Positions 1-64,000 of a DNA stretch of 64,000 nucleotides are shown here, in pieces. Position 1 is the stretch's first letter, and every line of letters begins with the position of its first letter. The notes under the pieces were generated by a model. The model saw only the letters and a program-made list of their open reading frames with translations, had not been told where the DNA came from and did no database searches. The position numbers and the translations under genes are program-made. Origin of the DNA: Fibrobacteria bacterium (GTDB lineage: Bacteria; Fibrobacterota; Fibrobacteria; UBA11236); contig JAYTSD010000008.1 of assembly GCA_043745805.1 (NCBI GenBank), positions 1 through 64,000 of the forward strand, written 5' to 3'.

Positions 1-33
1 GCCATAACGCTTTTTTGTTACTTTTTCTTTCAT
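1..33 (-). CDS. IS3-family OrfA N-terminus (partial, MKEKVTKKRYG...)
   Basis: ATG at 33 with GGAGG RBS at 39-43; basic KRY start typical of OrfA HTH proteins; only 11 codons visible. Confidence 0.6.
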   Translation of the reverse strand, partial: MKEKVTKKRYG

Positions 34-99
34 AGACACCTCCGGTCAATTGACCTAATTTACTTTTAGTAAAGTGTCCGTTAAACGGGGCGCAGATCA
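1..99 (-). mobile_element. Left end (IRL and start of orfA) of an IS3-family insertion sequence, running off the left edge
   Basis: Minus strand from 99 reads TGATCTGCGCCCCGTTTAACGGACAC...GGAGGTGTCTATG: 5'-TG terminus, TGATCT...GGACAC pattern of IS3-type IRL, strong RBS, then ORF MKEKVTKKRYG.. It interrupts the SWIM ORF at this point. Confidence 0.75.
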
Positions 100-413
100 T
101 AATTGTATTTTGCCCAATTTTGACCATAAGTTTTCTTTATGGGAGCATCTAGAGAATTCTTTAGGGTTTCGTGTGCTGACTTTAGATGGATTTCATTGTT
201 TGCACTTAGAATCTTAAATTCGACCGCATAAATATGTTTGCATTTTTCACTATATGTTTCAAAATCAGCGCAGGTACAAGTTGTCTTTTTAATGTTTACT
301 ATGTACCAACCTTTTCCGCTCGATGATGATACATGCCAATTTCCATACTTTTGGAATACTTTACGGGTTCCTGCTATTTCTAGTCCTTTCTGCTTCCTGC
401 TTTGATTCATCAT
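100..413 (-). pseudogene. SWIM zinc-finger transposase-like gene, N-terminal fragment truncated by IS insertion
   Basis: SWIM motif CTCADF..KCKHIYAV followed by KKTYGQNWAKYN, a segment I recall preceding the DDE domain in SWIM-DDE transposases; the frame then runs into the IS end and stops after six codons. Confidence 0.7.
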
Positions 414-481
414 GATCTTTTCCTTTAAGATTATATTATTAAAGATAATATAATAATTGAGAAAATTCAAATTTATTTTGA

Positions 482-510
482 TTGCATTATATTATCTTCG
501 ATTATATATT
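482..510 (+). promoter_or_regulatory. sigma70-like promoter, probably giving a leaderless transcript of the Zn-ribbon gene
   Basis: TTGCAT-N17-TATATT, with ATG 517 seven nt after the -10 and no SD sequence. Confidence 0.45.
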
Positions 511-516
511 GGTGTA

Positions 517-687
517 ATGGATAAGAATGAGTATAAACCCCCTAAAATGATCAAAATTTGGGGATGGAAATGTGTGCGGTGTGAACATGAATGGGTTCCT
601 CGGGATAAAGATGTATTACCCAAGTTTTGTCCCAAATGCAAAAGTCCTTATTGGGATAGGCCAGTTACAAAATTTAATAGACCTTGA
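517..687 (+). CDS. Small C4 zinc-ribbon protein (56 aa)
   Basis: CVRCEHEW...CPKCKSPYW, two CxxC pairs; ATG 517 preferred over TTG 457. Confidence 0.75.
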   Translation: MDKNEYKPPKMIKIWGWKCVRCEHEWVPRDKDVLPKFCPKCKSPYWDRPVTKFNRP

Positions 688-778
688 TTTTTAGGCAATT
701 TTAGGTGTTTTTGCTCTAAAAATCTGCTTTGATTACTGCTCAAATGTTCACTATATTTACTCTCATAGGGGGTAAATT

Positions 779-964
779 ATGAGGAACAGGAAGTTATTAG
801 AACTACCCATCCAAGTGGTCCGCATAAATCGAGCAGTGGAAGCTATGGCCAAAATGAAGTTCCAAGACATTAATGAAGTCGAGCTAGTTATCAAACAAAT
901 TAGATGGGATCTCTCGAAGGTCAATTTCGAATTGTGCAACCTGTTACTCAATGAGGATGAGTAG
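779..964 (+). CDS. Hypothetical small protein (61 aa)
   Basis: ATG with AGGGGG upstream; co-oriented with neighbours; no recognisable motif. Confidence 0.45.
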   Translation: MRNRKLLELPIQVVRINRAVEAMAKMKFQDINEVELVIKQIRWDLSKVNFELCNLLLNEDE

Positions 965-1003
965 TCGTATAAATAATTCTGGCTTCTAATTAGGAATGAG
1001 TTT

Positions 1004-1216
1004 ATGAGAGCTAGCGAGTTTTATGAAAACAATAAAAGATTTTCACATTATACAGTTCATAGCAAGGGACAAATAATTGACACATTTGAATCGTATGAAC
1101 AAGCTTTTAGATTTGTTGTCGCTGCCAATGATTCGAGTTTAGCAATAAGACATCCGACTGAGAAACATCCGAACGTAAAACCAATGTTTCCAATACCCGA
1201 TGAGAAGAAGGGTTAG
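1004..1216 (+). CDS. Hypothetical small protein (70 aa)
   Basis: ATG ORF with AGGA/GAG upstream; no recognisable motif. Confidence 0.5.
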   Translation: MRASEFYENNKRFSHYTVHSKGQIIDTFESYEQAFRFVVAANDSSLAIRHPTEKHPNVKPMFPIPDEKKG

Positions 1217-1452
1217 TCTTTCTTATTCCATTTCAAAAGCTTATTAGCGTCTATTTCTAAGGCATTAATAAGCTTTAGAATCATTGAAAGCTTAGGGTCA
1301 GAATCCTTTTCAATAATACGCCAAATTGTAACTCTATCAAATTCATTAGCCCGCGAAAAATTATCAACTGAGGTGTATCCAGCTTCTAAAATCAGCTTTT
1401 TGAGGTGACTTCCAAAACCATTTCTGGATTCTAATCGGCGTTTCACTGGCAT
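1213..1452 (-). CDS. XRE/Cro-CI family helix-turn-helix regulator
   Basis: FGSHLKKL...DRVTIWRIIEKDSDPKLSMILKLINALEID matches the HTH_3 pattern. Confidence 0.8.
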   Translation of the reverse strand: MPVKRRLESRNGFGSHLKKLILEAGYTSVDNFSRANEFDRVTIWRIIEKDSDPKLSMILKLINALEIDANKLLKWNKKD

Positions 1453-1482
1453 AAGAAGTTAAAAAATAGGGCAAATCGACCC

Positions 1483-1512
1483 TTGCCATGTTGCGTACAC
1501 GCAGCGTATTTT
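1483..1512 (+). promoter_or_regulatory. Putative promoter with a palindromic operator in the spacer
   Basis: TTGCCA-N18-TATTTT; spacer contains TGCGT-AC-ACGCA (1492-1503); lies between the divergent XRE and lipoprotein genes. Confidence 0.4.
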
Positions 1513-1545
1513 TAATTCTTAAACCTTCGCCATTTAGAGGTACTA

Positions 1546-2055
1546 ATGAAATTCCTTTTCGCCTTCATAGCCATTTTATTTATAGGGTGCAATCAAGCCG
1601 ACAGAAGACAAGTCCAAGAATTCATTGTCAAGGATAAACCCTTAATAATCAAAGGGTTTTATTTGGGAATGGAAATAGGCGAAGTCGAAGTATTAATAGA
1701 GCAGAAATACAACGGTGTCTTTAAACACTGCAAAACGGATAAAGAAAAAAGCATAAAGTGTGGAGACTCAGAATTCCAATTTGATGACACAGGAAAGCTA
1801 TGGAATTTCACTTTTTATAATGATGAGGTGCATAAGTTGTTTGATGTTACTGGAATGGACTTTGAAGAATTTTCACAGCAATTCGTTAATGCTTATTCAA
1901 TACCACAAATGTCTAGAAATACACAGGATGTTGGATTTGGGGTGATTCAAATCATGGAATACACAAGCCCCAATGGTTTCAAAATAAAGCTTACAAATTT
2001 GATCTCAATATCAGTTGCAAAAGTTCCCAAACTCGAAGAAAGAGGATTTAATTAA
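1546..2055 (+). CDS. Putative lipoprotein, unknown function
   Basis: GAGG RBS; signal peptide ending in lipobox FIGC. Confidence 0.7.
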   Translation: MKFLFAFIAILFIGCNQADRRQVQEFIVKDKPLIIKGFYLGMEIGEVEVLIEQKYNGVFKHCKTDKEKSIKCGDSEFQFDDTGKLWNFTFYNDEVHKLFDVTGMDFEEFSQQFVNAYSIPQMSRNTQDVGFGVIQIMEYTSPNGFKIKLTNLISISVAKVPKLEERGFN

Positions 2056-2056
2056 T

Positions 2057-2590
2057 ATGAAAATAATTTTTGCTTTACTCATAACAACAATTTTAATGGG
2101 ATGTGACTATCAAAGGTCAATGGAACCTAATGAAAAGGGTAAATTGGCTGACTATTCAGAGTTTTATAAAGGACCTGATAGTGAGTATAAAAAGATGGAG
2201 GGTCTAACAATTTACGATTCTATTCAACTAATTAAATATGAAGGGGATTTTGCTCGGATAAAGGATCTTAAATCTGGTACTATAGGTTATGTTGCTTCTA
2301 AGAATTTAAATCGACCATACACGTTGCTTGCAAAAATTTATTTCTGGTTTGCCTTTCCATTAGGTTGGTTATTAGTTCGTCCACCGTTAATGAATTGGTA
2401 TAACGGGGTTGTTACTATAATGTCTTCGTCTAATATCATTGATTATTTCTTTAAGGCGATTGGACAAAGAATATTATGGGAAGCTTTCGTTTTGGGCATA
2501 GGAGCATTGGTTGGTATTTTCGGTGGTTGGGCAATTTATATTTTGATGTTAATTGGAAAGATGAAACAAAAACAAGGTGAAGCGCAATAA
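2057..2590 (+). CDS. Putative lipoprotein with SH3-like segment and C-terminal TM helices
   Basis: MKIIFALLITTILMGC lipobox; FARIKDLKSGTIGYVASKNL resembles a bacterial SH3 motif; hydrophobic C-terminal helices. Confidence 0.6.
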   Translation: MKIIFALLITTILMGCDYQRSMEPNEKGKLADYSEFYKGPDSEYKKMEGLTIYDSIQLIKYEGDFARIKDLKSGTIGYVASKNLNRPYTLLAKIYFWFAFPLGWLLVRPPLMNWYNGVVTIMSSSNIIDYFFKAIGQRILWEAFVLGIGALVGIFGGWAIYILMLIGKMKQKQGEAQ

Positions 2591-2679
2591 AAATTCAATT
2601 TGGATCTAGAAGGTAAAATTTTAGTTCCCTTTCCTCTAATTGTATATTTTGTTTGATCTCAGCGGATAAGATTTTGGTA

Positions 2680-3612
2680 ATGGAGGAAAAATTGAAAACA
2701 CTTTTATTAATACTAGTTGGACTGGCAATGTCTTTTGGCTTGATAATGATGTCGATTTTAAAACCAACATCAGAATATTCTAGCATTGCAGTAATAGAGA
2801 CCGAGACACCAAATAAAACCACCAACGAAAACAGGAATCAAATTGATCCATTTGTCCATATCAAGGAACATGATACTCCCAAAACAAAGTATGAGACTAA
2901 AGAATTCAATTATAAGAAGGGTATCGAAACTCCAGATCAATCCATGGTCAGACTTACTGGAAATTTGGTCTATATCGGAATTTTCCAATTTATTGTTTTT
3001 GCAATTCAAGCCGTTTTCATGTGGAAAACTCTTGGTAGAATGAATAAAACTGAAGGGGAAAACAGAATTAAAGATGAACGGGGATCGAGGGCTTATGTTC
3101 ATATTCGAAAACAAAAAATTTTTGGTGACGAAATTTTCAATCGAATTATTAATTCCAAAGACCCCAACCAAACATTCCCCATTGAATCTCCACTTACCTT
3201 TGAGTTTAGAATCAGAAATTATGGAAATACTCCTGCGACTAAAGTTCATTGGTTTGCTACTGTAAAAATAATTGATGTCAATCCACTCGATGAATCGATC
3301 TTTGAAATTCCTAGAAAAACCGATGAGGAAATCGAAAGGGATTTGAAAACAAATCTTATTTCCATGGCTATTATGCCACCTAATGATACGGAAGGTTATG
3401 TCCAAAAACTTGGATTGGATGGATGCCTCATGGAAGAAGACGTTAATGGAATAAGGAATAAAAAGAAGGCTATTTTCATTTATGGAAGAATTGATTATAC
3501 CGATGTTTTTAATATTAAAAGAGAAACCAATTTTCGATATGTCTATGTTAAACCCGATGGGTACTTCAGCCAAAGACTTTCCGTATGCGAAAAAGGCAAT
3601 GATATAACATAA
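2680..3612 (+). CDS. Membrane-anchored hypothetical protein of island/prophage type
   Basis: Two TM segments, then RAYV...NYGNTPA...YGRIDYTDVF beta-rich domain. Confidence 0.7.
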   Translation: MEEKLKTLLLILVGLAMSFGLIMMSILKPTSEYSSIAVIETETPNKTTNENRNQIDPFVHIKEHDTPKTKYETKEFNYKKGIETPDQSMVRLTGNLVYIGIFQFIVFAIQAVFMWKTLGRMNKTEGENRIKDERGSRAYVHIRKQKIFGDEIFNRIINSKDPNQTFPIESPLTFEFRIRNYGNTPATKVHWFATVKIIDVNPLDESIFEIPRKTDEEIERDLKTNLISMAIMPPNDTEGYVQKLGLDGCLMEEDVNGIRNKKKAIFIYGRIDYTDVFNIKRETNFRYVYVKPDGYFSQRLSVCEKGNDIT

Positions 3613-3629
3613 AATTAGAATGGATTTTA

Positions 3630-3668
3630 ATTTCATATAAATACCTCTTGGGCTTATTTATATGAAAT
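3630..3668. repeat. Perfect 14-bp inverted repeat with 11-nt spacer
   Basis: ATTTCATATAAATA-CCTCTTGGGCT-TATTTATATGAAAT. Confidence 0.8.
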
Positions 3669-3931
3669 AAATTTAAATTGTTACATAAATTACAATTGAC
3701 ATGTATAAAGTCAAAAACATACCCCTAAAATCAAATGAATTCCCAAAAAATATTTTTCTCTGGCACAATATGGGACTAAATAAACCGCTAACACATTGAT
3801 ACATAAAGAAATAGATGGGAAAAGTTTAAGGTTTCTTAGAATTTTCTAAAAAAGATTTGGGCGAAAATACAAATATGATGTTTTAAAATGGAACGAAAAT
3901 ATTTCTGATTTTATTAATTTTTTACTTAAAC

Positions 3932-3960
3932 TTGTCTTTTTTCGGATAATAACATAAACT
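3932..3960 (+). promoter_or_regulatory. sigma70-like promoter upstream of CIRCE and tRNA
   Basis: TTGTCT-N17-TAAACT, ending 11 nt before the CIRCE. Confidence 0.55.
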
Positions 3961-3971
3961 TCTTTCAATAT

Positions 3972-3998
3972 TTAGCACTCTATTATATCGATTGCTAA
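3972..3998. promoter_or_regulatory. CIRCE element (HrcA operator)
   Basis: TTAGCACTC-TATTATATC-GATTGCTAA versus consensus TTAGCACTC-N9-GAGTGCTAA: 17/18 matches, exact 9-nt spacer. Confidence 0.8.
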
Positions 3999-4023
3999 GT
4001 GATTGATTTTTATTGGGTAAAAT

Positions 4024-4059
4024 AAAGGACCCTCCTGCTTTGAACAAGAGGGTCCTTTT
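4024..4059. terminator. Bidirectional terminator-like hairpin abutting the tRNA 5' end
   Basis: AAAGGACCCTC-N13-GAGGGTCCTTTT. Confidence 0.65.
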
Positions 4060-4060
4060 G

Positions 4061-4134
4061 GCTCTAGAAGCTCAACTGGATTGAGCAAATCTCTGCTAAA
4101 GGTTAGGTTGCTGGTTCGAATCCAGTCTAGAGCA
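4061..4134 (+). tRNA. Atypical tRNA: anticodon GCT (Ser) on a short-variable-loop, tRNA-Arg-like body
   Basis: Acceptor GCTCTAG/CTAGAGC; D stem GCTC/GAGC with loop AACTGGATT; anticodon stem AATCT/AGGTT with loop CT-GCT-AA; 5-nt variable loop; T arm GCTGG-TTCGAAT-CCAGT; discriminator A; CCA not encoded in register. Confidence 0.85.
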
Positions 4135-4444
4135 CCCAATTACAATAAACAATTTCTCATCCATTGTAATCTACACAATTAATTGTGATGATTTAATTAT
4201 AGAACGTTTCATTAAAAAAACCCACTTCGTAGAAATTATCAGTTGATACTATCACATGATAATTTCATTTTATGTAAAAAATTTCGACATCTCCGTAAAA
4301 ACCATATATCTCCGAGTATCTACACCGTTACTAATTCATCTGCCATCTCTTCTCTATATATAGTCCCACAACATGACTAAACTCTATGAACACCTTCCCC
4401 AAACGCTTTACTTTCAATTTCACTCTAAATAACCTTCGAAACAC

Positions 4445-4526
4445 TTTATAGGCATTTCTCCGAGTTTATAGGCAAATTGAGTATTTTGAGATAATGGAAG
4501 GACTTGGGAAGGGAGTTTATGGGCAA
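4445..4526 (+). repeat. Three short direct repeats (GAG)TTTATRGGCA at the island/core boundary
   Basis: TTTATAGGCA 4445-4454 and 4465-4474; GAGTTTATGGGCAA 4513-4526 matches 4462-4475 at 13/14. Confidence 0.65.
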
Positions 4527-4562
4527 GGCCAATTTTACTTGAGGTTCTAAAAGAATTTGGGA

Positions 4563-6482
4563 TTAATATTGATCGACTTTATTGTAATCGGGCTCAACTT
4601 CTTCTTTGGGATGATCTTCAATATATTTGTTTTCTACGGGAACACTCTCATTAGCTGAATCACTTGGCGTTGGTCCATTATCACTGTTAATTTCGGTGGG
4701 AGTTGGCCTTGAAATAATGGAATCCGTTTTTGCGGCTCCCGGTGTAATGAGGATTCCTGCTTTGCCGGTTATCCCCGCCGCTTTAATCTTGGCATCAGCC
4801 AAATCAAAAAATGGGCTAGAGGGGAAATTATCTCTGATGGATAAATACGCTGTTTTTGCCGAATCCAAAGCCTTGTGATTAATAGCCGTTCTAGGCATTA
4901 CATCAAAAAGCATAGCTATAACAAACTGCGCTTTAGCAGCTTCTTTGGTCTTAGGAAAATCGTTTACTACTTCATGATAACTCTTTATTACAGATGAAGT
5001 TAAATCATCTCCATTAAAGTATTTTTTTTCCGCCTCTAAAAAAAGAGTATGTGCTTTATCTTCGTCTGTTTTAACCGTCGCTTCCAAGCCCAAATTTCTT
5101 TCGGCCTGCTTGGCATATTCCGTTTTGGGAAATTTTTGTAAAACATAACGATAGAGCGAGTCGGCTCCTGATTTATCCCTTTTAAATTCATCTTTAAGAA
5201 AGGCGCGTGCATAGGCAGCTCTTTCCGTAAAGTTAGAATCCTTAAGAGTATCTTGTACTATCTTATCCAAGCGCATTAAAGCGCTGTCTATATTGTTGAG
5301 ATTAAAAACAAACAGTTCCGCAATCATAAAATCTTGCGAATGCAATTTACCCGAACTCGGTACTTCGCTACGTAGTTGCGCCAGTCGAGACAGAGCCTGC
5401 GAACGCTCTGCAGCTAGATGTCCAAATTCAAAACGATCCCCTGCTGCCGCCGCAGAATCAAAATATTGTTTCGCTTTTTTTTCATCTTTTAAGTCATTGA
5501 GTTGATAATCTCCCAAACGAAAAAAGGCTTCGGCAGAATATTGTGATTGCGGCGCTAATCGAGGCACTTCCAAAAACAATGCTATTGCCTCATTTTTTTG
5601 GCCTTGAGCAAGAAATGCTAAAGCTAAGCGAATATTGATTTCGGGTACGAATGCAGTATATAAACGATTTTTAAGCAGGGTTTTTAACTCCGTAATTTGC
5701 TCTGCTATTTTACCCATTTTAAATAAACAATCTGTGGCTAAAAGATCCGCCCGATAATGAATTGGAGTCGGTAAATTGGCAATTTCAGAGGCCTTAGCAT
5801 GCACCCGTGCTTGCTCCCAATTGGAAATCCCAAAAGCCAGTTGAGCAGCCGCATAATGAATCCGTCCACGTGCTAAGTCATCTTTAAAATCGCCTTGTAA
5901 TAATTTATTGTAAACTGCTAAAGCAACCTCTGCAGAGTCATTTTTCATTTCCAATTGCGCTAGTAAGGTTAAGGCTTCGATTTGAAATTCAGAATTTGAA
6001 TTTTCCGCCACCTTAATCAATTCTGTTTTAGCAAAGTTTAATTGCCCATTATAAAAATAGGCCTTAGCACGATGAAATCGAGCCGTGGGCATTTCGCTAG
6101 CCTGCGCAAAAAATCTTTCTAATTCATCATATTTTTGAATGGCTTTGGGATATTCACCAAGCAGTAAAAAGCTTTCCGCGATTAAGAAAATGGACTTGGG
6201 CAAATATTCTTTTTTATCGGGATACAATTCTAGAACTTTGGAGCTTTTTTCAATGCAACGATCAAGCTTTACTTTTTCTTCGGGACTTACCAAAAGTGAA
6301 TCTAAGGGATTCGCTTCGAGTCGTGCCTTTTTTAAACGCAAAGCCTGATTAAAAGCTTTGTCAGCATTGTAATACGTATTAAAGTAAACGCAGCCGCTTA
6401 GTCCAAGCATTGCGAGTATGCTTAGAACTAACCCGCTAGCTAGCAAAAGCCAGCTCTTACAAAAAGAGAATATTCGTTTCAC
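4563..6482 (-). CDS. Tetratricopeptide-repeat lipoprotein
   Basis: Lipobox LSGC followed by VYFNTYYNA; many TPR-like helical repeats; acidic low-complexity tail. Confidence 0.85.
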   Translation of the reverse strand: MKRIFSFCKSWLLLASGLVLSILAMLGLSGCVYFNTYYNADKAFNQALRLKKARLEANPLDSLLVSPEEKVKLDRCIEKSSKVLELYPDKKEYLPKSIFLIAESFLLLGEYPKAIQKYDELERFFAQASEMPTARFHRAKAYFYNGQLNFAKTELIKVAENSNSEFQIEALTLLAQLEMKNDSAEVALAVYNKLLQGDFKDDLARGRIHYAAAQLAFGISNWEQARVHAKASEIANLPTPIHYRADLLATDCLFKMGKIAEQITELKTLLKNRLYTAFVPEINIRLALAFLAQGQKNEAIALFLEVPRLAPQSQYSAEAFFRLGDYQLNDLKDEKKAKQYFDSAAAAGDRFEFGHLAAERSQALSRLAQLRSEVPSSGKLHSQDFMIAELFVFNLNNIDSALMRLDKIVQDTLKDSNFTERAAYARAFLKDEFKRDKSGADSLYRYVLQKFPKTEYAKQAERNLGLEATVKTDEDKAHTLFLEAEKKYFNGDDLTSSVIKSYHEVVNDFPKTKEAAKAQFVIAMLFDVMPRTAINHKALDSAKTAYLSIRDNFPSSPFFDLADAKIKAAGITGKAGILITPGAAKTDSIISRPTPTEINSDNGPTPSDSANESVPVENKYIEDHPKEEVEPDYNKVDQY

Positions 6483-6557
6483 TGCCCAATATTATACCAA
6501 GTTAAAGGCACTTACGCTAAAAACCATGAGAAAGTACCCTTCAACTGGAATAAAAAA

Positions 6558-9500
6558 TTATTCTGCGGTATCTTGTGCATAATAACTCTGCAATGAGCAA
6601 ATTTCTAAATCCTTTTGTTGCAAAGCGGCAATGGCATCTACTACAGCAGCAGCTGCCGGAAGCGTAGTAGTATAAGGCACTTGCGCTAAAAGCCCCGCCT
6701 TGCGAATCACGCCATCATCAATCATCGACATACGGCTCATCGGCGTATTGATCAACAAAGAAAAATGCTTCGCAGCAATCAGCTCAGCTACATTCGGTTT
6801 ACCTTCAGAAACTTTATTTACCAATTGGCAATTAATCCCATGCTCTTGCAAAACATCGGCGGTGCCACGCGTAGCCCATAATTCAAATCCCAATTCCGCT
6901 AAACGCAAAGCAATGGGTACCGCATTTAATTTGTCATGATTATTCACCGACATAAATACGCGGCCTTCTTTGGGTAAACTATTTCCTGCCGCAATTTGTG
7001 CTTTGGCAAAAGCCAGTCCATAGCTTTTATCTATGCCCATCACCTCACCCGTACTTTTCATTTCTGGACTGAGTAAAGTATCTACACCATGAAATTTGGC
7101 AAAAGGAAAAACGGATTCTTTCACACAAATATATTTGGGCACTTTGGTTTTCGTGAAATTCAATTCCTGCAAAGTTTTACCAATCATCACCTTGGTGGCC
7201 AATTTGGTTAAAGGCACACCGATGGCCTTGCTCACAAAAGGTACGGTTCTACTGCCACGCGGATTGACTTCCAAAACATAAAGTTCATTTTGGCGAATGG
7301 CATATTGCACATTCATTAGGCCAATTACATTTAATGCTTTGGCCATTGCAATAGTTTGCACGCGAATAGTTTCTTGCATTTCTTCGGAAATGTTTTGCGG
7401 CGGCAAAATACAAGCCGAGTCCCCAGAATGAATTCCAGCTTCTTCAATATGTTGCATAATGCCAGCAACCACCACTGTAGTGCCATCGGAAATAGCATCC
7501 ACATCCACTTCCATAGCGTCTTCTAAAAATTTATCGATCAGCACTGGCTTTTCGGCAGAGGCTTCTACCGCATGTGTCATATACTTTTCCAGCTCTTCGC
7601 GGCTATATACTATCATCATGGCACGACCACCCAATACAAAGGAGGGGCGCATCAAAACTGGATAGGTTACTCTGTCGGCAATGGTAATAGCTTCAGGAAT
7701 ATTTGTGGCAATACCATTGGGAGGTTGTTTTAAACCCAAGCGCGTAACAAGTTCTGCAAATTGTTTACGATCTTCTGCTAGATCGATAGAGGCTGGCGAA
7801 GTCCCAATAATTTTAGCTTTCGCAGCTTCTAAAGTTTTAGCCAACTTCAAAGGTGTTTGGCCGCCGAATTGCAAAATGATGCCGTCAGGTTGTTCGAGAT
7901 CCACAATGTTAAGAATGTCTTCGCGCGTGAGCGGTTCGAAATATAATTTATCCGAAGTATCATAATCCGTACTCACCGTTTCGGGATTTGAATTGACCAT
8001 GATAGCTTCATAGTCTTCTTCTTTAAGCGCAAAAGCCGCTTGGCAGCAGGCATAATCAAATTCAATCCCCTGCCCTATGCGATTAGGACCACCACCTACA
8101 ATCAAAACTTTTTTGCGGGAAGAACGCACACTTTCGTTTTCTTCATCATAAGCCGAATAATGATATGGCGTAAAGGCTTTAAACTCCGCTGCACAAGTGT
8201 CTACGGTTTTATAAACTGGTAAAACCCCTAATGCCTTTCGTTTCTCACGAACAATATCTTCATGAGATTTTAACAAGAAAGCTAATTGCACATCGGAGTA
8301 ACCCCATTGTTTAGCCTTGCGCATTAATGTGGGCGAAATACTTTCCAAAATTTGATTCGCCATTTCTTTTTTTTCAAATTGTACCAAATCAAAAATTTGA
8401 TTTAAAAACCAAGGATCAATTTGCGAAACGAATTGCACTTTTTCGAAATCCCAACCCAATTCAAAAGCTCGCTTCACCGAAAAAAGCCGATTGATACCAG
8501 GACGCTTATAATAAAGGTTCTCTTCAATTTCTGCATCGGGAATTTCTTTTTTGCCGTCGGCGCCCAAACCATAGCGATCCGTTTCTAAAGAACGCATGGC
8601 TTTTTGTAAAGATTCCTTAAAGGTGCGGCCAATAGCCATCGCCTCGCCCACGGATTTCATTTGCGTACCTAAAACGGATTCTGCTTGAGGGAATTTTTCA
8701 AAAGTAAATCGGGGGACCTTAGTGACCACATAATCAATTGTAGGTTCAAAACAGGCGGGGGTAACCTTGGTGATATCATTGAGTAATTCATCTAAAGTGT
8801 AACCTACTGCCAGTTTGGCCGCAATTTTGGCGATAGGAAAACCTGTGGCTTTACTAGCCAAAGCCGAACTACGTGACACGCGAGGATTCATTTCAATAAT
8901 GACCATGCGACCATCCACAGGATTCACGGCAAATTGCACATTGGATCCACCAGTATCCACACCGATTTCGCGTATGCAAGCAATGGAGGCATCGCGCATA
9001 CGTTGATATTCTTTATCCGTTAAAGTTTGCGCCGGAGCAACCGTCACCGAATCCCCAGTGTGAATACCCATCGCGTCTACATTTTCAATGGAGCAAATAA
9101 TCACGACATTATCTTTTTTGTCGCGCATCACTTCCATTTCAAATTCTTTCCAACCCACAATACTTTCTTCAATAAGAATTTCGGAAACTGGGCTGAGCTG
9201 TAAACCTGAAGCGGCAATGCGTTCGAATTCTTCTTCACTGTAGGCAAAACCACCGCCGGCACCACCCATCGTGAATGCAGGACGAATCACTAAGGGCAAA
9301 CCAATTTTGCGCATCCCTTCTCGTGCTTCGGCAATGTTATTGGCAACATAGGAGCGTGCGCTTTCAATACCAATTTTTTCCATGGCCACTTTAAATTGTT
9401 GCCGCGATTCGGCTTTATGAATGGCTTGCAAATTGGCGCCAATCATTTCCACGCCATATTTTGCTAAAACACCATGCTCGGCTAAATCCACCGCCGTATT

Positions 9501-9788
9501 CAAAGCCGTTTGTCCGCCTAAAGTTGGCAGTAAAGCATCGGGACGCTCTTTAGCGATAATGCGTTCACAAATCTGCCAAGTAATTGGTTCTACGTAAGTG
9601 GCATCCGCTATGCCTGGATCGGTCATAATGGTGGCAGGATTGGAATTTACCAAAACCACGGAATAACCTTCTTCTCGCAAAGCCTTGCAGGCTTGAGTGC
9701 CCGAATAATCGAATTCGCAAGCTTGTCCAATCACAATGGGACCGCTGCCGATGAGCATGATTTTCTTCAGATCACTTCTTTTGGGCAT
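6558..9788 (-). CDS. carB: Carbamoyl-phosphate synthase large subunit
   Basis: [30 protein letters not shown]; duplicated ATP-grasp domains; MGS C-terminus. Confidence 0.99.
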
Positions 9789-9922
9789 GAAAAAACTTTC
9801 TTCTCTAAACCGCGATAAAGATAGCAAATTTTGGGCGTAGTGATCACCCGCGAAAGCCTAGTTTTAATGGCTTTAAGTGAATAAGTAGCCATCAGCCACT
9901 CACTCACGATGAACACTTTTAT

Positions 9923-10621
9923 TTAAGGCGCAGTGAAATAAAAATAAATAGGGAAAATACTAAAGCTAATGATGATAAGCAGAGAAAAAGCATTGCCTAA
10001 TTTTTCCAGTAAAGGCGAATAAACTTTATTTTTTAGACCTAAAGATTGAAAAGCAGATTGGAAGCCATGATTAAGATGCGCCCCTAAAAAAACAATCGAT
10101 AAAACATAAAGTAGGCAATACCAAGCTTCATGAAAAGAAGCAACCACCATGGCATAAGCATTGTGTACCACAACGCCATCATATTCTACCGTGGGTACTT
10201 CACCGAATTTAAGTTCATACCAATAGGATTTTAAATGCACAACCAAGAAAAACAAAATCAAGGAACCGCTAAAAATCATAGTGCGCGATAAAAAACTACC
10301 ACTACTTTTGCCTTTACCCGCTCCTCTGGGACGACCCGCATAGCCTTGAGGACGTGCAGCATTGTTTTTTATACGAAGGAATACGGCATCCACAATATGC
10401 ATTACGAATCCACCTAATAAAGCAAATTCGGTTAATCGAATCAGCAAATTATGCGACATAAATTGGGTGTATAAATTGAAGGCCTTGCCTTCATCATGAA
10501 AGAAAAGCGAAATATTTCCGGAAAGATGCACCACTAAAAAGGAACATAAAAAAAGACCGGTTAGGCTCATTAAATATTTGCGGCCTAAAGACGAATTATA
10601 AATGCGTAAAGCTGGGATCAT
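9923..10621 (-). CDS. sdhC: Succinate dehydrogenase/fumarate reductase cytochrome b subunit (5 TM, b558 type)
   Basis: SSLGRKYLMSLTGLFL..FLVVHLSGN; HL.HGFQSAFQSLG; heme-ligand His residues. Confidence 0.9.
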   Translation of the reverse strand: MIPALRIYNSSLGRKYLMSLTGLFLCSFLVVHLSGNISLFFHDEGKAFNLYTQFMSHNLLIRLTEFALLGGFVMHIVDAVFLRIKNNAARPQGYAGRPRGAGKGKSSGSFLSRTMIFSGSLILFFLVVHLKSYWYELKFGEVPTVEYDGVVVHNAYAMVVASFHEAWYCLLYVLSIVFLGAHLNHGFQSAFQSLGLKNKVYSPLLEKLGNAFSLLIIISFSIFPIYFYFTAP

Positions 10622-10710
10622 AAGTATTTCAACACCCTGTAGAATTGGGTGGAAAAGCTAGCACAATTGCCGCATCTTGTAAATTCATTCTAACCCTCAT
10701 TCTCAGTCTT

Positions 10711-12771
10711 TTATATTACTGTCGGCACAAGTTTCGTGCGCTCTTCAGGACTTAATGGAAATTCACCGATTAAAATCCCATGTGCTAGTTTACGTGCTTC
10801 TTGTATTAGTGGGAAATCAACCATCCAATCCAAGAAACGCAATTCTCGAAAACCACTTTGTACCGTGCCTTCAAAGTTACCTGCCCCACGCATTTGTAAA
10901 TCAAGCTCGGCTATTTTAAACCCGTCATCGGTTTCCGAAAAGAGCCTTAGACGTTCAAAAGTTTCAGGAGGATAATCATTGGCCGGTAAAGCTAAAAAGC
11001 ACCAAGCTTGCTTTTTACCGCGACCAGTGCGTCCACGTAATTGATGCAATTGGGCTAATCCAAAGCGATCTGGATTTTCAATAATCATGAGATTGGCTTC
11101 GGGCACATCTACTCCCACTTCAATCACGGTAGTGGCCACCAAAACTTGTGTGCTGGCTTTGCGAAAATCACGCAATACTCTTTCTTTTTCCTGCATCGGT
11201 AATTTTCCATGTACGCAATCTACTTTCCAAGATTTGGAAAAACCCTTAAGTTCAGTTAAAATTTTTTCCACGGATAAGAAATCTTCGCGGGCATTTTCAG
11301 CACCAGGTAAAATATGCCAAGGTTTTTCTTCGGGTAACAAATCTTTGGTACTTATTTGCGGAACCACCCAAAAGACTTGATTTTGATTTTGTACTTCCTC
11401 GCGCAAAAACTTCAACATGTCTTGCCGTTTATGTGTGGGCACTATGCGTGTTTTCACCGGCAAGCGACCTTTTGGTTTATCCTTGAGTATAAAATTTTCT
11501 AAATCCCCGTACACAGTTTGTGCCAAACTACGCGGAATGGGCGTTGCCGACATATATAATACATGAGGATAATTGCCCTTAGCGAGCAAAGCCTCGCGTT
11601 GTTGTACTCCAAAGCGATGCTGCTCATCAATTAAAGCTAATCCAAGATTATGATATTTTACATCCGCGGAATATAGAGCATGGGTGCCAATGATAAATTG
11701 CAATTGCCCATTTTTTAATTCTTCGCAAGTTTGATCGCGTAACACTTTAGGCGTATCACTAGTAAGCAATGCACAGGAGATATTTAATACTGTAAGCCAA
11801 GGCAATAAACTGGCATGATGCTGAAGCGCCAATATTTCCGTAGGGGCCATTAAAGCCACTTGCCCACCATACTCGAGAATGCTTAAAGCCACTAATAAAC
11901 CTACTACGGTTTTTCCGGCACCCACATCCCCTTGTAATAATCCGCAAAATTGCTGTGGCGCATTCATAGCGGTAATAATTTGTTGCGTGACCTCTATTTG
12001 GCCTTGGGTTAAAGCAAAAGGCAAAATATCCATTAATTTAGGCCGTAACATTACTGATACGGGCCATGCCCGACCTACGGTTTGGCGTTTTAAGCGACGC
12101 CCTTCTAAACGCAAAGATAAAGGCAAAGCCTCACGCCATTTTAATTGATTTTGCAAAGCCGGTAAATCGTCCCAGACTTGTGGTTGATGTAAATTCTTAA
12201 GTAAATCGGCTTCACATAAAAAATTTCTGGTTTGCAATAAACTCGCGGGCCAAGCATCGGTAAATGAAAATTTATCCAAAGCTTCTAAGGCGGCTTTTTG
12301 CAAAAATTTATGCTCCACATGCGCGGCGGACATTTCTTCGGATAAGGGGTAACGTGGAAGTATCACTTTGGGAATGTCTTGATCTTCCCGTAAGATTTCA
12401 AATTCAGGATGCACGATTTGTAAATCGCGAAAAAAAGTGGGGACGCCAGCCAATAATAAGCGCTGCCCCGTTTTAAATTTATGTTGTAAAAATTGAATGC
12501 CATTAAAAAAAACTAAATCGAGTGTGCCGGAGCCATCGTCAACATGCACTATCAAGCGCATTTTAACGTTTTCTACATAACTTACATGCGCTGCAAAATA
12601 AGCATCTTCTCCCGCTTTTAAATCACAAATGGCGGTGGTTTTTGTGCGGTCGATATATTTGCGCGGAAGATAATAAATGAGGTCGCGTAAAGTGTTAATG
12701 CCAGCCGCGCGCAAAATTTTTTCACGCTTTGGCCCAATACCGGGGATTCGGGAGAGGTCGGAGATGGCCAT
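10711..12771 (-). CDS. recG: ATP-dependent DNA helicase RecG
   Basis: LLQGDVGAGKT, DEQHRFGVQQR, MSATPIPRSL, QLHQLRGRTGRG. Confidence 0.97.
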   Translation of the reverse strand: MAISDLSRIPGIGPKREKILRAAGINTLRDLIYYLPRKYIDRTKTTAICDLKAGEDAYFAAHVSYVENVKMRLIVHVDDGSGTLDLVFFNGIQFLQHKFKTGQRLLLAGVPTFFRDLQIVHPEFEILREDQDIPKVILPRYPLSEEMSAAHVEHKFLQKAALEALDKFSFTDAWPASLLQTRNFLCEADLLKNLHQPQVWDDLPALQNQLKWREALPLSLRLEGRRLKRQTVGRAWPVSVMLRPKLMDILPFALTQGQIEVTQQIITAMNAPQQFCGLLQGDVGAGKTVVGLLVALSILEYGGQVALMAPTEILALQHHASLLPWLTVLNISCALLTSDTPKVLRDQTCEELKNGQLQFIIGTHALYSADVKYHNLGLALIDEQHRFGVQQREALLAKGNYPHVLYMSATPIPRSLAQTVYGDLENFILKDKPKGRLPVKTRIVPTHKRQDMLKFLREEVQNQNQVFWVVPQISTKDLLPEEKPWHILPGAENAREDFLSVEKILTELKGFSKSWKVDCVHGKLPMQEKERVLRDFRKASTQVLVATTVIEVGVDVPEANLMIIENPDRFGLAQLHQLRGRTGRGKKQAWCFLALPANDYPPETFERLRLFSETDDGFKIAELDLQMRGAGNFEGTVQSGFRELRFLDWMVDFPLIQEARKLAHGILIGEFPLSPEERTKLVPTVI

Positions 12772-12788
12772 ACGTAGAATTTAGAAAA

Positions 12789-12834
12789 TCAAAACCTAAG
12801 TCAACCACAATGTTTATAGTCGCTTAGGTTTTGA
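12789..12834 (-). terminator. Hairpin downstream of mdh
   Basis: TCAAAACCTAAG-N22-CTTAGGTTTTGA. Confidence 0.5.
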
Positions 12835-12841
12835 AAATATT

Positions 12842-13783
12842 TTAAGCTGCCATTTTTTTATCTACCCATGAAACTAAACTTTTTACCGCTTCTATAGAAA
12901 CGTCAAAAGCTTTCTTTTCATCGGCATCGAGCTCAACTTCAATGACTTTTTCAATACCGCCTGCACCTAAAATGGCAGGAACTCCGGCATAGAGGCCTTG
13001 TACGCCGTATTCACCAGAGAGTTTTGCGGCGCAAGTGACAATATTTTTCTTATCCTTTAAGAACGCCTCGGCCATGTGAATAGCGGAAAGTGCCGGGCTA
13101 TAAAAAGCCGAACCAGTTTTTAACAAAGCGACCACTTCACCACCCGCATTGGCGGTACGCTTAGCAATGACATCCAATTTTTCTTTGGACAAAAGTTGCG
13201 TAACTGGAATGCCACCTACGGTGCAATAACGTGTGAGTGCCACCATAGTATCACCATGTCCACCCATCACCAAAGCTTTTACATCTTCAGGAGAAACTTT
13301 TAATTCCGCGGCGACTAAAGAAGCAAAACGTGCAGAATCTAATACGCCAGCCATACCGGCTACCCGATTAGCCGGAAAACCGGTAACTTTTTGCATGGCA
13401 TAGACCATCGCATCCAAAGGATTAGTGACCACAATTATAAATGCATTCGGTGCTTTGGCTTTAATGGCTTCACCCACGGTTTTGATAATGCCAAAATTGA
13501 CATCTAATAAATCGTCGCGCGACATACCCGGTTTACGAGGTAACCCAGCAGTTACAATAACTACATCGGATCCGGCTAAATCATCATAACTATTGGAGCC
13601 CGACAAATTACTCGAGGTAGGAATGAGTCCGCCGCCATGTAAAATATCTAAGCTTTTACCTTGGGGTACGCCTTCGGCAATATCTATTAAAAGAATGTCG
13701 CCTAATTGTTTTTGCGCAGCCACCAATGCCATGGTGCCACCGATTTGACCTGCGCCCACAAGGGCAATTTTTGCTCTTTTCAT
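12842..13783 (-). CDS. mdh: Malate dehydrogenase (LDH-like)
   Basis: GAGQIG Rossmann motif; [24 protein letters not shown]. Confidence 0.97.
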
Positions 13784-13869
13784 CTTTTATCCTTTTTCAA
13801 ATTTCTGATGTTTCCCATGAGCCCTACATAACATAAATGTTACCGGTACCTACAGGATACGTAATGATT

Positions 13870-14742
13870 TTATCGTTTCATGGCCTCTAACATATAGGCA
13901 CCAATATGCGAAGCCGTAGGCGCCACTTTTACGCCTGCTGCAATCAATGCCGATATTTTCGCTGCCGCAGTTCCCGAATTACCATCGATAATAGCTCCGG
14001 CATGACCCATGCGCTTTCCTTTAGGTGCCGAAGCTCCTGCAATGAACGCCACGACCGGTTTTTTCACAAATTGCTTAATATATTCTGCCGCAATTTCTTC
14101 ATCGCTACCGCCAATTTCACCGATTAAAATAATGCCTTCAGTGGCGGGATCGGCATTTAACATTTTCACTACATCGATATGACTTAATCCATGAATTGGA
14201 TCCCCACCAATACCTACTGCGGTGGTTTGTCCTAAACCAGAAGTAGTAGTTTGATGCACCGCTTCATAAGTTAAAGTGCCCGAGCGGGAAACAATACCTA
14301 TGCATCCTTTAGAATGAATGGGGCCGGGAGCAATACCCACTTTACAAACACCTGCCGTGACTAAGCCAGGGCAGTTGGGGCCGATCAAAATACAATCTTT
14401 ATCACGAAGATAATTATGCACTTTAAGCATATCCATTACAGGAAGGCCTTCAGTTATAGCTACAATCAATTTGATCCCGCCATCTGCGGCTTCAAGAATA
14501 GCATCCGCAGCATATGCGGCTGGCACAAAAATCATAGTGGTATTGGCACCGGTTGCTTTAACCGATTCTGCTATCGAATTAAAAACAGGAAAACCATCTA
14601 CCGTAGTTCCGCCTTTTTTAGGGGTAACACCGCCCACCACATTGGTGCCGTATTCACGACATTTTTGTGAATGGAATAAACCGGCTTTACCAGTAATACC
14701 TTGAGTAATCAGTCGCGTATTTTGGTCGATTAGAATAGCCAT
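13870..14742 (-). CDS. sucD: Succinyl-CoA synthetase alpha subunit
   Basis: [31 protein letters not shown]. Confidence 0.98.
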
Positions 14743-15908
14743 TATTTAACTCCCTTTAAGGCGGCAACCACTTTGCGGGCTGCGTCGTCCAAATTATCTG
14801 CACTCACTAAATCGAGCCCAGAATTATCAATAATTTCTTTACCTTCTTTAACATTAGTGCCTTCTAAACGTACTACTAAAGGCACTTGCAAGCCAATTTT
14901 TTGTACTGCATTAATTATGCCACGAGCGATTCTATCGCAAAGCATAATGCCACCAAAAATATTAACGAGAATAGCTTTCACATTTTTGTCGGAACAAATA
15001 ATTTCAAAAGCCTTCGTCACGGCTTCTTCCGTCGCCGATCCGCCTACATCCAAAAAGTTTGCTGGTTGTTCGCCATAATGCGAGATAATATCCATGGTCG
15101 CCATGGCTAAGCCTGCGCCATTCACCATGCAGCCGATATTCCCATCAAGCTTGATATAGCTTAAGCCAAATTTAGACGCTTCAATTTCTGCTGGATCTTT
15201 TTCGGCATCGGGATCGCCGCCTGTATCAGTTTGACGATATACGGCATTTTCATCAACTAAAAATTTGCAGTCGAGCAAAGACAAATGATTTTCGCCATTT
15301 ATCACTAAAGGATTTATTTCCAATAAGGAGCAATCGCGTTCTTGGTAGAGACGATATAATTTATTGAGTACATCTTCAAATTCAGTGGCCAAACTTCCCG
15401 TCAAACCTAAGAAGGCAGCACCTTGTGCGGCACTGTTAGCATCGATGTTACGTCCCCAAGTGGGATAAAGTTTGAGAATTTTTTCCGGAGTATTTTCGGC
15501 AACTTCTTCAATATCCATACCGCCTTCAGGGCTAAGCATGATAACAATATTCGCTTTGGCTCGGTCTAAAGTAACCGCGACATATAGTTCGCGTTGGATA
15601 GCACTGGCTTCTTCTAATAAAACTGCTTCAATAGCTACGCCTTGAGATCCCGTTTGCTTAGTGATTAAGCGCATGCCCAAAAATTGTTTGGTTAGGCTCA
15701 TCGCCTCATCAGCACTCTTATAAAGTTTGATGCCACCCGCTTTTCCGCGACCGCCAGTATAGGCCTGCGCTTTAGCAACGCCAGAGTCCAAACCTAATTT
15801 TTTTAAAGCTCCGGTAACTTCCTCGGGGCTAAATACAACCTCGCTTTTTGGCACAGGTAGGCCAGCTTGGCGTAACAAAGCCTTTGCTTGATATTCATGC
15901 AGCTTCAT
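14742..15908 (-). CDS. sucC: Succinyl-CoA synthetase beta subunit
   Basis: [35 protein letters not shown]. Confidence 0.98.
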
Positions 15909-16127
15909 GCAGCGTTTTCCTTTTTGACTGAGATCGGCATTTTATAAATTTAAAACCCTTAATTTTTTCAATTGGGTCAAAAAAATGCTCTATTATTCGT
16001 AAGCGATCAATTCATTTTAAGGAAAAATTTTATTCGATGGAACTCTTTGGTGCCGCATTAAGGAGGAGAGTTTCTTCGGGGGCAAACAATAAAGGCCTTC
16101 GCACAAATTATTTGAAAGTACTTAAGC

Positions 16128-16619
16128 CTATTTAAGCACTGGGCAATTCATTTGCGGCTTTATCAGTTCTTTTTTGGAAGTGGCACAAAAGGGATCCGTT
16201 TTAGCTTTGACCATGAGACCCAGATTACTATTCCTTAAATGATTTACTAAAGTAGACTGAGCCGTACGCAATACCCCTAATATGGAACATTGTTGAATTT
16301 CACTGCATTGATGGGGATGTTCAAAGCAATCCATTAAATTAATGGGTCCTTCAACCGCTTCAATGATTTCCAAAATGGAAATTTGTTCTGGAGCACGGGA
16401 TAAAGAAATCCCCCCTTTCGGCCCAGAAACCGTTTTCAAAAGTTTTGCCTTAGATAGTTGCGAGACAATTCCATGTAAAAATCGCAGCGACAAATGAGAT
16501 TTCTCGGAAATATGCTGCACTGACACGCAACCCACCGGGGATTCGCTCGGTGAATTTTGAAAACGTGCCAGAAACTGCATAGTTCTCAAGGCATAATCGG
16601 TTTTTTTAGTGAATTTCAT
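16128..16619 (-). CDS. Rrf2 family transcriptional regulator, Fe-S type
   Basis: MKFTKKTDYALR, GPKGGISLSR, ILEIIEAVEG; C-x6-C-x5-C cluster. Confidence 0.92.
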   Translation of the reverse strand: MKFTKKTDYALRTMQFLARFQNSPSESPVGCVSVQHISEKSHLSLRFLHGIVSQLSKAKLLKTVSGPKGGISLSRAPEQISILEIIEAVEGPINLMDCFEHPHQCSEIQQCSILGVLRTAQSTLVNHLRNSNLGLMVKAKTDPFCATSKKELIKPQMNCPVLK

Positions 16620-16740
16620 AGTTAAATCTCTATACAAACCTAAATATAATCTCAGATACGTCTAGACTAACATTTACAATGCGCATTCGCCTATGCGATA
16701 ATATTACTTAACTTTAACCAATCACTTTTAGGAGTTTTGG

Positions 16741-17595
16741 ATGATTAAGAAGTTGGTTCTTTCCTCGATTTTGGCAGCCCTTAGCCTGTCCCCTCTTTTC
16801 GCTTTGGACGAATATATGCCGATTGGCCCTCGTGCGATGGCAATAGATATAGGTTTTCAAAGAACGGTTCCTGCAGGAACTTACAATAGTGCAGGTAAAA
16901 GTGATAGCCGAGAGCTTGCCTACAAACCTTTATATTTGCCCCTTCAGGGAAAATACGGTTTAACGGATAATATCGAAGGCTCGCTCGATGTCAAATATAT
17001 TTTGAAAAGCATTGAGGATAAATCAGGCTTTGACCGCCCAACTCTGGGCTTAAAGTACGCCGACCCCCAATTAGGATTAGGTGGTTTTTTAGGCATTACT
17101 TTACCGGTAGGCTTTACCGATATTGTAAGCGCGGACCCTTATGCCTCTTTAATTTTTGGCGCCCTCTATGGCAAAAATTGGGGCGATTGCAAATTCTTGG
17201 CAAATGCAAGCTATCAATTTGACACGGAAGATTTAACAGGTGCAAAAATTGATAATATCCGAGTGTTTGCAAAACCTGAATATAGTTTGCCATTTGGTGC
17301 TTGGACTAATACAAAACAAACACTTAGCCTTTATGTAGCAGGCGAATACACATACTATTTAAATGAAGTGCTTGACGGCAAAAGTACTTCCGATGATGGT
17401 AAATTGCTGAATATTATTCCCGGTATAAATTACAGTTTAAATCGCGTATTCGGTTTAGAGATTTCAATGCCCTATGCAGTAATGGGAGCTGGGCCTACGA
17501 CTGGATATGAGCAACATCGAGTTTATGAAGAAAGAACTATCAAAGCAGTTCTACATTTTTCATTGGATGAATCACTTTATAATAATGCTAAATAA
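16741..17595 (+). CDS. Putative outer-membrane beta-barrel protein (transporter-like)
   Basis: Signal peptide; alternating amphipathic strands; GGAG RBS. Confidence 0.7.
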   Translation: MIKKLVLSSILAALSLSPLFALDEYMPIGPRAMAIDIGFQRTVPAGTYNSAGKSDSRELAYKPLYLPLQGKYGLTDNIEGSLDVKYILKSIEDKSGFDRPTLGLKYADPQLGLGGFLGITLPVGFTDIVSADPYASLIFGALYGKNWGDCKFLANASYQFDTEDLTGAKIDNIRVFAKPEYSLPFGAWTNTKQTLSLYVAGEYTYYLNEVLDGKSTSDDGKLLNIIPGINYSLNRVFGLEISMPYAVMGAGPTTGYEQHRVYEERTIKAVLHFSLDESLYNNAK

Positions 17596-17612
17596 ACACT
17601 AGTGTTTATTTA
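17589..17612. repeat. Perfect 24-bp palindrome
   Basis: TAAATAAACACTAGTGTTTATTTA, overlapping the stop codon. Confidence 0.8.
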
Positions 17613-17653
17613 AACAAAAAGGGCGACTTCTAAGAAGTCGCCCTTTTTGTTTA
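17611..17653. terminator. Bidirectional intrinsic terminator between convergent genes
   Basis: TAAACAAAAAGGGCGACTTC-TAA-GAAGTCGCCCTTTTTGTTTA. Confidence 0.9.
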
Positions 17654-17675
17654 CCGAGGAGAGAACTTAAAAAAA

Positions 17676-18854
17676 TTATAGGATTTCGAATACTCCCGCA
17701 GCACCCATACCGCCACCTATGCACATACTTACAATACCGTATTTACCGCCACGGCGTTTTAATTCATTAATTAAACTAATGGTAAGCTTTGATCCCGTAC
17801 AACCCAATGGATGGCCTAATGCAATGGCTCCGCCATTTACATTGACTTTATCCAGAGGGAATTTTAATTCGCGAAGCACGGCTAATGATTGGGCTGCAAA
17901 AGCTTCATTCAATTCCATTAAATCAATTTGATCTAAAGTCAGTCCGGCCTTTTTCAATACCGCCGGTATAGCATAAGCAGGGCCAATACCCATCACTTCA
18001 GGAGCCACGCCGGTTACCACATATTTTATTAAACGCGCCAAGGGTTTCAAACCATGGGCATCCGCATATTTTTTAGAAGTTAACAGTAACATCGCTGCAC
18101 CATCGCTGACCTGAGAACTATTCCCAGCAGTTACGGTTCCATTGGCTTTGAATACGGGTTTTAATCCCTTTAAAGCTTCTAATGAGGTATCGCCACGTGG
18201 ACCCTCATCAATGGCTAAGCTTCTTTGGATTTTTTTCTCTTTATGCTTTTCGTCTAAAATGGTTTCTGTCCATTCAATAGACAAAATTTCCTCTTTAAAT
18301 TTCCCTGCTTGAATAGCCGCCACCGCTCTTTGATGTGAAGTGAAAGCAAAAGCATCTTGATCTTCACGACTGATTTTATATTGCTCGGCCACTTTTTCAG
18401 CAGTTAACCCCATAGTCATATAGGCTTCGGGTAATTTATGCACGAGCTCGGGATTAGGCGCAATTTTATGTCCGCCCATTGGTAACATCGACATACTTTC
18501 CAAACCACCCGCCATAATCACGTCCGCATCGCCCAAATTTATTCGATCCGAAGCCATAGCAATTGTTTGTAAACCGGAAGAGCAATAACGATTCACCGTC
18601 ATCGCGGGTGTGGTATTGGGTAAACCTGCCAGTAACCCCACCATGCGCGCAACATTCATGCCTTGTTCCGCTTCCGGCATAGCGCAACCTAAAATCAAAT
18701 CTTCTACATCTGCAGGAGATAAACCAGGTGCTCTTTTTAATACTTCTTCGGCACAACGAGCTGCTAATGTATCCGAACGTAAATGCAAGAATGATCCTTT
18801 TCCAGCTTTACCCACCGGAGTTCGCACGCCTGCGACTATTACTGCATCCGACAT
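17676..18854 (-). CDS. fadA: Acetyl-CoA C-acyltransferase (3-ketoacyl-CoA thiolase)
   Basis: VNRYCSSGLQ, NEAFA, GHPLGCTG, SMCIGGGMG. Confidence 0.93.
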   Translation of the reverse strand: MSDAVIVAGVRTPVGKAGKGSFLHLRSDTLAARCAEEVLKRAPGLSPADVEDLILGCAMPEAEQGMNVARMVGLLAGLPNTTPAMTVNRYCSSGLQTIAMASDRINLGDADVIMAGGLESMSMLPMGGHKIAPNPELVHKLPEAYMTMGLTAEKVAEQYKISREDQDAFAFTSHQRAVAAIQAGKFKEEILSIEWTETILDEKHKEKKIQRSLAIDEGPRGDTSLEALKGLKPVFKANGTVTAGNSSQVSDGAAMLLLTSKKYADAHGLKPLARLIKYVVTGVAPEVMGIGPAYAIPAVLKKAGLTLDQIDLMELNEAFAAQSLAVLRELKFPLDKVNVNGGAIALGHPLGCTGSKLTISLINELKRRGGKYGIVSMCIGGGMGAAGVFEIL

Positions 18855-18930
18855 AAATCCTCCATTTTTCTAATCCTTAAACTTTTTTAATTGCATTGAG
18901 ATAACCATTAACCGCAAATATTAATTGCAA

Positions 18931-21258
18931 TTAATTTCGCAATGGTTTCCCTTTTTTCAACATATGCTCAATTCTCTCCTGAGTTTTTTTCGTCCCCACG
19001 AGTTTGAGAAATTCTTCTCTTTCTAAAGCCAACAAATAATCTTCATCGACTACGGTACCTGCTGCCAATGCCCCACCGGACATAATCCGTCCAATACTTT
19101 TGGCAATTAAGGCATCATGTTCGGAAGCAAACCCTGCTTCGCGCAATAAATAAACGCCAGTTTCAATAGCGGCATAAGCTTCATTACCCAACATTTCAAT
19201 ATGCTTGGCTGGCGCAGGCGGACGATAACCCGCATCACTCATGGCCATTGCTTCGGCTTTGGCTTGATTTAAACGTGTACTATCATTGGACGCAATTACT
19301 GCACGAGAGTCTAAAAGACCCATGGTAATCGCTTCGCGGGCGGAAGTAGAAACTTTGCCCATCGCCAATAATTCAAATGATTTTAATAAATGATTAAGGG
19401 CAATGCCGCCACGATTTTTATCGAGGGAACGTAAAGTCATTTCTTTGGTACCGCCACCGGCAGGTAACAGTCCCACGCCTACTTCCACCAAGCCCATATA
19501 AGTTTCCGGTGAAAGTACCGGCCTATTGCTATGTAAAACAAATTCGCAACCGCCACCCAAAGCCATATTATGGGGAGACACAATGACTGGCACAGCAGAA
19601 TATTTAATCGCCATGCTGGCACGTTGAAATTGCTTTACCGCATAATCGATATTGTCGTACTCGCCATTTACGGCATCGAGCAATACCATAGCAATATTAG
19701 CTCCCGCACAAAAGTTAGGACCTTGATTGCCTATCACCAAACCACGAAAACTGGCATTGGCTTTATCGACAGATTTTAAAATCATATCGAGGGAAATAGG
19801 TCCCATACTATTCATTTTCGAATGGAATTCTAAAAGCGCTATCCCATCGCCAATATCCCATAAGGTAGCATCGGTCGTTTCAATAATAGCCTTATGGCTG
19901 CGACGATGAGAGTCTAAATTAAATCCTCGTGGCGCAATATTGTCGCGGCCTTTGCCGGACACCGATTTCACATTGAGCTTATCGGCCGCTTCTAGGTAAA
20001 CCTGCTCGCTACCCCCAATATTTTCCCAAAGCCAAGCCGGACAGGGAATTGCATATTTATCAATCACTTTACGAAAGGCCGTAACACCAATCGCATCAAA
20101 TATTTTAAAAGGACCCATCTCCCAAGCAAAACCTAATTCCATCGCTTCATCAATATAGGGTATCTTTTCCGCTACGGTAGAGGCAACCGTTGCAGCATAA
20201 GCAATTGAAGTTGCGAGAATACGTTGTGCGGCATCTGCTCCGGGGCCTTGCAATTCAAAAAGACGATGTAATTTCTTAGCTAAAACTTCTTCTTTGAGAA
20301 TTTCCTTAAGATCATCGAAACGCACTTTATTTTCGGGATGATATTCACTCGTAATTAAATCTAAAGCCTCGACGCCTTCTTTTTGCTTACTATAAAATCC
20401 TGCCCCGGTTTTACGGCCTAGAGCTTTTTTCTCAATTAGAGCTTGCAATGTGCTATCTACCGAATAATTTTCCGTGGGAAAGGCTTGCTCCAAATTTTTA
20501 ATAATATGCACCAAGGTATCGAGGCCTACTAAATCAGCCAGTTTAAAAGTGCCCGTTTTAGGACGACCTAATAATGAACCCGTTAAAAAATCCACCGCTT
20601 CAACACTGAGTTTCATATCCTTGGCAATGCGCATAGTTTGCACCATGGCATGCACGCCTATGCGATTCGCAATAAAGGCTGGACTATCTAAAGTGGGCAC
20701 GGAAACTTTATTCAGTACCGAAGTCAAAACATGCTCTATACGTTGGGTGGTTTCATCTGAGGTTTTAGGTCCACGTATCACTTCCACCAAACGCAAATAA
20801 CGGGGAGGATTAAAAAAATGCGTGCCGATAAAGCGTTTTTGAAAATCTTCTTTTAGCTCGCGGCACAATAATTTTAAAGGGATACCCGAAGTATTGGTAG
20901 CCAAAATTGTATGCGGCGAAGCCACCGCTTCGAGTTTTTTAAACAAGGCTATTTTGGGTTCGGGTAATTCAATAATGGCTTCGATAATCCAATCGGTTGC
21001 ACCAGCTTTTTTTAAATCGTCTTCAATATTTCCGGTTTCAATAAGATCAAGTGCTTCTGGTGTATAGGTTGGCGAAGGTTTTATTTTTTTCAAAGCCTCT
21101 TTAGCTTTGTCGGCAATAGCATTGCGATTTTTTCCTTCGGTAGGAACATCGAGCAATAAAACAGGAATGCCGCATCCTGCCAAATGGGCAGCGATTTGCG
21201 AACCCATAATTCCACTTCCCACCACGGTTGCTGTACGTATCGATTGCATATCTTTCAC
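18931..21258 (-). CDS. 3-hydroxyacyl-CoA dehydrogenase/enoyl-CoA hydratase (FadN type)
   Basis: GSGIMGSQIA, THFFNPPRY, C-terminal crotonase ALGGGCE, ends GKPLRN. Confidence 0.95.
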   Translation of the reverse strand: MKDMQSIRTATVVGSGIMGSQIAAHLAGCGIPVLLLDVPTEGKNRNAIADKAKEALKKIKPSPTYTPEALDLIETGNIEDDLKKAGATDWIIEAIIELPEPKIALFKKLEAVASPHTILATNTSGIPLKLLCRELKEDFQKRFIGTHFFNPPRYLRLVEVIRGPKTSDETTQRIEHVLTSVLNKVSVPTLDSPAFIANRIGVHAMVQTMRIAKDMKLSVEAVDFLTGSLLGRPKTGTFKLADLVGLDTLVHIIKNLEQAFPTENYSVDSTLQALIEKKALGRKTGAGFYSKQKEGVEALDLITSEYHPENKVRFDDLKEILKEEVLAKKLHRLFELQGPGADAAQRILATSIAYAATVASTVAEKIPYIDEAMELGFAWEMGPFKIFDAIGVTAFRKVIDKYAIPCPAWLWENIGGSEQVYLEAADKLNVKSVSGKGRDNIAPRGFNLDSHRRSHKAIIETTDATLWDIGDGIALLEFHSKMNSMGPISLDMILKSVDKANASFRGLVIGNQGPNFCAGANIAMVLLDAVNGEYDNIDYAVKQFQRASMAIKYSAVPVIVSPHNMALGGGCEFVLHSNRPVLSPETYMGLVEVGVGLLPAGGGTKEMTLRSLDKNRGGIALNHLLKSFELLAMGKVSTSAREAITMGLLDSRAVIASNDSTRLNQAKAEAMAMSDAGYRPPAPAKHIEMLGNEAYAAIETGVYLLREAGFASEHDALIAKSIGRIMSGGALAAGTVVDEDYLLALEREEFLKLVGTKKTQERIEHMLKKGKPLRN

Positions 21259-21283
21259 TCCTTCAAGCGAGTGTTAAAAACTC

Positions 21284-23044
21284 TTATGATTTATATAAAG
21301 TATCCAATTCCTTTTGGTATTTTTCCATCACCACATGACGTCGCAATTTCATAGTCGGCGTTAACTCACCCGAATCAATGGTAACGGGATTAGTGATAAT
21401 GATAAATTTTTGCACCTGTTCCCAATGATTGAGCTTGGCATTAGTTTCGTCAATAGTTTTTTGCACAAAAGCTTTTGCCGTTAAGCTTTGTAGAAACTCT
21501 AGGGGGGATTGTTCTCCCATTCCCATTTCCTGTTTTACAGCCTTTAAATTTTCGAAATCCGGAAAAATAAAACAGGTGGTATAAGGTTTTCCTTCGGCAA
21601 TAACCATCACCATATCCACTAATTTGTTTTTAGAAATAGCCTGCTCAATAGGAACCGGCGCCACATACTTTCCATTGGCGGTTTTAAATAATTCTTTTTT
21701 ACGCCCCGTAATCTTGATGTAACCTTCATTGTCGACATGTCCTAAATCACCAGTATGTAACCACCCATGCGCATCTATGGCCTTAGCCGTTTCTTCCGGC
21801 TGATGATAATAGCCCTTCATAGTATTAGGGCCAGAGGCGAGTATTTCTCCCTCATCACTAATTTTGACTATTACTCCAGGAAAAGCTTGGCCTACCGTTC
21901 CCACTTTTCGATGCCCAGGATAGTTCGCCGCAATTACGGGAGAGGCTTCTGTTAAGCCATAACCTTCATAAACTTCAACTCCAATATTCACAAAAAAATT
22001 ATTGAGGCTAGCCTCCAATGGTGCGCTTCCAGAAATTGCTATACGCAGCTGGCCTCCTAAGGCTTTACGCATTTTAGCATACACTAATTTATCGAGAATA
22101 AAATCTTGCCAATTTTTTTGCCGTAATGGATTTAGAGTTTTTGCGCGCTCTAAAGCTAAGGACCCTAATTTTTTCTTTAATCCAGTGGCTGTTTCCACAT
22201 TACTTTGCATTTTGGCAAAAACTTTTTCTAAGAGTCGTGGCACTAAAGTGATAATAGTGGGATGTATCTCACGCATATTATCAGCGACTTTTTTAATCTC
22301 TTCGGCAAAATAAAGCGAGCAACCCGTTGACATATAAAAATAGGCCACCATGCGTTCGAATATATGCGCCAAAGGCAAACAGCTCAGTATAGTATCCTGT
22401 AAAGGATCAAGCGGAAAGCGTTGATGGGTCGCTTCTACTTGCGACACCAAGTTTTTATGCGATAACTCCACACCCTTAGGGACACCTGTACTTCCCGAGG
22501 TATAGATAAGGGTAGCGGTATCTTCAGTATTAATTTTTTGCACACAAGCAGCATATTCACTAGGGTTTTGCGCAAAGCGTTTTTCCCCTAATAGCAAAAG
22601 GGTATCATAAGTAATAACCTTGGGATTATTCATTTCCGTTTGAGAAATGATTTTTTCTAAGGATCCAAAAAAAGGCTGTAAGGCTAGATATTGTGATTCC
22701 GATCCGACGAATAAAAAGCGCATTGCCGAATCATTTATTTCATATTGCAAATTATCGGGTGATATATTGGCGAACATAGGCACCGTAATACCTCCACCCG
22801 CCAGCACAGCTAAATCCATCATGATCCAAAAGGGCGAAGGATCCGCAACCAAACCCACTTTATCGCCTGGTTTTAAACCGACTTCTAATAATCCCAAACA
22901 AAGTTTGCGTACAGTCTCACCTATGACTTTCGTAGAAATTTTTTGCCAAACCCCTTTTTGTTTATAGCCTAAGGCACAATCATTTTTGAAATTTTTTTCG
23001 ATATATTGCAATAAAGCCGGAAGCGTGGAATATTTAGTATTCAT
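21284..23044 (-). CDS. Long-chain fatty acid-CoA ligase
   Basis: YTSGSTGVPKG, EGYGLTE, TGDLG, ELTPTMKLRR. Confidence 0.95.
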   Translation of the reverse strand: MNTKYSTLPALLQYIEKNFKNDCALGYKQKGVWQKISTKVIGETVRKLCLGLLEVGLKPGDKVGLVADPSPFWIMMDLAVLAGGGITVPMFANISPDNLQYEINDSAMRFLFVGSESQYLALQPFFGSLEKIISQTEMNNPKVITYDTLLLLGEKRFAQNPSEYAACVQKINTEDTATLIYTSGSTGVPKGVELSHKNLVSQVEATHQRFPLDPLQDTILSCLPLAHIFERMVAYFYMSTGCSLYFAEEIKKVADNMREIHPTIITLVPRLLEKVFAKMQSNVETATGLKKKLGSLALERAKTLNPLRQKNWQDFILDKLVYAKMRKALGGQLRIAISGSAPLEASLNNFFVNIGVEVYEGYGLTEASPVIAANYPGHRKVGTVGQAFPGVIVKISDEGEILASGPNTMKGYYHQPEETAKAIDAHGWLHTGDLGHVDNEGYIKITGRKKELFKTANGKYVAPVPIEQAISKNKLVDMVMVIAEGKPYTTCFIFPDFENLKAVKQEMGMGEQSPLEFLQSLTAKAFVQKTIDETNAKLNHWEQVQKFIIITNPVTIDSGELTPTMKLRRHVVMEKYQKELDTLYKS

Positions 23045-23129
23045 ATTGACTTTTCCTCGGAAATAATTTTTCGGCCATTTTTATTAATTCTTTGGCAAAA
23101 GTAAAAATCCTCAACTTATGATAACCTAT

Positions 23130-24749
23130 TTAAGGAGAAAAAAGCGAGGATAATGCATGAATTCCATTTTCGGTATAATTCAGAAGCTTGGAGTATTTTT
23201 TATTTAAGTCAGTTGCAAATTCTGGATAAGCCAAAAATTTGCTGTCTAGCATTTCATATTTGAAAAAATCTGCCAAAATATTTTTTTCACTGCCTAAACA
23301 ATTCAGCTTATGAGCAAGGTTTTGCAATTCACCATGCTTTGCCAAAATACTTTCACGATCTCCACCTTGTATAAATAACGCCATCAACTGAGCACTAATT
23401 TTTTTTCCGAAAGAAAATTCATTTTGTAATTCTTGTAAGTTCACCAAAACTTGCGAATAGATTTCATCCCAGCGCGAGGATTGGGAAACCCGTTTAAAAA
23501 TATTAAGCACATAATCCCGATCCCAAGGCAAATCAAAAATCAATTCCCAAATTAGACGATTAAGATAACCCCAAAGGTAATGTGAAGATATTTTACATCC
23601 CGCCACAGGTTCATAAGCCATAGTCCCATTACACAAAAAACGACTTTGATAAAAAGAAAGCTCCGTAAAAGGCCATTCCTTAAAGGCTGTATTATCGAAT
23701 AAATATTGTGTAGCCAAAAAAACAGCCTCCACGCTGAGCACACTTTTACAGCGCATACCCTCACAAAGATTTTCTTTTTGACAAGGTGAACAAGGAAGCT
23801 CGGTTTGTAATATGGCATGCCCTTCCCCATAAGGAGCCGTCTCGCAATAATAAGCCGTGGAAAAATACAGACCCAATGCTTTAGTATTCACCGCAGCCGC
23901 AATATGAATAGTACCGGTATCATTGCTAATGAGTAATCGACATTGGGTTAATATTGCCGCAAGCTGAGTTAAACTAGTTTGTCCAATTAAATTCAGACAA
24001 GGTGTATGCATGATAGCGGTAAACTGAAAGCCACTAGCTAATTCGCTTTTATCTCCCAGTAGCAATATGTCACAATTTAATTCTTGAATAAGTTTTTTAG
24101 CTAAAGCCGCATAGTTTTCCACACCCCAAGTTCTATGCTCATGGCTAGCTCCAAGTTGTAAAGCAATTAATGGTTTTGCAGCCGTATAATTTAATTGCGC
24201 CAAACTATTTTTTGCCCATTGTTTATCTAAATCCGATTGCGGTAAATAATTTTGCATGGGCTTTGGACTAGTCGATGAAATCCCCATATAAAGATCCACT
24301 AAGTTAAAATGATTATGCATGCGATGACTGACTAGGGAAAAAAGATATTTTGCCCAATTGCCGTGTAAAAGAATCTCATGTTCCTGCGCATTGACTCTTC
24401 CCCATTTTTTTTCGGCGCTTAGTCCTTGCATCATTAGGGAAGAAGGCAAATCACTCGTTAAATTTATAGCCACCTGATAATGATCTTTTAACGCTTCCAA
24501 AGAAAGAAAAGGTTCTTGCGCAAAAGGCTTTGCATGCGCTTCATCGGCATACAGTTTATTCAGATCATCAATAGGAATGGGAATTACGCTATCCCACAGG
24601 AGTGAACTTTTAACCACCGATTGAAATTCAGAAAGGCAAACTAATGTAATATGACAGCCAGGATCAGCTGTTTTCCAGCTTTGTAAAACGGGTAGCGTTT
24701 GCACTAAATCGCCCATTCTTGTGAGTTGCAAAATAATGATTTTGAACAT
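23130..24749 (-). CDS. Glycosyltransferase family 9 (heptosyltransferase-like) with C-terminal extension
   Basis: QLTRMGDLVQTLP, ISNDTGTIHIAAA, CSPC..C..C. Confidence 0.88.
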   Translation of the reverse strand: MFKIIILQLTRMGDLVQTLPVLQSWKTADPGCHITLVCLSEFQSVVKSSLLWDSVIPIPIDDLNKLYADEAHAKPFAQEPFLSLEALKDHYQVAINLTSDLPSSLMMQGLSAEKKWGRVNAQEHEILLHGNWAKYLFSLVSHRMHNHFNLVDLYMGISSTSPKPMQNYLPQSDLDKQWAKNSLAQLNYTAAKPLIALQLGASHEHRTWGVENYAALAKKLIQELNCDILLLGDKSELASGFQFTAIMHTPCLNLIGQTSLTQLAAILTQCRLLISNDTGTIHIAAAVNTKALGLYFSTAYYCETAPYGEGHAILQTELPCSPCQKENLCEGMRCKSVLSVEAVFLATQYLFDNTAFKEWPFTELSFYQSRFLCNGTMAYEPVAGCKISSHYLWGYLNRLIWELIFDLPWDRDYVLNIFKRVSQSSRWDEIYSQVLVNLQELQNEFSFGKKISAQLMALFIQGGDRESILAKHGELQNLAHKLNCLGSEKNILADFFKYEMLDSKFLAYPEFATDLNKKYSKLLNYTENGIHALSSLFSP

Positions 24750-24807
24750 CTGAAATTATGGTCCAATTAGGTGAGGCATTGCAAGTTTTGATTGCTAAAT
24801 TGAAATA

Positions 24808-26178
24808 ATGAATAAAAGTAAATCGCAATCCTTATTTGTTTGTCGTGAATGCGGCGAGCGATCTTCGAAGTGGACAGGTAAATGTCTTTCCTGTGGCGCT
24901 TGGTCTAGCATAATTGAAACACGCGAAGATGCCGAACCCACTCAAAGAAGAGGTTTGAGTCAATCCGGCCAAGCAACTTTAGCCGTACCTTTGCGCGATG
25001 TCGCCACCCAAACCGAAGTACGGATTAAAACCAGTATCAATGAATTAGATCGTGTACTAGGCGGTGGCATTGTTCCGGGTTCTTTAATTTTAATTGGTGG
25101 TGATCCCGGCATCGGAAAATCCACTTTACTTTTGCAAATGATGGTGGTACTTTCTACCGCCGATGTGCCGACGCTGTATGTTACAGGGGAAGAATCGCTT
25201 GGTCAATTGAAAATGCGTTCCGAACGTTTAGCTACGCCTTCACCGAGTTTATTAGTATTAGCAGAAACGGATTTAGAAGTTGTATTTAAACAAGTAGAAA
25301 AACTACACCCCAAAGTATTGATTATCGATTCGATACAAACTGTGTATAAGCCCGATTTACCAGCCTCTCCGGGTTCCGTGTCCCAATTGCGCGAATGTAC
25401 CCTGGCCTTGATGGTACACGCAAAATCCACCGGCTGTGCCACATTTATTGTGGGGCATGTGACTAAGGAAGGCACTTTAGCCGGACCACGTATGGTGGAA
25501 CATATGGTGGATACAGTGGTGTATTTCGAAGGCGAAAGACATCATTCCTACCGCATGTTACGGGCGGTTAAAAATCGTTTTGGAGCTACCAATGAAATTG
25601 GTGTTTTTGAAATGGGAGCCGATGGCTTGCAACAAGTTGAAAATCCTTCGCAAGTATTTGTGCAAAATAGCGGCGAACGCGATCCAGGATCGGTAATTTC
25701 CTGCACTATGGAAGGGACGCGTCCTATACTCCTAGAAATGCAAGCCTTAGTGGGTCGCAGCCATTTTTCCGTCGCGCAACGTGTGAGCATGGGTTTTGAC
25801 TCAAAACGCTTAACTATTATTCTTGCGTTGCTCGAAAAATTTGCAGGGATTGAAATTGGGGGGCATGATGTTTTCGTTAATGTGGCCGGTGGTTTTCGTG
25901 TGGAAGAGCCGGCAATTGATTTAGCCGTGGCTGCCTCTGTAGCCTCCAATCATTTGGGGCGTAAATGTTTAGCGGGAACTTTAGCTTTAGGCGAATTAGG
26001 ATTGAACGGAGAATTGCGATCGATTCCTTTAATTGAAGCGCGCATTCGCGAAGCGGCCCGACTGGGGTTTAAATCTATTGTCATCCCCAAAGCCGGTGCA
26101 AACAAAATCTATGTGCCAGGTGTTACCCTGCATCCTGTACAAAAATTAAATGATGCCTTTGAATACCTTTATCAATAA
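24808..26178 (+). CDS. radA: DNA repair protein RadA/Sms
   Basis: C4 Zn finger, GDPGIGKST, KNRFG, Lon-like C-terminus. Confidence 0.98.
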   Translation: MNKSKSQSLFVCRECGERSSKWTGKCLSCGAWSSIIETREDAEPTQRRGLSQSGQATLAVPLRDVATQTEVRIKTSINELDRVLGGGIVPGSLILIGGDPGIGKSTLLLQMMVVLSTADVPTLYVTGEESLGQLKMRSERLATPSPSLLVLAETDLEVVFKQVEKLHPKVLIIDSIQTVYKPDLPASPGSVSQLRECTLALMVHAKSTGCATFIVGHVTKEGTLAGPRMVEHMVDTVVYFEGERHHSYRMLRAVKNRFGATNEIGVFEMGADGLQQVENPSQVFVQNSGERDPGSVISCTMEGTRPILLEMQALVGRSHFSVAQRVSMGFDSKRLTIILALLEKFAGIEIGGHDVFVNVAGGFRVEEPAIDLAVAASVASNHLGRKCLAGTLALGELGLNGELRSIPLIEARIREAARLGFKSIVIPKAGANKIYVPGVTLHPVQKLNDAFEYLYQ

Positions 26179-27351
<1,173 letters not shown>

Positions 27352-27354
27352 TAG

Positions 27355-27585
27355 CTAATCTTTTTGATGATAAAACTCTTCCCAAGTTTGCTGAAAAATA
27401 TTTTTATAGAATTCAGCATGTTCAACTAAACTATCCAAAGGTACCCCTACTTTTTGAATCAGGTAACCGACCATTTCATTCCACATATCACTTTGCTCAT
27501 AATATTTTTTTTTATCGGCTCGGGTGGAGACTTTTTTAAGGTAAGTAATTAATTCTTGTTCTTGTTTAGTATTTAATGGATTCAT
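27355..27585 (-). CDS. Hypothetical protein (76 aa)
   Basis: ATG 4 nt after the kinase stop; fills the gap to tgt without overlap. Confidence 0.6.
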   Translation of the reverse strand: MNPLNTKQEQELITYLKKVSTRADKKKYYEQSDMWNEMVGYLIQKVGVPLDSLVEHAEFYKNIFQQTWEEFYHQKD

Positions 27586-27589
27586 ACTA

Positions 27590-29188
27590 TTAATAATTCG
27601 CTAGTTGTGAGGATTTTACAGGTGAATTTTTAGTAAGGGGTAAAGTGTAATGTGGAAAATAAATACTAAAATGAGTTCCCTTTTTCAGTTCACTTTGTAC
27701 TTGTATAAATCCTTTATTTTGTTGCACAATTCCATATACCGTTGAAAGTCCTAAGCCCGTACCTTCACCCATTTCTTTAGTTGTATAAAAAGGTTCGAAT
27801 ATGTGCGGTAGAATGGCTTCATCAATTCCCGTTCCGGTATCCCGCACACGCAAACAAACATAATCAGAGTTGGAATTTTTATTTTCACTTTCAGAATAAG
27901 GTTTTGGAAAATGCAACTTATTCGCCGAGGAAGTAAATTCAATTTCAGGATTACCCGTTAGGGAAATTTCAAAATGAATAATGCCTCCTTTAGGCATAGC
28001 GTCCCGAGCATTAATAGCCAGATTTAAAATGACCTGCTCCATTTGCCCAGGATCCAATAAAGTCAAAGCCACTTCCACAAAAGAATGCACATGAATTTTT
28101 ATTGTATCACCAATAATTCGATGTAAAATATCGAGCAAACCATTAACTGCATTATTTAATTCTAAAACCACCGGCTGCACCACCTGCTTACGACTAAAAG
28201 CCAATAACTGGCGTGTTAATAGTCCCGCTCTCTCACCTACTTGTATAATTTCTTGCACTTTTTTATGGCAGCTTTCCGGAAGCTCAGGTTGCTGTAATAG
28301 CATTTCACCCGACCCCACAATAGCCGTTAAAAGATTATTGAAATCATGGGCAATACCGCCAGCCAAACGCCCAATCGCTTCCATTTTTTGGGCTTGGCGA
28401 ATTTGCTCTTCTAAATTTCTCTTTTCTGTGACATCTCTCACAATACCCACAAAATGCCTAAAGCTCTCGGTTTGCATTTTGTTAAGCGTTAATTCCAATG
28501 GAAAGAAACGTTTTTGCTTATGTACACCTTGTTTTACTTGGGGTGAAAGTCGCGATTTGTTTAACCAAGCCACAATCTCTGGCTCATTATTAAAATCACC
28601 TTCGGGCCAGGCACCCGGCATAAAATGGCGAATATTTTGTCCTTGGCATTCCAATGCACTGGCACCAAAAACTCTTTCAAAAGCAGGATTAGTAGAAAGA
28701 ATCGTGCCTTTATCATTAAAAGTGAAAATGCCATCGTCTACCGTATTAACTACGGCGCTTAAATAAGTTTGGTTTTCTCGTAAAGCCGCATATGCCATGC
28801 GCTTAGCTTTTTGTAAATCCCTTGATTGTAAAGCATGATCAACTGCCAAACCTAGACGTGTTAATTTTCCTTTAATTAAATAATCCGCAGCGCCTAATTT
28901 CATACATTCGACAGCGGCTTCTTCGCTTACGCTCCCGGTCACAACAATAAAAGGCGTTTCAAAACCGGATTGCTGTAAAATGCGGAGCGCCGAAGGGGCA
29001 TCAAAACTGGGTAAAGTATAATCTGCTAAAACTAAATCGAGATCTGCACTAAGATTTTTAAGAAAGTTTTCTTGATCCTCAACACAAATATAATCAGGGT
29101 TATATCCATTTTTTTTTAATGCATGGATTAATAATTCCATATCCGAAGACTGATCTTCTAACATCAAAACTTTAATAGATCGACTCAT
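27590..29188 (-). CDS. Hybrid sensor kinase REC-PAS-HisKA-HATPase
   Basis: N-terminal REC, PAS, IAHDFNNLL H-box, NARDAM, GTGLGL. Confidence 0.93.
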   Translation of the reverse strand: MSRSIKVLMLEDQSSDMELLIHALKKNGYNPDYICVEDQENFLKNLSADLDLVLADYTLPSFDAPSALRILQQSGFETPFIVVTGSVSEEAAVECMKLGAADYLIKGKLTRLGLAVDHALQSRDLQKAKRMAYAALRENQTYLSAVVNTVDDGIFTFNDKGTILSTNPAFERVFGASALECQGQNIRHFMPGAWPEGDFNNEPEIVAWLNKSRLSPQVKQGVHKQKRFFPLELTLNKMQTESFRHFVGIVRDVTEKRNLEEQIRQAQKMEAIGRLAGGIAHDFNNLLTAIVGSGEMLLQQPELPESCHKKVQEIIQVGERAGLLTRQLLAFSRKQVVQPVVLELNNAVNGLLDILHRIIGDTIKIHVHSFVEVALTLLDPGQMEQVILNLAINARDAMPKGGIIHFEISLTGNPEIEFTSSANKLHFPKPYSESENKNSNSDYVCLRVRDTGTGIDEAILPHIFEPFYTTKEMGEGTGLGLSTVYGIVQQNKGFIQVQSELKKGTHFSIYFPHYTLPLTKNSPVKSSQLANY

Positions 29189-29283
29189 GAATAAAAATCC
29201 TTTACCTAAATAATATTCTCTTTATCAACACATTACCACTAAATCAATTCTACTAGATTTTAAATGGGTATGAAGTATAAATT

Positions 29284-29664
29284 TCAGCTAAAAAACCAGA
29301 TTCCTGTAATCAAAGTACCCATCCAAAAGGGAACCGTAATTTTAGCCCAAAATAAATGCCAACGTTTATTCTGCCTTAGTCCAAAATAGGCCGTTAAAAT
29401 CAAGGAAAATAATAATGGCGTGGAAAATGCGCGATGAATGCGCATACGCAATGGCGAGGTGAGCAAGGAATAATCCCAACCGAGAATTACCGTGACTACA
29501 AGACCTAAAACACCAATGAGAGTAACAGTAAATGCCAGTAAATTGATTTTTCGATGCAAGGCAATTTGGCCTTTTATAGCCTTGGAGGCACTATAAATAA
29601 ACACAAAAGTGTTAAAAAATATCACAGCCTGTATGCAACGTAAAAATGCCATTTCTTTACTCAT
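29284..29664 (-). CDS. Small 4-TM membrane protein (DUF420-like)
   Basis: Four hydrophobic helices with conserved-looking His residues (LHRK, IHR, WH). Confidence 0.65.
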   Translation of the reverse strand: MSKEMAFLRCIQAVIFFNTFVFIYSASKAIKGQIALHRKINLLAFTVTLIGVLGLVVTVILGWDYSLLTSPLRMRIHRAFSTPLLFSLILTAYFGLRQNKRWHLFWAKITVPFWMGTLITGIWFFS

Positions 29665-29795
29665 ATGTTCCTTCGAAGGGTGAATTTAACATTTATCTCA
29701 TATTTAGTTAGAAAAAGCCCTGCCGCTTTACCAAGTCACATTTACATAGAAACATTTTTTTGCTATCAAAAGGCAACCACGTGGTAAAATATAGT

Positions 29796-31595
29796 ATGCG
29801 ACTTTTTGCAAAAAAAACAATCGAATTTCCACATGAAGGAAATTTCGAACTACGTATTCTGCAAGAATTAGCTAGACGCTCAATCTCAGTAACTTTTGTG
29901 TATTCGAGTGTAATGGCCATTGTGCTCATTGCCTCACCAGAAATTAGAAAGCATTCATGGTTTACATGGATTATCACCCTACTTTCTATTCTCATTGGCG
30001 GTATTCGCTTTGGGCTAATTAAAAAGCAAAAGCAAATTTGTGCTTATGATGCACTTTTATGGAAAAAACTTTTCCTCAGCTTTACCTTAATATCAGCTTG
30101 CCTATTTGGAATTTATTCCGCCTGGGTATTGTTCAATTATACTAATTCATGGATTACTCTGATTTTATTAATGTCCTGTGCAGGAATTAGTGCTGGAGGG
30201 ATTTATCCGCTCTCTCCTCATAAAATAGGTGTTCTCTGGTTTTTAATTTTATTGTTAACACCTTACATCCTTCTTAGCCTTAGCATGGGTGATCCGCGAG
30301 GTTATGCTATTGCGGCCTCCGTCACCATGTATTTATTGGTAAATATATTACAAGCCATTCGAAGCCATCGTGACCTAATACAAGCTTGGCAACAAGAGGA
30401 AAAACTTTCACGACAAACCAAAGTTTTATTATTGGCCAAAGAAGCCGCCGAAGCAGCGAATAAAACTAAAAGCGAATTTCTATCAACTATGAGCCATGAA
30501 ATTCGTACGCCCTTAAATGGAGTAATTGGTATTAGTCAACTTTTAAAGGATACCGAATTAACCACAGCGCAGCGAGAATACACCGAAACTATACAAAAAA
30601 GTGCAGAGATTTTACTGTCACATATTAATGATATTTTAGACTGTTCAAAAATTGAAGCCGGTAAAATTCAATTGGAAAAAATGCCTTTTGATTTAAATGC
30701 ATTGATCAAGGATATCAAGAATATTGTTAATCCCAAGGCAAAAGAAAAAAATATTCAAGTCATTTATTTGGATTGTCCCGATTTAAATCACTCTTTATTG
30801 GGAGATGCGAATAGACTAAAACAAATCCTTCTTAATTTAATGGACAATGCGATTAAATTTACGGAAAATGGGAATGTCACCCTGCAATTACAATTACAAG
30901 AAAAAACCTCAACAACCTTAACTATAAACATAAGCATAGCCGATACTGGTATAGGTATGAGTAGTATAGTTATTAGTCAGTTATTTACAGCCTTTACACA
31001 AGCGGACTCTTCCACAACGCGCAAATACGGTGGCACGGGATTAGGTTTAATGATAAGTCGGAATTTAGTGCGTTTAATGGGCTCCGATTTATTAGTAGAA
31101 AGTCAAACCGAAATTGGATCAACATTTTACTTTACCTTAACTTTGCCTTATGAGGAAACCTCTATGCAAATCCAAATTCCCGAAACCACGAATATTAACG
31201 CCAAGGATATGGGTAACAATTTAACCATGCATGTTTTAATTGTGGAAGATAATCTGGTTAATCAAAAAGTGGCACAAATGATGATTAGAAAGCTAGGATA
31301 CACCTCCGATTTAGCAATTGATGGTGTTCAAGCGGTGGCCATGGCCATGGAAAAAACTTATCCCCTTATTTTTATGGACTGCCAATTGCCTTTAAAAGAT
31401 GGCTATCAAGCCACGCGTGAAATTCGTGAAAAGTTAGGAAATAGTTCGGCGATTATAGCTATGACCGCAAATGCTATGGTCGGTGATAAAGAAAAATGTT
31501 TTGCCGCTGGCATGGACGATTATGTAAGTAAACCTGTGCAATTTGAATTGTTAAAAGCCGCTATACAAAGAGTTTTAGAAGTTAAAAAGAATTAA
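29796..31595 (+). CDS. Membrane hybrid histidine kinase (TM-HisKA-HATPase-REC)
   Basis: [28 protein letters not shown]-terminal [11 protein letters not shown]. Confidence 0.95.
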
Positions 31596-31659
31596 TAGAA
31601 AAATTTTAAGGCCCACTGTATAATTCATGAGAGATCCCAAAGTCTGAGGCTTAGTAAAA

Positions 31660-32589
31660 GTGATTGTTGCAGAAATACTCAAAAAAATAAATCTCGATCG
31701 CTTAGAAACACGCACCATTATGCTTGACGGCCAAAGTGCCTTAGTGGAAAAAATTACAGATCGAGAAATCCGTTGTCTTACGAATTCTCCTTTGCCTCCC
31801 CATTTTAACATTCAAATATATATTGCTTCGGTACTGCAAGAAAGCGATAGTGCCATCTCAGGAAGTTTTTATTTCACCGCAGAACTTTTATCCCAAAAGC
31901 AACAAGGCTTTAATTTTTTAACGCATTTAAAAGTGACTACACTCGATGAGCAAATAAAAAACCGTAAGGGAAATCGCATTAAGGTTTTTAATTTAAGCTT
32001 AACCTTTACCCTCGAAAATTCATCGCAAAAACATTTATTTCCATTGTGGGACATCAGTAGTAATGGCATATCGGGGATTCCTCCTATACCCATTGAAAAT
32101 GATCAAATTCTTCTATTTGAAGGTTTAGATCAATTCTTCCCTGACTTGCCCAAAACCATACCCTATCGAAGTAAATCTAAAATCATGAGCCATGGAATTG
32201 GTTTACAAATCGAAAGTAAAAGTGTGTTCATATTAAATTGTATCAATAGTATTTATCAAGAATTAGAAAAAGCCTCACGTTACTTTGACACTTTATTATT
32301 GCATGCTAATAGCTTAAGCAAAAGAATGTTTTTAGAAGAAGGGCTTATGTCCATTGAATTTCTCGACCGTCAATTAAGTCGAAAAAAGCATATTTTAGAA
32401 GTATTCATGCCTCAGGAAGATTTTCGGGTTTTTGTAGAAACCATTAATTACCAGGCAGAATTTATTAAAGCAAAAAAAGATCTTGAAGAAAATACCAAAC
32501 GAGTGGAGCGCATGCGGCAACATGCCTCTGAGAATAATGATACAATATGCATGTTATTAGATCAATTAAGCAAAAATGATATTAAATAG
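31660..32589 (+). CDS. PilZ-like domain protein
   Basis: RKGNR (RxxxR) and DISSNG (DxSxxG) motifs; helical C-terminus. Confidence 0.55.
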   Translation: MIVAEILKKINLDRLETRTIMLDGQSALVEKITDREIRCLTNSPLPPHFNIQIYIASVLQESDSAISGSFYFTAELLSQKQQGFNFLTHLKVTTLDEQIKNRKGNRIKVFNLSLTFTLENSSQKHLFPLWDISSNGISGIPPIPIENDQILLFEGLDQFFPDLPKTIPYRSKSKIMSHGIGLQIESKSVFILNCINSIYQELEKASRYFDTLLLHANSLSKRMFLEEGLMSIEFLDRQLSRKKHILEVFMPQEDFRVFVETINYQAEFIKAKKDLEENTKRVERMRQHASENNDTICMLLDQLSKNDIK

Positions 32590-32677
32590 TCTCCAAAAAA
32601 TACACCTACCGCATGGCTTACCAGTCATTGTTAGTAACTATATATTAAGCCATTTTATATTGGGACTAGGCTAATCT

Positions 32678-33151
32678 ATGCCAACTAATGTTAAAGTAGA
32701 ACATATTAATCCCTTCATCACTTCAACAAAATCGACATTTTCCACTATGTTAAGCACAGAAGTTGTTACTGGAAAATTGTATTTAAAAAAAGGCATGGCT
32801 TTGGAGCATGATTTATCGGCAGTAATTCGATTATCAGGAGGTGCAAAGGGAGCGGTAATACTTGGTTTTCAAAAAATTCAGGCCTTAAAGATTGCGAGTA
32901 CCTTTGCTGGTCAAAAACTTTTTGCCTTAAGAGAAGACGCAGCAGATGCTTTAGGCGAATTAGGAAGTATCATCGCCGGGTCTGCAAAAAAAGATTTATC
33001 ACAATACAAAATCAATATTTCCCTACCAGAAGTAATACTTAATGGAAACCCTAAATGCAATTCTGTGATTAATTCTGTAGCTTTAGTGATGCCATTTGAA
33101 TGTAGTTTAGGTTCCTTTGATTTAACTGTTTCATTTGTAAGTAATGATTAA
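32678..33151 (+). CDS. cheX: CheX paralog with degenerate active site
   Basis: Clear similarity to the adjacent CheX; ELGS replaces ExxN. Confidence 0.8.
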   Translation: MPTNVKVEHINPFITSTKSTFSTMLSTEVVTGKLYLKKGMALEHDLSAVIRLSGGAKGAVILGFQKIQALKIASTFAGQKLFALREDAADALGELGSIIAGSAKKDLSQYKINISLPEVILNGNPKCNSVINSVALVMPFECSLGSFDLTVSFVSND

Positions 33152-33213
33152 AAATTTATTGCATTTTCTAATAACCATGATCTATACTAAATCATTTTCC
33201 GAAAGAGAGCGCT

Positions 33214-33690
33214 ATGGCAAATATATCGGTGAAAGTGGAACATGTGAATCCCTTCATACAATCTACAATGGAAACATTTACTAAAATGGTGGGAATATCC
33301 GCGAAGCCGGGTAAAATCCAATTAAAGCAATCCTCCGCTTTATCATATGATATCAGTGGTATCATTGGATTATCGGGTGGGGCGAAGGGAATGATAGCTT
33401 TAAGCTTTCCCAAAGCTACCGCAATAAAAGTTACCAATAAATTTGTGGGTGTAGATAATACCGAAATGAATGATGACACCGTGGATGCTATGGGTGAATT
33501 AGCAAATATTGTAGCAGGAAATGCTAAAAAGGGCTTGAGTGAATTTAACATTAATATTTCCTTGCCTAGCGTAGTTATGGGTGAACAGCATCAAGTAAAG
33601 GAACCTAAAGATGTATTTTCATTTATTGTTCCTTTTACTACTGAATTAGGGAATTTCGATTTGGCCGTTAGCCTTAAAAGTGAAACTTAA
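33214..33690 (+). CDS. cheX: Chemotaxis phosphatase CheX
   Basis: ISGIIGLSG, DAMGELANIVAGNAK, ISLPSVV. Confidence 0.93.
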   Translation: MANISVKVEHVNPFIQSTMETFTKMVGISAKPGKIQLKQSSALSYDISGIIGLSGGAKGMIALSFPKATAIKVTNKFVGVDNTEMNDDTVDAMGELANIVAGNAKKGLSEFNINISLPSVVMGEQHQVKEPKDVFSFIVPFTTELGNFDLAVSLKSET

Positions 33691-33704
33691 GAGAGGAATA
33701 CATA

Positions 33705-34070
33705 ATGAAAATATTATTAGCAGATGATTCCAGCACTATGCGTAGAATACAAAAAAACACTTTATCAAAAATTGGTTATACCGATGTCGATGAAGCAGAA
33801 GATGGAGCGGATGCCGTCAAAAAAGTAGTAGCCGGCAAATACGATTTGGTTTTAATGGATTGGAATATGCCTAATATGACTGGCATTGAAGCTTTAAAGA
33901 AAATCAAAGAAATGCCTCAATACAAAACACTTCCCGTAATTATGGTTACTTCGGAATCCGAAAAAACTCGTATTTTGGAAGCAATTCAGGCAGGTGCCGC
34001 AAATTATGTGGTTAAACCCTTTCAACCAGAAACCTTGGAAGAAAAAATTAACGCCATATTTAAAAAATAA
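33705..34070 (+). CDS. cheY: Chemotaxis response regulator CheY
   Basis: ADDSSTMRRI, MDWNMPNMTG, YVVKPF. Confidence 0.95.
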   Translation: MKILLADDSSTMRRIQKNTLSKIGYTDVDEAEDGADAVKKVVAGKYDLVLMDWNMPNMTGIEALKKIKEMPQYKTLPVIMVTSESEKTRILEAIQAGAANYVVKPFQPETLEEKINAIFKK

Positions 34071-34075
34071 ATATC

Positions 34076-34103
34076 TTGCCTTAGTGATTTTTTTCTAAGG
34101 CAA
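34076..34103. terminator. Hairpin after cheY
   Basis: TTGCCTTAG-N10-CTAAGGCAA. Confidence 0.45.
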
Positions 34104-34166
34104 AAGTCTGTTTTGGTTGTACTAGTTATTTTATTTGACTTGATTTTTTTTGTTATAGGATAACTT

Positions 34167-34658
34167 TTGAGCGAAGAAAAAGCAAATAACCCTGAAGTTA
34201 ACCCAGCTGAAAATACTGCGGTAAATAATGCAGTGAGTCAATCAAATGAATCGCCAATCATACTGATTGTCGAAGACAATAATCTACAAATCCGAACCTA
34301 TCAGCAAATGTTTAAAGGCTCTAAGGACTTACAGAAATATAAATTGGTTGTTGCCAATGATGGTAATTCAGCTTTGCAAATATTACAGGCAAGTAAAAAA
34401 TCTGATAAACCAGTATTAATTCTTTTAGATTCAGTTATGACGGGTTTAAGCGGTCCCAGTTTTTTAGTCCATATCAAAAAAGATGCGCGTTGGAATAAGA
34501 TTCCAGTTATTATGGCCAGTAGTAATGGTGGACGTGAAGCGGTCGTTGATGCCTATAGTAAGGGTGCCGCCGATTATATCATAAAACCCATAGAGGTAAA
34601 TTTATTAATTATAAAGATTAATAAAATACTTAATAAAGTTCCTGATAAAACCCCTTAG
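34167..34658 (+). CDS. Single-domain response regulator with N-terminal low-complexity extension
   Basis: IVEDN, LLDSVM, DYIIKP. Confidence 0.85.
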   Translation: MSEEKANNPEVNPAENTAVNNAVSQSNESPIILIVEDNNLQIRTYQQMFKGSKDLQKYKLVVANDGNSALQILQASKKSDKPVLILLDSVMTGLSGPSFLVHIKKDARWNKIPVIMASSNGGREAVVDAYSKGAADYIIKPIEVNLLIIKINKILNKVPDKTP

Positions 34659-34777
34659 CTTTTCCATTCTAAATTTCCAATTCATTCTCGAAAAAAAAAT
34701 AATGCTCTACATATTTTTTTATGGTCGTTTTTTTTTCCAAGGTGTAACATAAAGCGTCAATAACCCTAGGGGAAATT

Positions 34778-37084
34778 ATGTCCGCTTCCGAAATGGATGA
34801 TATTATCAAAGACTTTCTCATGGAAAGTTATGAAAACTTAGACACCTTAGATCGTGATTTTATTGCCCTAGAAGAAAATCCCACTGATAAAGATAAATTG
34901 GGTAGTATTTTTCGCACAATTCATTCAATAAAAGGAACCTGCGGATTTTTGGGATTTAGTAAACTTGAAAAAGTAGCGCATACGGGTGAAAATTTATTAT
35001 CCAAATTGCGGGACGGGCAAATGGCACTCAGTCCTCAAATCACTAGTGCTTTATTAAATCTTGTGGATGCGGTTCGCCAAATTTTAGGACATATTGAAAA
35101 TGAACATCAAGAAGGCGGTGAAGATTTTACACCACTTATTCAAAAGCTAACAGTTTTATATAGCGGTGTGGCTGTTGAAATACCAAGTGTAAAACCCATT
35201 GGAGAAATCTTAGTGGAGGGCGGGAAAATTCAGCCCGAACAATTAGCCGTGGCCATTCAAGCCCAGCAAGACGGTGACCCACGCCATGTGGGAGAAATTC
35301 TAATTGAAAAGGGTTCCGTGGAATCCGGTGCAGTAAAAGAAGCGCTACAAGAACAAAAAACTGCTCAAGGCAAGGTAACTTCTATTTCCGAAAGTACTTT
35401 GCGTGTCGAAGTAAATTTATTAGATAAATTAATGAATCGCGTTGGTGAATTAGTACTTTCTCGCAATGAACTAAATGCTCTATCAGCTCTAAGTCAGAAC
35501 CCTGCATTAGTGGCGGCCACACAAAGATTGAATCATATTACTTCTGAATTGCAAGAAGGCTTGATGAAAACTCGCATGCAACCAATTAGTTCGGTATGGG
35601 GAAAGTTTCCACGTGTGGTACGTGATTTATCTCAAGCATTGGGTAAAAATATTCGCTTGGAAATGGAAGGTCAAGAAACCGAACTTGATAAAAGTTTATT
35701 GGAAGCCATTAAAGACCCATTAACTCACATGGTACGTAACTCCGTGGATCATGGAATCGAAATGCCAGAAAAGCGATTAGCCGGAGGCAAACCATCCGAA
35801 GGTAAACTCTCCTTACGCGCCTTTCATGAAGGCGGCCAAGTTATTATTGAAATCATTGATGATGGCGGAGGAATATCTGCTGAAAAGATAAAATCAAAAG
35901 CATTAGAGAAAGGTTTAATCTCTGCTGATCAAGCGCATAATATGTCGGAAAAAGAAGCATTGGATCTTATTTTCTTACCAGGTTTTTCTACTGCTGAAAA
36001 AGTCACCAATGTTTCGGGGCGTGGCGTAGGTATGGATGTTGTGCGCACTAATATTGAAAAAATTTCTGGCTCGGTAGAAATTCAAAGTAAAATGGGACAA
36101 GGCTCAACCTTTAAAATTAAAATCCCCTTAACCTTAGCCATCATCCCTGCACTTTTAATCAAATGTCGAGCGCAATCGTTTTCCATCCCTCAAGTAAATT
36201 TATTAGAACTTATTCGTGTAGAAGGTGAGAAAATTAAACAGTCTATAGAATATATTGATGGATCTTCAGTATATCGCTTACGCGGAAATTTATTGCCCTT
36301 AATTCATTTGGAAGAAGCGCTTCAATTAGGCATACCTGAAAAAAATCCAGAAACAATTCATATTGTTGTTCTACAGGCGGATGAACATCAATTCGGACTA
36401 GTTGTAGATAAAATTTTGGATAGCCAAGAAATTGTGGTAAAGCCGCTTGATAAACATTTGGCAGATTTGGAAGTCTATGCGGGTGCAACCATATTAGGTA
36501 CCGGAAAAGTTTCCCTTATTTTAGATGTGATGGGTGTCGCACGAAAATCGAATATTTTCTCAAGTGCTCGAGGTAGGCCTAGCCTCGAAAAAAAGGAAAA
36601 CAAAGATATCCATTCGGATTTACAATCACTTTTAGTTTTCCGTAGTAAGGATGACGGGCGGATTGCCGTGCCCTTGGAAAATGTAATTCGCTTAGAAGAG
36701 CTTCCCGCCAACACCATTGAACATTCTGGGGATCAGGATGTAATTCAATACCGTGAAAGTATTTTACCCCTTTTCTTTGTAGAGAAATTGTTACCCGAAA
36801 GGCGCAAACGCGAAAGAGACAAAGCTGAACTCACGGGTGATATTCCCGTGATCATTTATCGCTTAGCTGGTAATCGTTCAATAGGATTAGTTGTAGGACA
36901 AATAGTCGACATTGTGGAAACTGCTTTGGAAGTAAAACAGCCTCCTGCTCGTGAAGGTGTACTATTTTCATCGATCATTGAAGGCCGAGTAACAGAAATG
37001 CTAGATGTAGATTACTTAGCTAAGAAAAAAGACCCGCACTTTTTTGAACGTCAAATTAAACTTTCCAATGAGGACAAAGTATGA
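34778..37084 (+). CDS. cheA: Chemotaxis kinase CheA (Hpt, MshEN-like insert, dimerisation, HATPase, two CheW domains)
   Basis: FRTIHSIKG, RNSVDHGIE, SGRGVGMDVV, two CheW-like domains. Confidence 0.97.
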   Translation: MSASEMDDIIKDFLMESYENLDTLDRDFIALEENPTDKDKLGSIFRTIHSIKGTCGFLGFSKLEKVAHTGENLLSKLRDGQMALSPQITSALLNLVDAVRQILGHIENEHQEGGEDFTPLIQKLTVLYSGVAVEIPSVKPIGEILVEGGKIQPEQLAVAIQAQQDGDPRHVGEILIEKGSVESGAVKEALQEQKTAQGKVTSISESTLRVEVNLLDKLMNRVGELVLSRNELNALSALSQNPALVAATQRLNHITSELQEGLMKTRMQPISSVWGKFPRVVRDLSQALGKNIRLEMEGQETELDKSLLEAIKDPLTHMVRNSVDHGIEMPEKRLAGGKPSEGKLSLRAFHEGGQVIIEIIDDGGGISAEKIKSKALEKGLISADQAHNMSEKEALDLIFLPGFSTAEKVTNVSGRGVGMDVVRTNIEKISGSVEIQSKMGQGSTFKIKIPLTLAIIPALLIKCRAQSFSIPQVNLLELIRVEGEKIKQSIEYIDGSSVYRLRGNLLPLIHLEEALQLGIPEKNPETIHIVVLQADEHQFGLVVDKILDSQEIVVKPLDKHLADLEVYAGATILGTGKVSLILDVMGVARKSNIFSSARGRPSLEKKENKDIHSDLQSLLVFRSKDDGRIAVPLENVIRLEELPANTIEHSGDQDVIQYRESILPLFFVEKLLPERRKRERDKAELTGDIPVIIYRLAGNRSIGLVVGQIVDIVETALEVKQPPAREGVLFSSIIEGRVTEMLDVDYLAKKKDPHFFERQIKLSNEDKV

Positions 37085-37500
37085 GTCGTCAATTTTGCAC
37101 ATTTTATTTAGAAGATATGTTGTTTGGCATTGACATCAATGAAATACAAGAAATTTTACGGCCCGCTGAACTTATGCCGGTTCCCTTGGCGAAAAAAGTA
37201 ATTGGAGGTCTGCTAAATTTACGCGGACAAATTTTATTAACTGTAAATCTTCGAGAAAAACTTGGCCTCTCTGCACGCGCCATCGATAAAAAACCCATGA
37301 ATGTAATTTTGCGAACACCCGATGGAGCGGTGAGTTTAGAAGTTGATAAAATTGGGGATGTAGTAGAAGCTGATGAAAAAAGACGCGATCCAGTACCGAA
37401 TCATTTACATGAAATTGTACAAAAGAATTTGAGCGAAGTTTATTTATTGCAAGATAAGCTTTTGCTCGTTATGGATACCGAACGTATTATGGATTTTTAA
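37081..37500 (+). CDS. cheW: Chemotaxis coupling protein CheW
   Basis: QFCTFYL, GLLNLRGQI. Confidence 0.95.
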   Translation: MSRQFCTFYLEDMLFGIDINEIQEILRPAELMPVPLAKKVIGGLLNLRGQILLTVNLREKLGLSARAIDKKPMNVILRTPDGAVSLEVDKIGDVVEADEKRRDPVPNHLHEIVQKNLSEVYLLQDKLLLVMDTERIMDF

Positions 37501-37545
37501 ATTCAGACTAAACAAAAAATTAATTCTTATAAAAGGGAAGTATAA

Positions 37546-39495
37546 TTGCAATTTAAAAGTATTCAAGTAAAACTTATTGTGCTTTTTGGTAGCCTAGCTC
37601 TTTTAGCACCGGCATTAGTCGGTTATTTTGCCTACCATAAAAGTCATAACAAAATACTCCAGAAAAGCGGAGAGTTCCTAACTCTCTCTGCACAACAAAC
37701 TATGGATAAGGTGGAAAGAAATTTATATGAAAGATATGGGGATGCACAATCCTTAGCTTTTTCACCACTAGCTCGCGGCAACGCTAAAGATATTGAAAGC
37801 GCTGCAAATTTTTTTGTGCAATCTTATGGCCAATATGATTTAGCTATGGCCGTTGATTTAGAGGGCAAGGTTATTGCTGTTAATACCGTAAATTATAAAG
37901 GTGAAAAAATTCCTTCCGAAACTTTGATTGGAAAAAGTGTGAAAGGTGAAGCTTGGTTTGAAGCAATTATTTCCGGCAAAATAACCAAAGGCAAAACCTA
38001 TTATTCGGATCTTTATGAAGACGCTTGGGTAAAGGATATTTATCAAAATCAAGGACTTGCCATGAATTTTTCAGCGCCAATATATGATGAAACAGGAAAA
38101 ATAATTCGTATTTGGTCTAATAGAATATCCTGGGAAAGATGTGGCATTGCTATTATGCATTCCTTGCAAGAGATGCTAAAGAAAGACGGCATTCAAACCG
38201 CAGAAACCCAGATAATTTCTAAAGATGGATTAATACTTGAAGATGAGGATCAAAGTGCAATTTTGCATGTTAATCTTAAGGAAAAAGGCCTGCAAGCGGC
38301 AACAAAAGCCATTCAAGGCGAACAAGGTTTCACTCAAGAAATGCATAAAAGAAAAAAAATTATACAAATAAACGGTTATGCTCCCTCGAAAGGCTTTGCA
38401 AGTTACCCTGGCTTAGGGTGGTCTATTTTGGTTCGCCAAAATTTACATGAAGCCTTAAACGAAATTAATGTTATTCGTAATTTTATAATTTTGATAAGCT
38501 TATTAATTGGTGGAGTGGGTATTACGCTTGCCATTTGGACCAGCCAAGGAATTATTCGACCATTAAGAATAATTGTAGAGGCGCTTGCAAAAGTAGCCAA
38601 TGGAGATTTATCCACAAGAATTAAAATTCACAGGCGAGATGAAATTGGGCAAATGGCCACGGCTTTGGATAAATCCTTAGAAAAAATTTCCGGTACTTTT
38701 CAATCTATCAATGTTAGCAGCGCACAAATGTTCAGTTCAGCGGAATCCTTAAATGCAGTAAGTCAAATGATGGGTGCCACTGCAGAAGAAACCTCTGCTC
38801 AAGCAACATCCGTCGCCAGCGAAGCCGATCAAGTTAGCACTAGTGTCAATACTATGGCTTCGGGCACCGAAGAAATGGCTGCGACCATAAAGGAAATCAC
38901 AGAAAATGCAACCTCAGCGGCTACGGTTGCCTTAGATGCTGTGCAAAAAGTACAAATCGCAAATGAAGCCATGACTAGGTTAAATCAAAGCAGTATAAAT
39001 ATTGGAGCTATAATTAAATTAATTAATTCCATTGCCGAACAAACTAATTTACTGGCCTTGAATGCTACAATAGAGGCTGCAAGAGCTGGAGAAGCAGGTA
39101 AAGGCTTTGCCGTAGTGGCCAGTGAAGTAAAAGAACTCGCTAAAGGAACAGCCAATGCCACAGAGGATGTGAATAAACAAGTACTTGCTATTCAAAATGA
39201 AGTGCAATCGGCTATGCAAATGATTCAACAAGTAAATACCACGGTAAATAAAATATCCGATTTGCAAAATATTATTGCTGAAGCAGTCGAGGAGCAAAGT
39301 GCCACCACCAAGGAAATGGGAGGAAGCATCTCACTTGTGGCTAAAGGGAGTAATGAAATTGCTCAAAACATTAAAGGTCTGGCTCAGGCAGCGCAAGACA
39401 CCTCTGAAGGAGCTGCAAAAACGCAATTGGCCTCAACAGAATTAAACCAAATGGCCCTGCATTTAAACCAACTTATTTCTGAATTTAAATGCTAA
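37546..39495 (+). CDS. Methyl-accepting chemotaxis protein, dCache-type sensor
   Basis: TM, Cache-like domain, [33 protein letters not shown]. Confidence 0.95.
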   Translation: MQFKSIQVKLIVLFGSLALLAPALVGYFAYHKSHNKILQKSGEFLTLSAQQTMDKVERNLYERYGDAQSLAFSPLARGNAKDIESAANFFVQSYGQYDLAMAVDLEGKVIAVNTVNYKGEKIPSETLIGKSVKGEAWFEAIISGKITKGKTYYSDLYEDAWVKDIYQNQGLAMNFSAPIYDETGKIIRIWSNRISWERCGIAIMHSLQEMLKKDGIQTAETQIISKDGLILEDEDQSAILHVNLKEKGLQAATKAIQGEQGFTQEMHKRKKIIQINGYAPSKGFASYPGLGWSILVRQNLHEALNEINVIRNFIILISLLIGGVGITLAIWTSQGIIRPLRIIVEALAKVANGDLSTRIKIHRRDEIGQMATALDKSLEKISGTFQSINVSSAQMFSSAESLNAVSQMMGATAEETSAQATSVASEADQVSTSVNTMASGTEEMAATIKEITENATSAATVALDAVQKVQIANEAMTRLNQSSINIGAIIKLINSIAEQTNLLALNATIEAARAGEAGKGFAVVASEVKELAKGTANATEDVNKQVLAIQNEVQSAMQMIQQVNTTVNKISDLQNIIAEAVEEQSATTKEMGGSISLVAKGSNEIAQNIKGLAQAAQDTSEGAAKTQLASTELNQMALHLNQLISEFKC

Positions 39496-39628
39496 TCCAT
39501 TTAATTAGTACTTAACAAAATGAATTAGCATATAAATCATATTGACAATATAGCAAGTCATCAAGAATAATCATTTGTGTTAACTTAAAAATTTTACTGA
39601 TTTTCAAAAATTCCAATTTGGAGTAAAA

Positions 39629-41194
39629 ATGCAATGGACAATTAAAAAACGATTATATGCTTTAAGTCTCGCTGGAATAACATTAGTTATTAGCATGGGT
39701 GTATTAGCAAATCAACAAATTAATACTATTAATAAGCAGACTAAAGTTATGCTTACCGATTTATTAGCTTCGCGCCATCATTCGATAAGTGATATGATGC
39801 ACGATGCTTTACGTGCCGATGTGTTCTCTGCTTTGCTGTCACAAAATGAAGAAGAGAAAAAAAATGCAGTGGAGCATAATAAAGATCATGCAGAAATTTT
39901 TAGACATGAGCAAGAAGAAAATCGCAAATTAGATTTAAATCCTGCTATACGTGCCCTTATAAGTGATGCCGAACCTGCCATTGAAGAGTATATCAAATCT
40001 TCAGAAAAAATCGTGGCGCTCTCCATGCAGGATGCCAAAGCAGGTCATGAAGCATTTCCTGCTTTTGATGCCATATTTAAAATGCTGGAAGAAAAAATGG
40101 GGAAAATGGGTGAGGATATTGCTGCCGCTGCGGATAAAGAAGTTAATCAAAATGACAAGGTTATCAGTAAGTGCCGAAACATTTTAATTGCATTAGGTGT
40201 TTTTGCCACCTTGCTTCTTTCTATTTTTGCGCACTTTATTATGCGCAGTATTATTCTTCCTTTAGGTAAAACTGTGAAAGTTTTAGATGAATTAGCAGAT
40301 GGAAATTTAACTACACGTTTAGACATTAATGGCACCGATGAAATTGGTCAAATGGCTAAAGCCCTTAATCGCAGCATTGAAAACATTAGGATTACCTTAA
40401 AGGCTATTGATGAGCATTCTGAAACCTTATCCTTTTCCTCCAAAGAATTAACTGAAGTCAGCAAACATATGGCCGGTAATGCCGAACATACCTCCAAGCA
40501 AATGGAAGTTGTAGCGCGCGGATCGAATGATGTAAATATAAATGTACAGTCATTGGCCAGCGGCACCGAAGAAATGGGCGCCAGCATCCAAGAAATTGCT
40601 CACACAGCCGGTGATGCGGCCAAGGTAGCCGGTGATGCTGTACAAATGGTAGACCAAGCTAATTTAAGCGTACAACGGTTAGGTGAAAGTAGTAGCCGTA
40701 TTGGCAATATTATTAAAATGATTACTTCCATAGCTGAACAAACCAATTTATTGGCTCTCAATGCTACTATTGAAGCTGCGCGCGCAGGTGAGGCAGGTAA
40801 AGGGTTTGCGGTCGTAGCGAATGAAGTTAAAGAATTAGCCAAAGAAACCGCAAAAGCAACTGATGAAATTAGCAAGCAAGTGGGTGGCATTCAAAGTGAA
40901 ACCCAAAGCACCGTTGAAGTAATGGTAAGAATTAGTGATATTATTAGTAAAATTAGTGAAATGCAAACTACCATTGCCGGAGCAGTAGAAGAACAAAGCG
41001 CCACCACCAAGGAGATTTCGGGTAATATCTCGATGGCAGCACGCGGCAGTTTGGAAATTACGGGAAGCATTGATGATGTGGTTAAAGCGGCTAAAGAGGC
41101 AAATTCTGATTCCGTTAAAAGTTTAGAATCCGCCAATCAATTTGCCCTAATGTCTGATGATTTTAAAAAATTAGTTCATCGCTTTAAGCTCTGA
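39629..41194 (+). CDS. Methyl-accepting chemotaxis protein, four-helix-bundle sensor
   Basis: TM, helical domain ([11 protein letters not shown]), TM, HAMP, MCP signalling domain. Confidence 0.95.
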
Positions 41195-41291
41195 CATTAG
41201 CAAATTAAAATTTAATTTGCTGCCAATGAGCTCCATAATTATCAGCCGTCTTTTATTAAAAATGAGATAAAATTTTTAAGGTTTTAAATAA

Positions 41292-42365
41292 ATGATTATG
41301 CAAGTAGAAAAAAAGAAAATATTTGTAGTCGACGATACATCCGTAATTCGAATGTTATTAACTAAAATCATTAATTCAGCCCCCGATATGGAAGTAGTTT
41401 CAACCGCCAGTAATGGGCGTTTCGCCTTAGAAAAATTAAAAAGCATAAAACCAGACTTAATCATTTTGGATCAGGAAATGCCAGAAATGGACGGCATGGA
41501 AACATTAACTCACGTGTTACAGGTATTTCCAAAAATGCCGGTCATAATGTTTAGCGCGCTTTCGGAAAAAGGTGGAAAATTTACCTTAGATGCTTTAGCT
41601 AAAGGTGCGGCGGATTATTTATCCAAGCCCGCCAATATGGGGAGCCCTGAGCAAGCCACTGAATATGTGAGTCAACAGCTTTTGCCAAAAATTCGTTCAC
41701 TTTTAAAAATGGTGAAAACTGAAGAAAAAAAACATTTTGCTCCATTAACCCCTTCCCCATTCAAATCAAACTCTAACCGTAAACTTATTAGTAAAATTAA
41801 AATTATCGCTATCGGTGTTTCAACCGGTGGTCCAAATGCATTGGCCGAATTAATGCCTAGGTTTCCCAAAAATTTATCTGTGCCTATTGTGATTGTACAA
41901 CATATGCCTCCCATTTTTACTCGTCTCTTGGCGGAAAGATTAACTACTAAATGCCAAATCCCTATTTATGAAGGCATACCGGGCATGTTACTCGAACCCG
42001 GCAAAGCCTATTTGGCCCCCGGTGATTATCATATGGTATTAGAACAAAATGGAAATAAGGTGCAAATCGGAACTCAACAAGAAGCGCCTGAAAATTCTTG
42101 TCGTCCAGCTGTCGATGTTTTATTCAGAAGTGTAGCGAAAATTTATGGCTCCTCCACTTTAGGCGTTATTCTTACGGGAATGGGGCAAGATGGCCTTATT
42201 GGATCACAACTCATTAAAGCACAGGGCGGCTATATTTTAGCGCAAGATGAGGCTAGCAGCGTAGTTTGGGGCATGCCAGGTGCAGTATCTAAGCATGGTG
42301 TTGCTGAAGAAATTTTACCGCTTAATCAAATCGGCGAAAGAGTCATGCAAATTTTATTAAAATAA
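41292..42365 (+). CDS. cheB: Chemotaxis methylesterase CheB
   Basis: REC domain; GVSTGGP, VQHMP, LTGMGQDG. Confidence 0.97.
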   Translation: MIMQVEKKKIFVVDDTSVIRMLLTKIINSAPDMEVVSTASNGRFALEKLKSIKPDLIILDQEMPEMDGMETLTHVLQVFPKMPVIMFSALSEKGGKFTLDALAKGAADYLSKPANMGSPEQATEYVSQQLLPKIRSLLKMVKTEEKKHFAPLTPSPFKSNSNRKLISKIKIIAIGVSTGGPNALAELMPRFPKNLSVPIVIVQHMPPIFTRLLAERLTTKCQIPIYEGIPGMLLEPGKAYLAPGDYHMVLEQNGNKVQIGTQQEAPENSCRPAVDVLFRSVAKIYGSSTLGVILTGMGQDGLIGSQLIKAQGGYILAQDEASSVVWGMPGAVSKHGVAEEILPLNQIGERVMQILLK

Positions 42366-42382
42366 AAAATCACTGCGCCAGT

Positions 42383-43984
42383 TTAATACTTAAATCCTGA
42401 AACAGCTTGTCCTAATTCACCGGCAAGATTATCTAATTGCTGAATGCTTTCTTGAATAGTTTTTGCACCTATAGAAGTATTTTTGGCCAGATTACTAACC
42501 GAAATAAAACTACCGGAAACTTCTTCAATCCAATTCGACGTGCTGCGTAAATTTTCATTCATAATATGTGAGGATTGATTTACCGAATTTAAATTAATTG
42601 AAACTTCATTCACCGTAGAGCTTTGTTCATGTACCGCTGCCGCAATGATACTGGCAATACTATTTACCTGTTCAATAATGCCGGCTATTTCTTGAATCGC
42701 CATCACGGATTCCGATGTATTGTCCCTAATGAGTTGAATAGTTTTTCCAATTTCATTAGTCGCTTCAGTAGTTTGCTTGGATAATTCTTTAACCTCCTTC
42801 GCAACCACGGCAAAGCCCAATCCAAATTCACCTGCACGAGTAGCTTCAATTGTTGCATTAAGCGCGAGTAAATTTGTGCGATTAGCAATGCCGGAAATAA
42901 CTCCCAGCACCTTACCTATTTCTTCGCCGGCTTTTTCTAAACGACTTACCAGTTTTTGAGCTTGCTGCGCTTTATCATTTGCCAAAGAAGCAATTTGGGA
43001 TTCTTTTTGACAATTTTCCGAAACTTCATTCATGGAAGCATTCACTTGAGTGAGTGAATTAGTAATGATATCAACGTTTTGAAATATTTTTTCAACACTT
43101 CCACTGACTTCGCGCATTTTAGTTGTGGCTTCACCTGCTGAAGCAGATACTTGCGTCGCTGACTCCGACATTTTCTCAGAATCTGAAACCATTCTACTGG
43201 AGTTTTCCGATAATAAACTGGAGGCACTAGTTAAAGTTGTAGTTTGTTTTGCCACCAAACTAATAATGCCTTGTAACTTAGCCAATACACTGTCGAATAG
43301 ACGCGCCATGATTCCGACTTCATTTCCAGAAGTCATGCCAATGCGTTTACGCAAATCACCTTCCCCTTGGGCAATATCTTCTAATTGCCGACTAACCTGA
43401 CCCAAAGGACGTATGACAATACTTTTTAATACTAAAACTAATGAACCTGCTATTAATATATTTAGTAATAGTGCAAATCCAGCGCAAAAATAAATTAATT
43501 GGCGAACTTGTTTTTTGGTTTGCGTTTCCATTTCCGAAATTTTTGTTTGTAAAATTTTTTCGGATAAGCCTAAAGTCAAAAATGCTAATGGAGCGCCTTC
43601 ACCAAAGGCTACTGGCATTTTAAATTTTATAAGTGAAGCCGTATCTACAGTTGAATCGGATTTTTTAGTAAACACATCTTTATCCGCTACATTGCGAATG
43701 GAAACATATACCGCTTCGGGATCAGTAAATAATTCGGTGGCAAACCCATTTAAGGCAAATTGGTCATCGGTAACCACGGCTTGAAATGATATTTTTGCTA
43801 AAAAACTACCCAATAAATTTCCTTTTTTATCTAAAGCTTCGCGCAAAAGTCCTGCTTCGCGATAGTTGGCTGAAAGCATTTGTTTTTTCATTTGTTTGAT
43901 GGAAAATATCGCAGAAAAAATAATGATAGTACTCAAAATTCCTGTACTAATTAATAAAAAACTGGCCGATAATTTAAGCTTCAT
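42383..43984 (-). CDS. Methyl-accepting chemotaxis protein with short periplasmic domain
   Basis: TM, ~130 aa domain, TM, HAMP (GEGDLRKR), [27 protein letters not shown]. Confidence 0.93.
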   Translation of the reverse strand: MKLKLSASFLLISTGILSTIIIFSAIFSIKQMKKQMLSANYREAGLLREALDKKGNLLGSFLAKISFQAVVTDDQFALNGFATELFTDPEAVYVSIRNVADKDVFTKKSDSTVDTASLIKFKMPVAFGEGAPLAFLTLGLSEKILQTKISEMETQTKKQVRQLIYFCAGFALLLNILIAGSLVLVLKSIVIRPLGQVSRQLEDIAQGEGDLRKRIGMTSGNEVGIMARLFDSVLAKLQGIISLVAKQTTTLTSASSLLSENSSRMVSDSEKMSESATQVSASAGEATTKMREVSGSVEKIFQNVDIITNSLTQVNASMNEVSENCQKESQIASLANDKAQQAQKLVSRLEKAGEEIGKVLGVISGIANRTNLLALNATIEATRAGEFGLGFAVVAKEVKELSKQTTEATNEIGKTIQLIRDNTSESVMAIQEIAGIIEQVNSIASIIAAAVHEQSSTVNEVSINLNSVNQSSHIMNENLRSTSNWIEEVSGSFISVSNLAKNTSIGAKTIQESIQQLDNLAGELGQAVSGFKY

Positions 43985-44040
43985 AAAGCAAGTAACTCCT
44001 ATAAACGCTCATTCATGTTTGCAAAGACGATCACATTTTG

Positions 44041-44076
44041 AATTGGCACCTTCGCGGAAAAACGAGAGTGCCAATT
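44041..44076. terminator. Intercistronic hairpin between periplasmic-protein gene and MCP
   Basis: AATTGGCAC-N18-GTGCCAATT. Confidence 0.55.
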
Positions 44077-44092
44077 TATTATACAGGATGGA

Positions 44093-44506
44093 TTATTTTA
44101 TATCCAATGCTTTCACACTAGCATCCACTTCTGCTTTATCCACATAGCCTATCGCTCCAGGAATAGCCGCTACCATGGCTTTTACCGCCTTGGAATTTTG
44201 CTGCATCATAGGAGGCACACCGTTACCTTTAACCTTTTGTTCCACCCAAAACTGCTTATAATCCGCAATACTTTGGCCCAAAACATCTTTGGCAAATTCT
44301 ACTTTAGCCGCATTATCATCGGATAAATTAATAGGTGTAACTTTTTTACCATCAAAGTCGGTTAGCTTGCCGGTAAAGAGGCGTTTTAACTCTGTTTTAG
44401 AAATAGCACTTGCTCCCGTGGAGGAATTTGCAATGACCACAAAATCCCCTGCAAAAGCCGATACGCTTACAAGGAGTGCTGCTGAAATGATATTTAGTTT
44501 TTTCAT
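44093..44506 (-). CDS. Small single-domain periplasmic protein (PstS/PBP-like)
   Basis: Signal peptide; VVIAN, ELKRLFTGK, VAAIPGAIGYV; about half the size of a true substrate-binding protein. Confidence 0.8.
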   Translation of the reverse strand: MKKLNIISAALLVSVSAFAGDFVVIANSSTGASAISKTELKRLFTGKLTDFDGKKVTPINLSDDNAAKVEFAKDVLGQSIADYKQFWVEQKVKGNGVPPMMQQNSKAVKAMVAAIPGAIGYVDKAEVDASVKALDIK

Positions 44507-44526
44507 TTGTTTATTCCCCTTTCTAA

Positions 44527-45927
44527 TTAAAATGCTATGGCGAATTGGCCGCTAAAGGAACTAATGTCTAAGTCAGAGTCTGAATATTTGTTAGTTGAAT
44601 ATGGAAGTAAAGGCGCTGCATCAAGCTTTTTTATTTTTGCCATACTATATTCGAACTTCACATATAAATTTCCATATAATCCAACATTTACACCACCAAT
44701 AAAGGAGTCAAAGCCTTCCATCGGTAAATAGCCTAGGTCATGTGAGGCTCCACTATTTTTAATATTTTCCCATGAAATAGATTCATACATGAAGTAAGGT
44801 GTAACTGAAAGCCATTCTTTTGCAGGTAACTTATAACCAACAATACCATAATAACCAAGATATTTGGATTCTGCATCATTCATTAATTCATTTTTTGTGG
44901 TACGTTGATTAAATTCTGCCTGGATGAAAGCGCCTTGATAATCCAAACGTAAATCGACTCCTAAAGCAAGATGTCGATCTTGTATAGTTGCTTCATTGTC
45001 AAAAATATTTTTATCGTCTCCGGGAGGTAACATTAAATAATTTCCGTATTTAATCCCATTGAAACCTGTTGAGTCAAAAAAGTTTGTTATTGCTGTCGTC
45101 CTTTCACCCACAATGGTAAATGGCGATTTGCGTGAAATCCCACTATATCCTGAAAGCCCAATCTTTGTTTTAACCGGTAAATCAAGCTTTAACCCAACAT
45201 GGCTTCCTCCTGAAAGAAAGCTGGCATCTTTTACCACATTGCCTTCTGGATCTGATCCAGTACTTACATAAACGGAGTAATCATAGTCATTGTCTCCAAA
45301 AAAACCATTTCCAAAAACCGTTATTCCCTCTTGTCTTACTGGAAAAATTGGAATAAGTGTGGTTTGATAAGGTTGTTTAATCGGTAAAATAACTGGTGAA
45401 CCATGATCCACATTCCAAATTCCAGCCGGTGTAATAAATCGACCTATTCTGAAATTCACATATTGATCGAGCATCACTTCAAAATAAGCTCGATTAATTT
45501 GGGGAAGTCCAATTTTTGATTCTGCTTTTGCCTTGAAAGCAGTATCAACTCTTGTTGCAGTTACTCCCCCGAGAGTTAATCCAGCCTTTACCGTAGCTGG
45601 AAGCTGATCGTAACCAGCTAAATGCGTGACAATAATTCTCTGGTCAACAGCATCACTTAAGGTTTTATTATCTGCAAATCCCATTTCTAATAAAGCACGT
45701 GTTTTGCTATTTGGCTTCCAATCACTATAAATATTAAAGTGATTTAAGCCATAATGAAAATCATCTGTAACAAAATTGTACAGAAAGCTATTTTTTTTAA
45801 TCGTTGATTGTGAAAAACTTGCATCCGCAAACCCATATACATTAAAACTACTTTCTTCTGCGCTAGCCTGCTGTATTCCTAACAGTCCCAAGCTCAAGGT
45901 TAAAGTGGCAATTCCCATTCTATTCAT
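44527..45927 (-). CDS. Outer-membrane porin-like beta-barrel
   Basis: Signal peptide; FNVYGFAD; RIGRFITPAGIWNVDH; C-terminal GQFAIAF (terminal Phe BAM signal). Confidence 0.85.
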   Translation of the reverse strand: MNRMGIATLTLSLGLLGIQQASAEESSFNVYGFADASFSQSTIKKNSFLYNFVTDDFHYGLNHFNIYSDWKPNSKTRALLEMGFADNKTLSDAVDQRIIVTHLAGYDQLPATVKAGLTLGGVTATRVDTAFKAKAESKIGLPQINRAYFEVMLDQYVNFRIGRFITPAGIWNVDHGSPVILPIKQPYQTTLIPIFPVRQEGITVFGNGFFGDNDYDYSVYVSTGSDPEGNVVKDASFLSGGSHVGLKLDLPVKTKIGLSGYSGISRKSPFTIVGERTTAITNFFDSTGFNGIKYGNYLMLPPGDDKNIFDNEATIQDRHLALGVDLRLDYQGAFIQAEFNQRTTKNELMNDAESKYLGYYGIVGYKLPAKEWLSVTPYFMYESISWENIKNSGASHDLGYLPMEGFDSFIGGVNVGLYGNLYVKFEYSMAKIKKLDAAPLLPYSTNKYSDSDLDISSFSGQFAIAF

Positions 45928-46004
45928 CTATCTACTCCGTGGTTTAGTGGATGGCTTATTATATCATGTGTTACAATAGTTGCAACAAATATTTTAATTT
46001 TTAA

Positions 46005-46037
46005 CAATTTATAACAGAAACAAATCAATTTATAACA
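46005..46037. promoter_or_regulatory. 12-bp direct repeat with 21-bp period upstream of the porin operon
   Basis: CAATTTATAACA at 46005-46016 and 46026-46037. Confidence 0.55.
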
Positions 46038-46070
46038 AAAAAAACAACTATCAAAATGACAGTTGTTTTT
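46037..46070 (-). terminator. Intrinsic terminator after the upstream OMP gene
   Basis: AAAAACAACT-ATCAAAATGAC-AGTTGTTTTT with an 8-U tract on the minus strand. Confidence 0.65.
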
Positions 46071-46108
46071 ACTTAAACAAGTATTTAAAGTGAACTATAT
46101 TTTTATAG

Positions 46109-47164
46109 TTACCGTATCACACCGGTCAATCGACCGGCTAAGCCAATATCCATAAAGTCGGCATGCGTAGCATCCGAAAATAATCCGCCTTCGAAAATAG
46201 CACGTCCAAACAATGTTTTTTTACCATATAAATTAAAAAATACCGGCTTATCTTTTTTGTCAACTTGTCGATTAGGATCAAATTCAAATTCAATAGCTGC
46301 GGCATCTAATAATTTCCAGAAAGGAAAAGTAATACCAAACATAGTCGGAATCTGATCGTCTTGAATATTTGCTTGCTGAATTAAACCCGATTCTATATAG
46401 GCGATGCAATTGGTCGTGATCACATAATTCGCTCCAAAATCGAATCGATTTAAAATATTTTCATTTTCATAATAAAATTTATCGAACAAATTTGATTTAT
46501 AAGCAATGGAGAGCTTTACGGCTTCTAAGGGATGGTATTTCACATACAGTCGAATAAAGCCACGATTCAAATTGGGATCATTGGTTCCCAACATGGCCGA
46601 AACCGACAAGTTACCCTGAGAATTAATACCTTCCACGGCATTATGTGTGGCATTGCGCCCTTTAAATTGTCCATTTTCACTTTGATCTACATAATTTCCA
46701 AAATGTTCGGAATTAGTTTCCTTGGTTTCAAAACGCCCTACCCTTAAGGATAAAAGTGGCGTGGTATATTTCACCCAAGCATGATTGATTTGTACTTTGG
46801 AAACGGAACTCGATTGAGTTTTTACACTGCCTTGTCCTAAGGTATCAAAGGTAATTCCGGTTAAGGAAGCATAACCAAACCCTTCGGGGTAAATACGAAT
46901 ATTAAATTTGGATTCCCATTCACTATCATGGGTTTCGGCTCCAATATTTAACCTTCCCCATAAAGCATCTAAATTGTTACCCCATTTATCGGTGTAAATA
47001 GATTTTTCGCCTTGCATTTCAATATTACTTTTCCATTGTAAGTCATCTTCAGAAAAAGCCTTTCCCCCTAAGAGCAATGGAAAAATAGCAAGGCATATTT
47101 TAAGCCAAGACTTTTTTGCTGTGGTAAAAAATAGAGTAACAAATAGGGCTGGAACAAATCGCAT
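46109..47164 (-). CDS. Putative outer-membrane beta-barrel protein
   Basis: GGAGG RBS before ATG 47164; signal-like N-terminus; INHAWVKY..LRVGRF porin-like strands. Confidence 0.7.
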   Translation of the reverse strand: MRFVPALFVTLFFTTAKKSWLKICLAIFPLLLGGKAFSEDDLQWKSNIEMQGEKSIYTDKWGNNLDALWGRLNIGAETHDSEWESKFNIRIYPEGFGYASLTGITFDTLGQGSVKTQSSSVSKVQINHAWVKYTTPLLSLRVGRFETKETNSEHFGNYVDQSENGQFKGRNATHNAVEGINSQGNLSVSAMLGTNDPNLNRGFIRLYVKYHPLEAVKLSIAYKSNLFDKFYYENENILNRFDFGANYVITTNCIAYIESGLIQQANIQDDQIPTMFGITFPFWKLLDAAAIEFEFDPNRQVDKKDKPVFFNLYGKKTLFGRAIFEGGLFSDATHADFMDIGLAGRLTGVIR

Positions 47165-47306
47165 TAAAACCTCCACGAACTGCAAAAATTATCCTATGTA
47201 GTCCTTATTAAGTCAAGGCATGACCGCTTATGCATCGATAAAAATTCCTTAGCGGGAAATAATTACTATCAGATTTAGAGGAAGTGCTTCTTAAAGTGAA
47301 GGTAAC

Positions 47307-48185
47307 TTAAATGTTACCTTTATCAAAGCGACCAAATAGCTCATTGACTTGCAGCAGCCCGGAAAAAAAATTTTCCGATAAAGAAAGCTTGCGTAAACTC
47401 TCTCCGGCACTCGCAATATTTTCTTCAATGTCTTCCGGCAATTCAATTATAAAATTTTTATTGCGTGGCGAGGCAATGGATTTACCTGAACAAAATTTCG
47501 GATTGGAATAACTATAGAACATACGGCATGAAAAAGGGCGGGCAGCATATACTCCGCAACGCCCATCGCCTTGCAGAAAGGGGCAGCTTTGGTTTTTTAA
47601 AAAATAACGATAAAGCGCTATGTCTTCAGCTTCTTCAGTCGGCTTTTCATTTTGCAGTATTTGATGATAGATGCTTGCCCGTTGGTGTAGGGAAAATATT
47701 AAACCGGAATACTCGGGAAGCTCACGTATATGCGCATGCACAAAGAGCAATTCAAAAGGTTCCACCGAGGTTACATAATGGGAACAGCAATGCGAACATC
47801 CTTTTTGACATTGCACCGGTGACTCGCCGGTAGCCAAAAGCGCCGCGATATACTCATCATAAGCCATATAAAGTGAAGGTAAACATTCTTCTATTTTGTG
47901 AAGTATGTCATTAAAAGGAATTTCTTTTTTTGACGATACGCTATGAGTATTTATTTTTTCTTTAAGAAGTAAAGATTCACTTCTTAATTTTTCTTCGGCC
48001 AGCAATACCTTTTTATCCTTAAACTCAAATTTTGGACCGTTCATTTCAGGCCGTGTGAGCCTATTCGAAACGACAGGGGGCAAAGGCGATGATTCTGCAA
48101 TAGAGGCAGTAGAGGCGTATGTTTCGGGTTTTGAAAATTCAAATTTAATGCTTTTAGAATTATGTTGACCAATTGTGTTTCCCAC
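47307..48185 (-). CDS. YkgJ-family cysteine-cluster protein
   Basis: CQKGCSHCC, CPFL, CGVYAARPFSCR. Confidence 0.85.
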   Translation of the reverse strand: MGNTIGQHNSKSIKFEFSKPETYASTASIAESSPLPPVVSNRLTRPEMNGPKFEFKDKKVLLAEEKLRSESLLLKEKINTHSVSSKKEIPFNDILHKIEECLPSLYMAYDEYIAALLATGESPVQCQKGCSHCCSHYVTSVEPFELLFVHAHIRELPEYSGLIFSLHQRASIYHQILQNEKPTEEAEDIALYRYFLKNQSCPFLQGDGRCGVYAARPFSCRMFYSYSNPKFCSGKSIASPRNKNFIIELPEDIEENIASAGESLRKLSLSENFFSGLLQVNELFGRFDKGNI

Positions 48186-48218
48186 CCCTAGAATCTAGGA
48201 AAAGTAATGGAGTGTGCG

Positions 48219-49583
48219 ATGCAGAAACTATCATCATCTTGGAGAAATGGGTTCTTTTTAATCCTAATCGCCATAGCGGGCTGTAATGTATTTAATCCCA
48301 GTGGTGAAGGCGATGCGGGTAATTCATCGGAGGGACAATTAGCCGAAGGGGAAGCCCAATTTCGATCCTTAAATTTCAAAGGGGCTATGGAAGCCTATAA
48401 AAAAGCCATCGATAAGGATAGCACCAATGCCATGGGTTATTATGGCTATGCAAAATCAGTAATGCAATATTATCAAATTAATGCGGCGTCCATGTTGGCT
48501 CAAGTACAAGGCGTAACTGGCGCGCAAAAATCTATTCCTTTCATTGGCGAAACTGATGGACAGCTCACTTATTATTTACAAGCGGGATCAAAGGTTAGAA
48601 AAGCACTCAGCGCTTTAACATTGAGAGATACGCTTACGCAATGGTTTAATTATGCACAAAATCCTAATGCTAAAAGCACATTAAAAGATCCTTTATCCGC
48701 AAAAAGAATTGCGTTCATTAAAAATTATTTAGCCGATGCCGAAGCAGGCAAATTAGGAAACTATAAAGCGAATCAATTTCCGTTGAGTGATTTTTCCATT
48801 TCCTACTCGAAAATAATTGCGGATTATGGATTTGTGGAATTGATGTATGCTATGTCGCATATCCGTGATTTAGATGGAAACGATACTATTGACTCGCGTG
48901 ACGATTTAATGAAGAAGTTAACCTTTGGATTAGATCCTTCAAAAGGTTTAAAAATTGACAACTTTAAAGATATTCAGGCGGACTTAATTAGTAATGACAC
49001 TACTCGGCAAAATTTAAATCAACTCATTCAAAATGTATCCGCAGGTGTTAACTCAGCAAGCACGGTTATAAATCTACTAGGCATTTCATTACCCGGCAGT
49101 AGTGATTCGGGTAGCGATACACTTTCAAATAAACAACTCACTGATAAAGTAAGTGGCAATGTGGATAGCGTTATCGGGTCCTTGGGAAGTGCTATTACTT
49201 TCTATCAATTTGGCGATGGCAAAGACAATGATGGCGATGGCTGTATCGATGAAGAAATATTAGATGGTAAAGATAATGATGGCGATGGTTTTACCGATGA
49301 AGATGCACGCGTGATCAACCCTCCCCTTCCCGATAATGTGGATAATGATAATAGTGGGACCAAAGATTTATTTGACACCGACGAAGCTTTGGACCCAAGC
49401 TTTCTATTACTTTTTACTAAGCACACTGATTTTATCACCGGACCCAAATATAAAGATCAAGCCTTTCGTATACGTATTCAAGCCGATTCCCTTAAACCAG
49501 GAATAGTTTTAAGTACGCATTTAAAAGCGGAACTCGATTCAGCTAAAGCGCAAGTTGGCGGTTGCTGGAACAATTATAAATAA
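48219..49583 (+). CDS. Lipoprotein with N-terminal TPR and acidic Ca-binding-like repeats
   Basis: Lipobox IAGC; TPR-like helix pair; DGKDNDGDG repeated twice. Confidence 0.8.
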   Translation: MQKLSSSWRNGFFLILIAIAGCNVFNPSGEGDAGNSSEGQLAEGEAQFRSLNFKGAMEAYKKAIDKDSTNAMGYYGYAKSVMQYYQINAASMLAQVQGVTGAQKSIPFIGETDGQLTYYLQAGSKVRKALSALTLRDTLTQWFNYAQNPNAKSTLKDPLSAKRIAFIKNYLADAEAGKLGNYKANQFPLSDFSISYSKIIADYGFVELMYAMSHIRDLDGNDTIDSRDDLMKKLTFGLDPSKGLKIDNFKDIQADLISNDTTRQNLNQLIQNVSAGVNSASTVINLLGISLPGSSDSGSDTLSNKQLTDKVSGNVDSVIGSLGSAITFYQFGDGKDNDGDGCIDEEILDGKDNDGDGFTDEDARVINPPLPDNVDNDNSGTKDLFDTDEALDPSFLLLFTKHTDFITGPKYKDQAFRIRIQADSLKPGIVLSTHLKAELDSAKAQVGGCWNNYK

Positions 49584-49597
49584 TCAGAGGGCATCAA

Positions 49598-50824
49598 ATG
49601 AAAAATCCAAAATCTTCGCTATGCTCATTATCCTTAATGAGTTCAATGCTATTAAATCTTGCTGTGCCACAAATTATTTTTGCGGCAGGCGGTCCATTAC
49701 ATCGTACTTTAAGGCCTTTAGCGATGGGTAACGCTTTTGTAGCAGTATCCGATGATAAAGATGCCATGCATTATAACCCTGCGGGGCTTAATTTAATGGG
49801 GCGTTTAGGGAATAAGGATAAACGACCGGAAATGGCACGTTACCCCTCCGATCGTTTTGATATGCATATGGACTTTTTTGGCACAGCTTTGCCGGTTAAT
49901 GAAGCCTTTGATATTTTAAACTTTTGGGAGAAACATCAAAAAGCATTTACTAATGTAGATAGTTTAAAAAATGATCAAAATTTAAGTTCCGACTTGGCCT
50001 TATTTGATAGGCGCCCAGTTAAAATAGAAGTGATGCACGGTGGTGAGCTAGCTATGCATAATTTTGGTATGGCTTATTGGGCCGATGCGCAAATTGCACC
50101 TTATGCTGATGTGGGCGTTTTGTTACCCCAAGCCGGTGTAGAATATGTACAATTAGATGTGGTGGGACAAATTGCTGGCGCAACAAGTTATTTTAATGAT
50201 CGCTTAGCAGTGGGATTAGGCTACGTCATGGCCAAACGTGATCATATTGGAAATTGGCAAATCGCCTTGACCGATTTACAAGCCTCCAAACGCAAAGCAT
50301 TGAGTAAAGAAATTTCCGATACCTTGGATACAAAAATGAAAGGCCTTAGCGACCTAAGTACCATTGGCCATGGTGTGGACATGGGCGTACTATGGCAACA
50401 AAATCCCAATGTGCGTTTTGGTGCCGCTTGCCAAAATACTTTTATGGTACTCAATCACGATATGGTAACACCTAGGTTAACGGTTGGTGTGGATTATGCG
50501 CCTATGCTTTTACAAAATAATGGGCATTGGAAACGTAAAATTAATTTTGCCTTCGACTTAGAAGACTTATTAAATAATGAACGAAACTATAAACCCTTAA
50601 GCAAAGTAGATATGGGTGCCGAATGGGAACAAACCCTTATTCCTTGGGTGCTTAAAGGACGGCTATCGGTAGGTATGAAGGGCGGCTATGCAACAGCTGG
50701 CTTGGGAGGAAATTTATTTAGTGTTTTTTGGTATGAATTTGCCACTTGGGCGGAAGAAGGTGGCTACTATACCGGACAAATTGAAGATCGTTATTATGTA
50801 ATGAAATTTGGTATCGGCATTTAA
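49598..50824 (+). CDS. FadL/PorV/TraF-like outer-membrane beta-barrel
   Basis: RPLAMGNAFVAVSDD..AMHYNPAGL hatch motif; C-terminal strand MKFGIGI. Confidence 0.8.
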   Translation: MKNPKSSLCSLSLMSSMLLNLAVPQIIFAAGGPLHRTLRPLAMGNAFVAVSDDKDAMHYNPAGLNLMGRLGNKDKRPEMARYPSDRFDMHMDFFGTALPVNEAFDILNFWEKHQKAFTNVDSLKNDQNLSSDLALFDRRPVKIEVMHGGELAMHNFGMAYWADAQIAPYADVGVLLPQAGVEYVQLDVVGQIAGATSYFNDRLAVGLGYVMAKRDHIGNWQIALTDLQASKRKALSKEISDTLDTKMKGLSDLSTIGHGVDMGVLWQQNPNVRFGAACQNTFMVLNHDMVTPRLTVGVDYAPMLLQNNGHWKRKINFAFDLEDLLNNERNYKPLSKVDMGAEWEQTLIPWVLKGRLSVGMKGGYATAGLGGNLFSVFWYEFATWAEEGGYYTGQIEDRYYVMKFGIGI

Positions 50825-50840
50825 ATGTATTTTTTTGAGC

Positions 50841-51353
50841 ATGGATGAAATGCTCATACAAGTTACCGAAAATGATGAAATCATTGGGGCCGTGCCCCGC
50901 AAGCTTTGTCATGGAAACCCCACGCTTATTCACCGCGCGATTCACATTTTGGTATTGAATCAACAAGGCCAAATGCTTTTACAAAAGCGTTCCCAAAACA
51001 AAGACACCGAACCCGGTAAATGGGATTCTTCAGTTGGCGGGCATATTGGCTTTGGACAAAGCTATGAAGAGGCGGCTATACGCGAGGCACAAGAAGAAAT
51101 TGGGGTTACCTTGGAGTCACTGCATTTTCTCTATGACTTACGCATTCGCGATGCCTTTGAAAGTGAAAATATTAAAAGCTATCTCGCTTTTTCCGAGGGA
51201 CCATTTGTGCCTTGCCCTCATGAATTGGAGACTTTACGTTTTTGGTCCAAGGCTGAAATTTTATCTTGCTTATACGACGGCACTTTCACGCCCAGTTTTG
51301 CCATGGATTTTAAACGCTTTCTACAAACGCCATGGGCGATTAAGTTACAGTAA
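50841..51353 (+). CDS. NUDIX hydrolase (Idi-like)
   Basis: HRAIHILV, LLQKRS..KD..PGKWD, GGH..EEAAIREAQEEIG. Confidence 0.9.
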   Translation: MDEMLIQVTENDEIIGAVPRKLCHGNPTLIHRAIHILVLNQQGQMLLQKRSQNKDTEPGKWDSSVGGHIGFGQSYEEAAIREAQEEIGVTLESLHFLYDLRIRDAFESENIKSYLAFSEGPFVPCPHELETLRFWSKAEILSCLYDGTFTPSFAMDFKRFLQTPWAIKLQ

Positions 51354-51424
51354 CACAATCGTTACTTCTCAGTAAGTTATTTTAGGAAGCTACTTTAAAA
51401 AGCGAAGCGTTTCTGCCAATAAAC

Positions 51425-52090
51425 TTAGCGGGTTTGATAAAATTCCACTCGCCGATTTTGCATTCGACGTTCCGCAGTATTATTAGGAGCAATAGGTGTG
51501 CTACTTCCAAAACCAGTGGCGTGTATTCTATCGGCCTCTATACCTTTGCGTAATAAATATTCACGTATTGTTTCTGCTTGGCTCTGTGTTAATTGCATAT
51601 TTTTCTTTGGCTCCAAAACGTTATCATTATGTACTTGGATTTCCCCTTCAGCCCCAGGATTAGCTTGTAAAACCCGCGCCAAACTGTCGAGTATGGGCAT
51701 GGCTTCGGATATTAATATGGATGTCCCACGGCGAAATATAATGCCTTGTACAATGCCGTTGCGTATGGGTAATGGCTTTTCATCCGGACAGCCATCCTCA
51801 TCTTTATAAAAGTTTAAAGTTTCCGCTTCGGTAGGACATTTATCCAAGGAATCGGCAATTCCATCTTTATCCCTATCATTTTCAGGACAACCATCAAAAT
51901 CGTCGATTCCATTTTTGGTTTCCATTTCCTCAGGGCAATGGTCTAAGGCATCGGGAATACCATCATTATCGCCATCCATTAAAGCCTCGGTGCCTGTTAA
52001 TAAAGGGATGGGAGGTGTATCGGCCAACAAGGGCCGAGTCATTCCCACGATTAAAAACACCGCCCAAATCCAATTACTAAAGTTCAACAT
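51425..52090 (-). CDS. OmpA-family protein with TSP3-like repeats
   Basis: DNDGIPDALDHCP repeats; GFGSSTPIAPN..NRRVE. Confidence 0.9.
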   Translation of the reverse strand: MLNFSNWIWAVFLIVGMTRPLLADTPPIPLLTGTEALMDGDNDGIPDALDHCPEEMETKNGIDDFDGCPENDRDKDGIADSLDKCPTEAETLNFYKDEDGCPDEKPLPIRNGIVQGIIFRRGTSILISEAMPILDSLARVLQANPGAEGEIQVHNDNVLEPKKNMQLTQSQAETIREYLLRKGIEADRIHATGFGSSTPIAPNNTAERRMQNRRVEFYQTR

Positions 52091-52135
52091 GCAAATTCAC
52101 CTTAAGATATTATGCAAATATTATAGCTTTATTTC

Positions 52136-52840
52136 ATGTCCGAAGAATATTGGTTTACTGAAACAGATTCCACCATGGAAGCCGCTAAACAAAAATTAAA
52201 CGAACAAGATTTTATTTTAATAGTTGCTGAAACGCAAACTCAAGGTCGAGGAAGTCGACAAAGAGTTTGGCAAAGCCCTGCTGGAAATATTCATCTCACT
52301 ATCGCATTAAACAAGAAGTTTTTTTCGCCCGAACGTCTAGCCTTATTTCCATTAGAAATGGGGATAATTCTCCACAAAACTATTGCTCTTCAAATTGACA
52401 AAAAACATCTTCCCCTTTTATCTCTCAAATGGCCTAATGATTTATTAATGGATGGAAAAAAAATATCCGGCTTATTGATGGAAATGACCGGCCAACATTT
52501 ACTAATTGGTATTGGTATTAATGTAGCCGCAGCCCCACCGTTAAACGATGGCGGTTCACTCAGCGCATGTTTGCAAGACTATGGCATGAACCCTGGCTTT
52601 AAAACGCAATTAATCCGAAACCTTTTTGCAGCGACCAAAGCGAATTGTATAAACCCCATGCTTCCCGAAGAAGCCCTCACCCAATGGCAAAGCAAAGTTA
52701 ATTGGGATTTACCGCTACGACTGCGCGAGCGGCCCGATCAGTCTATTGTAAAAGGTTTAGGGATTAATACCCAAGGGCATCTACGCATTCGACATCACAA
52801 TGGGCAAGAGGAATGGCTTATCTCCGAATATTTAGCGTAA
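52136..52840 (+). CDS. birA: Biotin-protein ligase (no HTH domain)
   Basis: QTQGRGSRQRVW, KWPNDL, KKISGLL, GIGINV. Confidence 0.93.
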   Translation: MSEEYWFTETDSTMEAAKQKLNEQDFILIVAETQTQGRGSRQRVWQSPAGNIHLTIALNKKFFSPERLALFPLEMGIILHKTIALQIDKKHLPLLSLKWPNDLLMDGKKISGLLMEMTGQHLLIGIGINVAAAPPLNDGGSLSACLQDYGMNPGFKTQLIRNLFAATKANCINPMLPEEALTQWQSKVNWDLPLRLRERPDQSIVKGLGINTQGHLRIRHHNGQEEWLISEYLA

Positions 52841-52860
52841 CCTTTTTGTTACGATATCCA

Positions 52861-53961
52861 TTACATAATAATTAATTCGGCATTTAAAGCGCCTGCCTTT
52901 TTAATAGCTTGGAATATGGCAATAATATCCCTTGGACTAATTCCTAAAGCATTTAAGGATTTCGCTAAATCATTGACATTACTATTAGCCGGAATCACGC
53001 GCATTTCATTTTTCGCTTCTTCCACTTTCATGTCTTCACCTTCTGACTTTGTTGTTTGCTGCGCAGCTTGTCCTTGAGAAATGATGCCTTGAGTTTGGCT
53101 TTGTTGATTTTGTTTTATTTCGACCGTAATACTTCCCTGTGACACGGCCACTTCCGAAAGGGTCACATTACCCCCTGCCACCACGGTTCCCGTTCGTTCA
53201 TTCAAAATGACTTTTGCCACCGTAGAAGTTTGAAAATCAACATTTTCCACTTCCGCCATAAATTCAGAGGTTTTGTTTTTAAAATTATCAGGTATAGTAA
53301 CATGCACGGTACCTGGATCTAACGCTTGGGCCACTTCTTTTTGGTATTTAGCATTTAAAGCTTTTGCCAAAGCCACAGCTGAACTAAAATCGGGATTATG
53401 CAAAGCAATATCCAAACTACCTTGCGGAAGGGCATTCAACGGACTAGCTTTTTGTACAATGGCTCCGCCCGGAATATCGCCGACCAGAGTATAATTTTTT
53501 TTAAAAGAGGAATGTCCACTTTCTCGCAAAAAACCACCGACACTTAAACTCCCCTGAGCTAAAGCATAAATCTCTCCATCCGCAGCTTGCAAAGGAGATA
53601 ATAATAAAACACCACCTTCTAAACTTCGTGCATCACCAATACTCGATACCGAAACATCGAGAGCCGCACCTTTTTTACTATAGGGCATTAAGTTACCGGT
53701 AACCATAACGGCGGCTACATTGCGCAACTGAATTTTATCTTGCGGAACTTCAATTCCCATATTACGCAACATATTAATAATACTTTGCGTAGTGAATTGC
53801 GTACGGTTTCCATCTCCTGTGCCTTTTAAGCCCACTACCAAACCATAACCAATTAATTGCGTTTCGGTCACGCCCTCTAGTTTGGCCACATCTTTTATAC
53901 GTGTAGCAAATAAAGTTTGGCTAAAACAAAAAAAACTGATCAATAAAATTTTGCGGCGCAT
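52861..53961 (-). CDS. flgI: Flagellar P-ring protein
   Basis: RIKD, QLIGYGLVVGL.GTGD, NERTGTVV, KAGALNAEL. Confidence 0.97.
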   Translation of the reverse strand: MRRKILLISFFCFSQTLFATRIKDVAKLEGVTETQLIGYGLVVGLKGTGDGNRTQFTTQSIINMLRNMGIEVPQDKIQLRNVAAVMVTGNLMPYSKKGAALDVSVSSIGDARSLEGGVLLLSPLQAADGEIYALAQGSLSVGGFLRESGHSSFKKNYTLVGDIPGGAIVQKASPLNALPQGSLDIALHNPDFSSAVALAKALNAKYQKEVAQALDPGTVHVTIPDNFKNKTSEFMAEVENVDFQTSTVAKVILNERTGTVVAGGNVTLSEVAVSQGSITVEIKQNQQSQTQGIISQGQAAQQTTKSEGEDMKVEEAKNEMRVIPANSNVNDLAKSLNALGISPRDIIAIFQAIKKAGALNAELIIM

Positions 53962-53969
53962 TTTTACTC

Positions 53970-54563
53970 CTAAAAAACCCAGTTAAATAATCGTGCAAAC
54001 CAACCTGGTCGCGCGGCGTTATGAATATCTCCTTCGCCCGTATATTGAATACGCGCATCGGCAATTTTGGAAGACATGATGGTATTGCTGGATGAAATAT
54101 CTTCGGGACGTACAATGCCCGAAACTCTTAAAATTTCTTTTTCATTTTCGATTTCTACCTCTTTATTGCCTTCAATCAATAAATTTCCATTCTCGTATAC
54201 CGCCACAATACGCGCCGACACCGTGGCCCGCACTTCCCCTTGGCGAGCTGTTTTACCTGATCCATCATAAGCTTGTTTTGTACTACTTCCCAATCCCATG
54301 CCGGGCATAAAATCTAATTTACCCGTTCCAGTCTTCATGTCAATACCCACATCTTGCCTTTTATCCGTTTGTGTTTTACTGTCATTTGTGGCATGCGCAC
54401 TTTCTATTACTAATACAGTAATCACATCTTCTACCTTTTTGGCTTTCTTATCAGTATATAAAGAAAAGTTTTTAGGCAAGGATTGGGAAAAATTTAGGCT
54501 TAGGGGAAAAAGCACAATTCCCAAAATCATAGAATATTGACCTTGTTTAAAAATAGTTTGCAT
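53970..54563 (-). CDS. flgH: Flagellar L-ring protein
   Basis: LYTDKKA, NGNLLIEG, GIVRPEDI, IADARIQY. Confidence 0.93.
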   Translation of the reverse strand: MQTIFKQGQYSMILGIVLFPLSLNFSQSLPKNFSLYTDKKAKKVEDVITVLVIESAHATNDSKTQTDKRQDVGIDMKTGTGKLDFMPGMGLGSSTKQAYDGSGKTARQGEVRATVSARIVAVYENGNLLIEGNKEVEIENEKEILRVSGIVRPEDISSSNTIMSSKIADARIQYTGEGDIHNAARPGWFARLFNWVF

Positions 54564-54593
54564 AAATACTCCTATAAGAGGGTTTTCCTGTTT

Positions 54594-55607
54594 TTAAATT
54601 CCTTGCTTTAATTCAAAGCTTTGTAACGGTTCTAAGAGCCCTTGAGCCAACACTTTCCCTCTAACTAATTTTTGTGTGGCTAAATTTTTTGCGCTAATAA
54701 TTTGTCCGGAAATGCCATCCTGCCGACTAATGCCATCGGTGGTGATTTTAACATTACCCTTAGTGTAAAGTAATTTTACTTCTTGTCCGCGTTTGATTAA
54801 AGGCTGCATAACCAGCATTCGAGGAAGCAAAATACGTCCCTGTGCAATACTTTGTTTGGCTAAAGTTTTTTCATTAATAGGAAATTCCATTAAAGGCGTT
54901 TCTATTAAGGGCGTGGTTTCGCGAATTTCCCAATTAAAGTCGGCAAGTGAAATTAGGGTACCTTGATTGATTTTATTTTTGGCTACATAAACATTTTCGA
55001 ATACGCGAATATTTATTTTCAGTGGAATTTTTCGCAGAATTTTATCCGCTTGCGAAACCAGCAAAAACAATTCAGTATTGCCTTTGTTTTTTTGATTAGC
55101 ATAACTTATTTGTAATTGAGCTTCTTCCAAAGGGATATACAGTGAATCGGGGGTTTTTACAATTTCATATTGGCGGCTTTCGCCTGGCTGTTTATTAAGA
55201 TTGGCAAAAAAACTATCCAATAATTGGATCAGAGAATCTTTAGCTAAAATTTTTGCTTCTGTATTTACTTTTATGATTATAGGATTATAGGCAATTTGAT
55301 ATTTATTGGTCAGAGGCAAAAGGTATTCGGCATATATTCTATCGGCATCCAACGAACGAGTCAAACCAAAATGCGCCGCAACAGCCACATTTTTATTGCG
55401 TAACAATTCAATTAATGTTCCTTCGCCACGGATTTCTGCAATATCACGAAACAGAATTTGCGAGGTTTTAACCGACACCTTTTCAAAGAAACGAATGTTG
55501 AGCGGAGGTAAACTCGCGGAATTTTTAACGGATAAGGCACTGTCATTTTGCAGCATTGCAAAACAAGGTAAACTCAATAATAAAAATAGTCCTCCTGCTA
55601 ATTTCAC
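54594..55607 (-). CDS. flgA: Flagellar P-ring chaperone FlgA
   Basis: SAF domain; LIKRGQEV, G.SRQDG..GQII.AKN; position between flgG and flgH. Confidence 0.88.
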   Translation of the reverse strand: MKLAGGLFLLLSLPCFAMLQNDSALSVKNSASLPPLNIRFFEKVSVKTSQILFRDIAEIRGEGTLIELLRNKNVAVAAHFGLTRSLDADRIYAEYLLPLTNKYQIAYNPIIIKVNTEAKILAKDSLIQLLDSFFANLNKQPGESRQYEIVKTPDSLYIPLEEAQLQISYANQKNKGNTELFLLVSQADKILRKIPLKINIRVFENVYVAKNKINQGTLISLADFNWEIRETTPLIETPLMEFPINEKTLAKQSIAQGRILLPRMLVMQPLIKRGQEVKLLYTKGNVKITTDGISRQDGISGQIISAKNLATQKLVRGKVLAQGLLEPLQSFELKQGI

Positions 55608-55608
55608 A

Positions 55609-56397
55609 TTATCCTTTTAATTGATTGGCAATTTGTAACATTTCTTCTGCGGTTTTAATGGCCTTGGATGACACTTCGTAAGCACGTTGCGCCACAATCA
55701 TATTCACCATTTCTTCCACCATTTCCACATTCGACGCTTCTAAATAACCCTGCATAATCGCGCCAGTACCATTTTCACCCGGTACTTCAATTTCCGGTTG
55801 TCCACTGGCCGCAGTGGCTTGATATAAATTGTTACCTAAACTTTTTAAGCCACCCTCATTTACAAATTTGGCCAATTCAATTTGACCCACATCTTCAAAA
55901 GTACCACTATTATTCATTATCACGGCGACTTTACCATTGCCATCAATAGTCAACTGCTGCGCGCCATCAGGTATAGTAATATTCGGTTCAATTAAATACC
56001 CATTAGAAGTTACCAAGGTTCCATCCGAAGATATTTTTAAAGATCCATCACGACTATATGCCGTTTCTCCATTGGGCATTTGGACTTGGATAAATCCCGA
56101 TCCTTGAATGGCAATATCTAAATTATTGGTGGTTTGTTGCAAACTGCCTTGCCCAAATATTTTTTGATTCGATACGCTACGTGTTCCCAAGCCCACCTGC
56201 AAACCAGCAGGTGCCTTTGCACCATCGGCATTACCCGATCCAGGCTCCACCATGGTTTGATAAAGTAAATCTTGAAACTCAAGTTTTGATTTTTTAAATC
56301 CCGTAGTATTCACGTTAGATAAATTGTTAGCAATATTATCAATATATAACTGATTTGCTTTCATGCCGGTTGCGGCGGTGTATAAACTACGTATCAT
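55609..56397 (-). CDS. flgG: Flagellar distal rod protein
   Basis: MIRSLYTAATGM, ANNLSNVNTTGFK, LEASNV, AQRAYE. Confidence 0.97.
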   Translation of the reverse strand: MIRSLYTAATGMKANQLYIDNIANNLSNVNTTGFKKSKLEFQDLLYQTMVEPGSGNADGAKAPAGLQVGLGTRSVSNQKIFGQGSLQQTTNNLDIAIQGSGFIQVQMPNGETAYSRDGSLKISSDGTLVTSNGYLIEPNITIPDGAQQLTIDGNGKVAVIMNNSGTFEDVGQIELAKFVNEGGLKSLGNNLYQATAASGQPEIEVPGENGTGAIMQGYLEASNVEMVEEMVNMIVAQRAYEVSSKAIKTAEEMLQIANQLKG

Positions 56398-56417
56398 TTT
56401 TGTTACTCCTTAAAAAA

Positions 56418-57152
56418 TTAAATGCGGCCCACATCGTTTACGGCCTTAGTTAAAGTTTCATCAATGGCATGAATCACTCGCTGATTCGCTTCATAATTTT
56501 TCGATTGTGAAATCATTTTTACCATAGTAGACACCACATCCACATTCGATCCTTCTAAAAACCCTTGCTTAATTTCGGAATGTGTTGCGGGATCGGGAAT
56601 ATTTTCTTTTGCTTGCATATTACGAAAAATTCCATCCCCACTGGCTAACAGTTTTTTGGGATTAGGAAATTCGGATAAAGCGAGTTTCGCTATTTTAATA
56701 CCATCGACAAATACTCCACCATCTGATTGGAATTGGGCATTTTGTCCTTCAATGTGAATAGGATTATCATTATCATCGAGTACTTTTTTTCCAGTGAGGG
56801 TAACCAAATCGCCTTCGGCATTTAAGGATAGGCTTCCATTGCGTGAATAACCGATTCCTTCAGGAGTTTCTACATGAAAAAATCCGGATCCAGTGATCGC
56901 CAAATCCAAATGATTTCCAGTTTGTACTAATGGTCCTTGCGTAAAATGCGTATACACTTCATCTAAATTTTGTTTTTCCGCTTGATGTAATTTCTGTTCA
57001 TCATTTTTATCGATAGTCACTACGCTGCGTGTTGCAAGTTCAGTAATTTTAAATCCCGTGGTATTGGCATTTGCCAAATTTTGCGCGTTCACATCTTGCT
57101 TATTCATAATATTCATCATGCTACGCGATGCGGTATATAAACCATTGACCAT
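56418..57152 (-). CDS. flgF: Flagellar rod protein FlgF
   Basis: MVNGLYTA, NLANANTTGFK, LEGSNVD; immediately upstream of flgG. Confidence 0.88.
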   Translation of the reverse strand: MVNGLYTASRSMMNIMNKQDVNAQNLANANTTGFKITELATRSVVTIDKNDEQKLHQAEKQNLDEVYTHFTQGPLVQTGNHLDLAITGSGFFHVETPEGIGYSRNGSLSLNAEGDLVTLTGKKVLDDNDNPIHIEGQNAQFQSDGGVFVDGIKIAKLALSEFPNPKKLLASGDGIFRNMQAKENIPDPATHSEIKQGFLEGSNVDVVSTMVKMISQSKNYEANQRVIHAIDETLTKAVNDVGRI

Positions 57153-57198
57153 GGACTCTCCAAAGTTTACTTCAATCTGAAGCCAGTAGAAGAAAGAG

Positions 57199-57215
57199 AG
57201 CAAGATTAAGGCCAA
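57199..57215 (-). promoter_or_regulatory. sigma54 (-24/-12) promoter of the flgFGAHI operon
   Basis: Minus strand TTGGC-CTTAATC-TTGCT, exact GG-N10-GC spacing, 47 nt before ATG 57152. Confidence 0.65.
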
Positions 57216-57443
57216 CATTTTCGAAAAAATTTTTTGCTAGATAATTTTGAGTTGTTTTAAAGTTTGTTTAAGCAGGAGCCGAATAAGATTAAAAACGCGG
57301 CACTCTTAAGACCCGTTAAGGATCCAATAGAGATCCAAAATCAAAGTGAAAATTAATTTGAAGTTAAAGTTTAACTTTAAGTTTTACAACTATTGGAAAA
57401 ATCTTCCGAACCTAAAATCTATTGGGCAATTAATGCCATACTA

Positions 57444-58250
57444 TTATTGGGCATTCGTTTGATTTTGTAATTGCAAAAAATACTCAATGGCCTCAGCGCC
57501 CTTTACACCTAAGTCCTCGGTAAAATGGTTAACATACAAAGCAATATGCTGTTCCATAACCTTGCGTGTAAGGGTTTGCGAATACTGTGCACATAAATCT
57601 ACCGCAAGATCATGATGCGCATAGGCCCATTGCAAGCTTTCGCGAATATTTTCCACAATTTTTGCCGCCAACCCAGGAACGGATAATTCCAGTGATTTTT
57701 TTAAGATCGCAGCGCCCAAAGGAATTGGGTAACCTGTATGAGACTCCCAATATGCACCTAAATCCTGCACTAAATCTAAATCATCGTCGACATAACTAAA
57801 ACGCTTTTCATGAATCACCACGCCTTGGCTTTCGACTTCATTTTTTAGTCTCTCATATAATTCATCAAAGGGCAAAAATATTTTTTTAATCTGCGGGTAT
57901 TTTGCCTTGGCAAAATAATCAAATAAAAAATTAGCCGTGGTAAATTCTCCTGGAATATACACCGGTTTACTGGGATTCCATGCGGCTTGATGCGTCAATA
58001 ATAAAGGGCCACAATTATTTCCCAAGGCTCCTCCACAAGGCAAAAGCGAGTAGGACTGCGCACAGAATTTATAATTCGCATAACTTATTTTTACAACATC
58101 TAAAACTTCATTTTGTGCCCGTTGATTCAACGTTTCAATGTCTTCAAAAACAAATTCCCACTGTAACGAAGGATTGATTTTGTTTAAAATTAAACCACTA
58201 TAAATAAAAATATCATTGGGGCAAGGCGAAATGCCGATTTTAATTTTCAT
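57444..58250 (-). CDS. mqnD: 1,4-dihydroxy-6-naphthoate synthase
   Basis: SPCPND, GGALG..CGPLL, IHEKRF, DLG..WE, PIPLG, HIALYVN. Confidence 0.92.
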   Translation of the reverse strand: MKIKIGISPCPNDIFIYSGLILNKINPSLQWEFVFEDIETLNQRAQNEVLDVVKISYANYKFCAQSYSLLPCGGALGNNCGPLLLTHQAAWNPSKPVYIPGEFTTANFLFDYFAKAKYPQIKKIFLPFDELYERLKNEVESQGVVIHEKRFSYVDDDLDLVQDLGAYWESHTGYPIPLGAAILKKSLELSVPGLAAKIVENIRESLQWAYAHHDLAVDLCAQYSQTLTRKVMEQHIALYVNHFTEDLGVKGAEAIEYFLQLQNQTNAQ

Positions 58251-58920
58251 CGATATTTCTAAAGCAAGGGGTATCTTGTAAATACGCTTGTAATTTTTGC
58301 AAAGCAATTCGAATATTTTCTCGCCGCATATCTCGCGAGGAAGCGTAATTACTAATCGCACGAATTTCACAAACGGGAATGCCAAATTTTTGGCCTACCA
58401 AACAAATCGCCGCGCCTTCCATCGTTTCAAAATCAACTTGAAATAATTTCCGGCGTTTTGCACCTGTTTCTGGCGTGCCGGCACAGGTATTCACGGTGCA
58501 ACCTTTTCCCAGTTTGGGTTGGGCAAGTTTAGTGGGTAAAAGTTGAGAATCAAACTGTAAGGCAAAAGGTTTGGCTTGATCGGGAGGACAAAATGGACTG
58601 CGGCCGATGGGCGTAAACCCTTGTGCCTCTTCAAAACCAATATCGCCAAAGACTTCGGATTCGGCAATAACAATATCACCTAAAGCGGCAGTTCCCCCTA
58701 CATAGGCTCCGGCAATACCAATATTTAATATTAAAGCAGGACGAACTTTTTCTAATACCGCGACCATATTTAAAACCGCAAGCGGTATACCAATCCCTGT
58801 TAACGCTAAAGTTACTCCGCCTTGACCGGTAAATTCCTTGCCTGATGGAAAATCTTTGGGAATCGCTTCCCAAGCATTTAATTCCAGAGCCGTGGCCGCA
58901 CAAACTAGCAATCGCGACAT
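58240..58920 (-). CDS. mqnB: Futalosine hydrolase
   Basis: PNP/MTAN fold: NIGIAG, ETMEGAA, EIRAISN; overlaps mqnD. Confidence 0.88.
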   Translation of the reverse strand: MSRLLVCAATALELNAWEAIPKDFPSGKEFTGQGGVTLALTGIGIPLAVLNMVAVLEKVRPALILNIGIAGAYVGGTAALGDIVIAESEVFGDIGFEEAQGFTPIGRSPFCPPDQAKPFALQFDSQLLPTKLAQPKLGKGCTVNTCAGTPETGAKRRKLFQVDFETMEGAAICLVGQKFGIPVCEIRAISNYASSRDMRRENIRIALQKLQAYLQDTPCFRNIDEN

Positions 58921-58921
58921 A

Positions 58922-59866
58922 TTATCCCGCCTGGTTCCCTATAACTATTTCTTTATGCACGGTTTTTGATAAAATATGTTCAAAATCAATGCTGGAAAAA
59001 TCACCGGGCAAAAGCGATTGGCAACTGGCTACACCCATAGCCAAAGCTTGCTTGGAAGCGTCACACAAACTTTCGCCACATAGCAAAAAATGCAGTAACC
59101 CAGCAGTTACCGTATCACCTGCACCAATGGGATTTTGTAAAGGCATAGCCGCTGGCAAAATAAATTGCCAACGAGGACCACCCTCTTCCCACAAAATTGC
59201 CGGTTTAGGGCCTTCCGTAACAAGAACTGGAGGGCCGACTTTATCCCAACCCTGCTCCATATTTTTATTTAATTCATCCCATTCCATCCGATTTATTTTC
59301 AAGCAAGTCATTTCCTGCAAAAAATCATTTTCTAATTCTCTATAACCATCGAGCAAAATGACCTTTGCATTTACACTTTCTAGGATATCCATAAACACCC
59401 ATGGCGGACAACCCTCAGGGACACTGCCACAGAAAACTAATCCGGTAAACGATTGACTCTTTGCATCGCTCCCACCTGTCTCATTACGGTTAGGTAACAA
59501 GGTTGTTAACAAGGCACTCCAATCATCTTCCGGCACAGTAAAAGGCTCAATCAGCTCGGTGGCTTGCCCTCTAGAGTCTAATAAGGTGACACAAGTTCTG
59601 GTTTCTCGGGCTACTTTTACATGTAAACTTTTTATGCCTTCTGCGGCACATGCCTTTAAGCATAATTCACCCGCATTCCCGCCTAAAATCTGCAATAAGG
59701 AAACGTCATGCCCTAATCGTTTCAAGACTTTAGCGGTATTAAAACCTTTGCCGGAGGCAAATTCTTGGGTTTCGACCGCGCGATTCACTTCGGCCATTTT
59801 TAAATGATTAAAGCGATAAATTTTTTGCCAAGCGGGATTTAAACCCACAACCAGTATTACTGCCAT
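58922..59866 (-). CDS. PfkB family carbohydrate kinase (1-phosphofructokinase-like)
   Basis: LNPAWQ, SGKGFN, NPIGAGD. Confidence 0.88.
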   Translation of the reverse strand: MAVILVVGLNPAWQKIYRFNHLKMAEVNRAVETQEFASGKGFNTAKVLKRLGHDVSLLQILGGNAGELCLKACAAEGIKSLHVKVARETRTCVTLLDSRGQATELIEPFTVPEDDWSALLTTLLPNRNETGGSDAKSQSFTGLVFCGSVPEGCPPWVFMDILESVNAKVILLDGYRELENDFLQEMTCLKINRMEWDELNKNMEQGWDKVGPPVLVTEGPKPAILWEEGGPRWQFILPAAMPLQNPIGAGDTVTAGLLHFLLCGESLCDASKQALAMGVASCQSLLPGDFSSIDFEHILSKTVHKEIVIGNQAG

Positions 59867-59935
59867 GTCTTAAAATCTAGAACTATTTAAGACTTATCTC
59901 AGCGCTTAAATTTCACGGATTAATCACATACTTTA

Positions 59936-62152
59936 TTAAGCATGACGCATTTGTGAGTAAAAACTGACTTGATTACGACCCGCTTCCTTACTGTGATACA
60001 TCGCTTGATCGGCATGGTCAATTAATTCCTGTTTTAACATTCCATCGGTTGGAAAAGTCGCGCTACCTACGCTTACGGTAACACTTAAGATTTTACCTTC
60101 ATTAGGAATTTGTAAGGTTTCCACTGCTTTGCGCACACGCTCCGCTAATATTTGCGCTTGCCGTTCATCCGTTTGCACTAATACAACCACAAACTCTTCC
60201 CCACCATAACGCGCGCAATAATCGGTATTGCGTATTGATCCTTCTAAAGCCTTTGCCACCCGCTGCAAAACTAAATCACCCACCGGATGGCCATAGGTAT
60301 CATTGAATTTTTTGAAATGATCAATATCCATCAAAAGCAAAGTAAGGCTACCCGTATAACGTGAAGCACGCTCTAATTCGGTACTTAAAATATCTTGGAA
60401 ACGTCGATGATTTGCGATTTGCGTCAAGCCATCAATGGTAGCCAAGCGTTCCATTTCCACAAAATTGCGGGCATTGCTTAAAGCCGTCGTTACATTGGCC
60501 ATAATCGTTTTAAGCAAACGTAATTCACCCATCGCATAAATACCCGCTTGATTTGACTCTATACCCACCACCGCAAAAACTGACTGCTGACTATCGAGCA
60601 CCGGCGCTAATAAAATATTTTGTGGACGTAACTCGGAGGGTTCCTCACAGTCGAAACGTACAAAACGTGTTTCCTCTTTAAAAGCTTGAGTCACTACGGC
60701 GCGTCGATTTTTAAATACGCTACCATATAAACTTTTGGGATTGTAAATATCAAATTCTTGTCCCATTTGTAAATGACCCGCATCTCCAATTATTTTCCAA
60801 ATAGTGCCTTTGGTCGTTGCGAAATTGTAAGTACAAATCACAATGCGATCATTCTCAAAGCTTTGCATTAAACTTTGTAGTAGCACGTCTATCACTTCAT
60901 CCGGCTTTACTACTTCCGAAAGTTTTTTGGCAATTTCATATTGATTGTCCGCTACACGTGCTTCGCGGTCCGATTTATATTTTAATTTCACATTGGTAAT
61001 CATCGCGCAAGCAATTTGTGTAAAGCGATACATCAACTCTTTATGCTCATCGGTGAACGCTCTTATATTCTCCGAATCCACTAATAATAGACCTTGCAGC
61101 TTTTTACTTTCGGTATCCATAATTCGCATAATCATGATGGAATTAATATTTTCCGCACCTTTATAATATTCTAAGCTACCCGTATAGGATTTTAAATTAC
61201 CGGTAATAAAACCAGCCGACTTAGTCACTGCCCCGCCAATAATTCCCTTACCCACTTCGATCACGCAATCATAATTCAGGTTTGGGCTTTTACTAACTGC
61301 CGAATTAATCACCATTTTATCGCCCAACTCACTCACTAAAAAACCTGCGGAGGTATAAGCGCGGAAGTTTCGGCTCATAAAATAAACCACCGAATTCAAA
61401 ACATCTTTCATGTCTTCCAAAGCCTGATTGCCTTGTCTTTCCAAGTACATGCGACTAAACAATGCGGAGGCCGAAGGATCAGTTAAATCATCGCGATCAT
61501 GATAAGATGCCGCCAAGGCAATCACTTGCGAATCCGAGGCTTTTCTTTCGGCTAAAGTCATTTCCGTATTGGAAACGGATTCCATTTTCAATTTATTTAA
61601 ATTATTGCCTGCCGCATTTGTTGTCCCTTTAGGACGTTTAATTTTCATTAACAATAATTGTAAAATCGACATATTGAAAAGTGGGTAAGCAATGGGCAAT
61701 ACAAATTCAACAATATTTTTTTCCGCACTAAACGGCGCACCTGGAAGAATACCCAATAAATGATTCGCAATATAAACTAAGGTTGCGAACCAAGCGACAA
61801 TCAATATGTAAATATTATTATTTGCGGGGGCAGCTATACCAATAATCACCGCAGGAATAAAAAGTAAGACTTGATTCCACTGATGCTGAATGCCCCCTAA
61901 AAAGAAAAGTCCCAGCCATGCTAAGGTGAATAGCCATAAAGCTTGGGAAAATTGGGGAAGTAAAATTGGACCCGTGGCTTTGTTTGCAATACCTAAAAAA
62001 AGTATCCCCATTAATAAAATAATTAGGGTTAGGTAAATTTTATAATGGCTTAAGCCCAATGCGGGAATATAGTTGCTTCCCAAAACGCAGAGCAAAAAGG
62101 CTACAAAAATTTGCAAAAAAGATATTGATCGATTTAAATTCATGGAAGCCAC
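59936..62152 (-). CDS. Membrane diguanylate cyclase TM-GAF-GAF-GGDEF
   Basis: DIDHFKKFNDTYGH; RNTD I-site; GGEEF. Confidence 0.93.
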   Translation of the reverse strand: MASMNLNRSISFLQIFVAFLLCVLGSNYIPALGLSHYKIYLTLIILLMGILFLGIANKATGPILLPQFSQALWLFTLAWLGLFFLGGIQHQWNQVLLFIPAVIIGIAAPANNNIYILIVAWFATLVYIANHLLGILPGAPFSAEKNIVEFVLPIAYPLFNMSILQLLLMKIKRPKGTTNAAGNNLNKLKMESVSNTEMTLAERKASDSQVIALAASYHDRDDLTDPSASALFSRMYLERQGNQALEDMKDVLNSVVYFMSRNFRAYTSAGFLVSELGDKMVINSAVSKSPNLNYDCVIEVGKGIIGGAVTKSAGFITGNLKSYTGSLEYYKGAENINSIMIMRIMDTESKKLQGLLLVDSENIRAFTDEHKELMYRFTQIACAMITNVKLKYKSDREARVADNQYEIAKKLSEVVKPDEVIDVLLQSLMQSFENDRIVICTYNFATTKGTIWKIIGDAGHLQMGQEFDIYNPKSLYGSVFKNRRAVVTQAFKEETRFVRFDCEEPSELRPQNILLAPVLDSQQSVFAVVGIESNQAGIYAMGELRLLKTIMANVTTALSNARNFVEMERLATIDGLTQIANHRRFQDILSTELERASRYTGSLTLLLMDIDHFKKFNDTYGHPVGDLVLQRVAKALEGSIRNTDYCARYGGEEFVVVLVQTDERQAQILAERVRKAVETLQIPNEGKILSVTVSVGSATFPTDGMLKQELIDHADQAMYHSKEAGRNQVSFYSQMRHA

Positions 62153-62208
62153 CTTAGTTAAGGTGAGTTTTCCCCTTCTGATTATTAACTTTTACTATTG
62201 TATTATTC

Positions 62209-63276
62209 ATGATGCAAAAAATTCTAGCTCAAAGGATTCGAATTGCAAAAAAATGGCCTTTTCGACTCCTTAATTATTGTTCTCTTTCTTATCAAAAAGC
62301 TTTCTTAATCCGCAAAACGGGTAAAAAGGTTTTGAAACCTTTTGATTTAGCCGCTACACTTAATTCCTGTAAAAAGATAATACTGGTTGCCCCGAATACT
62401 TTTCAAGAACAACTTATCGCTTATCCTCTTTTACATACTTTAATCCAAAATTTACCCCCGCAAAAATTAGTGGTTATCACTCCTCAAGAGCATTTGGCCT
62501 TTCTGCAAGTGGTTTTACAAAACAATAGCAGCCCAGTGGAATTTATTAGTTATGTTGAAACGGATTTGTATTGGGGCGAGAAAGCATTTGAAGCCCTTAA
62601 ACAGCAATTCAGCCACTTACAAGGCGATGTGATGATCAACCTGCAAATGTCCCAGCCACCTTTATTAGCAGCCATTTTAAGAGGAATACAAGCCAAACTG
62701 TCCATCACTTTAAGCGAAGATGAGTTCTCAACGGCAAATATTACGCTTTTACCTAAAAATCCTTATAATTTACTCCGCCATTATACTCAAATTCTCGACC
62801 TTTGGCGCTTTGTCGGGAATAATTCCCCTTTAATTTGGCCTCTTATAAATTCTGAATCAGATAATATTAACGAAGCGCAAAATCGTTTTCGACAAATTGG
62901 AGTGACCCCAAAACAGGTAGGGATTTTTCTATGGCAAAATGAAGCCTCTGAAAAACAAAGAGAAGCTTATACACTCGCCTTAAAAGATATGCATGCCAAA
63001 GGTATTCGAGCCATTCTGGTATTTTCAGGTAATACCAGTCCCGAAGGACCTATCGAATTTAAAACCTTGCCGCAATTAGGCGCAAGTAGTTTAGGAAAAA
63101 TGTTAGCCTTATTCTCGCAAGCCGCAGAAGTCTATGGTGTGAATTGTGATTTATTGCATTTAGCCAATTTATCCGGAGTGCCCGTGCAAGGCTATTTTTT
63201 AAGCGAAGACGCGCCTTTTGATACCTCTTTTTTTAACCCACGATGTGAAGTTCAATATTTGAGCGTTAATGCTTGA
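62209..63276 (+). CDS. Degenerate GT9-like protein
   Basis: Weak GT-B pattern (LLHLANLSGVPVQGYF); the D-x-G-x-x-H motif is not intact. Confidence 0.55.
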   Translation: MMQKILAQRIRIAKKWPFRLLNYCSLSYQKAFLIRKTGKKVLKPFDLAATLNSCKKIILVAPNTFQEQLIAYPLLHTLIQNLPPQKLVVITPQEHLAFLQVVLQNNSSPVEFISYVETDLYWGEKAFEALKQQFSHLQGDVMINLQMSQPPLLAAILRGIQAKLSITLSEDEFSTANITLLPKNPYNLLRHYTQILDLWRFVGNNSPLIWPLINSESDNINEAQNRFRQIGVTPKQVGIFLWQNEASEKQREAYTLALKDMHAKGIRAILVFSGNTSPEGPIEFKTLPQLGASSLGKMLALFSQAAEVYGVNCDLLHLANLSGVPVQGYFLSEDAPFDTSFFNPRCEVQYLSVNA

Positions 63277-63291
63277 GTTTGGATCATAAAA

Positions 63292-63319
63292 AAAATCCTA
63301 GGCATTGCCCTAGGATTTT
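63292..63319. terminator. Bidirectional terminator
   Basis: AAAATCCTAGG-CATTGC-CCTAGGATTTT between convergent genes. Confidence 0.8.
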
Positions 63320-63341
63320 CCAAACATGATCGCTTTTACTT

Positions 63342-64000
63342 TTACACAAACTTCTGCAATTTCTTTTCCTTTTGCACCTTCTTCACCAACTCTTTTAAGT
63401 TTGGGCAGTAGCGCTTATCCACCACGAGGGTAACACCGCGATGCTGCACAATTAATAAATTTTCTACTCCAAAAGCAGCAACCATTCCACTATCACTAAA
63501 AAAAGTACAGTCTTTGGTCGATTGAAATACCGTTTGCCCAATGGCGCGATTGCCTTCGGTATCCGCTTTATGTAAGCGATCGAGAGATAACCATGAACCA
63601 ATATCATCCCATTTAAATTCAGGAATAATCACACGAATGTCCTGCGCTTTTTCCATTAAACCATAATCGATGGAAACTTCTGGAAGTTGTTTATAAATAG
63701 CTTTCAATTTATTCTTAAAACTAGCACTGCTCGAAACCAAACTTTTTTCTTTATCAAAAGGCTTGGCGGTTTCGGGTAAATGTTGTTGAAACTGTTGCCA
63801 TAAATAATCTACGCGCCAAGCAAACATACCACTATTCCAAAAATGTTTTCCCGAATGCAAATAAGCTTCAGCCCTTTTGGCATCGGGCTTTTCGTGGAAT
63901 TGCTTGACTTTAAAAGTGGATAATCCACCTTGCTTAATCACTTGACCTTGCGTTTCCACATAGCCAAAACCCACTTCAGCTCTATCTGGCTTGATACCAA
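63342..64000 (-). CDS. Mannose-1-phosphate guanylyltransferase (partial, 5' end outside window)
   Basis: GFGYV, FHEKPD, WNSGMF, SIDYGLMEKA, WDDIGSW. Confidence 0.92.
   Translation of the reverse strand, partial: GIKPDRAEVGFGYVETQGQVIKQGGLSTFKVKQFHEKPDAKRAEAYLHSGKHFWNSGMFAWRVDYLWQQFQQHLPETAKPFDKEKSLVSSSASFKNKLKAIYKQLPEVSIDYGLMEKAQDIRVIIPEFKWDDIGSWLSLDRLHKADTEGNRAIGQTVFQSTKDCTFFSDSGMVAAFGVENLLIVQHRGVTLVVDKRYCPNLKELVKKVQKEKKLQKFV

What the first reader, a model, noticed from the sequence alone, without database searches (positions are those of the whole stretch)
4061..4134. tRNA with a Ser anticodon (GCT) on an Arg-identity body: candidate natural Ser-to-Arg mistranslator
Seen: complete cloverleaf, all stems paired, A15:T48 pair kept, anticodon GCT at 4095-4097, but only a 5-nt variable loop and A73. 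Known: bacterial tRNA-Ser needs a long variable arm and has G73, while ArgRS reads A20, C35 and U/G36, all present here; the loop is one base from tRNA-Arg(TCT/CCT). Inference: if charged it would insert Arg at AGC/AGU codons. Positions 8 (A for T) and 21 (T for A) are both changed; these are partners in the 8-14-21 triple, so this could be compensation or decay. Host and island genes still use AGT as Ser, so it is not a genome-wide recoding.
Basis: partly seen in the sequence, partly recalled or inferred. Interest (0 to 1): 0.85.

Follow-up and report, generated by a model that had tools for sequence, protein, structure and literature searches.

The report
Transposon-borne Arg-type tRNA with serine anticodon
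This is a real, intact tRNA gene carried by a jumping DNA element; it looks like an arginine tRNA but has an anticodon for serine codons, and similar genes sit on transposons in many other bacteria.

Summary
Window 4061-4134 is a clean cloverleaf (ARAGORN; Rfam 57.1 bits) with anticodon GCT, a 5-nt variable loop, A73, A20, A8 and T21. Contigs from four sequencing runs carry the same letters. It is extra to a complete host tRNA set. It lies inside a roughly 6.7-kb AT-rich insertion bounded by a 17/19 terminal inverted repeat and a 7-bp target duplication, which also carries a SWIM/DDE transposase. It is therefore transposon cargo, not a host gene or an att remnant. It is not unique. A pattern scan found 118 matches in 185,579 species genomes; 52 have perfect acceptor stems. 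Sixteen loci hold an IS1-family transposase; others hold IS1595 or SWIM/DDE types. Controls with normal Arg anticodons had none (0/119, 0/30). One such unit is a proven 3.3-kb transposon, with inverted repeats and different duplications in two genomes. Transposon-linked copies keep the cloverleaf through many compensatory changes. One metagenome copy shares A8+T21+GCT. All known bacterial ArgRS identity elements are present, so Arg insertion at AGY codons is the simplest reading. Expression and charging are untested. The linked transposases and a host gene read AGY as Ser.

The parts
4061..4134 (+). tRNA gene with ArgRS-type identity set (A20, C35, T36, A73), anticodon GCT, 5-nt variable loop, A8 and T21. 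The next two bases are CC, so no full CCA is encoded.
4095..4097 (+). Anticodon GCT, which would read AGC/AGU.
   Evidence: identical letters in contigs of 4 runs
4024..4058 (.). G+C-rich hairpin (14-nt arms, 93% complementary) ending 2 nt before the tRNA and followed by TTTT. Folding the 50 nt upstream gives -18.9 kcal/mol.
   Evidence: (I22). A hairpin in the same place (MFE <= -15) occurs in 10 of 18 transposase-linked GCT tRNAs, against 6/30 and 11/116 controls.
4513..4531 (.). Terminal inverted repeat of the insertion (GAGTTTATGGGCAAGGCCA). Its partner is G000:C31:1337-1355, matching 17/19.
   Evidence: a similar end follows the related transposase copy on C46
4532..4538 (.). 7-bp target-site duplication (ATTTTAC here, i.e. 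GTAAAAT on the other strand). The second copy is at C31:1356-1362.
1..4531 (.). The part of the AT-rich insertion held in the window (GC 26-37%, against 38-45% in the host flank). It continues across a contig break into C31:1-1355.
81..470 (-). SWIM zinc-finger N-terminal part of a DDE_Tnp_1 transposase. The C-terminal part is at C31:54-395; the middle is lost in a multi-copy repeat at the contig ends.
1213..1452 (-). Small HTH protein with weak matches, cargo of the insertion.
4563..6482 (-). Host TPR lipoprotein gene, the first host gene beyond the insertion. Relatives have no tRNA beside it.

Best explanation
Shown: the gene is a structurally intact tRNA carried as cargo by an IS-type transposon. 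The transposon has a terminal inverted repeat, a 7-bp target duplication and a SWIM/DDE_Tnp_1 transposase, and it inserted between the host TPR gene and an rlpA-like gene. Shown: the tRNA belongs to a recurrent class of tRNAs that combine A20, C35, U36 and A/G73 with a purine at position 34. Members sit directly upstream of, or inside, transposons of at least three transposase families, and they keep the cloverleaf through compensatory changes. Inferred: it is transcribed at a low level, matured, charged with arginine by the host ArgRS (which does not read position 34), and competes with the genuine tRNA-Ser(GCU) at AGC/AGU. This would give low-level Ser-to-Arg mistranslation. Speculative: the resulting proteome stress or mutator-like effect benefits the element, by analogy with the E. 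coli mutA/mutC tRNA alleles.
For: The gene is intact and the letters are real. It is extra to a full tRNA set. In 5 of 5 genomes checked, the GCT copy sits beside normal CCT and/or TCT tRNA-Arg genes. Transposon limits: relatives' genes downstream of the TPR gene map to C31:1450-3076, the inverted repeat matches 17/19, and the GTAAAAT duplication is exact. Recurrence: 118 matches in genome contigs and 21 in viral contigs; 52 of 116 and 7 of 21 evaluable have a 7/7 acceptor stem. Sixteen loci hold an IS1-family transposase. All 16 have 7/7 acceptor stems, although the pattern did not ask for that, and in 12 the tRNA lies 50-250 nt upstream on the same strand. The L058 and L165 loci share a 3297-bp unit with 18-bp terminal inverted repeats and different 8-bp duplications, and the tRNA lies inside it. 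Loci L163 and L075 have a transposase of the window's own family just downstream of a GCT tRNA. Controls: 0 of 119 viral TCT loci and 0 of 30 YCT loci have the IS1-family transposase. A transposase-first search found another GCT tRNA, L447, independently of the pattern. Covariation in 22 transposon-linked tRNAs: 97.8% of cells are paired, 17 of 21 pairs change on both sides, and 0 of 500 shuffles reach this. L359 shares A8+T21+GCT with the candidate while its other stems differ. ArgRS identity set: PMC9976931 Table 1.
Against: There are no expression or charging data. No RNA run holds the stretch. No sigma-70-like promoter is placed to drive the tRNA: 3 sites were found against 6.2 expected from shuffles. 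The hairpin with a T run 2 nt upstream would stop read-through transcription. The linked transposases do not avoid AGY at conserved Ser columns: 20/53 in linked copies against 56/119 in free copies. A strongly active Arg-tRNA(GCU) would therefore damage its own transposase. More than half of all GCT matches have broken acceptor stems, so part of the class is remnants. ACT is as frequent as GCT in viral contigs, 24 against 21. With the anticodon masked, the candidate is no closer to GCT tRNAs (best 0.80) than to TCT tRNAs (best 0.78), so common descent of the class is not shown. Some intact GCT loci lie beside housekeeping genes such as SufB, RecA and trigger factor. A8 is rare.
Confidence: 0.42

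Rival explanations
1. It is an inert passenger. Transposons and other mobile DNA often carry a tRNA-Arg(UCU/CCU) copy. In this copy position 34 mutated, and it persists because it is barely expressed or poorly processed, so it has no effect on decoding.
For: 66 of 118 genome matches (2 of them not evaluable) and 14 of 21 viral GCT matches lack an intact acceptor stem, against 0 of 117 evaluable TCT matches. ACT is about as frequent as GCT. GCT matches amount to roughly 0.04% of YCT matches, if the 1.7 YCT matches per genome seen in one phylum holds generally. No promoter was found, and a terminator-like hairpin sits just upstream. The insertion looks recent (exact target duplication), so there has been little time for decay.
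Against: 16 of 16 IS1-linked copies keep a perfect acceptor stem, with different sequences. Compensatory changes are frequent; for example, three T-stem pairs are swapped between the related G061 and G062 copies while the anticodon loop stays the same. GCT turned up again in a transposase-first search. A8+T21+GCT recurs in an otherwise divergent sequence. A neutral copy would not be expected to hold an identity-preserving, harmful anticodon across transposases only 40-65% identical.
Confidence: 0.3
2. It is a tRNA-shaped element that serves the transposon outside decoding. The hairpin-plus-tRNA module could act as an insulator and RNase P/Z processing site that cuts incoming transcripts away from the element's genes. 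Alternatively it could be a dedicated Arg donor or decoy. On this view the anticodon matters only in that it is not an Arg anticodon.
For: The order hairpin - tRNA - own TTGACA-type promoter - transposase recurs. Upstream hairpins are enriched: 10/18 against 6/30 and 11/116. A degenerate tRNA-like sequence occupies the same place in a related element, L380. tRNA-like sequences with the same loop but no acceptor stem lie upstream of SPFH/Band-7 genes in 5 loci.
Against: In the window the tRNA points outward near the transposon end, 3.6 kb from the transposase and on the other strand, so it cannot insulate that gene. Only 2 of 29 and 2 of 20 non-query transposase loci have a tRNA upstream on the same strand within 600 nt, so the module is dispensable. 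A processing signal would not need A20, C35, U36, A/G73 and a perfect acceptor stem.
Confidence: 0.2
3. It is an attachment-site remnant, or a host tRNA-Arg gene used and damaged by an integrase-type element.
For: tRNA genes are common integration sites, and many broken GCT or ACT matches in viral contigs look like such remnants.
Against: The whole cloverleaf is intact. No second copy of any part of the tRNA longer than about 17 nt exists in the genome or near it. The insertion ends in inverted repeats with a 7-bp duplication, which is transposase chemistry, not a tRNA-derived direct repeat. No integrase was found among the 7 island ORFs scanned. 0 of 11 relatives have a tRNA at this locus.
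Confidence: 0.04
4. It is an assembly or consensus error at base 4095 in a normal tRNA-Arg(TCT/CCT).
For: The genome is a metagenome-assembled genome, and depth in two of the runs is only about 3.3.
Against: The letters are identical in contigs of 4 runs, with no alternative letter listed. The same anticodon is seen in 118 genome matches and in related elements.
Confidence: 0.02

Closest known systems
tRNA(ProX)/ProRSx of Streptomyces and relatives (bacterial tRNAs with Pro identity and non-Pro anticodons; PMC10404621 seen as search listing, PMC11415595 passages seen)
   Same: A natural bacterial tRNA whose identity elements and anticodon disagree. It is an extra gene beside a full tRNA set and has unusual core positions: the review lists A33, A15-A48 and G21 for tRNA(ProX); here the unusual positions are A8 and T21.
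   Different: A different amino-acid pair (Arg at Ser codons). No dedicated synthetase gene was seen in the visible part of the element; the host ArgRS should suffice because it ignores position 34. The gene is carried by transposons. Mistranslation is not demonstrated here.
E. coli mutA/mutC alleles of glyV/glyW (anticodon-mutant tRNA-Gly giving a mutator phenotype; only the reference entry for Murphy and Humayun 1997 was seen in PMC7822408; details are recalled)
   Same: A single anticodon change in an otherwise normal tRNA that keeps its charging identity and causes low-level missense mistranslation with cell-wide consequences.
   Different: Those are laboratory-selected chromosomal alleles. 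The present genes are natural, mobile and recurrent.
tRNA-Arg(UCU/CCU) genes carried by phages and islands
   Same: The nearest sequence relatives: Streptomyces phage tRNA-Arg at about 80% identity and the tRNA-Arg(tct) of relatives. Both are supernumerary tRNAs on foreign AT-rich DNA.
   Different: Those read Arg codons. This one has G34 and so reads Ser codons.
Anticodon switching / tRNA gene recruitment (PMC3868979, passages seen)
   Same: A point mutation in the anticodon of one tRNA scaffold gives it a new codon specificity.
   Different: Described switches stay within one amino acid, or change identity together with the anticodon. Here the charging identity should stay Arg while the codon becomes a Ser codon.
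IS elements with passenger genes (transporter IS)
   Same: Inverted-repeat-bounded, transposase-bearing units with extra genes.
   Different: I found no description of a tRNA as IS or transposon cargo. Searches found none, and the five exact phrases for a transposon- or IS-encoded tRNA gave 0 occurrences in the 12 of 39 papers listed. Only open-access full text was searched.

Membership tests
tRNA (Rfam RF00005) | Cloverleaf scoring above the gathering cut-off | tested here: met
   57.1 bits against 29, full-length match; ARAGORN call
Bacterial tRNA-Ser (class II) | Long variable arm | tested here: not met
   5-nt variable loop. The genome's genuine Ser tRNAs are 84-90 nt long.
Bacterial tRNA-Ser (class II) | G73 discriminator | tested here: not met
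   A73. That G73 is typical of tRNA-Ser is recalled, not taken from a call.
Substrate of bacterial ArgRS | A20 in the D loop | tested here: met
   D loop AACTGGATT; identity set from PMC9976931 Table 1
Substrate of bacterial ArgRS | C35 and U/G36 | tested here: met
   Anticodon GCT
Substrate of bacterial ArgRS | A/G73 | tested here: met
   A73
Substrate of bacterial ArgRS | Actual arginylation | not testable with these tools
   Needs an in vitro or in vivo charging assay
tRNA-Arg isoacceptor (decodes Arg codons) | Anticodon NCG or YCU | tested here: not met
   GCT reads AGC/AGU
Natural mistranslating tRNA (tRNA(ProX)-like) | Identity elements and anticodon specify different amino acids | tested here: met
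   By sequence only
Natural mistranslating tRNA (tRNA(ProX)-like) | Co-encoded dedicated synthetase | tested here: not met
   No synthetase domain among 7 island ORFs. The two ORFs on C31:405-1192 were not scanned.
Natural mistranslating tRNA (tRNA(ProX)-like) | Demonstrated misincorporation | not testable with these tools
   No proteome or reporter data
Cargo of a DDE transposon | Terminal inverted repeats at the synteny break | tested here: met
   17/19 match, C8:4513-4531 with C31:1337-1355
Cargo of a DDE transposon | Target-site duplication | tested here: met
   GTAAAAT on both sides
Cargo of a DDE transposon | Transposase inside the element | tested here: inconclusive
   The SWIM N-terminal part (window 81-470) and the DDE C-terminal part (C31:54-395) are present. 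The middle lies in an unassembled repeat.
Integrase att remnant | Direct repeat of part of the tRNA, plus a tyrosine or serine integrase | tested here: not met

The most novel reading that the evidence does not exclude
Transposons of several unrelated transposase families (IS1, IS1595, SWIM/DDE_Tnp_1) spread dedicated Ser/Arg-swapping tRNAs. These are ArgRS-identity bodies with GCU or ACU anticodons. At least one mirror case exists: a Ser-type long-arm body with an Arg GCG anticodon beside an IS1-family transposase (L446, which rests on the unpublished genome G747). On this reading the tRNAs form a mobile module that imposes controlled mistranslation on the host, acting as a portable stress, mutator or addiction device.
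Probability: 0.22. Interest if true: 0.92.

Novelty: new variant of a known kind. Interest (0 to 1): 0.76.

Why it matters
Natural tRNAs built to mistranslate are known from very few bacterial cases. None of those I found in print is an Arg/Ser pair, and none is carried by a transposon. If these tRNAs are charged and used, mobile elements could alter the decoding of a sense codon in whatever host they enter. That bears on how codon reassignments begin, on mistranslation as a stress or mutator mechanism, and on annotation, since such genes are filed as 'tRNA-Ser'. The class gives a directly testable set: dozens of natural sequences with the same identity/anticodon conflict, some inside precisely bounded transposons.

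Tried and rejected
- **Self-recoding of the transposase (AGY meant as Arg): rejected.** In 16 IS1-family transposases, AGY codons align with Ser 45% of the time, like TCN at 42%; Arg is not among the six commonest aligned residues. Only one column has R in free copies and an AGC-coded S in a single linked copy. Conserved Ser columns use AGY in both groups.
- **Genome-wide recoding: rejected for the host.** The 16 AGY codons of the TPR gene align with S/A/T in 11 orthologues, like TCN codons.
- **Host-locus tRNA: rejected.** 0 of 11 relatives have a tRNA within about 1.5 kb of the TPR orthologue.
- **IS1-family transposase in this genome or window:** none by tblastn or profile search.
- **Terminal repeats around single IS1 modules by exact 10-mers:** nothing useful. 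The repeats were found only by comparing L058 with L165.
- **Control scans with TTT and TGT anticodons:** They are uninformative as neutral controls. The TCC scan gave 6 matches.
- **Descent of the candidate from a 'GCT family':** similarity cannot separate GCT neighbours from TCT neighbours.
- **Expression:** no RNA holder was listed for the stretch.
- **Pfam on the roughly 190-aa proteins beside six Acidobacteriota GCT tRNAs:** 0 of 8 matched. The protein atlas gives only hypothetical clusters, partly viral.
- **Earlier findings of this scan:** nothing.
- **Not possible or not seen:** tRNAscan-SE isotype models are not on hand. Supplementary files of papers were not consulted.

Full report
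**The object.** ARAGORN finds one tRNA in the window, at 4061-4136 (+), with anticodon gct. Rfam's tRNA model matches 4061-4134 end to end at 57.1 bits against a cut-off of 29. The sequence folds into a canonical cloverleaf:
- a 7/7 acceptor stem and a 4-bp D stem;
- D loop AACTGGATT, with G18, G19 and A20;
- a 5-bp anticodon stem and loop CT-GCT-AA;
- a 5-nt variable loop with A15:T48;
- T arm GCTGG-TTCGAAT-CCAGT, and A73.

Positions 8 and 21 are A and T instead of the usual T and A. All details in the finding are correct. Contigs assembled independently from four runs of one study carry 3971-4280 without a single differing letter. Two of these runs may be the source of this assembly; the other two have depth about 3.3. 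G4095 is therefore not an assembly slip.

**Place in the genome's tRNA set.** The assembly (99% complete) has 46 tRNA genes. They include a genuine long-arm tRNA-Ser(gct) on C43 and five tRNA-Arg genes (acg, ccg, tcg, tct, cct). The gene under study is an extra one. Its Rfam score lies within the range of the others (51.1-74.6 bits).

**What kind of body it is.**
- In 60 relatives, the best DNA matches to it are tRNA-Arg(tct) in all 9 loci checked. The best match in its own genome is also tRNA-Arg(tct), at 74%.
- In the phage collection the top records are annotated tRNA-Arg almost throughout, at about 80% identity.
- I scanned for its own D arm, including T21, with the anticodon left free. 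This gave 34 metagenome matches and 1 viral match. Of these 35, 31 carry Arg anticodons (TCT 15, ACG 8, CCG 3, CCT 2, GCG 2, TCG 1); the others are CGT, CTG, CGC and one GCT. T21 is therefore a normal variant of tRNA-Arg, not a sign of decay.
- The one GCT match (L359) also has A8, a perfect acceptor stem and G73-CCA, while its acceptor, anticodon and T stems differ from the candidate's.
- A8 occurs in 3 of these 35 T21 sequences. It occurs in 0 of 117 TCT tRNAs that have A21.
- A review of tRNA identity lists A/G73, A20, C35 and U/G36 as the bacterial Arg set (PMC9976931, Table 1 and the Arg section, passages seen). All are present here, and position 34 is not among them.
- The features that define bacterial tRNA-Ser are absent.
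'Arg-type' therefore rests on the whole identity set and on nearest neighbours, not on the D loop alone.

**Context: a transposon.**
- Window 1-4500 has 26-37% G+C, against 38-45% beyond it.
- In 11 relatives the orthologue of the adjacent TPR gene has no tRNA nearby. The genes that follow it in relatives map to contig C31:1450-3076 of this genome. The AT-rich DNA is therefore an insertion that runs from window 4531 leftwards, across a contig break, into C31:1-1355.
- Its two ends are inverted repeats (window 4513-4531 and C31:1337-1355, 17/19). Each is followed by the same 7 bp, GTAAAAT.
- The contig break lies inside a multi-copy transposase gene. Its SWIM zinc-finger N-terminus is at window 81-470 (-) and its DDE_Tnp_1 C-terminus at C31:54-395. 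The contig ends share 99-nt overlaps with other contig ends. A related full copy on C46 is followed by a similar terminal motif.
- The tRNA is thus the last gene before one end of a roughly 6.7-kb transposon and points outward. A strong hairpin (4024-4058) ends 2 nt before it.
- No integrase was found, and no repeat of part of the tRNA.

**Recurrence and controls.** I scanned for GGAT D loop + GAGY + YT-GCT-AA + short variable region + T loop.
- The scan finds 117 stretches (118 matches) in one genome for each of 185,579 species, and 21 in 2.9 million viral contigs.
- The acceptor stem, which the pattern does not constrain, is 7/7 in 52 of 116 evaluable genome matches and in 7 of 21 viral ones. 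It is 7/7 in 117 of 117 evaluable TCT matches. A large part of the class is therefore broken tRNA-like DNA, but a substantial part is intact.
- In viral contigs, ACT is as common as GCT (24 stretches, 11 of them with 7/7 acceptor stems). TCC gives 6.
- In one phylum the same pattern with YCT gives 103 matches in 61 genomes (3 of these matches are in the unpublished genomes G088 and G113). GCT copies are therefore rare, on the order of 0.04% of YCT copies.
- In 5 of 5 genomes checked, the GCT copy is additional to normal CCT and/or TCT genes.

**Link to transposases elsewhere.**
- Clustering the ORFs around all GCT matches showed one dominant neighbour, an IS1-family transposase, in 16 loci, with fragments in 3 more.
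- All 16 tRNAs have 7/7 acceptor stems. In 12 loci (L058 and L165 being the same element) the order is hairpin, tRNA, 50-250 nt containing the transposase's own TTGACA-type promoter, then the transposase, all on one strand.
- Six further loci hold IS1595-family transposases.
- L163 and L075 hold a SWIM/DDE_Tnp_1 transposase, the window's own family, just downstream of the tRNA.
- The IS1-family transposase was found in 0 of 119 viral TCT loci, in 0 of 30 YCT loci of one phylum, and in 3 of 24 viral ACT loci. In one of the ACT loci (L216) it is directly adjacent.
- L058 and L165, from two genomes, share a 3297-bp unit at 99.97% identity. It has 18-bp perfect terminal inverted repeats and different 8-bp duplications. 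The tRNA, the transposase and three ORFs lie inside it. This is direct proof that such a tRNA is transposon cargo.
- Sampling by transposase rather than by tRNA gave 30 loci in one phylum and 21 in another. Leaving out the two query loci, tRNA-like genes upstream on the same strand within 600 nt were seen in 4 of 49 loci:
  - a degenerate one (L380);
  - a GCT tRNA with C33 that the pattern could not have found (L447);
  - a Ser-type long-arm tRNA with the Arg anticodon GCG (L446, from the unpublished genome G747);
  - and, on the list only, none with an ordinary body/anticodon match.
- The tRNA is thus optional cargo of a subset of these elements.

**Signs of selection.**
- An alignment of 22 transposon-linked tRNAs, including the candidate, L359, L447 and the ACT copy L216, has 97.8% of stem cells paired. 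17 of 21 pairs change on both sides, and 0 of 500 shuffles reach these values. Part of this set was chosen for intact stems, but the IS1-linked members were not.
- Two related genomes (G061, G062) carry related GCT copies that differ by three compensated T-stem pairs, while the anticodon arm is unchanged.
- Upstream hairpins (MFE <= -15 kcal/mol in the 50 nt upstream) occur in 10 of 18 transposase-linked copies. They occur in 11 of 40 other intact GCT copies, 6 of 30 YCT controls and 11 of 116 viral TCT controls. G+C content differs between the sets, so this comparison is only suggestive.

**What it does not do.** The linked transposases are not written in a code where AGY means Arg, nor is the host TPR gene.

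**Mechanism and rivals.**
- The simplest reading of an intact tRNA with A20, C35, U36, A73 and G34 is that ArgRS charges it and it reads AGC/AGU. It would then act as a low-level Ser-to-Arg mistranslator competing with the genuine tRNA-Ser(GCU).
- The terminator-like hairpin and the lack of a recognisable promoter fit weak expression. Weak expression would also be needed, because the elements' own transposases use AGY for conserved serines.
- Why a transposon would gain from this is open. A stress or mutator effect like that of the E. coli mutA/mutC tRNA alleles is an analogy drawn from memory; only a reference entry was seen.
- The rivals are an inert, recently arrived passenger; a tRNA-shaped processing or insulating element; an att remnant; and an error. 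The evidence weighs against the last two. The first two cannot be excluded without RNA and charging data.

**Literature.** Full-text searches found the known bacterial case of identity/anticodon conflict, tRNA(ProX)/ProRSx. They found nothing on Arg-identity tRNAs with a GCU anticodon or on tRNAs as IS or transposon cargo. Subscription-only papers and supplements were not searched.

**Limits.**
- Most carriers are metagenome-assembled genomes.
- The pattern fixes the anticodon loop, so conservation of GCT can be judged only from L447, L359 and the related pairs.
- The titles of loci L131-L167 were not shown.
- The middle of the window's transposase is unassembled.

Noticed in passing
L446 (G747:C1, unpublished genome; nothing from it may be published without the depositors' permission): A 97-nt class-II tRNA (Ser-like D arm, long variable arm, G73) with the Arg anticodon GCG lies about 590 nt upstream of an IS1-family transposase on the same strand. 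It is the mirror image of the finding: a Ser identity on an Arg codon.
   Followed up: partly
L077, L091, L092, L108, L122: tRNA-like sequences with D, anticodon (CTGCTAA loop) and T arms, but only 3-5 acceptor pairs, lie just upstream of SPFH/Band-7 genes in five loci from different phyla. They may be a cis element or remnants.
   Followed up: no
L168, L171-L174, L176-L178, L182, L185, L186, L188 (GCT); L202, L205, L213, L215, L218, L219 (ACT): Two near-identical families in viral contigs have a complete D/anticodon/T core and an acceptor 3' strand that breaks off after CTTGA. One family carries GCT and the other ACT. They look like phage attachment-site tRNA copies, yet the anticodon is not an Arg one.
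   Followed up: no
L098, L107, L119, L135, L142, L167: Six Acidobacteriota loci with intact or nearly intact GCT tRNAs share a divergently oriented, often tandem family of roughly 190-aa proteins. These have no Pfam match (0 of 8). The atlas neighbours are hypothetical clusters, partly viral.
   Followed up: partly
L380 and L074/L140/L161: In the IS1 sub-family with an N-terminal zinc-ribbon extension, a conserved long hairpin (GGCCCC...GGGCC) sits between the tRNA and the transposase. In L380 the tRNA position is occupied by a degenerate 'agc' tRNA-like sequence.
   Followed up: no
L370, L374: Arg-type T21 tRNAs with anticodon GCG (G34 for CGY codons, instead of the usual ACG) occur in metagenome contigs.
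   Followed up: no
L389: A 76-nt 'tRNA-Ser(gga)', too short for a class-II body, lies on the strand opposite to an IS1-family transposase copy. It is another possible body/anticodon conflict.
   Followed up: no
window 1-99 and G000:C31:1-99: Both contig ends share 95-99-nt identical overlaps with the ends of several other contigs (C2, C23, C24, C25, C37; C22, C27, C45). A multi-copy IS of the SWIM/DDE_Tnp_1 family breaks the assembly in many places.
   Followed up: partly
window 4232-4266: A near-perfect 17-nt palindrome, with promoter-like hexamers on both strands, lies between the tRNA and the transposon end. Its role is unknown.
   Followed up: no
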